A stretch of DNA of 64,000 nt from Felis catus (lineage: Eukaryota): positions 20,276,001 through 20,340,000 of the forward strand of contig NC_058368.1 of assembly GCF_018350175.1 (NCBI RefSeq), in the 5' to 3' direction. How positions within the stretch are numbered: position 1 is the first letter of the stretch; the number at the start of each line of letters is the position of its first letter. The notes below the pieces were generated by a model. That model did not search any database and was not told where the DNA came from. It saw nothing but the letters and a program-made list of their open reading frames with translations. Positions 1 through 64,000 of this stretch are shown in pieces. A program made the position numbers and the translations under genes.

Positions 1-527
1 TTGTAACAATAGTAATGGATCTAGAGGTTATAATGCTAAGCAAAATAAGTCAGATACCATACAATTTTAATGCTATGTGGAATTTAAGAAACATAACAGA
101 GGAAAACAAACCAAAAAATAGACTAACTATAGAGAACTAATGGTTGACAGAGGGGAGGTGGGTGGGAGGATGGGTGAAACAGGTGAAGGGGATTAAGAGT
201 ACACTAAGCCTGGGGCGCCCGGGGGCTCAGTCAGTTAAGTGTCTGCCTCTTAGTATCAGCTCAGGTCAGGATCTCACAGTTCGTGCCCTGCATCGGGTTC
301 TGCACTAGCAGCATGGAGCCTGCTTGGGATTCTCTCTCTCCCTCTCTCTGCCCCTCCCTCCCTCCCTCTCTCTCTCAAAATAAATAAACTTAATTAAAAA
401 GTTTATTTAAGAGTACACTTATCATGATGAGCATTGAGTAATGCAGAGAACTGTTGATTCTCTAGTGTACCTCTGAAAACAATATAACACAGTACGTTAA
501 CTATACTGGAATTAAAAAAAAAAAAAC
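1..527 (+). mobile_element. L1 3' UTR fragment (carnivore type) with poly(A), interrupted by a SINE
   Basis: atggatctagag...atgctaagcaaaataagtcag, G-rich tract, gttaactatactggaattaaaaaa tail. Confidence 0.8.
212..400 (+). mobile_element. CanSINE
   Basis: ggggcgcc head, (CT)n tract, aataaa tail; TSD-like taagagtacact on both sides. Confidence 0.9.
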
Positions 528-2542
528 ACAACAAACCCTCTTTCTTACTTTTTGTGAAATGAACTCTTACAACCTTCCAGCCCCCAAAATTTGTGATTCT
601 AAAACACCACGAAAACCAAGACCCAGAAAATTGAGCCTGGTATAATTTGCACTGACAAAGCTAGTGGGAGAGGTGCAGCCAGCACACAGGAATATTCTTT
701 TCTCTTTTTTACCCCTCTCATATCAATCAGAACAGCATTCACTTTTTCCTCACGTTATACAATCATTTTGGCTTAAGTACACTGAACTTGTTCTCTCAAT
801 TAACCTCTGTCTGGAAAATGATACAGATGATGGAAATTCTGAAGAAAAAGTTTCCACTGCCACCTTCCCCTCTCGGTAAGTTTTTACTCTGTTCTTATCT
901 GAAAATCTGTTTTAATAACAAAATGTGCCTTTTAGCCTTGCATCCTCATCAGTCCCAACCACTGCTGTGGCTTACATAAGTTTCTTCTTGCAGTATTATC
1001 TGTTAACTCACTTAGAACAGACAAAACTATCGAATGCGTTTATAATGCTTACGCCAGAAACACAAGGCTGCCTCCATCAGAAGAGATCAACTAACTGCCC
1101 TACAGAACAAAGACCCAGGCTGAACAAAAGCCCCATCCAGCCTTCCCCAGAACACACAGACGTCATTGGCATTGTACATTCTAAAGAGCAAAGATGGATC
1201 TAATCTTTTCCGTGAATCTGCCTCGCTGGGGAAAAACACTGATTGCTGAGATTAGTCTTGTAATAACAATGCCTCCACTCAGCGAACAAAATTTAGGACA
1301 GCACCTGAAAGTTTCATGGGTTAGTAACATGTCAAGAACTCTCTATTGCTATTATTTGCAATGCAGCAGTACTATGTCCTTAGGTGCTCTCCTGGCTAGA
1401 ACTGTGTGTGGGCTTTCCTGGGTGATGAAAAGTAAGTAAAAAAAAAAAAAAAAAAATCCTGTCTTTGAAGAGCTTACTATTCAAGACACAGATGCAGAAA
1501 CAGAAGGGCCTAAAGATGGAACAACTTGATAGATGTGCAACAAATACGTCAATGAAATAACCACTTTTACTGAAAATAAGACGGGATGCAAGTATCTTCA
1601 TATGTTGCAAAGGATGAGTCATTTCAGGCTTGTATTTTCAGATACGGCGACAACCTGACATATGTTCAGTTGGCTGTTTGCCTGAAGAAATATTAGCCAC
1701 TTAACCAGATATCAGGCCTAGAGGACAATACGGGTCCAGGGTCACTGCTTGGGGTTGGGCCCACCCTGGGGTTGCAGAGGATCATCAAAGGGATGGGCTG
1801 GATCCCAATTTCCATGGGATCTTGGAGAGCCCTAAGTAAACAGAACCTCTCCCAGAATGCCATGAGTGGGAGTGGGTCCCCAGAACTGTCTCACTGGTCC
1901 TAAACTCACCCAGTTCAGTAGCTGGGTCCTTGGACTTTCTCCAGTCTTGGGGACGACTCCAGCTGTACATGGACTCGTCCTGGCTGGGATTAAACTCATC
2001 TTCCATTAGTTACTCACTTAAAATTCTAGAAGTTTTCTGATCTGCTTTTGTGTACAGAAAAATATCCAAAACTACTTTAGAAAAATTAATATCCCATTAA
2101 TTAAAGTTATCAATTTCAAGTCCAATTTCTTCTTAAACTTACTGATTTGAGCTCAACTCCCAAATCTTATTATTCTCCTAATCTATCAAATGTTAACACT
2201 TATTTTTAAAAGGGCTTTTGCAGCCTAATTAATTTCCTTTAACATCTTAAAATACACTTATATATTTAATGTACTGATTTTCTAAGTAGTTAGTTCAGTG
2301 ACTGCTGATTTAACAAGAAAAACCTTTAAAATATTTAAATATTCGTGTAAAGCTGATTAAACATATAAACATGGTGAATATTAAATCCTCTTAAACGTTT
2401 CAATTTTACAAATTTACTAAAACTTTACCCTATACCCCTCAATACTGCAAATATAAATCAATTATAAACTACATTTTAAATTGGAATCACAAAGTTGATC
2501 TCTTGCTCTAATAGACCAAATTCTCTAAAACACAACAAATTC

Positions 2543-2745
2543 TTTTTTTTTTTTTTTTTTTTAATTTATCTTTGAGAGAGACAGAGTGCCAGCAGGGGAG
2601 GGAAAGAGAGAGACAAAGACACAGAATCCGAAGCAGGCTCCAGGCTCTGAGCTGTCAGCACAGAGCCCAACGCGGAGTTTGAGCCCACGAACTGTGACCT
2701 CAGTTGAAGTCGGACACTTAACCGACTGAGCCACCCAGGTGCCCC
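2543..2745 (-). mobile_element. CanSINE
   Basis: poly-T, (GA)n tract, ends gccacccaggtgcccc. Confidence 0.9.
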
Positions 2746-3825
2746 CACGAAATTCTTAAAATATCAAACATGAACAAATTATTTCTGAACCTAAAGCAAA
2801 AATTTTAATATTATAGATTTTATTTACTTTATTATTTCTGTACTTAATTTAAATTTTTTTCTTGGATTAAAACATAAATATCCACTAAGGGGATAACTAT
2901 GCTATTCCAAATAATTTGGGGTTGCTTTTCTAGTGGACTGAGGTTACACATGGACAGCTGTTTGGCCAGGAGATGTCCCAACAGGGAAAGAGAAGTAGGA
3001 ATCTCTTCTATGGTTGCTATACCAGGGATTCCAGGACTTAAAGGGCCCATCTCTCTGGATAAGTTCGCTCATTATGTAATTTCTCTCTACTGACAGCCTC
3101 TGCAACCCGCTCTCAGTCTGTGGCTAACTTCTATCACTGCTTCGTTAGGTCTCCATGTCTGTTTCTCTGAAGATATTTACATGTTACCCTATTGGATTCC
3201 TACCTTTTAAGGCTTTGCTGACTCTACAGTCCCCTGATAACCAGATATTCTTGGGTTCATGAAGCAGAGGAGCCTGTAAGGCCCAGCTATTTGACATATC
3301 CCATGTGAATCTGGTGTTAATGGAACGACCCCAAAGCAGGTGGGAACTGAGGAGAGAGGAAGGCTCAGGAAAGAAAGGTGCTAAGCTGCTCGGGACTCAA
3401 CTAGCAACCCCATAAAACTTAATGGGATCATGGAAAAGCAATTTGATGCCCTGGCTTCCAGGGCCCTAAAAACTTGGCATCTTCTTGTGGCCATTTGTGG
3501 GCCCACAGACTTCTAGAGTCTCTGCCTCCTCCTGAGGTCCCGGTGGGCTTGTTCATGCCACATGGTCCTGCTCCCATTACCTCGGTTACAGAGCCAAGAA
3601 AGAACCCCCTTCCTAAGGGAAAGGAAGCGAAACAATAGGGTGAGTAACTGGATTCACTCCTGAACAAATACACACAGCCTAGGGTGGACACACAAACAGC
3701 ATAGCAGGAGTCTGAAGTTATGTGTAACAGAAAAAGTTATTAGTTCTGACCTTACTGCATTTATTCTGATGAAAAGGAGATGAAAGGCCTTTTTATAGTA
3801 TTGGAATAGGTTATAAAGTTGTTTC

Positions 3826-4053
3826 TTTTTTTTTTTTAACTTTTTTTTTTCAACGTTTATTCATTTTTGGGACAGAGAGAGACAGAGCATGAACGGGGGA
3901 GGGGCAGAGAGAGAGGGAGACACAGAATCGGAAACAGGCTCCAGGTTCTGAGCCATCAGCCCAGAGCCCGACGCGGGGCTCGAACTCACGGACCGCGAGA
4001 TCGTGACCTGGCTGAAGTCGGACGCTTAACCGACTGCGCCACCCAGGCGCCCC
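3826..4053 (-). mobile_element. Young felid CanSINE (SINEC_Fc type)
   Basis: CpG-intact consensus-like body; TSD taaagttgtttcttt. Confidence 0.95.
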
Positions 4054-7000
4054 TAAAGTTGTTTCTTTATTCAACAATGCCCAAGCTCTGAAAGCTTCCT
4101 CCATGATCGTGTTTATTACTTAACTGTTTTCATTGATCCTTTCTACAGCCTTCTCAAAAGACGGTGATCCAAACTGAATTTTGTCCTATAAGACTGAACG
4201 TACTACCCTTTCAGTTGTCGAGGACAGAAACTCGTCTCATGCTTTTTAATAAAGGAAAATGTAATACTGAAGAAACACTCATAGCTGCAGAAGTGCAGTG
4301 AGCCACAGGAATAAGTGGAGCTAAGGATTCACATGCAGCGCGGTCCATTCTTTTCTCTTCTCTGGCTTTTTCTTGTTGGTCAGCACCATTCTTCTCTCTC
4401 ACAGCGGTGTGGCTTTCTCTATGTGGTGGAAAACACAGCTGCTAACTGCTCCATAGCTTTACATGTTAGAGCTTCAGCCACCTGGAGGGAGACTAACTTT
4501 TCTTTCCCAGCCAATACCAGTTCCCCAATGCCAAAATGACATCAATGCACGGTCTAAATAGTTCAACTAGAGCTGGGAGGCAGGACTGGGTTATCCTACC
4601 CTGGTGCTCCACATGTACCTGTGTGAATGGGGGACAGGGCTCTTGACAACCAAGTACTAGGAAGGGAATACCTTACTTGGCCACGATACAGAGATGACCA
4701 GTGCTAAACATGAACAGAAGAACGTCTTAACCGTTATACTTCATAACATAACTTAGATGGTTCAACATCAGGCTTTGTCTTAAAAAAATTACATTTCTCA
4801 TTTACATTGTTTGAATGTCTTTAGAATCTGAAAAGGTAGAACATAAAAAAGAATCTTACTTATATGAAAGTTAGGTGACAAATAAATTGCAAAACCTAAT
4901 TTCCTGGAAATGTGTAGGGAGTGTAGTCAATAACTTAATGACAGGTGTGATTTCAGCCTGGCTGTATTAGGCATTTTCTTTACTTCTCTTTTTAAGGAAG
5001 ATACCCTTCTCTTTTGAGGTCCAAGGGAGAAAAATCCATTTGTAGTTTCTGACAGCAAATATTACAGATAAGCGATATATTGGGATCAGACTAAGATGAC
5101 ATGTATTTTGTAATTTTCAAAGTTACATACATATATTGTCAAGCGCACATAGAAGATTCTCTAGGATAGATCACGTGTTAAACCACAGGCAAGTCTTGAT
5201 AAATTTAAGAGTTTTGAATCCTATCCTATCAACCTTTTTTTTTTTTTTTTACCACAATGATATGAAACTAAAAATCAATTACAAGAAGAAGACTGGAAAA
5301 TTCACAAATACATGGAGATTGAACAACACAGTACTGAGCAGCCAAAGGGTCAAAGAAGAAGTCAAACGAGAATTCAAAAATTACCTTGAGAAAAACACAA
5401 ATGTAAATACAACATACCGAACCTGTGAGATGTAGCAAAAGCAGTTCTGACAGAGAATTTTGCAACAATCAATTCCTATATCAAGAAACAAGAAAGATCT
5501 CAAATAGCCTCACTCAACACCTCAACGAAGTAGAAAAACAGCAAACAAAACCCAAAGGTAGTAGAGGAAGGAAATAACAAAGATCACAGCAGAAATACGT
5601 TAAAGAGAGATTAAAAAGACGATAAAGAAGATCAATGAAACTAAGAGGTTTTTGGTTTTTTTAAAATTTTAATTCCGGTGGAGTTAACATCGTGTTATAT
5701 TCATTCCAGGTGCACAGTATAGCATTTCAACAATGAAGAGGTGATTCTTTAGAGATAAACAAAATTGACAACCTTAGACAGACCCACCAATAAAAAAAGA
5801 GAGGACTCAAATAAAATTAGACATGAAAGTGGTGTTACAACTGATACCACAGAAATACAAAGGATCAAAGATACTACTGTGAACAATTATATGGCAATAA
5901 ATTAAACAGCCCACAAGAAATGGATACATTCCTGGAAACATACAACCTACCAAGACTAAATCATGAAGAAACAGAAAATCTAAACAGATCAATTATTAGT
6001 AAGGAAAGTGCATCAGTAATCAAAACCGCCCAATCAACAAAAAAGTCCAGGACCAGATGGCTTCAATGGTGAAATCTACCAAACATTTAAAGAATTTATG
6101 CTAATTCCTTCTCAAACTCTTCCAAAAAAATAGAATTGGAGGGAACACTTTCATTTTATGAGGTCAGCACTGCCCTGATACCAGAAATTACAGAAATTAC
6201 AGGCTAATATTCCTGATGAACGTAGATATAAAATTCCTTAACAAAATATTAGCAAACTGAATTCACAAGATATTAAAAAGATCATACACCATGTTCAAGT
6301 GGGATTTATTCCAGGATTACAATGGTTAAGCATTAATCAATGCAATATACCACATCAACAAAATGAGGATAAAACATACATGATCATCTCAATAGATGCA
6401 GAAAAAGCATTTGACAAAATTCAACTCCCAGTTACGATAAACACTCTCAACATACTAGGTATGGAGGGAACATACTTCAACATAATAAAGGCCATATGGG
6501 ACAAGTGAACAGCTAACATCTTACCCAATGGTGAAAACCGAAAGCTTTTCCTCTGAGATCAAGAACAAGGCAAGATGGCCACTCTCACCACTTTAATTCA
6601 ATATAGTATTGGAAGTCCTAGCCAGAGTCATTAGACAAGAAAAAGAGATAAAAAGCATCCAAATAAAAAGGAAGAATGAAAACTGTCTCTTATTTGCAGA
6701 TGACACTATATTGTATATAGAAAGCCTTAAAGACTTCACCAAAAACCAGTTAGAACTAATAAATTCAGTAAAGCTGCAAGATACAAAATCAATACAGAAG
6801 AATCTGTTGCATTTATATACACAAATAATGAACTACCAGAAAGAGAAATTTTAAAAATCCCATTTACAGTTGCATCAAAAATGAAATGAAATGAAATGAA
6901 ATAAAATAGCTAGGATTCAATTTAAGCAAGAAGATAACAAATTTGTATACTGAAAACTGTAAGGCGTTGGATGAAAGAAACTGAAGATGACACAAGTCAA

Positions 7001-8439
7001 TGGAAAAGTATTCCATGCTAATGGGTTGGAAGAATTAATCCTGTTAAAATGTCCAGACTATCCATGGCAACCTACAGATTTAATACAATCCCTATCAACA
7101 TTCCAATGGTATTTTTCATAGGAATAGAAGAAACGGTCCTAAAATTTGGATGGAATCACAAAAGACCCCAAATAGCCAAAGCAATCTTGAGAAAGAATAA
7201 AGCTGGAGGCATCACGCTTCCTGATTTTAAACTATATTACAAGGCTAGAGTAATCAAAACAGTGGTATTGCCATAGAAACAGACAAATGGATCAACTGAA
7301 ACAGAACAGAGAGCCCAGAAATAAACACATGTCACATGTATGTATGGTCAATTAATTTATGACAAAGGAGCAAAAAAATACAACGAGGAAGACAATGTCT
7401 TTAATAAATAGAGTTGGGAAAACTGCACAGCTACATGCAAAAGAAGGAAACTGGACGACCATCCTACACCACTCACAAAAATTAACCTGAAATGGATCAA
7501 AGATTAAAATGTAAGATTTGAAACCATAGAACTCCTAGATCTTTGACACTGTTTTGGCAATAATTTCTTTGGTAGTCACCCAAAGTAAAGGCAACAAAAG
7601 CTAAAACAAACAAATGGGCATACATAAAAACTCAAAATGGATGAAAAACTTGAACGTAAGACCTGAATCCTAAAGCTCTGAGAAGAAAACACAGACGGTA
7701 AGCTCTTGACATTGGTCTCGGTGATGACTTTTTGGATTTGACACCAAATGCCAAGGTGACAAAAGCAAAAATAAGTAGGACTAAATCGAACTAAAAAGCT
7801 TCTGCACAGCAAAGGAAATCATCAACAAAATGAAAAGGCAACCTACCGAATGGGAGAAAATATTTGTAAATCATTTATCTGATAAACGGTTAGTATCCAA
7901 AATCTATGAAGAACTCTATAACTCAATATCAAAGAAACAAACAAAAAGCCCAACCTGATTGAAAAATGAGCAGAGATCTGAAAAGACATTTTTCCCAAAG
8001 ACATGCAGATGTGCCAATAGACACACGAAAAGATGCTCAACATCACTAGTCATCAGGGAAATGCAAATCAAAACAATAATGAAATATTACCTTACACCTG
8101 TCAGAATGGTTATTTTCAAAAAGAAAAGGAATAACAAGTGTTGGCGAGGGAGGACGTGGAGACAAGGAAACCCTTGTGCACTGTTGGTGGGAATGTAAAT
8201 TGGTGCAGCCACTGTGAAAAACAGTATGAAGATTCCTCAAGAAGTTAAAAATAGAACTGCCCTACTATCTGGCAATTCCTTCTGGGAATTTATCTGAAGG
8301 AAACAAAAACACTAACTTGAAAAAATACCTGCGCCATGTTCTTTGTAGCACTGTTTATAATAGTCAAGACACGGACACACCTTAAGTGTGAACACCTTAA
8401 GTGTTCATCCACTGGTGGATGAACAGATAAAGAAAAGTA

Positions 8440-8441
<2 letters not shown>

Positions 8442-8487
<46 letters not shown>
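8442..8487 (+). repeat. (CA)n microsatellite within the L1 3' region
   Basis: About 23 uninterrupted AC units. Confidence 0.95.
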
Positions 8488-8489
<2 letters not shown>

Positions 8490-8822
8490 GAATATTACTT
8501 GGCCATAAAAAAGAGAACATGCAACAACATGGATGGACCCTGAGGACATTATGCTAAGTGAAACCAAGTCAGGGAAAGACAAGGGCTGTGTTATTTCTCT
8601 TCTCTGTGGTGTCTAATAGATACAGAGAACACACTGGTGATTGCCAGTGGGAGGGGGTGAGGGTGGGCGAAATGGATGAAACTGGTCAAAAGGTACAAAC
8701 TTCCAGTCAGGAAATAAGTCAGTCACGGGGATATAACATACAGCATGGTGACTACAGCTACATAATAGTCAGTTACCTACTGGAAGTTTCTAAGGGTAGA
8801 TCTTAAAAGTTCAGGTAATGGA

Positions 8823-9027
8823 GGGGCGCCTGGGTGGTTCAGTGAAGCATTCAACTTTTGATTTCAGCTCAGGCCTTGATTTCATGGCTTGTGAGTTTGA
8901 GCCCTGCATTGGGATCTACACTGACAGAACTGAGCCGGCTTGGGATTCTCTCTCTCTCCCTCTCTGTCCCTCCCATGTCTGTGATCTCTTTCTCTCTCTC
9001 AAAATAAATAAATAAACTTAAAAAAAG
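8823..9027 (+). mobile_element. CanSINE inserted in the L1 3' UTR
   Basis: ggggcgcctgggtgg head, CT tract, aataaa tail; degenerate TSD aaagttcaggtaatgga / aaggttctggtgatgga. Confidence 0.9.
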
Positions 9028-9619
9028 GTTCTGGTGATGGATGTTAACTAGACTTACTGTGATCATTTTGCGACACATACAAATCATGATGTTGTACCTC
9101 TGAAACTACTATTATTTTTGTTAATTGTACCTCAATTAGCAAACGCCAGAGAAACAAATCATCACCAAGGTTCCTGAAGTATAGAATAGAACAAAACATG
9201 TTGGTCCAGATTCATTAGCTTCAGTCAAAAGAACATGAATCGGTAGGTATGATGGTATATGCATTTTTATCAAATACTCTAGGAGATTTTGATGCAAGCG
9301 TTCAGAAAAATAAATTCTATATATATATATTTTGTATAATATATTCTGCAAAAGCGGAAGAGGGCATTTGAAAGCTAACATGGTCACTTCTCCCAAAGGA
9401 AGTTTATCCAGATGTTTCTAGAAGTTTTTGCTCTGGGTGACAGTGAATCTTAGCATCTATGAGGACAAATACTGCTTGACTAAAGTAAATAAAAATTCTT
9501 AGGCTTTGAAGGTTTAATTAGCAGTGTTTTGATAAACAGAATCAGCCTTGCACTGCAAGTCTTACAAAGTGTGAATCCATTTGTCCCCCCAAAGTATCTC
9601 CTAACATACTATAGAATTT

Positions 9620-9755
9620 ATTATCTGTCTCCTCCTGCTCGTATAGAAATTTCATGAGGGTGGGGATTTCTGCCTTGTTTACTGCTATGTTCTGAGCTCA
9701 CAGTGCCTGGCACAGAGTAGGTACTCTGTAAATTGGGTGACTGAACAACTGGTTA
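9620..9755 (+). mobile_element. L2 3' end remnant
   Basis: cacagtgcctggcacagagtaggtactc...aaatt...tgactgaa, typical of the L2 terminus. Confidence 0.6.
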
Positions 9756-11054
9756 AATTTAGGCATGATGTAAATTCCCTGTGACCTACAGATTACAGGT
9801 CTGTGTTGACGCCACAAACTGCCGTAAGGATTAATTATGGGAGCGGATGGCGTTGCGGGACTGATCTTATTCCCAAGGGCCAGCACGAGAGCAGCAGCGC
9901 CCGGTGGAAGCCACAGGGCCTTGTGTGGGCAGAGACCAAGGAACATGGCCACACAGGAGGCAGGCCATACTCTCCCTAGGTGGGTGGCCTTGTCTTTTAC
10001 TGGGAGAATACTCAAGTTTCTGCTCTTGCAACCTCCATTCCTTATAGACATTTTTACAATGGCTATAAACTTATGGTATTGTAAATCATTAACCTATATC
10101 GCCCATAATGGGCCTCATCCCCTTCTTTAGAGTCAAGCTGCCAAGTGCTGCGATAGGCAAACTGCACGTGCTTACTAAGCATTACTGAGCCCCACTCGCT
10201 CAACTGGCTTTGGGGTCAGATAAGAGGATTCCTGGTTACTAATGCACGTTAAAATGCTGCTTTAGACATCCAATTCAAGAGTAAAGGAGCACTGTATTTG
10301 TTTTATATTTTACCTAGTATATTATAGTTTTTATATATTCTAAATACAAACCCTACAATGTCTATGCAGTAGACTTTAATGAAAGGCCCTCCAAACTATC
10401 CCTAAAAATGACTGAAAATATGTGTATTTTTTGTCAATGTTTATTATTTAACTTTTCAAGTATAGAAAAAATGTTGAAAGAATAGTACTAGGAATGCCCC
10501 ACATACCACAGTTATTTTGTCTCATTTTCTTTATTTACATATGTACAGATATATTTTATACGTGTGTATATTTTACCCTTCAATTTGTCTATATGTATAC
10601 ACCTATTTATGAGAATATGTATATGTAGTAGGATCAATATATAGCTTTTTGCTGAACCCCCTGAAAGCAATGTGTGGCTCTCATAACATTTCATTCTTAC
10701 ATATTGCAGCCTGCATCTCCCAAGAATAATGTAGGCATATCCCTTTTATGTGGCAGAGGTGAGCACATGTTCATATGTATCAGTCAAGTATCTTGAATTC
10801 TTGTTTCAGGCAGAAAGGTGCCAGAATTGTTATATTCTGGAGAGAGGCCCCAGAGGTTGGGAGGTCCTGGCAGCCACCAGTTCAGCTAATGGCAGAGCCA
10901 CCTGTGTGCATGTGAAACCTTAGTGAGCCACTTACTAGCTCTGTGGCCCGGGGCAAGTGGCTTACTAGCTCTGAAGATGATGATAGCGATAACAGCAGCA
11001 AACACCTACTAGCTTACTATGTGCCAGGATTTACTATTCTAGATCTTCTCCCTA

Positions 11055-14000
11055 GGAGGGACATCTCCAAGATGGTAACATAGGTAATTGCTACCTTTAC
11101 TCCCCTTCACAAGAATAAGCACAACTAACAACTATTTGTGAATGAGACACCACTGAGAAAATCATAGACCTGGGGGGCAAGGCTGATGCACCCCCTGCAC
11201 CACAGAAAACAAGACAGATTCATTAGAAGAGTAAGAGAAGCAACTACACCTTGACCGCATTGCCCCATCCCCAGGACAGCACAGCACCATGCAGAGAGGT
11301 CTCCCTTGAGCCTCCAGTGGGAAGAGAGAGCCCAGGGTGGACATCCCACTCTGCCAGCATTGTGCATTGCTCCTTGGGAGCTCCCACTCCTGTCTCACCT
11401 CATGAGGATCATGAGGGCATCTGCAGAGCTTGACGACTGGAAATCTGATCATGATGGAGAAGGTGGGAGGGGACTGCAACCACCAGTAGTCGGATCTTGG
11501 CTGAGTTTCTACCTGCAGCACCCAAGTAGTAGTCCCAACCGACCTTGCTCATCTGCAGAGCCAAGATGGTGGCACAGTCTGACCAGGGAACTAAAACACA
11601 GGTCTGCCTGATTCAGGACTCAAGCCTTCACAGTTCTGGAGCCCGGTCTGTCCTCTCACCCAGGCAGGGGAGCTGAGTCACAGTCCCGTCCACTGCTGAG
11701 TATAGCTCCTGGTCCCGCCTAACCAGGAAGCCACACTGGAACACCTGAAAGCTGCACAGTCCAGCCACACTTGAGTGGAGTCCAACAGGCAGAAGAGACA
11801 CAGAAGAAAGCCAGTGGCACCATTCAGCCAGGGTACCTGAGGTATGTGTTGACTTGAGTCAAGACCACACAGAGCCTTGTCAGGCTTGGAGCCAGTTCTC
11901 TGTTCCACCCAGGTAAGGGGGTTAATTCAGAGTTCCATCAGAACAGCTGGGAAATTACATGGAGTCAGTTCTCCTACTCTGTCTGGAAAAGGGAGCTAAT
12001 TCATAGCTTCACTCTACTGAGGGTAGCTTTGAGCCCTGCCCAACAGGGAAGCCTGGCCTGAGCACCTGGGTAACAGCTTGGTCCAGCAGCGCTAGAGAAG
12101 AAAGCCCAATGAGCAGCCCAGCCTGTCTTCAGGGGCAAGCTGGTGACCCAGTCTAGGCAGAGAGTTTGGTGTACAAGTCTGCCTGACTAGCTCCCCAGAC
12201 AAGAGTCTTGTCGGCTTTCGGGTATACTCTGTGTGCCATGTCCCCTGGCCCCTTACCCCTCTGGGACAGGGAAGCTAACCTGTAGCCCTGTCCCGTGCTG
12301 AATACAGCCTCCATCCCTGCTAACCAGGAAACCTAACAAGAGCTCCTGGGAATCTCAGTAGCCCACCCTGCAGCCCTGATTACTGTGGCATTTGAGCAGA
12401 AAATCCAACTAGTAGCTCTGTATCCACAGAGCCAATATTGTAACCTCATCTGTACAGGGAGCTTAATGTGTAGGTCTGTGTGATTTGATTCCCAAAGAGC
12501 CTTGCCAGACCTGGAGACTGCTCTGCAACCGTGCAGGGAAGAGAATTTATTGCCACACCCAAAGCAGAAGAGCCTCCAGCTCTGGAAACCTAATCAGAGC
12601 TCCCAAGAATCTGTATAGCCCAATTTATAACTCCTATTATAGAAGCACTGAGTGGAGAGCCCAGCCAGTGGGCCCACTCATCTCAAGAGCTGGGACAGTG
12701 CTCTGTCAGGCCACAGAACTTGGCGCATAGTTCTGACTAATGTGATCCCCAAACAAGAGCCTTGCCAGTCTTGGAGCCTGTATGGGGCCCTGCCTGGGCA
12801 GAGAAACTAATTTGTAGCCCCATCCACTACTGAATACAGCTGTCAGCCCACCCAACTAGGAGACCTAAACAGAGCACATGAGAAGCTGTGTAGTCCGCCC
12901 TACAGCCCTGCTTACAGTGGCAAATGAATGGAGAGCACAACACAGGGCTTTGCCCATCTGCACGGCAAAATTGGTAGCCTTGTCTGACCAGGATATCCAG
13001 TCCTCAGATAATGAGCAGCATGGGCCTCGAAGCCTATTCTGCTACCCCACCAGGACAGGGAAGCTAATTCATAGCCATGCCTACTACAGAGTATAGTACG
13101 CCAGTCCCAATCACCTGGGAAGCCTGACCAGAAAACTCCAGGAATCATGGAGCCTATCCTACAGCCTTGCTTGAACAGGGAGCAGTCCTATCCAGTGTTA
13201 TCAGCCAGTTAGCACACCCACCCACCCATGACCTCAGAACCTTGTCAGTGGCCTCATCCAAAGATAGACTCTGATAGCAACCTCCACCTGCTTGAGTATG
13301 TTATCAGCTGACATGGCCAGATCACCAAGCAGAATGGTGAAGGACTGTCTGACAGAGTGAATGTGCAAAGTCTGGAAAAGGAAATAGCTTATTCAAATGC
13401 ACAGACACTAATGTAAGGAAGCAAGGATTGTGAAAAATTGGGTAAACATGAAACCATCATGGGAAATTTATAAAGCTCCAATAACTGACTTAAAGAAATG
13501 GAGATCCATGAAATCTATGAACTGTCAGACAATGAATTCAGAATAATCCTCTTAAAGATATTTAATCAACTAAAGCAACGCACACACAACTAAATGAAAT
13601 TAGGAAAACAATGCATGAACAAAAATAAGTTCAATGAAGAGATGGAAACCATTTAAAAAAACACCCCATAAATCCTAAAGCTAAAAAAATACAATGACCG
13701 ATCTAGAGAATTCAATAGAGAGTTTCAAAAGCAGACTTAACCATGTAGAAAACAGAATCAATGACCTGGCACAGGACATTGGAAATTATCCAGTCAGAGG
13801 AGCAAAAATAAAAAAGAGTGAAAAATAATGAAAAAAGCCTACAGGATGTGTGCAACACAATCAAAAGAAAAAACATCCACATTATGGGAATTCCTGAAGG
13901 AGAAAAGAAAAAGGACAGAAAGTAGATTTAAAAACAATAATGGCTGAAAATTCCCAAACCTGTAGAGAGAAATGGACATCCAGAACCATGAAGCCCAAAG

Positions 14001-17000
14001 GACCCCAGACAGGTTGAACCTAAATAGGACTACCACCCCACATTATAATTAAAATTTCAAAAGTCAAAGACAAAGAATTCTGAAAGTAGCAAGAGAGAAG
14101 AGACAAGTTTCATGCAAAGTAACTCCCATCACGTTATCATCAGGTTTCTCAACTGAAACTTTTCAGACCAGAAGTGAATGGGATGATATATACAAAATAA
14201 TGAAAGAAAAAATTCTCAACCAAGAACTGTATACCCAGCAAAGCTGTCCTTCAGAAATGGAGAGATAGACTTTCCCAAACAAGCAAAAGCCGTGGAAGTT
14301 CATCATGACTAGACCTGTTTTACAGGAAGCTAAAGGGAGTTATTTGAGTGAAAGTAAAAGGACACTATTTAACAGCATAAAAACATAAGAAGATAGAGTG
14401 AAATTCACTAGTAATGGTAAATATATAGTCAAAGTTAGATTCTGTAATAGGGTAATTAAAGGTGGTGTGTAATAAACTTACAACTTTAGTTTAAAAGTTA
14501 AAAATACAAACAAAATAAAAATAGTCACAACTGCAATAATCTGTTATGGAACGCAAAGTCCAAAAATACTAAAATGTGAGTGGGAGGAGAAGTAAAAGTA
14601 TACAGTTGTTATCAGTTTAAAATAGGGTGCTATAATTTTAACATATTTTATGTATGCCTCATGGTAACCGTAAGGGAAAAATCTGTAGTAATTACACAAA
14701 GGAGCATGATACAGAAGTCAAGGCATACTGATCCTGAAAGACATCGATATATTTAAATACGTATGTATGTATACATATAAAAATTTATAAAATATGTACA
14801 TAAAAATATATGTAAAATATATATACTATATATAAATATACATAAAAGCAAAAGAAACAAGGAAAAATGGATATACAAAACAGAAAACAATGAACAAAAT
14901 GGCAATATTAAGGATCTATCAATAATTATTATAAATGTAAATGGATTAATTTCTCCAATCCAAAGGTAGAGAATGGCTGAATGTATATATACATGTATAT
15001 ATAACCCCACAAGATCTAATGATATGTTACCTACAAGAGACTGACTTAAAGATACATGTAGACTGAGAGTAAAAGAATGGGAAAAGATATTCAAGCAAAT
15101 GTTAATTAAAAAAAGCAAGGATACCCATATTTATGTCAGACAAAAGAGACTTTAAACAAATAATGGAAAGATGATACAAAAATGGCCTTTATAAAATGAT
15201 AAAGAGGTCAATCCTTCAAGAAAATATAACAATTTTGAGTATTTATACTCCCAACATTGGTCCACCTCAATATATAAAGCAAAAATTAACATAAATAAAC
15301 ACCAATAAATAATAGTTTCGGTCTTTGTAAAACCCTCTCAACAATGGTTTGGTCACTCATACATTAAATTAATAAGGAAACAGAAGATTTGAGCAAGACT
15401 ATAGACCAAATGGACCTAACAGTCATGTACAGAACAGCTTATCTAACAAAGCATGATACACATTCTTCTCAAGCACACATGAAACATTTTCTAGGACAGA
15501 CCATATGTCACGTCACTAAACAAGTGTTAGCAAATTCAAGATGACTGAAATTATACCAAGTATCTTCTCTGAACACAATGGTATAAAACTAAAAAATCAG
15601 TAACACGAGAAAGCTGCAAAACTCACAAATACATGGAAATTAATGCTCTCTGGAGCAACCAATGGATCAAAGAATAAATTAAAAGAGAAATTTCTAAGTA
15701 TCTTTAGACAAATGAAAATGAAAACACAATATATCAAAACTTATGGGATGCAACAGAAGCATCTGTAAGAGGAAAGTTCTTAACAATAAATACCTACATA
15801 AGCAACAAGATAACAAACTTAAGTCTATGCCTCAAAGAAGAGAAAACTAAGTCCTTCAGCTGGAGGAAGGCACTAGTAAAGAGCACCAATATATGAAACA
15901 GAGAGAAGGAAAACAACTGAAAAGATTAATGAAATTAATGTTGGCTCTTTAAAAAGATAAACAAACTTGACAAAACTTTAGCTAGACACCGAGGAAAAAA
16001 GAGGGAGGACCCAAATAAACAAAAGTGTAAAGGAAAGAGGAGACATTACAACAGATATTACAGAAATTTAAAAGATCATGAGAAGCTACTATGAACATGA
16101 CAAACTGCACAATCTAGAAGAAATGGAAAAATTCTTACAAACATACAACCTACCAAGGCTGAATCGTTAAGAAATAGAAAATCTAAAAACACCAATTGAA
16201 TATGTACATTGAATATGTAATAAAAAAAATCCCCCCCCCCCCCAAAAAAAACCCAGGACCATATGGCTTCACAGGTGAATTTTACCAAACATTTACAAAA
16301 GAATTAACACCAGTCCTTCTCAAATGCTTCCAAAACACTGAAGAGCAGGGGACACTCCCAAACTCATTTTACAAGGCCAGTAGTATTACCCTGACACCAA
16401 AGCCAGAAAAGGACACCATAAGAAAACTATAGACCTATTCCTGATGAATATATATCTAAAAAATGCTCAATAAAATAGTAGCAAACAAAATTCAGTGGCA
16501 TGTTATAAGGATCAGTCACCATGATCAAGTGAGATTTATCCTTGGAGTGCAAGATGTTTCAACATATGCAAATCAACAAATATGATACATTAATAGAATG
16601 AAAGAAAAAAAATCGTATGATCATCTCAATAGAGGCAGAAGAAGCATTTGACAAAACTTAACATCCATTTATGATAAAAATTCTTTTTTCTTCAATACAA
16701 ATTCTTAACAAATTAGGTATAGAAGGAACTACCTCAACATAATAAAGGTCACATATGACAAACCCACAGCTAACATCACACTCAGTGGTGAAAGGTTGAA
16801 AGCGTTTCCTCTATGATCAGGAATTAGACCATGGTGCCCACTCTCATTACTCCTATTCAACACTTTACTGGAAATCCTAGTCAGAACAATCAGGCAAATA
16901 AATTAATTAATTAAATAAAATGAAGATAAATAAGACATTAAAAAAAAGATAAAAGGAATCAGCACTGGAAAGAAAGAAGTAAAATGGTCTCTAGTTTCAG

Positions 17001-19424
17001 GTGACATGATTTTACATATAGAAAATCCTAATTATGCCACCAAAAAAACTGTTGGATCTAATCAATGAATTCGGTAAAGTTGCAGGATACAAAATCATAT
17101 GCAAAAATCAGTAGCATTTATATAAAAGCAAATTATCTGAAAAAGAAATAGAGAAAACGATGACATTTTTATAATAGCATCAAAACCAGCAAAATACTTA
17201 GGGATAAATTTAACCAAGGAAATGAAAGTTCTCTACACTGAAAACTACAAGATAATGATGAAAGAAACTGAAGATTACACAAACATAAAGGGGTTCAATG
17301 TACATGGATTAGAAGAACTAATATTAAAAGTGTCCACACCACCCAAAGACTTGTATAGATTCAATACAATCCCTATCAAGATTCTAATGCCATTTGTTAT
17401 AGAAGTAGAAAAAACAATCCTAAGGTTTACATGGAACCACAAAAGACCCTGAATATCCAAAGCATTTTTGAAAAAGAGGAACAAAGCTAGAGGTATCACA
17501 CTTCTAGATTTGAAGCTATTTTATAAAGCTATGATAATCAAAACAGTATGGCACTGGCATAAAACCAGACACAGAGACCAACAGAACACATCTGAGAGAC
17601 CAGGAATAAACCCATAAGTAGTCAACTAATATATGACAAGGGGGCCAAGAATACTCAATGGAGAAAAGATAGTTTCTTCAATTAATGCTGTTGAGAAACT
17701 GGATATTCACATGTAGAAGAAAGAAATTAGACCCCTATCTTACCACTCATGAAGTAACTCAAAATGGATCAAAGACTTAAATGTAAAATTAGAAACCATA
17801 AAACTCCTAGAAGAAAACATAGGAAAAAAAAGCTCCATGATATGGGTTTTGGCAATGAACTTTTGGATATGATCCCTAAGGCACAGCAGCAAAATAAAAA
17901 ATAAGTGAGATTACATCAAACTAAAAAGGTTCTTCACAGAAAAAAAATTAAAAAGTGAAAGGAACACCTATGGAATAGGAAAAAAATTGAAAACTACATA
18001 TCTGGTTATTTTTGTATACTATTTGTACATAAAATATAAATATATGTGTGTGTGTATGTATATGTGTATACACACATTTATATATATAAATATAATATAT
18101 ATAAATATAACATATTTATATAAAGATATATAGTAATTATATATTTATATAAATTTATATTTATGTCATATTTATATAATATTAAAATTTACATTTTACA
18201 TATATACATATATACATTTTTACATTATAATTTACATATAAATATAAAATATTACAAATATTTACATATAAATTTACATTTATATAAATGTAAATTTATA
18301 TAAATATGATATATAAAGATATATTTATATAAATATATATAAAATACACTTATGTATATATTTATACATATATTATATTTATATATATAAAATCACTCAA
18401 TAACAAAACACCAAATAATCCAATTTAAAAATGGGCAAAGAATCTGAATGGTAATTTTTCCAAAATGGTACACATATGGCTAACAGGTACATGGAAAGGT
18501 GCTCAACATCACTAGTTATCAGGGGGATGCAAATCAAAAACCACAATGAGACAATGCCTCATGCCTGTGAGAATGGCCATGCCCAAAAAGACAAGAGATA
18601 ACAAATGCTGGCAAGTGTGTGGAAAACTCCTTTGTGTACTGTTGGTGGGATTGTGAAGTGGTGGGCCACTATGGGAAACAATCTGGTGGTTCCTCAAAAA
18701 ATTACAAATGTAATTACCCTATGACCCAGCAACTCTACTTCTGGGTACATATCCAAAGGAAACAAAAAACCATGATGTCAAAAAATATCTGAAACACCAT
18801 GTTCACAGCTGTATTATACACAACAGCTGAAACATGGAAACAACCTAAGTGTCCACAGTGACGGACACTTCTTTGAGTAAAGAGGTTGTGGTATATATTC
18901 ACATTGGAATGTTACTGAGCTATTAAAAAGGAGGAAATCCTGCTATTTGCGACAACATGGAAAGGTTTTGAGGGCATTATGCTATGTGAAATAAACCAGA
19001 CAGAGAAAGACAAATAGGTGATCTCACCTATAAGCAGAATCTAAGAAAAAGCAAGCTCATAGAAAAAGAGATCAGATTTGTGGTTCCAGGGGTTGGGTAG
19101 GGGGATGTGTGTGGGACCTGGATGAAACTGGTCAAAAAGTGCCAACCTGGAGTTATAAGAAAAATAAGTACTAAGGATGTCACGTACAAAATGATGGCTA
19201 TTCACAACGCTATATGGAATGTTTGAAAGTCATTAAGAGCAAATCCAAAGAATTCGCATCACAAGGACTAAGCTTTTTCTTTTGGTAACTATATGAAATG
19301 CCTGGTGTTCACTAAACGTCTCAGGGTGATCATCTCACAACACACGTAGGTCAAATCACGCTGTATACTTATATACAGTGCTATATGTCAAATATATCTC
19401 AATAAAACTAGAAAAGAATAAAAA
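11055..19424 (+). mobile_element. Near full-length old L1 (about 8.4 kb): monomeric 5' UTR (~11055-13380), ORF1 remnant (~13390-14380), ORF2 remnant (~14910-18800), 3' UTR and A-rich tail
   Basis: Starts ggagggacatctccaagatgg. ORF1-like gaattcagaataatcctctt and ORF2 motifs PGPYGFTGEFYQTF and [10 protein letters not shown] are present; ends ctcaataaaa plus A-rich tail. Possible degenerate TSD agatcttctccct / agatccttccct. Both ORFs are disrupted. Confidence 0.92.
18010..18390. repeat. AT-rich (TA)n low-complexity tract inside L1 ORF2
   Basis: About 380 bp almost entirely of tata/taaa/taca units. Confidence 0.9.
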
Positions 19425-19454
19425 TGAGATCCTTCCCTGTATTTCAGTGACTTC

Positions 19455-19963
19455 ATCCCATAATCATCACAGCTTTGCATTGGGTCAACTTAGCCACGTG
19501 GAAACTATGTTTCCTGAAATTCCCTTCTCTGTATGATTCTGTGCAAGGTTGGTCACAAGAGAAATGTGCTTGGGACGTGAGGTGGAAACGAAGGAGCGGC
19601 CATTTTTCACCCTCTACAGGTTGGAGCAGGGTGCTAGGCACCGTGGCGGCTTGTACATGCAGTGCTGGTCTGCTTGCTTGCCTGGTGGGCATGTGGCTGC
19701 CCCTGGGGCCTGTGGACTCCGGCTCCCACTGGACCTCCATCGTCAGCTGCTCCTGGCCCTGGTCAGGTGTCAGGTGCATTTCAGGTCCATTCCAGCACAC
19801 CTTTGACCTTGACTTCCCCTCAGCTTTTTCTCCTAACTGTTGATCAGATCTGGGGAAATCTCAGGTCCAACACCAGGGGCACAGCCTTCTCTGCCAGTTC
19901 CCATGATTATGTACAGTCCTTATGGTAGGTCACTCATAAGCCTGAGTGAGCCCTGGTTGATAT
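19455..19963 (+). mobile_element. Old ERVL-class solo LTR (LTR40/41/33-like; family uncertain)
   Basis: ggaaactatgtttcctgaaattcccttctctgtatg...gttggtcacaagag and terminal gagtgagccctggttgatata resemble recalled ERVL LTR consensus sequences. Confidence 0.55.
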
Positions 19964-20253
19964 AGCTGTCCTACGACGTGCTTATTTTTATTACCCTCCT
20001 TGACAGATCTAGAAACTGAGGCAGAGAGAATGTAACTTGCCCGGGGTCATAGAGTTAAGTTTCTGGAAGACATGGGATACAAATGCAAACTGTGGCTCAG
20101 AGGCCAAACCTGGGATAATCATTTTTCTAATATGAAAAATGGTAAAAAAAAAAATGATTCTCAGCTTTTGGAGATTAAAGGTGATATATATCCACAAGAG
20201 AGGCAGATATATGCTTATTAAGTGGAAGCCATTGGTTTCAGCAGAGACACATC

Positions 20254-20492
20254 TTTTTTTTTTTATTTAAAAAAAAATTTTTTTTTTCAACTTTTTTATT
20301 TATTTTTGGGACAGAGAGAGACAGAGCATGAACGGGGGAGGGGCAGAGAGAGAGGGAGACACAGAATCGGAAACAGGCTCCAGGCTCTGAGCCGTCAGCA
20401 CAGAGCCCGACGCGGGGCTCGAACTCACGGACCGCGAGATCGTGACCTGGCTGAAGTCGGACGCTTAACCGACTGCGCTACCCAGGCGCCCC
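20254..20492 (-). mobile_element. Young felid CanSINE
   Basis: Consensus-like body; TSD agcagagacacatctt. Confidence 0.95.
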
Positions 20493-23400
20493 AGCAGAGA
20501 CACATCTTAAAGCATGAGCCACCAAACCCAGTGACAGAAGGGGACTGATATGTGGGGGCAGGGGGTGTTGGGTAGGAGTGAGGATTGAGTCCCGAAGGAT
20601 GTACCAGCAGAAGGTGACTTGGGTTTTGAGGGACCCTATGAGAACAGGAACAATGACAAGCAGCAGGGGAAGAAGGTGCCTCATGGGTCCACCTGAATGG
20701 TCGCTTCCATCCTGCCACTGTAAGGTTTTATGTACGCCATCTATAATTTATTTCCTCTTCCCAAGTCTTTGACAAATAACAAGCATTAAAACGCTTCCAG
20801 AGCAAACAGGACAGCATCTCTCACCTAAACACAACAATGGTTACAGCGACTAAAGTCATCAGTCATCCTCGACTTTATCCCTGGCCACACAAAAAACATT
20901 TCTGCATCTTCTAAAAGTCATAGCTGAAGACCATCCACTGTTATCTTGACTGATTGTTATAAAAGGAACCTGCTGAAACTCAGCACCCAGAAACGTTTGT
21001 GTTTTCAGATCTGGATTTTTTTTAAATCAAACAATGAAAATTGTACTTCTCTTTCTGCTCTGGCTTTCAGGAAGCTCAACAAGGAATCCCCAATTCCTTT
21101 TTCTCTGCCCTTCTCTGTATGTTTTCTGATCTCTCAAGACAACTATTCTGCGATATACACACTTACTTAAAACACTTGCAGAAGTAAGGCAGTACATAAT
21201 TTATATATACCAAATACAGACATTAAGAAGTATTAACGAAATAAAAAGTAAAACCAAGCAGGATTATGTTAATATTATCAGTGAGTAGAAGTAAAATGAG
21301 GGATACTGCTTGCTTGCCTCCTTCCCAAAGTGATTGGAGATATTTGTGTGCCCAAGTGGAATATTACACTAGTTTTAACCACATCCCCCCTACTTACAAG
21401 TCACTGAGTCTAAAGCCCGTTTAGAAAAGGCTCACTTGGCTGAGCAAGAGCCTTACTGTGAGACCCAGTAGAGATGTGTCTCTGTCACTTGTTAATCACA
21501 GTGGCTCTTCAGCCAGGGGATGCATGATGGCCTTTTATTTAACAGGGAAGGACTCGGTGAAGAGGCATCTTCAGGGATACAGTGAGATCCAGGGGCCAGG
21601 GAGGTGGGCAAAGAGGCCAGGAACCATTCAGGTCCCTTTTGGACAGAGCAGGACAGTCGAATCCAGGCATCTTCCTCCTGGACTTGCAGAGTGCTCACAG
21701 AGAAGGCACTCTACCCGATCTGGAGTCACACTTGGTCTCCTGGGAGCAGAGCTGGCATTGGGGCACGCAGGCCACCAGCTTTCAGCAGCAGGTGGAGAGA
21801 GAGCCCTGTGGGCCAGGCCTGGGGGTTGTCCAGGCTCTTCCTCCTGCTGCCACTGCCCCTCCCTGTGACTGAAACCCTCCACTCCTTCCTGCCTCCCTTC
21901 AGGACCTACTGATTACCCTGCCCCACCCTTGGTCCACACAGCAGAAGGAAAGGTCACAGCCCAAGGTCACTCAGTGGGAAAGGTTAGGGCTCCCACCCGA
22001 GGGTCTGCAGACCTTCTGGCTCCCACGGACATCAGCAGGGGCTGAGCCCTCTCTACTTCACCATGGCCCTGGGGGGGGGTGGGGTGCGCGGTGATTCTAA
22101 ACTTCTGAGGCCAGTTGGTACTGGCAGTGTGGGGCTATTATTTAAAAGCAGGTATTTACTGGAGCCTGCTGTGAGTGGGCACTGTGACAGCCACTCTGGT
22201 ACCTGTTAACCGGATCCTCCCAGATGTCCCCTTCCAGACCACCTTGGGAAGAAAGTGATTCCTCTTAGGTGACAAAAATCCAAACTAGTGGAACCTAGAC
22301 TTCTCAGGTGGCAAAGCTGTATGTGAATACAAAGAGGGAGATAGAAATTCCCTCAGCATAAAGTTTCAGAGGGTCCAGGGGCTCATTCTCCCGGCATGAA
22401 GCCAAGAATCAGGCAGAAAGTTCCTTAAACTCAAAGTAACATCTGAATTTCCATTTCGTTGGGTAGAAGGTTGGAGGTGAGAGAGAGAAAATCAACCAAA
22501 AGATCTGAAGCCCTTTAGCAAAATGTCTTTGCTGATATTTTTTTTTTTTTTTTTTGAGGACAGGTGAGAAAGAGAAAGTGAGCAAAATAGGTTTTTAAAG
22601 AAAATGGATGTATACGGTTTACGTGACCAAAACCCCAAACAAAATAAAACAAAAACCGAAAGCTGGAAGAAAACGCACAAAAACGTTCCATTATGGTGGT
22701 GGCAACAGCGTCGTTGAGAAAAACTCTCACTTCCAAAAGTAAATTTGGGGAATTTGGTTTCATTACTTTCTAAGGAAACTTAGAAAGCAATGAACACATC
22801 AAAGAATGCCTAATTGGAAGGTGACAAAAATGTCTATTAACACAGGAGGAAAAGTCACTGGAGACTAAAGTAGGTGTTTGGTGTGGTGTTTCACGGTTTA
22901 GCCAAGCTGACAGGGCTGGCAGGTTATCAGACAAACAGGATTCGGTCTGGATCTGTGAGATCTGCAGCCCAAACTCCTAACGGCTGGCTCCCAGAAGGCA
23001 TCGGCCGAGGTCCTGTTGTCCCTGGCCCCAGAGGGAGGCGCCCCAACTCCGGAGCATACACACCACACCCCACTTGGCCGCACCACACTTGCACACATCC
23101 TGCTCCACGGAATGGTCTGGACTGGCTGTGCACTTGGAGCCCAGGGACTCTCCTGGTCTTGAGAGGAGACATTCAAGGTGTTTGCTGACTCAGACGGCTC
23201 CCCAGGGTGCCAGACCATCCGTTTCTGTTGCAGTTTACTTACAGACACAGTGAGGTTGGCCTGGAGGGGACTGGCCCAGCTGGCCGGGAGCCGTTTGCCA
23301 GGTGCAGAAACAGCAGCACTTTCTTCCAGATCTACCACCAAACCTGACTCCTTTGGGAGCACAGCCCTGGACAGACCAAACTAAATAAACTAAGTGAGAC

Positions 23401-23969
23401 AGGCAGGCCAAAAGGAAAGGTGCTCTAAGACTAAGAGCAGAAAACATGCTTAAAATTCCTCACTCTCCTCCCTCTGCCTCAGAGAGCTGATTCTGAGTCT
23501 TGCCAAGGCTTCAAATCACAGTTTGCTTCTCTCCCTCCCCACCACCCCCCCCCCCAAGGAGAAAATTACTCTTCCTTCCAAGCCTGAAAGAGCTATGATG
23601 TCACTTACACATTCTGCAGAAATACCAAAGCCAGACGATGCTCTGGGAAATGATTTTCAGGGGGCGACTTTCAACCACCCTGGGTAGTCTGCACAGATAA
23701 AATAGCCCAGTATCGGCACTGTAGTTGGTTGAAAACAATCATTTTCTTCAGAGTCTGGACTGGGAGCCACAAACCTTGTGAGTAGAGCCAAGTGGCATGC
23801 CCGACGGCCTCTGGTTCACGTGGTGTGAGTAGATACCTTGCCCCTTGGGTCACTGCACCCCTACCCTGAGAATACTAGAGACCAAGGGGGAGGAGCTAAT
23901 GTTTACTGAGTAGCTGCCGTGCACTGGACATCAGGCTTAGCGCTGGGAACAGGATAAAAACAGTTTTAG

Positions 23970-25326
23970 GTTTTGCACAGCAAAGGAAACCATCCGCAAA
24001 ACAAAAAGGCAACCTACTAAGTGGGAGATCTCTCAAATCATATGTCTGACAAGGGATTAATACCCAAAATATACAAATAACTCATACAACTCAATATCAA
24101 AACAATAAACAATCCAATTAAAAAATGGGCAAAGGACCTGAATAGACATTTCTCCTAAAAAGGCGTCCAGATGGCCAACAGACACATGACAAGATGCTCA
24201 ACATCGCTGATCATCAGGGACATGCAAATCAAAACCACAATGAGCTATCACTTCACACCCATCAGAGGGCTATTTTCAAAAAGACAAGAAATAACAAGTG
24301 TTAATGAGGATGTAGAGAAAAGGGAACCCTCATGCGTTGTTGGTAAGAATGTAAATTGGTGCAGCCACTGGGGAAATCAGTATAGAGGTTCCTCAAAAAA
24401 TTAGAACTACCCTATGACCCAGCAATTCTGCTTCATGGGTGTGCGTATGAAGAAAACAAAAACATTAATTCTAAAAAATATATGTATCCCTATGTTTATT
24501 GCAGCAGTTTTTACAATAGATGTGGAAGCAACCTAAGTGTGCATTAGTAGACGAATGGGTAAAGATGTGGTCAACATACGTATGCGCGTGTGCACGCATT
24601 GTGCACGCACACACACAGAGAAATATTACTCAGTTACAAAACAGAATGCAACCTTGCCATGTGCAACAACATGGATGGACCTAGAGGATAATATGATGAA
24701 TAAGTCAGACAGAGGCAAATACTATATGATTTCTCTTCTATGAGACATGTGAAAAAAGAAAACAAACTAAACAAAACAGAGGGGCGCCTGGGTGCTCAGT
24801 TGGTTAAGTGTCCGACTTCAGCTCAGGTCATGATCTCTCATGGTTCGTGGGTTCGTGGGTCGGAGACCCGCAGGGGGTTCTCGGCTGTCAGCACAGAGCC
24901 CGCCCGCTTCAGATCCTCTGTCTCCCTCTCTCTCTGCCCCTCCCCTGCTCATCTCTCTCTCTCAAAATTAAACATTAAAAAAAAAAAATGTTAGGAAAAA
25001 AACCAAAACCAAACAAAGCAAAAGCAAAACAGAAATGAACTCATAGACACAGAGAACAATCTGGTGATTGCCAGAAGGGAGGGAAGTAGGGGATGGTCGA
25101 AATAGGGGAAGAGGATTAAAAGGTACAAACTTCCAATTACAAAATAAATAAAACATGGGGATGCATGGGGGAATGTAGTCGATAAAACTGTAACAACTTT
25201 GTATGGTGATAGATGGCAGCTAGATTTCTCGTGGGGATCACTTCATAATGCACATAAACATTGGATCGCTGTTGTATACCTGAAGCTAATATGTCAATCA
25301 CACTTCAATAAAATAAAATAAAAAAA
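23970..25326 (+). mobile_element. L1 3' fragment (ORF2 C-terminus + 3' UTR), interrupted by a SINE
   Basis: ttttgcacagcaaaggaaacc, [23 protein letters not shown], atggatggacctagag, aataaaa tail. Confidence 0.9.
24781..24988 (+). mobile_element. CanSINE within L1
   Basis: ggggcgcctgggtg head, CT tract, poly-A. Confidence 0.9.
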
Positions 25327-25769
25327 TACCCTCAACAAACAAATTGGCTCCAGTGGGTTTCTTGTCACTGAGGGGAGGTAGAGAATATATTTTTTTTAAG
25401 AGGAAAAAAGCACAGTAGCAATTTCATTCTGATGAAAACAAAACCAAAACAGCGTGAGGAAGTTCTGCCCACTCTCCAGATACTTCCTGCGATTTGACTT
25501 TTTTTTTTTCCTTTAAAAAAAGAATGATACATAACTGATACGTAACATTATGTTCATTCCAGTCGTACAACACAATGATTCAATACGTGTACGTATTGGG
25601 AAATGATCACCACAAAACTGTGACTTGTGTTCTTGGCGTTCTGTCCCAAGCCTGCTATTAAGTACAATATACTTTAGAAAGTGGACATGCCCCAGGCAGC
25701 AATAATCGAACACAAAGCGGCCACTGGGGAGTCCTGCCTTATAATACCCCGCGTATGGTGAACAGAGAG

Positions 25770-25912
25770 GGTGTTACCAGCCGCAGCACCTGGGAGCTGG
25801 TCAGAAATGCAGGATCTCAGGCCTCACCCCGGACCTCCTGGACCACAGTCTCTGCAGGCACGCCCGACAATCTGTGATTTTCACGCCTGCTGAACTTAGA
25901 GAAGCACTGCTA
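25770..25912. mobile_element. MER5-like hAT-Charlie MITE
   Basis: cagcacctgggagctggtcagaaatgcaggatctcaggcctcacccc...gagaagcactgcta. Confidence 0.65.
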
Positions 25913-26459
25913 GAGGGAATGCCCAGGCCCCCACCGGGTCCCTCGGACAAGGACACGGACTAGCACGACCAATGTGTGCTCGTGAGTCAAAGGTGCCGAG
26001 GGCCACTGTTGGTCCCCCCAGTTGCTGTTGGTGATAATGCCACAGGGGGACGGGCAGGGGGAGGCCAGGGGAGGCCGCCCACCCCTCCTCTTTGCCCTCT
26101 GCCCAGTGTCCAGTGGCCTGAGTCCCACCGCAGTCAGCTAGGACACCCCTGTCTCAGTCTCCTCCTCCGGGTCCTTGTCTCTCTACATCCCCCTCGCCCC
26201 CAACCTCCTCCTAACAGCCACGTGCAGGCTTTCCACTACTCAGTCTGCCTGCACTGGGCAGGTCCGAAACAGCCCAAAGTCTCCCACCTCTCTCCCCTTC
26301 TGTCTTTCCTTCTTTTATTCATTCAAACACTGAGCGTCGAGTATAGGGCAGACACTATTCTGGACGCTAGAGACTCACCAGTGGGCAAATCAGAGAAAGT
26401 CGCCGCCCTCAAGGTGCTTATGCTCAGTCACTAGAGAGCAGGTTAAAAGGTGACAGTGA

Positions 26460-26693
26460 GGGGCGCCTGGGTGGCGCAGTCGGTTAAGCATCCGACTTCA
26501 GCCAGGTCACGATCTCGCGGTCCGTGAGTTCGAGCCCCGCGTCAGGCTCTGGGCTGACGGCTCAGAGCCTGGAGCCTGTTTCCGATTCTGTGTCTCCCTC
26601 TCTCTCTGCCCCTCCCCCGTTCATGCTCTGTCTCTCTCTGTCCCAAAAATAAATAAACGTTGAAAAAAAAAAATTAAAAAAAAAAAAAAAAAA
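26460..26693 (+). mobile_element. Young felid CanSINE
   Basis: Consensus-like body, long poly-A; TSD aaaaggtgacagtg. Confidence 0.95.
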
Positions 26694-27584
26694 GGTGACA
26701 GTGCAGTGGAGACAAAGAAGGCAGGGCAGGGAGCCGGAGCGTCTGTGTGCGAGAGAACAGCAAACGGGTGTTTTTCATTGGGTGGCTGGGGAGGCTTTGC
26801 TCATGAGGGCACGCTGAGCGGAGACCCGAGGGGGCTGAGGGAGCAGCCACAGGGCCCTTGTGTGGCTCCAGGCAGAGGGGACAGAGCGGAACAGTGTGTT
26901 CCACGGGACAGACTGCAAGGCAGGTGGCCGGGTGGAGTGTGGCAGGCGAGGCAAGAACAGCGGACCTTGGAGAAGCAGGCTTGTGTTCCACGTGGGGCGG
27001 GATGGGCAGCCCCCAGGGGCTCTGAGCAGAGGACTCCCACGGTGTCACTTATGTCTGAGAGGGCCCTCTAGCTGTGCAGCGGAGAGTCTGCTGCAGAAGT
27101 CAGGACACTACTCAGGGGCTCCCGGGGAAACAGCAGCGGCTGAGCCGGCCTGAGGTGGCAGTGGTGAGAGGGAGGTAGAGTCTGCGGGGATTCTGGAAGT
27201 GGAATACACAGGGACCTCCTGAAAGAGAAGGCCCCAGAAGGACTCTGGCATTTCCGTCCTGAGCATCTGAAGAGTGGTTTGTGTTTCCAGTAGCTGGTTT
27301 CTCACTAGCTGCCTCCCTGCCCTCAGGACGGCAGCTCGGAACCCTGACCACTGCCCTGGGCCCAGCAGCCCTGCCTGGGTCTCTGTGTCTGCTGCTGCCC
27401 TGGGGCTCCCCTGAAACTCCCGGACCCACGGCCACCCTCAGTCAGCTCAGCTCAGGCATCAGTTCTTCTAAGAAGACTCTTGTGACCATCTGACCCCTGG
27501 CCAGCATCAACCAATCCACCCTTTGTGTAACAATAGCCCCTGTTCACTGATTCATGGGTGCTGAGAGGTAGCTCAAAGGCATTC

Positions 27585-27822
27585 TTTTTTTTTTTTTTTT
27601 TTTTTTTAATTTTTTTTTTCAACGTTTATTTATTTTCGGGACAGAGAGAGACAGAGCATGAACGGGGGAGGGGCAGAGAGAGAGGGAGACACAGAATCGG
27701 AAACAGGCTCCAGGCTCTGAGCCATCAGCCCAGAGCCTGACGCGGGGCTCGAGCTCACGGACCGCGAGATCGTGACCTGGCTGAAGTCGGACGCTCAACC
27801 GACTGCGCCACCCAGGCGCCCC
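27585..27822 (-). mobile_element. Young felid CanSINE
   Basis: Long poly-T, consensus-like body; TSD ctcaaaggcattcttt. Confidence 0.95.
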
Positions 27823-28287
27823 CTCAAAGGCATTCTTTCCAAATGTCCAACCTTGCACGGTTAAGAATTAGAATTCTGTATTTGCAGATTGGAAAACAGA
27901 GTTTTAGCAACGTAATGTCACGTGCCTGGAGTTACTCAACTCGCAAGTAAAAGAGTTAGGGTCCGATCCCAATACGCCTGACTACAAAGCCTGTGTCGTA
28001 TACTGCCCTGTGTGAGTATTTCAAATCACAGCATCCGGAACATTTTGCTGGATATTTTGGTTTGCATGACTGCTGCCTCCACTGGGCTGTGAGCTACTGA
28101 AGGAGGGGGGGGGGTGGGGTGCAGTGGTGGTGACGGGGATACTGTTGGCACAGAGGGGTTATCTAATAAATGTTTGCCAAAGTTTGCTTTCAACAGGGGA
28201 TCACAACCCAGACGTAAGAAGCTATAGGGCGGTCATGGACCCATTTGAGATTCCAGTAATGGCTCTAGGCCCTCTTGCCCAACATCA

Positions 28288-28720
28288 CATTCATTCATAT
28301 ACTTATTCATTTGACAGTCTAGTAGTAGAGATAGATAATATAGAGGTAAACAAATATACAAAATAATTTTAGATGGTGGTAAGTATGTGGAAAAAAAAGA
28401 TAATGTAATAGTGCTGGGGTCAGGCAAACAGAGGTACTTTAAGTGAGGCAGCAGGGAAGGCATCTCTGAAACCCAAATGATGAGAAGATCTTGGAGGAGA
28501 TGATTCCAGGTGGAGAGAACACTGGGTGCAAAGGCCCTGAGGCAGGAGTGAGCTTGCCACATCGGAGGAACAGAAAGCAGGCCAATATGGAAGGCATGAG
28601 GGACCAAGAGGAGAGAGAAGTGGGAGATAAAGCTGGAGAGGTAGGTAGTGACCAGCTGATGTAAAGCCTTAGGCCTTGGTGAAGGTCTGGAAGGGCCTGC
28701 AAGGGCCATGAGACGCCTCT
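28288..28720 (-). mobile_element. L2 remnant
   Basis: cattcattcat terminus, cagggaaggcatctctga, tgcaaaggccctgaggcaggagtgagcttg. Confidence 0.7.
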
Positions 28721-28989
28721 GCAGAGTCTTAATCTTGAAAGAGACAGATCTGATGCACCTTTTCCAATGATGCACGTAAACACATGCATACAACCTGTGC
28801 ATGGGGTCCAAGGATGGCAAGTCAAGGATTTCTGCTGTAGAGTCTAGTTCTAGAGTACATGGGGCGCATCATAATAAGACAAGTCTCACCTCAATGTTTG
28901 CTCTATTCTTTCCAACCTCCTAGAGCCGAAAATGACATGCTGTGGCCTCACAAAGAGCAAGGCTTTCTCTTCTTTGGCAAAAAATAAGT

Positions 28990-29852
28990 CTTACCCTGTG
29001 CGTTGTTGGTGGAAATAGAAAATAGTACAGTTGCTACAGAAAACAGCATGGTGGTTCTTCCCTATAAAAAAATGAACACAAATTACCATATGATCCAGCA
29101 ACTGCACTTCTGGGTATATGCCTGGAAGAAGCAGAAGTAGGAACTCAAAGAGATATTTGTACACTCATGTTCACAGCAGCATCATTCGCAAAAGCCCAAA
29201 GGTGGAAGCAACCCCAGTACCCATCAGATGAGTGGATAAACAAAAAGGCGGCATGTTCACGAGGGAGTATCGGTCAGACTTAGAAAAGAAAGAAATCCTG
29301 ACATGTGCTACCACGTGGATGACCCTTGAGGACGTTATGCTGAGTGAAACGAGCCGGTCATGGAAAGGCAGATACTGTATGATTCCCCTTATGTGAGGTC
29401 CCTAAAGTAGACGAATTCACAGGGACAGAAAGTAGAGTGGTGGTTGCCGGGGGCTGGGGGAGGCAGCACGGGGGTTGTTGTGTGATGGGTAAAGTTTCAG
29501 TTTTGCAAGATGAAGACAGACCTAGAGATGCATGGTGGTGGTGTGGGCACGACGTGGATGCACTTCACACTACTGAACCGCACATTTAAAAATGGTGAGG
29601 ATGGGGGCACCTGGGTGGCTCAGTCGGTTAAGCCTCCAACTTTGGCTCGGGTTCACGACCTCACAGTCTGTGAGTTCGAGCCCCGCACTGGGCTCCGTGC
29701 CGACAGTGTGGAGCCTGCTTGGGATTCTCTCTCCCTCTCTCTCTCTCTGCCCCTCCCCCAATTGCCCTCTCTCTCTCAAAATAAATTTAAAAAATAAAGA
29801 CAGAAAAAATGTTTAGGATCATAAATTTTATTATGTGTCTTTTACCACAATT
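28990..29852 (+). mobile_element. Old L1 (L1MB-like) 3' end, interrupted by a SINE
   Basis: attaccatatgatccagca, tggatgacccttgaggacgttatgctgagtgaa, gtttcagttttgcaagatga, ttttaccacaatt. Confidence 0.85.
29604..29809 (+). mobile_element. CanSINE
   Basis: ggggcacctgggtggctcag head, CT tract, A tail; degenerate TSD aaaaatg..aggat. Confidence 0.9.
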
Positions 29853-30100
29853 CAGCAATTTTAAGAAGTCTCTGGAACCCCCTCAGTCCCTCAACTGCAT
29901 CCTCATCAGCCTCTGTCCCCATGACCTCACAGCACCGGTGTCCCCCGTGTCCTGAGACTGGTGGTCCACTCAATCCCCTCACTATGTAAGAGGACAAGTA
30001 AAGTAGCTGGCACGGATGAGGCCTTAAAAGCTCTCCAGTGAAGAGAGTCTCAGAGGTTGAGCCTGGCATCTCAACAATTGTGTGTCTGATTTCTTGCCCA

Positions 30101-30311
30101 TTTTTAAAAGTTTATTTTCTTTTGAGAGAAAGAGAGCGTGCGCACTCATGAGCAGAGAAGGGGCAGAAAGAGAGGGAGAGAGAATCCCAAGCAGGCTCCA
30201 CACTGTCGGCACGGCGCTTGATGTGGGGCTCGAACTCAGAAACCATGAGATCCTGACCGGAGCCAAAATCAAGAGGTGGACGCCCAACCGACCGAGCCAC
30301 CCGGGTGCCCC
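30101..30311 (-). mobile_element. CanSINE
   Basis: Reverse-strand SINE; TSD tgatttcttgccc. Confidence 0.9.
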
Positions 30312-31069
30312 TGATTTCTTGCCCTTCAAATCTTACCTGACCCATTTTGTCCAAACGGATTTCCCCTTTTGCCTTTTGCAGACACAAAGAACAGCTGGTG
30401 ATCATCCCCTATGGAATAAGACTCCCAAAGCCTTCGACAGCATTGTTCAATTACCTTGCTTCTTTGAAGATGCTGTCAACGTTCCCCAGCCTGAAGCTGC
30501 AGTCACTTGCTCTTGAGGAACCGAGCCTTGCGCCCTCAACTGTGCTTTGCGTGTGAGTTTGGGTGCATCCCAAATCATTCCTTAAGGACAGCTCTGGCCC
30601 TGCCCATGGCAGGGCCTCCAAAGGAGGCAGGTGGCCCTCCATTCAGGCCTCAGAGAAACAAACTTGAGGAGACTGCTTGAAGATGTATCCCTCCTTTTAG
30701 GATTAAGCCAAGTGCCCAGGGGCTGCTGGCAGAGACTGCCTTGTTTTGCCCACCCTCTGTGCGGTGGCTTTTCCACACTATGCTTGGCAAGGTACCCTGG
30801 CCCAATTGAGGACACCGTATAAGAAAGAGGTCTGTAAGGCCTCGGTGCAGTTATTCTAGGGGTACAGGTGAGGGCGGGCTGTTGATCCTACCGTGGACAT
30901 GAGAAGGTGTGGGTGACACTGCTCCCACCACTCAGAACGAGGCAAACCTGCACATCTTAGGCATGGCTTATTTTTCCCCACGGACTCTAAATCCTGTCAC
31001 TGATGAGTGTCCCCTGTGTTTCTGCTGCTAGAGAACTCTAAATCAAATATGAGGACTACTTCTGGAAGG

Positions 31070-31258
31070 ATGCTGTGCAACAGAACTTTCTGTGATGATG
31101 GCAATTTTATGTATCTGTGTTGGTCAATAGTGTAGCCACTAGCCACGTGTGGTTACCGAGTCCTTGAAGTGTGTTGAGATTGAGAAATTGGAGTTTGCAT
31201 TTTAATTAATTCTGATTTTAAATTTAAATGGCCACATGTGGCTAGTGGCTACCAATTA
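31070..31258. mobile_element. MER3-like hAT-Charlie element
   Basis: agaactttctgtgatgatgg, gtagccactagccacgtgtgg ... gccacatgtggctagtggctac internal inverted motifs. Confidence 0.75.
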
Positions 31259-32012
31259 GCTCTAGATACTATACGGGAAATGCATGCATCCTGATATCAC
31301 CTTTGGCTTATGTGATTTTCCTAGCAATATATTCTATCTACTTCAAATCCCTTTGCTGTCTAATTATTTATAATAATCTTCTTGTGTGGTATATATCATT
31401 GTCAGCTACCTTAAATCTTTTTAAAATTTGAGATCTTCTTATAAGTACAAAAAAAAAAAAAAGATAACATACCCACATTCCCAATTTCTTGGACTAGATA
31501 CTTCTTCCCCACTTGCTGCAAAACGGAGTAATTAATATGTTCGTTTGCGGGAAGGGCATTGCAGGAGTGGGGAAGAAGCCTTCTCTACCGTTTCTTCATC
31601 TGGATGCTGCTTACACAAATGTTCACTTTGTGAAAACTCACTGAGCTGTGCACTTAGGATATATGCACTTTTACTATATCATTTATTCTTCAATAAAAAG
31701 TAAAAGGAAACCTATAAAGAGAACCTGCTGTGTCCAACATACAATGTTAGTTTAGCTCTAGGGGATGCGGAAAGATTCAGACAACTCGGATCGTGACTCC
31801 AGAAAGCTGCAGTTTAGTGTCACTGAGCACGAATGGAAATTTCTAGGGTGCATTTTCCAGAGGGATCTCGGGCAACTTGTGCTAGCAACTCCCCACCCTC
31901 CTCTTCCCTGCCTTCCCCCGCCGAATCAAGCAGTGCCAAGAAAGGAGAGAGGAGTTTCAGGAGGAGGAGGTCTTTCTTTCCATCTTATCGTATTTTAGTA
32001 AAAAACATTTCC

Positions 32013-32128
32013 AGGAGTGCCTGGCTGACTCTGTGGGTAGAGAAGGTGGCTCTTGGTATCAGGGTCATGAGTTCAAGCCCCATGTTGGGCGTGGCGCCTA
32101 CTTAATTAAAAAACAAACAAATAAAAAC
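32013..32128 (+). mobile_element. Short tRNA-derived SINE lacking the CT tract
   Basis: tgcctggctgactc...gggtcatgagttcaagcccc followed by an A-rich tail; TSD aaaacatttcca. Confidence 0.7.
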
Positions 32129-33504
32129 CAAAACATTTCCAAATTCTTATGAAAGGCTGGGTAACTCCCAGAAAAAACCTTCCATCTCTTCCAGGGGAAT
32201 TAAATCAAAGGAAGAGTTCTCTGGAATATGGAATGTTAATAGGGCAGGATGAGGAAATAAAATGCAATCTGTATTTTAAGAAAGCAACTAAAAACTGCCC
32301 AAGATTTGCTTCAGTGTATGGTAACTCCACCCAACTGAACAAAAGCATTTATATTAGAAATTATAATTGAAAATATAACTTGGGAGACATACACTGCTAA
32401 GGATGATGTGGCTAAAAGGTACTCTTCCAGGCAGGTCCCTCTCTCCACGACTTAACTATCTTAATGTTGCTAAAGACTGACACATAAATTTTTATTTTAA
32501 AAGTAACTTAAAGAGAGGGGCGGGTGCATATTTCATGCTAGAGCAGAAGGTTGCTTTCTGCACTGATTCTGTCACAGTAACCTGTACAAATGGCCATAAC
32601 CAAGAATTATGGGGGGGCGAATATTAGTCATTTCTGTCCACAGAAATGGACAGAATTTGCCTCCTCGACATATCACTATATGGAACAAAGGCCTGCATTC
32701 CTGAGACCCAAGATACAAATCTTTTTTCTTACCTTTTCCACACTCTGATGCTCTAACTTCAAAAGCCTGCACCTGTACAGATTTTATAACCATTTAAATG
32801 TGTGAATCTTTGAAATATTCTTTCAATGGTTCCTCTGAGCACAGTCCAGGCCAAGTTTTTATACTTTGTTCTTTCACTTCCGTTATTACAGGCATCAAGA
32901 GAAAAAGTATTCTAATTACTGCAAAAAAGGAAGAAGTCCCTTCAAAACAATCATATTCATTCTGGCCTTTTTTAGCATAAACAAAACCCTGCCATTTACT
33001 TTTACTTATTCAGCTGCATTATATTTTGCATACAAGCATTGGCAATCTTCAAACACAAGTTTTTTCCCACATTTCAAAAGAGACAATGGAGCAAATGCTA
33101 GCTAGCATTCAGTTCACTGAATAATAAAGCAATATTATTTAGTTTCTTATCTGTATAGTTCAAAGAGAAAACTGAAAAGTATCTGTGTCCCATAAACAGT
33201 AAATATCTCAAGGTGATCTTTCTGACTTGAGCAGTGTGGCCCGCCTAAAGTTTTAACCAGCTATCTGACATGGGCCAAATTCTCACTTCATTTTGGGATG
33301 TGTGGATTACAGTTCTGATGCTTAATGTCAAAATCAAGAACAACTATGAAGCTGTACCTGTGATTCGAGTAACTACAATCAGCATCTTCAGGAGGTGATT
33401 TCAAGATAATGGCCCCTAATTCGCTATCAACTTTCTCCTTCTAGGTAGCCAAATGTGAAAACTGAGATGCCCAGGCCAGGGGTTTTTCAGAAAAACAAAG
33501 TCCT

Positions 33505-33715
33505 GGGGCACCTGGGTGGCTCAGTCAGTTAAGTGTCCAACTTAGGCTCAGGTCATGACTCACAGTTGGAGTTGGAACCCTGCATCCGGCTCTGCTGACA
33601 GTTCAGGGCCTGGAGCCTGCTTCCCATTCTGTGTCTCCCTCTGTCTCTACCCCTCCCCCACTCGCGCACGCGTGCGTTCTCTCTCAAAAATAAATAAAAA
33701 TTAAAAAAAAAAAAA
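33505..33715 (+). mobile_element. CanSINE
   Basis: Head, CT tract, poly-A; TSD aaacaaagtcct. Confidence 0.9.
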
Positions 33716-34696
33716 GAATGAAACAAAGTCCTATGTGCTTGGAACTGATTTACATGTTAATTCCAGAAAGCCTGGGTTTGGAAAGCACTTATCAGGTAGG
33801 GCCAAGTGCAGGACATTCTTAAATCTACCTGCTGAATTTTGAATTCTAGAGTATGATTAATGATCCTGAAAGGGTGTCAGACAGCCACTGGAAGGATGGG
33901 TGGAAAAAGGGATCCAGCAATTGAGTGAAGGATTAACCACAGAACAGGACTCTCTACTGCGTCAATTTCCTTAAAATGTATTCACTCGCCTCCTCCCAGA
34001 CTTAATGAAACCAAAAACTCCAAAGGCATCACTTACTCCTTACAGTATTTATGAGAAAGTAATTTTTCAAGCGATCACTGGATTCCAACAACCTACTTAC
34101 TGCCTAGTGGTAGAAGGGATGGAAGGTGGGGAGGCACTAAAGGGAAGAAGAAAACAAGCACATCCTCTCTACGGAATGTCAATATAGTTTACAAGTTTCA
34201 AAGAGCTGGGTTTTCCTGGAAGTCCTTTCTGGAAGGGAAGAATGCACTGGTAAAAACTCCCTAAGTGTGAGGGAGTAGATTCAGGAACCTTCCATAACAA
34301 GCAAGGTCCCTGGGATATAAGCTCATCTGAAATCCCCAGGAGTCACTGGCACTTAGCGGATGCTCAAACAGTGGGCGAAGAGGGGCGCAGAGGACCTGGA
34401 AGTTGCTTGCTGAGGCACAGAGCCAAGGCGGTGAAGTGAAAACAACCCATGCAAAGAGCCCTTGATGCCTCCTCTTGTGTTCGGGCACAGTATGGACGCC
34501 TCGATTTCATCTAAGAGCCAGACAGGGGGCCACTGATCCCTCCTTTTTGTTTTAGTTCATTGCTCTTTACCAGGTACTAACCAGAGTTTCTGGCAGCGCC
34601 AACCGCCTGGTTTCTGTTCCCCCAAACAGACAGGGAGGTAGACACAGACAGACAGAGACCTTCCCCCCCCTCCACACCCCCCTCCGCCTCAGGTAC

Positions 34697-35430
34697 CTGC
34701 AGGAGGATCTTGTTCCCGTCGAGGTCCTCCGTCTGCCAGCGCCCCTCACTGATGGGGCTGCAGGGGTTGGGCAAGAGAGGCACGAGCTCGCCGATGTCCT
34801 TGACCCGGAACTCCAGCACCGAGGAGTCGGTGGGGACGGGGGTCTGGTCACAGGGCAGTCTCTTCAGGGAGAACTGGATGTCCACATCCAGATTGGAGAA
34901 AATGGGGAAGATGCAGAAGTCCGTCTTCTTCTGGCTGGGGCTGCGCCGGAGGATCAGCTCGTAGAACTTGAGGATGTCGGCGTAGTTGTCGTGGCGACAG
35001 TAGATGGTGAAGCGCACGATTTCCTTGCCGTAGTGCACGGGCCGGATGGCCCACAGCGGCGTCCCGGGGGCCAGCGTGAAGAAGTCCTGGCTGCAGGGCA
35101 GGTAGGGCAGGAGCCTGCGCGGCACGCGCTCCGTGTGGTGGTGGCGCCAGGGCGGCCGCTGCAGCGTGCGGTGCAGCTGCAGGATGGGCTCCTCGCCGTA
35201 CTCCTCCTGAAGGAACAGCACCACGGCCAGCGCCGGCTGCGCCACCTTCGGGGGCTTCCTCCGCCGCCGGGGCGCCCGCCTCTCCGAGACCCGGAAGAGC
35301 TGCAGGTCCGGGTGGATCCAGGCCAAGACCTTGTCGATGGCCTCCTGCAGGGGCTGGGATTCCCCTGGGTCTGCGATTATGTGGATGCTAACCAGGAAAG
35401 GGTCCTGCGCCTCCTCCACGGAGAGCTCAC
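34697..35430 (-). CDS. FAM124A: FAM124A large internal coding exon (734 nt; equivalent to human exon 3)
   Basis: ORF 34577..35491 contains ELSVEEAQDPFLVSIHIIADPGESQPLQEAID...WQTEDLDGNKILLQ, matching my recollection of FAM124A. On the minus strand the acceptor is pyrimidine tract + cgccccccag|GTGAGC at 35430 and the donor is CTGCAG|gtacct at 34697. GC3- and CpG-rich codon usage. Confidence 0.95.
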
Positions 35431-36386
35431 CTGGGGGGCGCAGAGAGAGAAACGAAAAGGCCGTGTCATTAAAGGCGTCCCGTGATGACATGCAAGGCTT
35501 TCACGGGAGGAGAGGCTAAATCATCACTGCACCGACTCCGTGATCGTTCTGAGCCGAGAAGCAGAGACCTGACTACTGCCGGTAAGTTCCCACGCCGGCT
35601 GGTGCTAGGAGGTCCCTGGTGCCGGACTTCATCTGGTCCAGTGTTACTTTGTATTAGGCGGCAGAAAGTCCAATCTCCACGGATGTGGAAGGGACAGCAC
35701 GCCCAGTAGAAGAGACGCGGCCGCATTAAGTGCACGTAGGCCATTTAGTATTTCCAGAAGGAGCTGCAGGGCCTCGCCCCACGAAAGGTCCCTGTAACAC
35801 ACTGCACTCCTCTGATTGGCTTGTTTTGCTGGTTTACCTTGTTCACTCATTTAACAAACATTTATGGAATCCTTTCTTTACACTTCCTGCTAGGTGCTGA
35901 GCCAGGTACTCACTCTGACAGATAAAGCCCTGGCAGGGGAAGCTCGCTGTGTCCTTTGAGTAGGCTGATCAGGTGGGGTGGCCTGGTCCCGACCACCTTG
36001 CTGCTGGAGCAACCACGGGGGTGGGGGAGGGGACTGTGCACCGGGAGCACAGTGTTCTCACAGTGTTCTTGCTGAGGCTGCTTACTGGGGCTGTCCTTAG
36101 GGATGGGGCGGCGCATGATGGGACCACTGCTGCCTGCTTAATGCTATCTTATGGGCTTCTCCTTCGGCAACGTCCACTCAGGGGCCCACACATCCTGAAC
36201 GGGTTGTGTACCTTCCCGATGTCTCTGGCAGAAAGAACATCTGAGAGCATTGAATTCAAGTGTGAGGTTGGCTATTTAACTTGGCAACGCTACCCCACAG
36301 GGTGAAAAGTTTGCTGGCCACACTGGTATATTTCTAATTCGGAAATATTGAGCACATTTTCTCAGCCTGATATAAGACTTGTTCTT

Positions 36387-36593
36387 GGGGCGCCTGGATG
36401 GCTCAGTTGGTTGGGCGTCCGACTTTGGCTCAGGTCATGATCTTACAGTTTGTGAGTCCCGTGTTGGGCTCTGTGCTGACAGCTCAGAGCCTGGAGCCTG
36501 CTTCAGATTCTGTGTTGCCCTCTCTCTCTCTGCCCCTCCCTGCTCACACTCTATCTCTTTCTCTTATAAACATTAAAAAAATTAAAAAAAAAA
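36387..36593 (+). mobile_element. CanSINE
   Basis: Head, CT tract, poly-A; TSD agacttgttctt. Confidence 0.9.
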
Positions 36594-38184
36594 GAGACTT
36601 GTTCTTTTAAAAGGTAACTCTATTTGCATTTTTACAGGCTTTATGACTCATCCAAGGGAAATCAAGAAATCTTTAAGTCCACTGCCACTTGGGGGGGTGG
36701 GGTGGGGAGTGGCAAGATTCATCTAGAATGTAGATCTGTCATCACACACATGCCTCACAATGTCCACTAGGGTATTAGACCGAAGTCAATCATGCAGTCA
36801 ATAACGTTTGAGAAGCGTGATGTGCTTTTAGGAACAATAAACTCGATCAATTCACAGGATGAAAAGTCAATTTTTTTTGTCTAGGTTCGCAAGACATGCC
36901 AAATGGGCTTGCAGGTATATTTCATTATATTCACCTGTAATAACATGGTTTTAACTCTGTTGGATCAAAACCTGTCTGAATTTCCATCCCAACTCCGGCT
37001 GTTAGATTATTTCACTTGGGAACAGTTAATTCAGTCTGTTGTGGCCTTTCTTATTTACTCATTTATTTACGCAGTTGTTGAGCAATCAGTATGTAGCAGG
37101 CCCTTGAGAGATGAGGAAGCTGGTGTCATCGAGTATTATGGGAGTCTGTCGACGTAGACCCCAGTGTGAATATTGCTGCTCCCCTAGAATTGTGCAGGAT
37201 ATAACCCAGACAACCACAACAGCAGCCCTCTAAAGAACCATTAAGTCACAAATGAGAACGTCGTAAATACAGTCATAAAAAATTAAAATTCAATCTGATA
37301 TATGCCTATAGGAAACACAACAGAGTAGCATTTTAGGCAGGGGTTAGAGTCTAAGGTTACCCTGAGCTAAAAATTACCTATAGACAATATTACTATTGAA
37401 AGGTCCCTTAAATTTCCAATATGGCACTGAAGGTCCTGCTTGTAACAAGACAGCATAGTCAGACGGGTGTTCCTCTGGCTGAACCCCAGATGAAATAACA
37501 GGCTTGCTGCATGGCTTATGTTATAAAAGAATAGTCTTGTATCAGTAAGCACCAGATCCCTACTCAGCAGGCTGTGCCTTTCCCCCTGCGAGAGGCTTCT
37601 GGAACATAAGGATGGCCAAGGTAACAGCAAAGTCAAGTCTCAGCACTTCCATGATCATGGACTAGAATGGTGGGTGAAATTATGTAACTCCAGCCCCTTA
37701 TGGCTGAGCATGTATTCTTGAACTTGTACCAGTTAAATATGAGTGTGACATCCTTCCAATTTACTACTGTGTGACAAAGGACGGAGCAACTTTTCTTCCA
37801 GACTGCTTCTGGGAAGGTTTTCTGGAGTTTTCTGAACTGGGCCTTGAAGAGTAAACAACATCTCACTCATAATAACCTCCAATGTGGGGGAGATCACTGC
37901 AGGAAGAGGGAAGACTGTTTATGAAGGCACAGAATGGTGCAAAAAAACAAGCACATTTGGAAGGGGGTGGTGAGTAATTCTGAAACGTGGTAACAGACGC
38001 AGCGGGGAAAAATGGACTGGAGCCAAGTTGTACAGGGCTTCAGCTCAATTTGGTAGTGATAAGGGGCAGTGGAAAGTTTTAATAAAGGGATGCTGGAATC
38101 CAGTCAGGGGGAAGCCAAGTGAGAAGTCATAAAATGAGTAAACAGCCTAGATAACAGATAACAAGACTTGGCCTTGGAGGAGAT

Positions 38185-38620
38185 GGCGTTACTGGCCCTC
38201 GTTCTTTTCCTGCCCTGCATCCTTTCTCTCTGCCATGGGACTTTATAGTTCCTCCCACTAATGGGTGAAGTGCTTTCCCTTCCCTTTGACTTCGGGTTCC
38301 ACCATATGTCTAACTCTGCTCAACAGAAAGACACAATGGTGACGCGTGTTGGGGCCCGCCTTCTTGTGCTTCTGACATTTCCCTGAGAAGAATGTGCTCA
38401 GGCTAGCACATTAGTGCCAGAAAGCAGGATAGGAGACACATGGATCACAGCCGCCCTAGCTGAGTCCGGCCTGTATCAGCCAATCTCATACACCCACAGA
38501 AGAAACATGGGAAGAGCCACCTAGCTGGGCCTGGTCTGGAGCACCTAAGACATGTGAGAAATAAGAATTGACTGTTGTTTCAAGCCAGTGTTTGGGGGGG
38601 TGGTTGTTACACAGCAATAT
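38185..38620 (+). mobile_element. MaLR (MLT1-type) solo LTR
   Basis: gactttatagttcctcccact, ctgagaagaatgtgctcaggctagc, and 3' end tgttgtttcaagcca...tggttgttacacagcaata. Confidence 0.7.
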
Positions 38621-39544
38621 TTCCAGGTTCAGGGGATATACAGAAAAGGCACAGATTCACAGGCTCTTGAGGAGGCACAGGGGACTAGCTTTGGAGCCCA
38701 CAGGCCTGGGATGGGAGGCAGGGAAAGCAGGAGAGGAGTGTACCATGATGTTTCTGGCTTGAGTAACTGGTCAGTTATCGATGCTTAACTAAGACACACA
38801 AAATAGAGGAAGAAGGGCAGATTTGTGGGTAAAGATAAGGAGTTCCACTTCGGCCATGTTGGTGAGACGGACAGCCGGAGCGACTGTCAGGAGGGGATGT
38901 CCTGTTAGCAATGGGACCTATGCGCTGTTGAGGTCATGGGCTGAACTGAAGGATGGATCAAGTTACCTTTCGACTGTATTCTTGCTTTCATGCAGTTATC
39001 TGATACATGTGCGCCCCCATATAGATCTGAATCAGTGGACGTCATCATGGTGGCTTAAGAAACAAATCAGAATTCATGGGCTCTTGTGGTTTTTCTCTTT
39101 GTTGGCTCTTCTGCTCACCTGGCTACTTTCTGTTTCGCTGAACAACCACTATCAGCAGAAGTGCAGCACAAGGCAAACCAATGAAATTTCCCACTGGTCA
39201 GCAACTCCAGCAAAGGTAGGAGAAGGTACCACAGCCAAGTAAAAGGCGTATTTCACTTTTCCGCGGTCACTTGGTCTCCCAACAGCGGGGACACGCGACT
39301 TTGCTGAACATTTATGAATGTTCAGTATGAACAGAAAGAGGTAGAAAGGCTTGGAAAGATTTAGGGGATGAAGAAATGTACTTGAGAAAACTACAGATGA
39401 TTTCTGCGAGAGGAGAGAAGGACATATGGGGTAGAAAAAATATTTGAGAAAAGGAGCTGTCAGAACAGCGAGGCAGTCCCGCTGAGATACTGAGCCCACT
39501 CTCAGGGTGTGTGCCTAGCCACGTATGTGGAGAGACGTTAGCTA

Positions 39545-39715
39545 AGACACATATGATGTTCTCTGTGGGCCGGCACTTTCTCAGTGTTCTACGTATATAA
39601 ACTCATTTAATCCTTAAAACAACCCTGGGGTGGGGGGCACTATCATTGTCTCCATTTTAGAGAGCAGAAAATCGAGGCACAGAGAGGCGAAGTAATCTGC
39701 CAAGGTCGCACAGCA
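39545..39715 (-). mobile_element. MIR
   Basis: ctcatttaatcct...ccattttag...gaggcacagagagg...aagtaa...ccaaggtcgcacagc. Confidence 0.75.
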
Positions 39716-41084
39716 TCCGAGGCGCGTCTGCACAGTCACCCACGGTTCTGCAGGGAAGTGTGCTTACCCTCCAGCGCTGTATTCGTTTCATAGCAGGAGG
39801 AGAGCGGCCCCGTCCCATCATTTCTGGTCACACTACTAGTCACCACTCTCCACTGCTTTCCTGCCTCCTTCTGGCCAGCTGGCTTCTCAGCCACCGGCCA
39901 CCAGCTCCATGTCCTGGTCACTCATTTACATCTCTTTCTTCTGGCCCTGGGTGTGTGAAGAAGAAGGATCCAGAAACCACCTCCCCGATGGCACACACCC
40001 AGGTCTTTACATCTGAGTGCTGCCCTCTCATGCTTGCAGGCGAGCGTGAGGCCTGGGTGTGGAGAGGTCGCGGGGAAGGTGGCTTCTGAGTCCCCGAGAC
40101 AGAGTTGTCAGGGCGCCTGGCGTCAGGACACCTCCATCCGCCACACAAAGGTTTCCCAGAGAGAGCAGTAACAAAGGCCATGCTGAAGCCCCCGCGGATG
40201 AGTGCATGTTGACAGCTTTGCGGAAAGGCAAGATGCCCAGCCTTCGAGTAGGGTGGGGGCACGGTGAGAGGCATCTGACCGAGCACCGGCTTGCCTGGGC
40301 AGCCTGGGATGCAGCCAAGAGCAAGCAGGGAAGGAAGATGAAGACCCGACCCCCGAGCTCCCTTTGCACTGCGTGCATCAGGGCGACGTAAGTCGATAAA
40401 ATCCTACCCTGAGAAGAATGAGAGTGAGCGGTGGCATTGATAGGCTCCAGCCATCACCAGCACGTGCCCACTGCACGAGGCCCTAAAATAAACGGGCCCC
40501 AGGAGCCACAGTGTGCAGCTCCAAACCGTCACTCGGTGCTGGGTGCTAGGGTTATCCACACCCCAAAGAAAACGTGCCTCCTGGAGCTGGATAGGAAACC
40601 AAGTATTTGAGGGGAAGGAGAGGAAATGTGAATAATTAATTGTCATGGAAAGCCTCTCTGCCTCCCCGGAGAAGCAGGGATGTTGCGACTGTGGGAGATG
40701 CTCTGCCTTTATCGTATCTATTACACGTCTTCTCGGAGGGCCTCAGACCGCACCTGTTCACTTAGGGTGAGACACAGACCAGACATGAACTGGGCAACAG
40801 ACAGACTTCCCCAGGGCCGGTTAGAGGATGGGAGCTGTTCACAAATTTACAGGTATTACCAAAGCTGTCAGATTCCTTCCCGTGTGATCATACACAGTTA
40901 GGGGTTTTTTTTGTTTTGTTTTTTGATAACATAAAACAAAAAGCAGCTCTAAGTAAAGCACTGTCAGAGTCAGGCCTTCTATGAGGCAGATGGTGTACTA
41001 TGAATCTGTGTATTTGTTACATTTCCCCCCAATATTTCACCTCTCTTGTATATCCCTTGTCTCTTATTTAGCTATTAAGAAAAA

Positions 41085-41303
41085 AATTTTTTAAATAGAA
41101 ATTTCTCTTGAGAGAGAGAGAGAGAGAGCGCACGCAAGCAAGCATGACTAGGGTAGGGGCAGAGAGAGGGAGAGAGAATTCTGAGCAGGCTCCGTGCTGT
41201 CAGCACAGAGCCTGATGCCAGGCTCTAACTCATGAACCGTGAGATCACGACTTGAGCCGATATCGAGTCAGACACTTAACCGATTGAGTCGCCCAGGTGC
41301 CCC
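41085..41303 (-). mobile_element. CanSINE (older)
   Basis: (GA)n tract, ends gcccaggtgcccc. Confidence 0.85.
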
Positions 41304-43202
41304 GGGTCTCTGAAGTTCAAAAGATAACAATTTAGACAGTAATAACCATATATGAAGCTCTTATTTGCCAGACACTGTCCTAAAAGCCTTACATATATTA
41401 TCTCACTTAGTTTAAAATACCATGATAAAGGTGTATTCTTCCCACGCCGCAGGTGAAATATTCATGGATCTGACAAGGGCCCACCCAGAACAGGGTCTCC
41501 GTGCTCTGCACCTGTGCGCTTTCTCGCTCTCTATCTAGCTCACCATCCTTGCTTTCCTTGGCTGGGCCCTGAAAGTGTGGCTCAGATCCTTCAGGCAATG
41601 CGGCCGTGAATGGAGGAGGACCATTATGCCTGGGCAGTTTCTGGCAATCCCGGGCCTGCATGGACGTGTTAAGCTGGAGTCTGGTAAAGTCTGGGCAGGG
41701 ACTGAGGTCCTTCTGCCTGTTGACAGACATCCTGATGCTGGACCTCCCACTCAGCTGTCTCAGTGCTGCCTGCACCGGGACTCCTGCCATCCTTCGCACC
41801 CGGGGGGCTTCACCCCATTCTTGCCTGTGCTGTCTCCCACTGCCTGGGGCCTGCCAGGCTGGCCCTCCTCCCAGAACTGGCAAACTACTGTGTGTCCCCA
41901 AAGTATTTCCTTCCCAGCAGCAGGTATGTCTAGTTCAAAGTCCGGATCCCACCTTTCAAAGGCGAGGCCCAGCCAACTCTCAGGATACAAGTTCAGATGC
42001 CTCCTTCTAGAAGTTTTGGACGATAGCTGACGTCTCTGTCATTTTATCCACCGTTTATCGCTGACGACTTACAATACAAATCATTTACTGAACCAGGCAA
42101 TGTTGATTGAACACCTACTCTGTGCTGGGCACCGCAGGATACAGTGGGGAACGAAAGACTTTCTGCCTTCCTGGAACTTATAATCTAGTGGGGGAGTCAG
42201 AGCAAGCAAATATAGAAGATGAAGTCAGGCAGCTAAGTGCAAGGGACAGACACTTCACTGAGCAACCTATCCTGAATATGGTACCCTAACAGGTTTCCAA
42301 GGCAACAGCCATAACCAGTTAGCATCACCTGAATACACTGCCACGTGCCACTCTAGTGTCACAAGAGGCTAAAAGAATCAGACCAAGGGCACCTCCAGCT
42401 GCTGCCGGTTTAGGGAATTTGGCCCTGGAGCTTGCCTGGACATTTCTCGAACCGCATATGCAGGAGGCTGAATAAACTCCTTATTTGCATTTCTAAAGCC
42501 CCTCTCTGTGGCACTGAGCTGGTCAAGGACTTGGATCCTTGGTCTGGTCAACCAGACCCTCATGACTGAGTGGCAGAAAACCCAGGTGCGACGGCGGATC
42601 GGGTATGCAACAAAGGCAGGCCGGGCGCAGGCGGATGCTGGGAAGAAAAATTAGGTCAGGAAGCGGGAGGAAAAGAGGCTCCAGGGTGACGAACACAAAA
42701 CCGACTCCATTGTCAAGTGCCACAAAAGAGCCAGCCTCCCCCCACTAAGCTGCCCGGTCTTCCCGGGAATGCCTGCCTGAAGTGAAGGCTCTCAGAAAGG
42801 GGCTTCCAAATTCCTTCTCCAGAGAGTCTATTCATCCCGAATGTAATGAATAACCTGCCTTCATCGTTTTTTTTTTCTTTTTTAACAGTTTTCCTTTAAA
42901 GCTAGTTCCTCAAACCTCTGAACTAATGAACAAACTGAAGCAATTCCCTTTGCCCCTGCCAACAGCTAAGATAAAATCTCAGGCTTTCTCAATCCTTAGT
43001 AGTTTTAGGATTTTGACAAGGCTTTTGGTTGACCTCCAATGCTGGGCTGTGAAAGTGGCAAGGCTGACCCCAGTGCCAGCCCCAGCCGAAGCCAAAATTA
43101 GAGGCAGGGTGGGAATAGCGAGAATCTGGTGGCAACAAGGTGACACACAAGGTTTTTTAACATAGGGGATCCGAATAATGCAGATAAAATTGTGCTCCTC
43201 TC

Positions 43203-43407
43203 GGGGCACCTGGGTGGCTCGGTCGGTTGAGCGTCCGACTTTGGCTCAGGTCATGATCCCACCGTTCATGAGTTCAAACCCCACGTCAAGCTTTCTGTGG
43301 TCAGCGCAGAAACCACTCGGGGTCCTCTGTCTCTCCCTCTCTCTGCCCCTTGCCCACATTTTCTCACTCGCTGGCTCAAAGATAAACAAACATTAAAAAA
43401 AAAAAAA
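43203..43407 (+). mobile_element. CanSINE (first of a tandem pair)
   Basis: ggggcacctgggtggctc head, poly-A. Confidence 0.9.
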
Positions 43408-43416
43408 GTTCTCCTC

Positions 43417-43642
43417 GGGGCACCTGGATGGCTCAGTCGGTTGAGCCTCCGACTTTGGCTCAGGTCATGATATCACGGTTCGTGAGTTCAAGTCCCGCAT
43501 GGGGTTCTCTGCTGACAACTCAGAGCCTGGAGCCTGCTTCAGATTCTGGGTCTCCCTTTCTCTCTGTTCCTCCCCTGCTTGTGCTCTCTCTCTCTCTCTC
43601 TCTCTCAAAAATAAAGAAAGATTAAAAAAAATTTTAAAAAAA
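43417..43642 (+). mobile_element. CanSINE (second of a tandem pair)
   Basis: Head, CT tract, A tail; TSD aaaaagttctcctc. Confidence 0.9.
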
Positions 43643-46600
43643 GTTCTCCTCTCTCAGCCTGAGTTCACAGTACTTTCTTGTAATTGAAAAATGGAATATA
43701 GGCTGAGGTGGTTAAGCCAAAGCCTATATTTTCACTTGGCAGAGGAAAACAATGTGGAATCTTTCTGATCCTTAGGCCTTTTTCAGCCGTAACGATAGCT
43801 GCCTGCCTTCTCTATTCTCAGCATCTGCTGCAGGAACGACGTCAGGGATCTGGAAGCGTGGCACTGGCGTGCCAGTGTCCTGCTACACTATTAAGACCCT
43901 ATTAAGGACACCGTTAAGGATGAAATAATAGAGAAAGTAAGACAGGGTCTTTAGACACCCTGCATATTTTTTCCCCTTGAAAAGGAAATACGCATTTTAT
44001 TTTGTACGTACTTCTAAGTTTCATTCTGAAATAAACCTCCAGATAGGAAGAGGGGGAAGCAAAGGCCAGCCACTCACCAGAGAGCAACGACAAAGACCCT
44101 TTAAATTCCAACACAGCCTGGCATAAATTCTGAAAGGGGACTAGGAGGTTGCTAGGTCATTAGTGTCAGAAGGTATACAAGCGGTAGGAACGAGGGCCAT
44201 CTCCTGATGGCAGAGTTGTTATCTAAGTCCTTACGACTGTAGTGATTTTGAAAGTTTATGAGAAGGTAACACAGGTCTGTTGCCCACCGAAGCCTGATGC
44301 TTAATACTGGACAAAGACCCTCGGAGTATAAAAGTTAAAGGGCTCGACAAGACAGAAGCGATGCTAGTATTTTACACAGAATCCTTTCTTCTACTCAGGA
44401 ACGTGCACGCGTTTTCAACCGCTTCATATATACCTTGTCATTTTCAGCAGTAGCAAAGTCATCCTGAGAGCCAGGACCTCAAGAAAATTCTACAGACTGG
44501 GAGATGAGGCAGCAGGGCTCACAAACAACGGGGTTAGGATATTCATTGTGTTTTGAGAGGTAAGTTACATCTATCACAACGGAACAGACAAAAGAGGAGG
44601 ACGGTGACCAAAACCAACCCCAGTGATTTGTTCATCAACCAACCCCAGACCTCTAATAACTGGAGCTGGTGGGAGAAGTCCTCACAATTACAGTAATTAA
44701 GACTTATTTTACAAAGGGATTTATTCTGGCAGGATGTTGAAAAATCAAACGTTTAGCTATTACAACCGTTTTAGGAAAAAGCACTACGTAGGTGCTCATA
44801 AAATATATCCTGACGGCCACAGGAGGAAGACCAGTGATGAGATCTGGTGCTGGCTTTGCTCATGATCAAACTAGCAATGCAGGGAAGGGAGCCTGCGGAC
44901 TTGGTTTTTTTTGTTTTTTTTTCTGGTTTAAAATTCGATCAAATGTTCCACTGCTTGACCAATCTCAACATGATACTGACACGTTCCTGGTCCTTGTTTC
45001 CATTTCCTTAGAAAATATGTACCTTCCAACCCCCCGAAGAACAAGCCTACTGGACACGACTAGAAAATGAAAGATGGAGGAGGCATTCAGTCTAGCCTCC
45101 TCATGTCACAGATGAGGTCCAGCGACTTGCCCAAGTTGACCGGCCACTTAATGGCAGGTCTAGAAAGGAGCAGACATCTCCCAGACTCCCAGTTCGGGGC
45201 TCTGCTTCAGCTCTCCTGTAAACAGCCCCAACGACTGCACAGCAGGAGGACACATGCATGTCCCTTCTGGAGCTCACAACGTAACTGAGGAAGCAAGGTA
45301 TTCACACACGACAAAGAGAAGGAAAACAAAGTGGGAGATGTGTTCTAAACGACACAGCAGATGAATTTTAGAGAGAATAACCAAAGTTCCCATTTACCAC
45401 AATTTTCTCCTTGCCTTGTGGCCCTCCACCTGCACATTCGGGGCTGTTCATGGCTTCCAGGAGGGTGGGGGCGGATAGGCCCATGAGTCAAGTTCCTGAA
45501 CTCATATATAGTTTCCAGATCACAGCAGAGAAGACAGTCTTGAAGGGCAAAGGCTCTCTATTGATTGCAAGGGCTGGGGCTCTGGAGACAGAAGAGGCTT
45601 TCTGAGCTAAGAAAAGCTAAAAACCTAGAGCAGAGAGGGTTTCCCCCCTGCATGTTGCCAGAGTTGCCTTTTCAGCTCAGAGATTGTCAGGTTTGGGCTT
45701 CCGGTGGGAGGAAGAAGACTGGAAGGGGCCTGACCGACGTCTGGATGGCAGAGGGTTTCCGAGAAAGGATCATGTACCGAAACTTCTGGGCCGAGGCCTG
45801 CAGGGGTGGAGGTCCCACAGCAGAGAGCACCGTGCCTTCAGCTGCTAGGCGTGAGGGCAGCTCAGAGTGAAGTTCGGCTTCAGTGTAAGTGCAGTGGTTC
45901 TAGTCTTATGCCTGAGCATGTGACTGTAAAAATTCATAGTCACTATAACAGGAGGTTCAAATATGAGTTCTCAACAGAGAGTAGAAAATGCTAGAATGTG
46001 ACTCCTGAAGCATGCCATCTCATAGAAAGATGCGTCCAAGCTTGAGTCCAGGTTATCCGTGACCTACACACATTTTAGCCTCGCTGTGCTCAAGCCTGAG
46101 GCTGTGAAATAAAGATGAATCACAGAGGAAGCCCAGCTCTCTCTGCAACAGACAAATGAAGGACTTCTCACAACTGCTCTTGTTACAAAGGACAGAGAAG
46201 CCTTCCAGTCACAGGCTGCACTGCCTTTCTGTGCTAACAATAGTGGCAGGAGATGCCAGGTGAGATAAAAACAAGAGGGGGAGGGAGAGCAGATGGAATA
46301 TTCCTTCCCTCCCGTAACCAGCGGGTCGTACAAAATAGACGTCTGATCGACGTGGAGGAAGGAGAGAAAGTTTACAAAGAAGAAACGAAGGAGGATGGGC
46401 AGGATCCTCTTTGCCTTCCTAATCAATTCTGAATATCGTAAGCTTTAGTGGGTGCGACCTGGCTTTTTGCACAATAGTCCCCAAACACTTCCAACTTGTC
46501 ATAACGCCTGTGCAGAGTACTGATGGATTTGCTGGCTGTTCCTGCTGCTAATGTCACAGTGGGAGTGTAATCAACACTGTACTTTTCAGGAGAAACACAG

Positions 46601-46784
46601 AAAAGACTTCAGGTTGCAGGTCTCCAAAACTTGAGAGTCTCCCCATTTATCACCGACTCTTCAGAGCACTTCTGACCATTGTTATTGTGCGTGTATCCGT
46701 CAATATTGTTTTTCATTCACAAAAACCACAGTTTTTATGAGGCCCTGGCACCCTCATCCATGCCGGGGGGGGGGGGGGGGGCGA

Positions 46785-47270
46785 GTGAAATGGTACCCCT
46801 GGAGAATGAGCTGACAGTAAGCATCGAAAGCTTTACATGCTTATAGCAATTTCACTTGTAGGAATTTATCCTAAGGAAATAATGAAGGATACACACAAGG
46901 ATTTAGTATAAAAATACTCCTGGCAATGCTGTTTATAATAATAAAAAAAGTGAATATAACCTATGGTGCCAACAACTGGGCACTGGTGAATGTACAGAAA
47001 TATAATGGAATACTGCACGAACTACTGTAGAAGTTTACTGACAACAAAGAAGTTCACATATACTTATTGAGAAAATTAGACTATAAAACTATACTATTTT
47101 TGCTAATAATATATAACTCTAGCAATATAGATGCTCAGAAAAAAATCTATAAAGGCAAATTACGACTGTTGGTTCTTTCTAGATGGTAGCAATCTGAGTT
47201 TTCTTCTTTTTGCTAATATGTATTTTCTGAATTGTCTACAATGACTATGTATTATTTGAGTAATGATAAT
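46785..47270 (+). mobile_element. Ancient L1 (L1ME-like) 3' remnant
   Basis: gcaatttcacttgtaggaatttatcctaaggaaataat, gcaatgctgtttataata, aatggaatact, tctacaatgactatgtatta. Confidence 0.65.
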
Positions 47271-48221
47271 TACTTAAAATTGAGAAAAGCGCCAAGCACG
47301 TCAGGAAGGTGGGATGGAAACTACTCACTGCAGACTGTGTTCCCTCCCTCCCTGGGGTGGGTAGTCCGGACGACCCCGGTAGACCAGCTGTCCCTGAAGG
47401 GTTACTTCAGCTTCTAAAGGAGAACGTGGTTGCGAGAAGTCGGCCCCCATTTTTCCTTCCTATCCTGGACAGAAACTGACACCACCTCTAGGAGCTGAAG
47501 TCACACAATTAGAACTTATCTTTGGACCCATAGGACTGCACCCTATTTGGGGGGAAGCGGACGCCAGCGTAACAGAGCATCAAAGGAGTTGTTTAGGTGG
47601 TAGATGGTCTTCGCCGCTCGATTTCCTAATGTGTACCTTTGCTTGTCGCTTTTTTCTTACCAACTGCCAAACACCAGTGTTTCCCAGCCTTCCGGATTCC
47701 CATGCAGAGGACTTTGGCCGTACAGAACCCACACTGTCCAATAACGTCTAAGTGCACTGGTTTTCAGCTCCAGTACCCTCGTTCATCTCAGGCTTCATTT
47801 GCTAGTCTGTGATCTTACAGATAAGGCTGGCGCCTGCTTCTCAAAAACAAACAAACAAAACAAAACAAAAACAAAGCAAAACAAAAAACCCCAAACACAC
47901 ACCTCTAGCTTGCTTGATAAGGACAAACTCTATGTTGTAAAACAAACTACTCAGGAGATAAGGACAAAATTCTATGTTTTAAAATGAACTACTCAGGAGA
48001 GGAACACAGTTTTCTTCTTTTAAATTATCAATAATCTATAATTTAAATATTTGTCAAGTGAATTTTTTTTCTCATGTAGATAAGTCCTAGAGTATACAGA
48101 TTATGCCATTAAAAATCAGAATCTAAAAGAAATCTGGATAGACCATACCTACCTTGCTCACTGGGGAGATGAGCTAGATTAGTGCCCCTTAAAACTTCAG
48201 TACAAACAACTCACATGGCTC

Positions 48222-48315
48222 AGGGGGTCTGGAGCGGGGCCTGGAATTCTGCATTTCTAATAGTCTCTGGGGCGATGTTGATGCAGTGGTCTGTGGACCA
48301 TACTCTGAGTAGCAA
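48222..48315. mobile_element. MER5A-like MITE fragment
   Basis: ggggcctggaattctgcatttctaa...gatgcagtggtctgtggaccatactctgagtagcaa. Confidence 0.65.
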
Positions 48316-51300
48316 GTTTTCCAGTTTGGAGATTTATGTGCTCTAACAGACCAAGAATACCTTCTCTGGGCAGCTGACAAAATGCTGAGTGAGTGGACCC
48401 CAACCTGCACCAGCTGGCATTCTGTGGCTCTCGGGCTGCGGCTAAGCCTCCACCTGAGTGGCTTCGAGACCCAGACTTGCCAAAAATGACGCAAGTGGCC
48501 TTTTCATTAGAGCTTCCTGCAAGCTACATGCTAAGTGGCTCCAGATCTAAGAGGAAGGTCCAGGAACATAATGAGCGTCTCAAACCAGGAGCCATACTTG
48601 TCACAGAAAGCCTCGATGCTTGGAAGCATGAGAAGAGCCACCAACAGCAGGGCCCTCTCTCTAAAAGTCAGGGCAAGCTGGAGGGAGGCCAGAGCATTCC
48701 CACGAGGAGGCAAGAAGCCTTAAGGGCTCTTTCTCACGTAGTGACAGGAGCAATGGCTGTAAGTGTACCAGGTGCCCGCTGCCAGGGGATACAATAGAGA
48801 CTTCTGAGTCCAAGTTTTAATCCTACAGTCACCATGGAAGGCAGAGCCACAAAGGAGGACAGAATGGACAAAGCAAGCAGACTATCTGTCCACATGCAAA
48901 ACATCTTCACGATTTCCGATTGGTCTCTGCAGCCATGGCCACATGTCTAGGAGGGCTGTGTTATCAGGGCCACCAGCGTCCAACACACGGCCACTCACAG
49001 AGACCCTGCCTAGGGTTGCGGATTCATTCCAGCTATGTGGCAGGTCACCCTGAATCTCCTTCGAGAGCAGTTCTGGACGCAAGCATGCTTTTAATGCACA
49101 CTGAAGATGGAAATCGTTCTTATTTAGGGTTCATTTCTGGATGCTGCAAAATTAAGAGCTCCCGGCTCAATGGAATGACCAAGTAGGAGTTCAAAACCCT
49201 GAATTTCCTCTACTTGGAAATAAGTATAGTGTTTCTCCCATGCTTTGTTTTATGTCACCTGTTGGCTTTATGACAGTGTATCAAACATCATTAGTATCAC
49301 TAATGAGTCCCGAGGACACTGAAGATGTGGGAAATGGATGACAGTCGTGATAGTCTTGAATGAAGCTACTTAAGACACTTGTCAGATTAGCCCCACAGAC
49401 CATATTACCATCCATAACCAACTTTGCCTACAAGGCCACATTCTGATCTAGAGAAAATTCGTGACTTTTCTTCTGATGGTTTCACTGCAATGGGAGTGTT
49501 TAGCTGGGGATGGACAGGTGGATGTTTTAGTCTCTTTGCAAAACTGTGTACATTGCCAACTTCACGCTGGCCACAAAATTATGCACATGCAATGGCTAAA
49601 ATTGTTCTTCATAAGGATTAATGAATAGATCTGGGTTTTTCCCGGATCTTAGGAAATAAGAGCCTACAGGAGCAAGCATTTATTCTGAAAATCATAATGG
49701 AGAAAGTATTGTACACAGAAGAAAAAAATGAAAACTATGAAATGTACCCATGGATCAAAGTTAAATTGGCTACCATCACCTTTTCTAAGATACTGACCGT
49801 CCTTATTTGCACAACTGGCTTCTTTAAAACATCCATCTGTCAATAACTTGTCTAACAAACCCAGAAAGAAAACAATGACTATTTCATTATCCCAAGTCTG
49901 AAGTTCGCTCTTAGATACAGAGCCACAGATCATTTTTATTTCAACCTTTCCCACCAGCAACAAGTTCCACAGGGCACCCCATGTCCTTTCAGTGTATTGC
50001 CTTCAAGGCTCCTTACTTTTACTAATTAAATCGCAATGAGGCTGACCTTTCCCTCTGTGCTGAGGGGAGGCACAGATGTGGCCAAAGACAAAATTAAAAC
50101 GTGGGGTATTTTAATACCCTAAAACTTCAAGGAAATGATGAGACTATGAAGACATGAAAGGGAGAAGATGGTATTTATGTGGAACGATGTGCCTGTGAGA
50201 CGAGGCAGCCTTGGGAAGGGATAAGATGTCCTCGCAGACAGCAGGAAGGCAGGACCCACAAGCCCCTGTAGAAGCTCTAAACCAGCCACAAGGCCTTGTG
50301 ATGAACTGAAGATGCCTGACTTTCCTATTTGAAAAATGCCTGGGATCGCTTGACCCTTTTTCCTCAAGAAGAGATTGTGTCCAGAGGCCCGCGACATCAG
50401 GTCACAGATATGGCGGACCCAGGAAAGCGAAGAGGACAGAACTCCACCGGACTTACAGCCTGTGGGAGCTCTGGACCAGCAGGAAGAATGCAGGCAGGAA
50501 ACCGGGAAGCTGCCTGAGTCACTGGAAGGACAGAGCAGGGAGCTCGGAAAAGAAAAGCTGGGGAAACAACAGGAGAGCAGGAATCTGAGGCCTGGGTGGG
50601 TTGAAGAACAGATTCCGCGACTCCTGCCCACCCCATGATGTGTCCCTTCTCTGCATACCTTGGTATGGGGTCCTGGGCTCAAATCAGCAGAACACGCTGT
50701 TCATGACCCTTTCTCCATAATTTCAGATACGGGGAATTCCTCAGGGCATTGCCAAGGGCCTCGGTATCACTTCAAAGGATCTCCTACCGTTTGCATTTTG
50801 AAAAGTATGAAGTGGCACCAAACTGTGAGGCATTTCTGCCGCCACTGGCAGTTTATACGGTAAAGAGTTCATGACTATACCTGAATTGTGAGAAGGAGCA
50901 GTTTTAAGGCACAGATTAGGAGGGCAAACAGAGGAGGCTGTTGGAGAACAGTCTCCAATAAAGAGAACTAGTTAATTCTTTGACCCCCTTCTCCTGGCAT
51001 TATCCTGGGGCTAGAGATCCTCAAGAAATGTCACATTGTCCTAAAGATACCATTTTTAAGCTCCCAACGTATTCTAAGAATAATTCTCCGAGTCTGATTA
51101 TAATCTTTATTTGAATGAAAATATTCAATCATACATGATGGGAATTTCATTAGCATTACCTGGCACAGTTGATTTTCTTCTCCCAGCATAATTATTGTTT
51201 TTATTTTATCCTGTTTATAAATTTTTTTTATTTAAATCACTTAAGAATGCAAATTGTACAAACTGGCTTGATGATCTTCTAACCAGGTTTCAGGAAAAAC

Positions 51301-52399
51301 CACCTAAAATTCTGGGAGTATAAATCAAATTCATCTTTCCTAGGAAGTATTGTGATTTCTTGAGATCCGAGTGTTAACAGTGTATTTCGCTTTGTAGAAA
51401 GCACGAAGGAAAAGCTTGTCAGCTCTGTCAATCTAAAAAAGGCAAAGGGACCCATTGCAAGTAGAAAAAAAAACTTACCCAAATTGACATTTACCCCATT
51501 TACAAAACTATCCATTAAAGAAGCCTCCTCAGCCACTTCCCCGAGAACTGAAAGCGACACCAAACACAATCAATGGAAATGTGATTCTGAGATCCTTGAG
51601 GTCAAGGGAAAACAGAATGCCCAGTGAGCCACATGCCCTCCCTGACTCCATTCCGGAAGTAGGATCTAGGAGACCTAAGTCCCACACCACTGCTTGACTA
51701 CTTTCTCTTGGTGATGACCTTTCTTCTTCTGCCATCAGGGGCAGGCAGCATGAGGAAACAGCCCCTGCATTCTGAGGGAAGAGAGGCCACCTAAATAGCA
51801 ACCAGTGCCCTCGGAGGAAGCTTTTCCTGCCAGTTCTAGCAATGATGAAACCCGACCGTGGACAAACGGACTCTAACCCTAGCTCAACCCACGCAAGTTC
51901 TCATGCCCCTGTGAACTCAGGAATGAATGGGTAAAAGAGCATCATGTGAATGTTGAACAGGAACCACTAGAAGACAGAAAAATCCATTCCCTAACAGTGA
52001 ATGGTTAGGACCAAGGCTCAGATCCCAACCAGAAATCAGAACTGAGTCATTCAGAGAGACTGCCCAAGGGCAGGGGAATGACGATGAGATGCAGGGTCAG
52101 GACGACAAGTGGGAACTGGGACCAGTCAGCTCTGCGGGTCCTGCCAGTCACATAGAGGGTGTTGGCACAGGTGGGGCTGTGACAAGGAGCGACCCTGGAA
52201 CTGAATCCTTCAGGATGGACAGTAAACATCTCTCTACTCAGTCCTCTGAATGTGATTATCTCGTTCTTGGGGAAATGAGGTTTTTAACATCTACCTGGAA
52301 AATACTTTTTATTATTAGAGCACTGTCAAACTTATGTTTTTAAAGGACAGATTTAAGGCTTCAGACTTCATTTTTTTTTCTTTTCAGAAAGGGCCCACT

Positions 52400-52785
52400 C
52401 TGTTACCTTTCACTGACTGCTAAAGGGGCCTTCTCCTACATCTGGGTGTGGCCAGGATTTGTGCTCCTGGCTGGGAGGAAAGACAGGCCAGGCAAACACT
52501 AGGCAAAGACAGCCAGGGACCCAGCAGTATCCACTCACCCCTTCTTCCTGCCCAGAACAAGGATGTGATGCCTGTGGTAGAGGCAGCCATCTTGTAACTC
52601 TGAGGCAACCCTAAGGACAGAAGCCAAAAGCCAAGCAAAACGATAAAAGAAGCTTCCCTATCAGACCTGCATTGTCTCCTCTGAGTTTTTTTTTTTTTTT
52701 TAATGTTAGAGGAAAACAAACCCCTACTTAAGTCCTTATTTTTTTCTCTATTATTTATAGCCAAATACATGTCCTCACTAAAATA
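52400..52785 (+). mobile_element. MaLR (MLT1-type) LTR remnant
   Basis: gatgtgatgcctg...gcagccatcttgtaactctgagg, aaacccctacttaag, tatagccaaatacat. Confidence 0.55.
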
Positions 52786-53994
52786 TGAAATGCATATACA
52801 TCCTCACTTACCTAGAGGTCCCAACACTGAAGACTGAGGCAGGAATCACCAAACATTTAAAGAGAAAAGGAAGAGCAATAAACAGCTATTGATCCCAGTT
52901 GCACTGAGAGAAATTCCAACTCAGAGATGGCAATTAAAATAATGGAGAGGAAAGCGTCCCAAACCAAATTACCGGTTTCGCTGACAAGAGAGGTGCTTTG
53001 TTGTGACCCAGAGGACTGATTTGAGAGCTACGAATTGAGCAAAGGCTTTAGGCAAGTATTTCATAAAAATCATTCTTAAAGAAATGTAGCTTCTGGGCAA
53101 AACTGAGTGGAATGAGAATGGCAGCATAGAGAGAGAGAGAGTTCAAGACAGGCTTCCCTGATTTGTAGGAATCCAGAGCTTCTGGGAGGGAATGCAAATC
53201 ACTGGAGCATTATTCTCATTATTACTAATGGTTCTTAATAACTAAGGGGCAATGTTGGGTCTCCAGTTGGCTGAAATGATCACAGATTATTCGCTGCAGT
53301 TATACTAATAACTAAATATAATTTGACACTAAATTACAATTCCAGAAATACAGCTTTCTGCACAGTCTCTTATTGCAAAGGAAAACTAAGCAAGAACATC
53401 AATAAATAGAATAATCCAATTAAGTGGCCTTCCATTTGAGTACTACTTAGAATTGAGGCTTAACAGGGAAGTAAGATAGGAAAAACAATTCAGTATTTAC
53501 TGATTCAAATAATCAGGGCTTTTATTGTAAGACAATTTTTTGTTATTTTAAAATAGGTGTTTAATTAATCTGAATGGCTTTGGTCATTTATGCAGTGATC
53601 CTAATCACTGCAAATTGTTCCTAGATATAAGGCCTAATTTCCCATGAGTAGATTTACTTGTAAATTAGCATTTAATACAGGCATATTTTTCTATGCTTAC
53701 AGTGTGTTTATAAACATATTCCCAATCACTTTTTTTAACCACATAGGACAATCACCTACGACATCTGTCTGCAGATACAAAACTACAAGGGGGGACATTG
53801 ACCCAACAGATGAACCGAGGCCACCCCATGCATGCTCTGAGCTGTTAGCCTTTGGGCTGTAGGTTTTTATATAAATGTTTGTTGAATGAATGAGTAACCT
53901 CAGATTATTCAGAGAGGCTGTTTTAGAAGCATCCGTCCTAACGGAGCCTAGGCTAGTTCCTCTAGACTCAGTTTCCAAAGGGAAAGTAGTGGCC

Positions 53995-54225
53995 TTAACA
54001 GAAGAATCACCCAAGGTATCCTTGCCAAAGAGCATGAAACAGGATCCTCTGACTCTGAAAGTTGGGGCTTTTCCTGGAGAATTTAAGAACTAGTTAGTTC
54101 TTAGAGCTAGTTAGTTCTGAAATCAAGGAACAATTAAATTCTCCAGGAAAAGCCCCAACTTTCAGAGTCAGAGGATCCTGCATCATGCTCTTTGGCAAGG
54201 ATACCTTGGGTGATTCTTCTGTTAA
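53995..54225. repeat. Long inverted repeat: 92-bp arms (53995-54086 and 54134-54225) with a 47-bp spacer
   Basis: Left arm ttaacagaagaatcacccaagg...cctggagaatttaa is the reverse complement of right arm ttaaattctccagg...gattcttctgttaa, with 2 mismatches. The ORF track shows the same peptide (ALTEESPKVSLPKSM.QDPLTLKVGAFPGEF) on both strands. Confidence 0.97.
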
Positions 54226-54291
54226 AGCATGGGTTACACACGTAGGTGGGGCTGAGAGGCCAGTGCTGAAGGACATTTAAACCATACTTAC

Positions 54292-54323
54292 TGCTGGTGG
54301 AGGACATGTGGCTGTAGTCAGAC
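54292..54323 (-). CDS. FAM124A: FAM124A 32-nt micro-exon (exon 2), encodes (G)SDYSHMSSTS(S)
   Basis: Minus strand reads tgtgtttcag|GTCTGACTACAGCCACATGTCCTCCACCAGCA|gtaagt. The final A plus GT of the next exon gives AGT (Ser) and continues in frame into ELSVEEAQ. Matches the recalled human N-terminus GSDYSHLSSTSSELSVEE. Confidence 0.92.
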
Positions 54324-54534
54324 CTGAAACACAAAACCTTGGTGTTAGTAGGATTAGACATTATTTTTCTTTATCCAAATGATTTCTTCATGCTAGAACT
54401 TTAAAAAAACAGTCTTACAGTGGTAAGTAACTATTTAAATGTGAGGAAATGGCACACATCAAAAATTGTAGTGCAGAGGCATTTTGTGTAAAACAAAGTT
54501 ATGTCTGAATGTGAAGGCAAAATTTTAAAGGCAT

Positions 54535-54771
54535 TTTATTTTTTTTTAAATTTTTTTAGATGTTTATTTTTCAGAAAGAGAGAGTGAGTGAGAGACAGCG
54601 AGAGCACGCGTGCGAGTGGGGTAGGGGCAAAGATGGGGTGGGGACAGAGGATCCAAAGCAGGCTCCATGCTGAGAGCAGAGAGCACAAAATGGGGCTAGA
54701 ACCCATGAACTGAGAGATCATGACCAGAGCCGCAGTGGGACACTCAACCGACTGAGCCGCTCAGGCACCCC
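54535..54771 (-). mobile_element. CanSINE about 210 nt upstream of the micro-exon acceptor
   Basis: Reverse-strand SINE; TSD taaaggca(t/c)ttta. Confidence 0.9.
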
Positions 54772-56174
54772 TAAAGGCACTTTAGAAAGCGGGGTTCCTT
54801 CATGTGGGCTCTCTGGATCTCCAAGATGGCAGACCAGCTGGGTCCTGAGCCATCTAAATTCACTGGCAAATTTTTGAATGGAAGCTTATTTTTTCTGGGG
54901 AGAAGGCTCAGAGTTTTCAACAGATTCTCAAAGGGGTTCAGGATTCTCCAGAAGGTTAAACCTCCGCAAATGAGCACCCTTCAAGTTAGCTCCACACCAC
55001 GGGGAAACGTTTCTTGGCTGCCATCAGCAGAGGGATGATGGAACCTGGCGGCAGTGCGAAGGGACCCTGGCTTGTGAGGGCTTCCACAATCAGGGTGTGG
55101 CTGGCCCTCAGGAAACACAAAGGCACAATGAGGCTTGGCTGATTTCAGTTCCAGCTGAGAAGAAATCCTGCTGCGTATTAGAGTAACAGGACGTGGGCTG
55201 TGATAGGGAAAGGGAAAAAGGCAGGGTAAGGGCCAGGGTGAAATTACCCATCAGTTTCTAGGCTGAAAGACCAGGTCCTGGCACTCAGCCTCTGTGAGAA
55301 TGGGAATCTGGCCAAGGATCTGCCTGCTTAATCTCTATGAAGTTTCTGCTCTACTTGTGTGGCTGGGAAGCCTTCCCTCTCTGGCAACGTATATGCTATA
55401 GAAGCTCTTGGTTTTCTCCCCCCAGTGTCCCAAAGTCATTCTCAGTGGGAAATTAATCTCTCAAGCACGTAGGGATTTATTATGCAAGTGGTAGTTAGGG
55501 GATATGGTTATGCAAATAAAGTAGTTAATTATGTTTAATTTTCCACATACACCCTCCTTTTATTTACTTAGTCTCATGTTGCCTTTCTTAAATTATCCAA
55601 TTTTCACTCCACTGACTTTGTTACCACATCAACAAAGCATATACAAAGCTTCAAAAAACATCACAAAAAAGCACACCTCTTACCCGTTGAAATAACCTAC
55701 ATCTCTCATGCCAAATGATGCACTGATTTATTGGTAGAGGAACAAAATGGAAGGAAAACAGCATGTAGTTTCCCCTTTTCAAATGAAATGCTTTAGCAGT
55801 TACAGAATCACTGAATTTTAAAGCTGGAGAGAATAGCAACTACTAACATTTGCAAATCCCTTTATGTATTACAAACTGCATCCGCCTACATCTAATCCAA
55901 TTTTTTGCATTCCTGGTTAGGAAACTAAACTGATACTATTGGCGAGGAGATCAGGAGGTGAGCAATGATAGGGACTTGAAGTACGGGGGCAGGGTGATGG
56001 CAAGACAGGAGCTGAAAGGTGGAAGGATTGGCTGGGGCATGGTGACACGCTGGCTAAGGAAAATGCAAGAGAGGACAGTCAGGATCATTAACCCCAGTGT
56101 TGGGGCATTAAATTCTTTCTGGAACCAGACGGGACTAAATTAACTTTAGGGCAAAACTTAGAAATCTAACTGTA

Positions 56175-56379
56175 GGGCCGCCTGGATGGCTCAGTCAGTT
56201 AAGCACCTGACTCTTGATTTCAGCTCAGGTCCTGATCTCCCAGTTTGTGAGATTGAGCCCCATGTCGGGCTTGGCACTGACAGAGCAGAGCCTGCTTGGG
56301 ATTCTCTCTGTTCCTCCCTCCCTCCCTCCCTCCCTCCCTGTCTCTCGCTATCAAAATAAACTTAAAAAAAAAAAAAAAA
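56175..56379 (+). mobile_element. CanSINE
   Basis: cgcctggatggctcagtcagttaag head, (CCCT)n tract, poly-A. Confidence 0.9.
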
Positions 56380-57541
56380 CAACAAGAAATGGAATTGCAT
56401 ATGAATGTAACAAATGGTCAACAAGCATTTTGCAACGACCAAACAATCCCAATCCAATATGATCATCTTAGGATGGTCAGGCTTTAAAGAAATTTCATGA
56501 CAATTCAAAGGAAACATTCAGTGGCAATGTGTGATTGGACTATGTATTAAAAATGTGTATGTTCAGCTAGGATTTTCCAAATACTCCTGAGGCAGATGCG
56601 TTTCACAAATGCATACAGGCATGCATGCAGATGGATGTGAACGTAGAATGGAATTTACATGCGACACTTCTATCGAGAATCTTAAGGTATAACAGCAGTA
56701 TTTTTAGGCTAGGTGCTTGTGTAACAAAGGTCCCGGCCGTGCATCTCTCTGTATGTAGTTCTTGTGACTAAAGGCACCGCCTGGGTCAGGCCTGACAGCT
56801 GGTCAGTCTCCCGACTGTCACTCTCGTCTCGCTCCAGTTCCTTCCCCAAACAGCAGCCAGTCTTTGCGAAGCACAAATCTGATCCTGTCACTCTCTGGAT
56901 GAAGCCCCAGCTCAACAGTGTACCACCTAAACCCCTCTTTCCATGAATGATGGCCTCTGCCCGGCTCTGCGGTCTCCTCCATCACCCCAACCTCCATCCC
57001 TGTCCACCATCAAAACGGAAATCAAACAGGAAGAAAAGTCACCTCAAGACTCACAGTGCTCTCCAACCGCTGATCCTGTTTATGTAATTTGTACACAGTT
57101 GCCGTAATGATGGAGATACAATTCTAAATTGCTCTTTTCACCAAATACCGTCACAACATGTTGCTATAGTTCCTGTAATTATAATTGTAAAGCGGTGTAC
57201 TATAATTTATTCAACCATTTGCCTGTTGTTTGCTCTATGATTGTTTCTGATTGTTCACTTCTGAAAGCACACAGAGATGAGATGCTCATAAACATGGCTT
57301 CAGCTTTACTTTCTTTTCCTTACAAAAATTATCATGAGGGGAAACAGGAACTGAGTCAAGCTATGGGCACTTTTATAGCTCATAAGATACATTCCAAATA
57401 ACTCCAAAAGATTATTTACTGCAATTATTGTATTGCTGGTCAAAGACAAACTGTAAAGCTTAAAACAATTTTGTGCTTAAAGAGGTTCAAAAAGTTTCAG
57501 CTCATGACTACAGTTCTCTGGAGGGGCAGATAATCTCCAGC

Positions 57542-57769
57542 TTTTTTAAAAAAATTTTTTCTTAATGTTTATTTATTTTTGACACAGAGAGACAGAGCAT
57601 GAGTGGGGGAGGGGCAGAGAGAGAGCAGGACACAGAATCTGAAGCACGCTCCAGGCTCTGAGTTGTCAGCACAGAGCCCGACGCGGGGCTTGAACTCACA
57701 GACCGCGAGATCATGACCTGAGCTGAAGTCAGACGCTCAACCTCAAATGACTGAGCCCCCAGGAGGCCC
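57542..57769 (-). mobile_element. CanSINE
   Basis: Reverse-strand SINE; TSD ccagcttttt. Confidence 0.9.
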
Positions 57770-58635
57770 TCCCCAGCTTTTTTAAGGTAGGAGGGAACAG
57801 TAGTGAATCCTGTTTATTGGTCTCACATCCTAAGAATTGATCCACTTGGTTCTGCACAAGACATTCAACTCTACGAGAATAAAGCATGAAAGGTGAATCC
57901 GTGAATTTTAGGAAGAGTATGTATGGGCACATGACACAGATAAGTAGAATAATGCAAGGATTGTAGATCTTCACACATCTGACACATATAGGAGACACAT
58001 TTGCAAATATTACATTTATTTGGTACCTATGCCAATAATAACCAGAAAGTTAGATGCAGTTCCTTCACTGTAGTTTACTTACAATTATACATATAGGGGT
58101 TATATATAAAAAGGCCTGCACTTAAGACAGGTTATCACTGTCAGCAGCCATATATACCTTCTTAAATTCTCTTTTCCAGGAAAATCTTGGCAGAAGAATT
58201 GATCTTGGCATTTTAGTAACATTGATCTTGAGGTTTCTCTAAAACATCAGCTCAGTGCATTATGGATCTCATCTGTTAGCTCTCAGTCCATTGAATTAGA
58301 TGCCATGGTAATTTAGAGCTAACTAGCCCCACCTTGAACACAAAGATAATGGAGTGCCTAATAGATCATCCTGTCTTCTCTGCAAGATTTCACCTTTTAC
58401 TGTTCTCTAAACCTGTCCCATCTTCAAATTTATTCCCCCTAACCTTTCCCATTCACCTGCTTTATAAACAGTAGACCTGTGAATTGTTTGCTATCTCTTA
58501 AATCACACTGAAATGTCAGGTGGAGGTCACCCAAAGGGCATGGTATGACCCTATGTTTTCAGAAGCTCAGTGACAGGTGACATGGAAGTGAAGGTTCATT
58601 AGTGCCAGATCAACCCTCTGAATGAAAATAATCCA

Positions 58636-58820
58636 GGGCGCCTGGGTGGCTCAGTAGGTTAAGCATCCAACTTCACCCTAGGTCATGATCTCATGGCTCA
58701 TGAGTTTGAGCCCCGTGTCGGGCTCTGTGCTGACAATGCAGAGCCTGCTTCAAATCCTCTCTCTCTCTCTCTCTCTCTGCCCCTCCCCCGCTCACCTCTC
58801 TCTCTCTCCCAAAATAAGTA
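58636..58820 (+). mobile_element. CanSINE
   Basis: gggcgcctgggtggctcag head, (CT)n tract. Confidence 0.9.
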
Positions 58821-58871
58821 CAGAAACGTTTATACAGTATTAAAAACATAATTCATCAGATAACGGTCATA

Positions 58872-59095
58872 TTTTTTTTAAAATTTTTTTTTCAACGTTT
58901 ATTTATTTTTGGGACAGAGAGAGACAGAGCATGAACGGGGGAGGGGCAGAGAGAGAGGGAGACACAGAATCGGAAACAGGCTCCAGGCTCTGAGCCATCA
59001 GCCCAGAGCCCGACGCGGGGCTCGAACTCACAGACCGCGAGATCGTGACCTGGCTGAAGTCGGAGGCTTAACCGACTGCGCCACCCAGGCGCCCC
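58872..59095 (-). mobile_element. Young felid CanSINE
   Basis: Consensus-like body; TSD taacggtcatattt. Confidence 0.95.
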
Positions 59096-59784
59096 TATAA
59101 CGGTCATATTTGAAAGAGTGTCTCAGAAGCCAAATCTGGGAGACACCACTAATGAAACACCCGTTGTAAAGCATTCGTCTCACTCTGTGCCTTTTATTTT
59201 GGTTTACAACAACACTGCCTGTCCCTCTGTTAAGGGATTCTGTTTCTTAAGATAGTTTCTTAAGATAGTAACTGGCTTGCCAGTTTTTTTTTCTAACGAA
59301 AAGTACACAGAAGCACAAAGCTTGCTTTCACGTGCATTTGGAAAAGGAGAGCTTCAAAATGACATCAATTGCCACAGAAGAATACTAGTTTGCCTTTAAT
59401 CTTGGCCTGCACTAGGTGGGTCAGACAGCAGAGATAGCATTTCGAGCAAAAGACAATGCCTGAGCAGGAAATGAGAATTAATTGCAGATCGATGGCTCTT
59501 TGAGAGGCACGAGGTGGGAAGCATGCTGGAGACCCAGGCTTCCATTTTAGGCCACCAACTAGTCGTGCACCCTCTGAACCTCCATTTCCTCCTCTGTAAA
59601 ATCATAACATTTGTCCTATCCTCTCGCAGATGTTCTGAACGATGATCAAATTTCTTAGGGCACTGAAAAACATCAGAGCATCCACTGCGATGAGTATAAA
59701 GAACATATGATCTTGAGGGCACCTGGAAATATACATTTTTATTAAATACAACTGTAAGTTTGTCATTTGGAGTGTTGTTCGTAA

Positions 59785-59950
59785 CAGCAGTAATAGCATG
59801 ATGAGAAATAACGTACTGAGGGTTCACTTACACCAGGCACTGTTCTAGGGGCTTTAAATGTAGAGGCTAATTCTCACAAGCACCGTGTCAGGTGGGTACT
59901 TTTATCGTCATCTCCGTTTTACAGCAGAGAAAACTAAAGGCACAGAGTTG
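59785..59950 (-). mobile_element. MIR
   Basis: ccaggcactgttctagg, ccgttttacagcagagaaaactaaaggcacagag. Confidence 0.65.
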
Positions 59951-59981
59951 AACCCCAGTAACCCGACTTTTTGACTGTCAC

Positions 59982-60171
59982 TTTTTAAAAATATTTTTAT
60001 TTGTTTTTGAGTGAGTGAGAGAGAGCCTGTGAGTCAGGGAGGGGCAAAGAGAGAGAGAGAGAAGGGGACAGAGGATCAGAGAGCCGGATGCAGAGCCTGA
60101 ACTCATGAGCTGTGGGATCATGACCTGAACCGACGCTGGCAGCTTAACTGACTGAGCCACGCAGGCACCCC
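59982..60171 (-). mobile_element. CanSINE (older)
   Basis: Reverse-strand SINE; TSD-like tga(c/t)tgtca. Confidence 0.85.
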
Positions 60172-61140
60172 TGATTGTCAATGTCAAAGTGAGCAGCACA
60201 GTGTGCCCACCGGCAGTTGGGACGCACAAAAATTCTTAGAGCCTTCTCTTTGATCATGCTGCCGAAAGGATTGATAGCTCCGTCGATACCGCCAAATCCC
60301 TTGCTCCTATGTTTTGTTCACACTGGCCTGGCAATAGGCCTTCTCCCCCCAAACCTTGATGATCTCAACCACTCACCGTCTCTCTTACTGCCTGTCCCTA
60401 CGGAGCTGAGCAGGAAAGTAAATAGCAAGGTGGAGCGGTCCCTTCACCCAGTCACAATCACTGATCCCAGTGATCCCAGGTGGGTTCTCACTCAGCGGTG
60501 CCCAAACTATTTCAAACCTCCATTTTCCTGAGGGAGGGGGCTGCACCTGCCTGGAACGGAAAGCCATCTTCCCTGCCAGGTTGTAAGAAGAGACGGGCCT
60601 CCCCTTCTATGCAAAGCCCATCTAACCGAGGGGTCTGAAGTCCAACATATCTCCACCTTTTCAGAAAGTGGACGTCACAAACCATTGGTTTTTCTGTATA
60701 TCTATTCTTTCCCTTTCACAGAGTCTTTTCTATAAACACGTATTTATGGGAGACCGATTACTGCCTATGTTTCGGGAATCCTTCCTGCACCCCCTCTACC
60801 CTCCTCCTGCTACGGCCTCTCCTCACCCCTCCCTTTCTCGGACAACAGCACTCTAGTGACCTCCTCTGCAACACGTTCTGCTCCCTCCTGGAGTCAGGAG
60901 GAGAGGACATGGCTTCTGCCTCCACCACTCCTCTACTCCACCCTTCCTTCATTACCTCCGTTTGAGAAAAAGAGCACCTTGCGTTCCTGCATCTTAATGC
61001 ACTTCTCAGTGGCACAGCTGACGCCTTTCCCTTCTTCCCCTTGGCCTCTAGGAAACCACATTCCTCCTTTTCGTCCCCACGCCTACTTTTCCTTAGGCCC
61101 CTTTATTAGCTCCTCCTCCTTCACCTACTTCTCAAGGCTG

Positions 61141-61356
61141 TTTTTTTTTTTTTCAACGTTTATTTATTTTTGGGACAGAGAGAGACAGAGCATGAACGGG
61201 GGAGGGGCAGAGAGAGAGGGAGACACAGAATCGGAAACAGGCTCCAGGCTCCGAGCCATCAGCCCAGAGCCTGACGCGGGGCTCGAACTCCTGGACCGCG
61301 AGATCGTGACCTGGCTGAAGTCGGACGCTTAACCGACTGCGCCACCCAGGCGCCCC
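61141..61356 (-). mobile_element. Young felid CanSINE
   Basis: Consensus-like body; TSD tcaaggctg. Confidence 0.95.
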
Positions 61357-63559
61357 TCAAGGCTGGTCTTAAATAGTTCCTGCTTCACAGCGTTGTTGAA
61401 GGATGACGTAAAAGGCTCAGCGCAGTACCCAGCATGGAGTAAATGCTAGTAAGGGTTTGCTATTTACTGCCTTTAGTTGATTTAAATCTGCTCCCAGGAC
61501 TGCAACTGCCATTTTTAGGCCGACGGTTCCCCGATGCAGTGTCATCAGGCTGACCTCCTCTCTAAGACAGATACACTCAACGGCTGGCTCATCACCTTTC
61601 AGACGTCTCCCAATACCTCAGACACAACACATTGAAAATGAAACTTCTCCTACGCTACCCAACTTCCTTTGGAGGGGATCACAGGCTACTTCGAGCATCT
61701 GATGAAAGACCAGTCTCTTCTCACAAAAAGCCACAAAGAACATCATTTTGCATAAAATTTCAAACAATTCATGGACCTCAAATTAACGATCCCTGCCCGA
61801 GCATCTGTGTCACTTGAGCTGAGTCTGGAATGAAGGTAGAGTTTCAGCCGGTGGACAGGCATGCCAGGTGGAGAAGGGCATAGCTGGCGAAAAGGGCGGC
61901 CCGACAAAGGCAAGGAATCAGAAACACCTTGCTCATGTGGCTTGATGCTGGGTACGAGGGCGGTCCTGCCGAAAAATAAGGCCAGAGAGACAGAGGAGGA
62001 CCCCGTAACACCAGGGGGACTTCATCGGCCAGTCTAAGCTCTTTGTTATAGATGCCAGAGCCGCTAAAAGTTTGGAAGGGAGAGGGAGAGAATCAGGTTT
62101 GTATTTTAAAAATAGTCATGATAGCAAACACGTATTAAGTGCTTTCTACATGCTTGGTAGATAGTCTTGACAGGTAGCTTTAGGAAAGTGAGGGAGGGCT
62201 AGAGGGGGCAAACTCTGCAAAAGCCAGGAAACTGCGAGCGGCTTTTTCGTAACCAAACCAAATTTCAGGAAATATAGGACTATGTGGCCAATGCAAGGTT
62301 ACTAACTCTACATCAAAACTCTTTTATTTCAGTGCATGCCATTTTACTCTGATCTTTAGCTTAAGGATGCTACTAAGGCCATAAGTAAACAATTCTATTC
62401 TGTTACCACGACGCACTTCAGTGACAGAAGCAGTGAACAGAAGTTCTGGTGTCCGTATGTTCAGCAAGTCCCTCCCAGGAACCCTGGCAGCTGTCATGTT
62501 GTTCTCGGGGATCCCAGGGAGTTGTCACTCCTGGGTCAGGGCCTCCCCCCCACTTCTCCGGGACAGAATCTTTGGGGAAAACACCTGTCTTAGGTGAGCT
62601 TTGCAAACTGAAAATGGATGAACCTGTTAGTGCCTTATTTAACCCAGCTGAAAACGAGCTAGTTTGTTTTGCTTTGTTTTCTTCTTCTATTCATGGCCTA
62701 GCTAACTAGGGACAGAAGGAAAAAAAAAAAAAGCCAAGGATCTTCAATTCAAGTTGGTAAATGCCGTATACGCTACGTGTGGGGGGAGAAAACAAGGGAG
62801 TGCAGTGTTTGGAATCAGGTTACTTCACCAGAATGTAACTGGGCTCCACAGTGAGCCAGAAATGACTGCAAGTTGGGACGACAGCGAAAGCCCATTGCTG
62901 TAGGGTGTAAGGTCCCAGATTTGGGCTAGGAATGGGTGGAGCCTGCAGGGAAGGCTCGGGCTGGGTCCGCAGGAGTGACTGCCTAGGAAGCCTAACCCCT
63001 TGTGCCCATTCTGGGACTGGACTCTCTTCCTGTCCTCACAGGGCTGCCAAGCCCCGAGATTATAGTCTAAATGTCCTCAACTTTCCAGGAATGAGGCTTT
63101 CTGTAATCTGGGCAGCTCCAGCCCACCCCCAGGGTTACTCCAGAGAGGAAAGGACATCCTTTCCTCCTGGGTCAGAATTCGCATCCTGGATGTTTGCTGA
63201 CTCTGCACAGGGAAATCCTCTGGCGATAGGAGCTGGGTGGAAGCATTTACAATGACATTCATCTCCTTAAAGATACTCGGTCTTTTGTCCCACTCAGGAA
63301 AACCGTGTCGTTGGGAGAAGGCTAATTAGTCCCCAGAGATAAAGGTCTGGGCTACATGTTTGAGTCCAATGAAGCTGTTTCTTTAAGCAGGGCTGGATCA
63401 TAGCACCATTTTCATCCCACCTGTACCCAAGGCTGGGACAGGTGCGCAGAGAGAAGTTCGGCGGAGAAATAGGAGTCGAGCAGCGGGTCTCAGCAAGCAC
63501 AATAAAGCCGGGAATGAAAAATGTCACCCTCTTATAGGATTCTGAAAGAATTTTAGGTG

Positions 63560-64000
63560 CCGGGTGTCCTATCCTCTTCCCGTCCCCAGCCCCCAGCCCG
63601 GACTCCAGAGAGCTGCGGGGCTAGAATAAAGTCCTCGCAGAAGGTGGAAACAAGTGCAAGCGCATCTCCTAACGATGATCTCAGGGGGGCACCGCATTTG
63701 CCGGGTACTCGACATCATCTCCGCGATAACGGGGGGCAAGGAGGGGCGGGATGTGGTGGTGTGCGGGGGATGGGGGGGGGGTTACTCTGAACCTTGAGTC
63801 CTTCCACTTTCCTCCCCCGGGGGGTGGGGCCCGCCCTGCCCGGGGGCAGCTACGGACCACGCTGCGCTGCCCTCGGGGACCGCCCAGGAGGAAGCCGGCC
63901 CGCCACAGCCCGTCTGCCTTCCACCGGGGGTCCGGCAGAAGGGGCAGCCCGCGCGGCCCCGTCCGGCCCCAGACGCTCCGGTTCTGCCGCGGGGTCCGGG
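63560..64000. promoter_or_regulatory. Edge of CpG island, probably the FAM124A promoter/exon 1 island (exon 1 lies beyond the window end)
   Basis: Sharp rise in GC and CpG content (ccgcccaggag, gcgcggcccc, ccgcgggg) about 10 kb upstream of exon 2 in gene orientation. No exon-1 coding sequence or donor site seen inside the window. Confidence 0.7.

What the first reader, a model, noticed from the sequence alone, without database searches (positions are those of the whole stretch)
53995..54225. Near-perfect 92-bp hairpin immediately downstream of the FAM124A micro-exon
Seen: two 92-bp arms in inverted orientation, 90/92 identical, with a 47-bp spacer and no recognisable SINE or LINE sequence. 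Each arm begins and ends with TTAA. In gene orientation the stem starts at intron position +67 after the exon-2 donor. On the transcribed (minus) strand the two differences become one G-U wobble and one U-U mismatch, so the pre-mRNA stem is essentially continuous. Known: long intronic dsRNA stems are ADAR substrates, can be processed by Drosha/Dicer (inverted duplication is a recognised route to new miRNA/hp-siRNA loci), can alter nearby splice-site use, and can form cruciform DNA. Inference: a recent lineage-specific inverted duplication that may create a new small-RNA locus or a structural splice switch for a frame-shifting exon. No function is demonstrated.
Basis: partly seen in the sequence, partly recalled or inferred. 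Interest (0 to 1): 0.78.

Follow-up and report, generated by a model that had tools for sequence, protein, structure and literature searches.

The report
Copying-error hairpin in FAM124A intron
A 92-base mirror-image duplication just after a tiny exon of a cat-family FAM124A gene is most likely the scar of a DNA-copying slip of a known and common kind, and nothing seen here shows that the RNA hairpin it makes does anything.

Summary
In detail: arms 53995-54086 and 54134-54225, 90/92 identical, 47-nt spacer, stem starting at intron +67 after the 32-nt FAM124A exon 2. One 106-nt templated insertion (53998-54103: slip back, snap back, fold back on the exon-proximal arm, return at TAA/TTA microhomology) rebuilds everything except the one dinucleotide mismatch, and explains the TTAA ends. 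This is a template-switch or SD-MMEJ-type event at the long end of a common class (53,666 in primate genic regions; 0.9% of miRNA-sized ones annotated as miRNA). Function is unsupported: the stem is 92 bp against the ~35 bp preferred for pri-miRNA, it pairs with no splice signal, two cat small-RNA catalogues list nothing here, and intron 3 already holds a 234-bp SINE duplex. No reads or orthologs were seen, so fixation, age and editing are open. k-mer shares in 14 DNA runs (0.94-0.96) fit either assembler collapse or absence of one arm. The scan noted a similar templated-hairpin scar on other DNA (e1-7832602), not this locus.

The parts
53995..54086 (.). Exon-distal arm (92 bp), inferred to be the new copy
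   Evidence: polarity inferred from the reconstruction
54134..54225 (.). Exon-proximal arm (92 bp), inferred to be the native template; starts at intron +67 in gene orientation
54087..54133 (.). 47-nt spacer (hairpin loop)
54084..54117 (.). 17-bp tandem duplication (54084-54100, 54101-54117), 15/17 identical
54084..54103 (.). Perfect 9-bp palindrome with 2-nt loop; both differences between the 17-mers lie in it
53998..54103 (-). Inferred single 106-nt templated insertion (model B)
   Evidence: rebuilt from neighbouring sequence with only 54038-54039 unexplained
54038..54039 (.). Adjacent two-base difference between arms (U-U and G-U on the transcribed strand)
   Evidence: chance adjacency of two independent changes 0.023
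54292..54323 (-). FAM124A exon 2, 32 nt; donor GTAAGT; skipping puts a stop at the first full codon of exon 3
54344..54350 (-). Branch-point-like heptamer upstream of the exon-2 acceptor
   Evidence: sequence; consensus recalled
34697..35430 (-). FAM124A exon 3 (734 nt), identifies the host gene; intron 2 is 18,861 nt

Best explanation
A local, templated inverted duplication of unique intronic DNA made by polymerase template switching (replication fork stall or theta-type end joining), most likely neutral. Preferred route (model B, about 2:1 over the mirror route): while the minus strand was being made, the 3' end slipped back 17 nt and recopied 11 nt, snapped back on itself (3-nt primer, 2-nt loop) and copied 6 nt, then paired by TTA with the inner end of the native arm 54134-54225, copied 89 nt of it backwards, and rejoined the original template at TAA. 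Net result: one 106-nt insertion, 53998-54103. One later (or simultaneous) dinucleotide change separates the arms. Shown: the repeat anatomy and that this path rebuilds it. Inferred: the ancestral state, the polarity, the enzyme, the age. In the pre-mRNA the arms should form a 92-bp duplex that may be lightly edited and is removed with the intron.
For:: the four steps regenerate 53900-54330 from flanking sequence with only 54038-54039 unexplained; primer/return homologies 1, 3, 3 and 3 nt; random double mutation of a tandem 17-mer gives such a 9-bp palindrome in 26 of 20,000 trials (second unit ancestral) or 843 of 20,000 (first unit ancestral). The 17-mers differ at 2 of 17 while the arms differ by one dinucleotide in 92, which one event explains without two ages. 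Arm single-copy in the window. Known class: inverted-repeat-forming switches are 31% plus 23% of 794 human-chimp events (PMC5453318); 872-1121 per person outside repeats, mean 11.6 bp, maximum 97-180 bp (PMC9435742); multi-round loop-out and snap-back insertions primed by short repeats (PMC2943611). Neutral prior: 57 of 6,054 miRNA-sized template-switch hairpins are annotated miRNAs (PMC10710096); an expressed long hairpin in mice was poorly diced and little edited in somatic cells (PMC3245926 abstract).
Against: The reconstruction is post hoc and no ortholog or empty allele was seen. The slip step has only 1 nt of homology. An 89-nt copied tract is in the far tail of the length distribution. 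The mini-palindrome control is only p about 0.04 if the first unit is ancestral. Neutrality rests on priors and on negative catalogues whose method could miss a 231-nt hairpin; no RNA reads were seen. In one in-silico model (proximal arm removed, long-range folding) donor accessibility fell to 0.004 against 0.10 with the hairpin, so under the mirror route the hairpin could free the donor.
Confidence: 0.72

Rival explanations
1. Mirror route (model A; same class, overlaps the best explanation): the exon-distal arm is native and the exon-proximal arm is an 88-nt insertion at a single TTAA, made by one fold-back; the 17-mer duplication and mini-palindrome came from an earlier separate event.
For: Needs only two switches, as in the four-point model; homology 5 nt at the fold-back and 4 nt at the return (junction letters).
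Against: Needs three ancestral TTAA within 140 bp (window density 5.5 per kb) and a second, independent event in the spacer.
Confidence: 0.25
2. The hairpin is functional: a source of small RNAs (oocyte or testis endo-siRNA, or an atypical miRNA), or an editing-dependent or steric modulator of exon-2 inclusion, whose skipping would give an immediate stop.
For: Sense-strand intronic position guarantees transcription; 81 of 99 intragenic template-switch miRNA loci lie so; near-continuous 92-bp duplex with 51 adenosines in the arms; long hairpins are diced efficiently in mouse oocytes; exon-2 skipping gives a stop at the first full codon of exon 3; intronic stems near splice sites can alter splicing (review PMC7404189, passages).
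Against: Stem far longer than the ~35 bp preferred; no candidate in two cat catalogues; the stem includes no splice signal and does not enclose the exon; donor accessibility nearly unchanged under model B; a 234-bp SINE duplex already sits in intron 3.
Confidence: 0.07
3. A palindromic non-autonomous DNA transposon (piggyBac-type MITE) of 223 bp inserted at TTAA.
For: The outer ends read TTAA-element-TTAA, the piggyBac target duplication.
Against: Third base inside the TTAA fails the C[C/A/T][C/A/T] start, and piggyBac TIRs average 14 bp against 88 here (PMC5381638); no second copy in 64 kb; the one metagenome match to a 20-nt end pattern is unrelated AT-rich DNA; the inner TTAA and the spacer repeats are left unexplained.
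Confidence: 0.06
4. An old inverted repeat kept near-perfect by repeated arm-to-arm correction.
For: Template switching can maintain hairpins (titles and abstracts); earlier notes report homogenised inverted repeats in this genome (unchecked).
Against: Sharp arm ends at TTAA with no diverged halo beyond 3 bp.
Confidence: 0.07
5. Assembly or library fold-back artefact, or an allele private to the assembled animal.
For: None of the 14 DNA runs holds more than 0.96 of the sampled words (11 at 0.94, 2 at 0.95, 1 at 0.96); an allele without the 106-nt insertion would give 0.938 and one without the proximal arm 0.949.
Against: The same shortfall arises from 2-3 SNPs (0.019 each), a SINE tail in the query (61 k-mers) or collapse of the arm difference (0.02); the indexed contigs collapse variation by design (Logan preprint passages). 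The arms differ, both flanks return to unique sequence and the exon follows intact, which a simple fold-back artefact would not give. Artefact about 0.05; real but polymorphic or private about 0.25 (compatible with the best explanation).
Confidence: 0.05

Closest known systems
Short-range template-switch mutations, four-point model (Loytynoja and Goldman 2017, PMC5453318; Loytynoja 2022, PMC9435742)
   Same: Inverted copy of adjacent unique sequence, short spacer, near-perfect hairpin made in one step; length within the reported maxima (97-180 bp).
   Different: About eight times the mean length (11.6 bp); model B needs three switches and a return, more than the four-point model covers; ancestral state not seen.
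Template-switch-born intronic miRNA hairpins (Monttinen et al. 2023, PMC10710096)
   Same: [quoted passage not shown]
   Different: 92-bp stem and 231-nt hairpin against ~35-bp stems; no small-RNA evidence.
SD-MMEJ complex templated insertions, loop-out and snap-back (Yu and McVey 2010, PMC2943611)
   Same: Direct and inverted copies of nearby sequence in one insertion, primed by very short repeats, several rounds.
   Different: Described at induced breaks in Drosophila and mostly shorter; break and polymerase theta cannot be shown here.
piggyBac-type elements and MITEs (PMC5381638)
   Same: TTAA on both outer sides.
   Different: Start motif fails at base 3, 88-bp instead of 12-19-bp terminal repeats, one copy in the window.
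Inverted SINE pairs as intronic dsRNA (inverted Alu loop-out, PMC13019027, search listing only)
   Same: Long pre-mRNA duplex able to bind dsRNA proteins.
   Different: Not built from a recognised repeat; both arms lie on one side of the exon, so it cannot loop the exon out.

Membership tests
Template-switch mutation (four-point model) | Inserted fragment is the reverse complement of sequence close by | tested here: met
   90/92 identity, 47-nt spacer
Template-switch mutation (four-point model) | Derived against ancestral state shown by an ortholog or second allele | not testable with these tools
   no genome held; exon-2 pattern found nothing in metagenome contigs; no look-alike windows
Template-switch mutation (four-point model) | Explained by exactly two switches | tested here: inconclusive
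   model A needs two for the arm alone; model B needs three plus return for arm and spacer
Template-switch mutation (four-point model) | Copied tract within the known length range | tested here: met
   88-89 nt against maxima of 97-180 bp per person outside repeats
SD-MMEJ complex templated insertion | Insertion made of direct and inverted copies of flanking DNA with short primer repeats | tested here: met
   three templated pieces, 1-3 nt homologies
SD-MMEJ complex templated insertion | Arises at a double-strand break, depends on polymerase theta | not testable with these tools
   historical event
piggyBac-type MITE | TTAA on both sides | tested here: met
   53995-53998 and 54222-54225
piggyBac-type MITE | Terminal repeat begins C[C/A/T][C/A/T] and is about 12-19 bp | tested here: not met
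   third base is G; repeat 88 bp
piggyBac-type MITE | Many dispersed copies | tested here: inconclusive
   one locus in 64 kb; genome not held; metagenome scan one unrelated 20-nt match
Canonical miRNA precursor | Stem of about 35 bp | tested here: not met
   92 bp
Canonical miRNA precursor | Member of a described family | tested here: not met
   best Rfam hits MIR856 90 of 297 bits, MIR7504 65 of 83 bits, both below gathering
Canonical miRNA precursor | Mature and star read stacks | tested here: inconclusive
   published catalogues negative; no small-RNA reads examined
ADAR substrate | Long intramolecular duplex in a transcript | tested here: met
   predicted fold only
ADAR substrate | A-to-G clusters in RNA reads | not tested
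   no reads seen here
MIR-derived sequence (resemblance recalled) | Arm scores against MIR copies | tested here: inconclusive
   p 0.22 against five window copies; 21-43% of 400 random segments score as well with a seven-copy profile, which itself recovered only 5 of 7 held-out copies at p<0.05

The most novel reading that the evidence does not exclude
A single serial template-switch event created, de novo and from non-repeat DNA, a 92-bp pre-mRNA duplex 67 nt below a frame-critical micro-exon; it still segregates among cats, and the allele with the hairpin is edited or diced (for example in oocytes) or shifts exon-2 inclusion and so FAM124A output. That would be a dsRNA regulatory element caught at birth, with its own natural control allele.
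Probability: 0.05. Interest if true: 0.6.

Novelty: new member of a known kind. Interest (0 to 1): 0.2.

Why it matters
As it stands it is a clean, unusually long example of a common mutation type, with a junction anatomy that predicts the ancestral sequence base for base. It would matter more if the insertion segregates among cats: then animals with and without it would test directly whether a newborn ~90-bp intronic duplex near a donor site affects editing, small-RNA output or splicing.

Tried and rejected
Own-genome search: none held. Ortholog hunt by a degenerate exon-2 pattern in metagenome contigs: 0 matches. Arm-end 20-mer in metagenome contigs: 1 match, unrelated beyond the pattern, taken as chance. 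Earlier scan notes by sequence, near and relatives: nothing. Rfam: 8 matches at E<=10, none at gathering score; the miRNA hits reflect the stem alone. MIR origin of the arm, which would have given the polarity: not supported, weak power. k-mer shares as proof of both arms: rejected, since loss of one arm predicts 0.94-0.95; they do argue against an empty-TTAA allele in those 14 runs (expected 0.864). Exon 1 was looked for and not found in the window. A 130-codon stop-free frame at 53700-54089 (minus) is one of 30 of that size or more in the window and was not pursued. One search had an off-by-one in the exon-3 start, corrected. Literature: 'FAM124A' gave 82 papers, 25 listed, none on this hairpin by title or abstract start; 'FAM124A'+'hairpin'+'inverted' gave 1 unrelated paper.

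Full report
Observation. The inverted repeat is real in the window. Arms 53995-54086 and 54134-54225 match at 90 of 92 positions, the two differences are adjacent (54038-54039), the spacer is 47 nt, and the match runs 3 bp further outward with one mismatch. It is far beyond chance: longest perfect arm 47 bp against at most 13 in 200 shuffles; RNA fold -195.8 kcal/mol, z -23. The host is FAM124A: the exon-3 frame matches Pfam FAM124 at E 4e-109, exon 2 (54292-54323, 32 nt) joins exon 3 (35430-34697) in a stop-free frame, and skipping exon 2 puts a stop at the first full codon of exon 3. The stem starts at intron +67 and its two differences are U-U and G-U on the transcribed strand. That the animal is a cat is inferred (a feline metagenome run among the holders; earlier notes), not shown.

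The spacer is not random. It holds a 17-bp tandem duplication (54084-54100, 54101-54117; 15 of 17 identical) and a perfect 9-bp palindrome with a 2-nt loop (54084-54103). Both differences between the 17-mers lie in the palindrome. Two random changes give such a palindrome in 26 of 20,000 trials if the second unit is ancestral, and in 843 of 20,000 if the first is. TTAA is self-complementary, so four TTAA ends are only two facts.

Mechanism. Removing 53998-54103 (106 nt) leaves one arm, one intact 17-mer and the flanks. From that allele, a nascent minus strand that slips back 17 nt and copies 11, snaps back on a 3-nt primer and copies 6, pairs by TTA with the inner end of the native arm and copies 89, then returns at TAA, regenerates the window with only the dinucleotide unexplained. 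This one event accounts for the long arm, its TTAA ends, the tandem 17-mer, its two differences and the mini-palindrome. The mirror route (88-nt insertion of the exon-proximal arm at one TTAA, 5 and 4 nt of homology) is simpler for the arm but needs a second event for the spacer. I put the two at about 2:1. Both are post hoc: no ortholog could be had, and the slip step has 1 nt of homology. Arm divergence is 0.006-0.011 per site (95% range 0.0001-0.04), like the youngest SINE pair in the window (198 of 204); that suggests a young event but cannot date it, as arms can be re-homogenised.

Is it in other animals? Fourteen DNA runs from five studies hold 0.94-0.96 of 158 sampled words of 53300-55000; none holds more. 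This does not show both arms: an allele without the 106-nt insertion predicts 0.938, without the proximal arm 0.949, collapse of the arm difference 0.98, one SNP 0.981, and the query also had a SINE tail of 61 k-mers. The indexed contigs collapse variation by design (Logan preprint, passages). An empty-TTAA allele (0.864) is unlikely in those runs. No reads or contigs were laid on the locus, so real-and-fixed, polymorphic and private all stay open. An artefact is unlikely on internal grounds: the arms differ and both flanks return to unique sequence with the exon intact.

Transposon reading. TTAA-element-TTAA fits a piggyBac target duplication, but the third base fails the C[C/A/T][C/A/T] start and piggyBac terminal repeats average 14 bp against 88 (PMC5381638, passages). 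There is no second copy in the window, and the single metagenome match to a 20-nt end pattern is unrelated. A genome-wide count was not possible. A recalled resemblance of the arm to MIR was not supported by profiles built from window copies, with weak power.

Function. Small RNA: pri-miRNA stems prefer about 35 bp (PMC10710096, parts 1-3 of 6 read); of 53,666 template-switch events in primate genic regions 6,054 were miRNA-sized and 57 (0.9%) annotated. Rfam hits are below gathering score. FAM124A lies on cat A1 between 18.5 and 23.6 Mb (PMC10969784, passages). A 12-tissue catalogue reports no cat-specific miRNA on A1 (PMC5569061, passages; FAM124A absent from its four supplements; its A1 table rows were not read through). 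In a blood study I read all 40 A1 rows of the miRDeep2 sheet: three fall in that interval, all known miRNAs, and none resembles the arm by eye (PMC12313912, supplement 2). These negatives are limited: the method looks for short precursors, the assemblies differ, and oocytes were not sampled. A long expressed hairpin in mice was poorly diced and little edited in somatic cells but diced in oocytes (PMC3245926, abstract). Splicing: the stem includes neither donor, exon, acceptor nor branch point and does not enclose the exon. Donor accessibility is 0.092, 0.106, 0.100 with the hairpin and 0.092, 0.106, 0.152 in the model-B ancestor at three folding spans. Against this, removing the proximal arm instead drops it to 0.004 at the longest span, so under the mirror route the hairpin could have freed the donor. 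Editing: plausible, untested, and not special, since intron 3 carries a 234-bp, 97% SINE duplex.

Known relatives and novelty. It works like the short template-switch mutations of Loytynoja and Goldman (PMC5453318, passages) at the long end of their range (mean 11.6 bp, maxima 97-180 bp; PMC9435742, passages), and like multi-round loop-out and snap-back insertions (PMC2943611, passages). Membership cannot be closed without the ancestral allele. Two searches found no paper on this hairpin; subscription papers, bioRxiv supplements and miRNA databases were not searchable. The scan noted a similar templated-hairpin scar in another genome and other inverted duplications in this one; I did not check them. 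Verdict: a real, well-formed new example of a known mutation type, probably neutral; interest 0.2.

Noticed in passing
window 26460-27822: Two young SINE copies in inverted orientation, 234 bp, 97%, 895 nt apart, in FAM124A intron 3; predicted fold -826.8 kcal/mol; a longer dsRNA than the finding itself.
   Followed up: partly
window 58636-59094: Adjacent inverted SINE pair (73% self-complementary) upstream of exon 2; with SINEs at 57542-57770 and 54643-54783 it gives further possible duplexes in intron 1.
   Followed up: no
window 18020-18391: AT-rich low-complexity stretch that is self-complementary, with a perfect 36-bp palindrome at 18266-18301.
   Followed up: no
window 54324-54363: Exon-2 acceptor has a near-consensus branch-point heptamer 21-27 nt upstream, and the donor is GTAAGT: strong signals for a 32-nt exon (consensus recalled).
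   Followed up: partly
window 63500-64000: CpG-rich end of the window; FAM124A exon 1 was not found and probably lies just beyond it.
   Followed up: partly
window 29604-30311: Older inverted SINE pair, 81-86%, 420 nt apart, also in intron 3.
   Followed up: no
L001 130-149: Chance 20-nt match to the arm end in an AT-rich metagenome contig; no similarity beyond it.
   Followed up: yes
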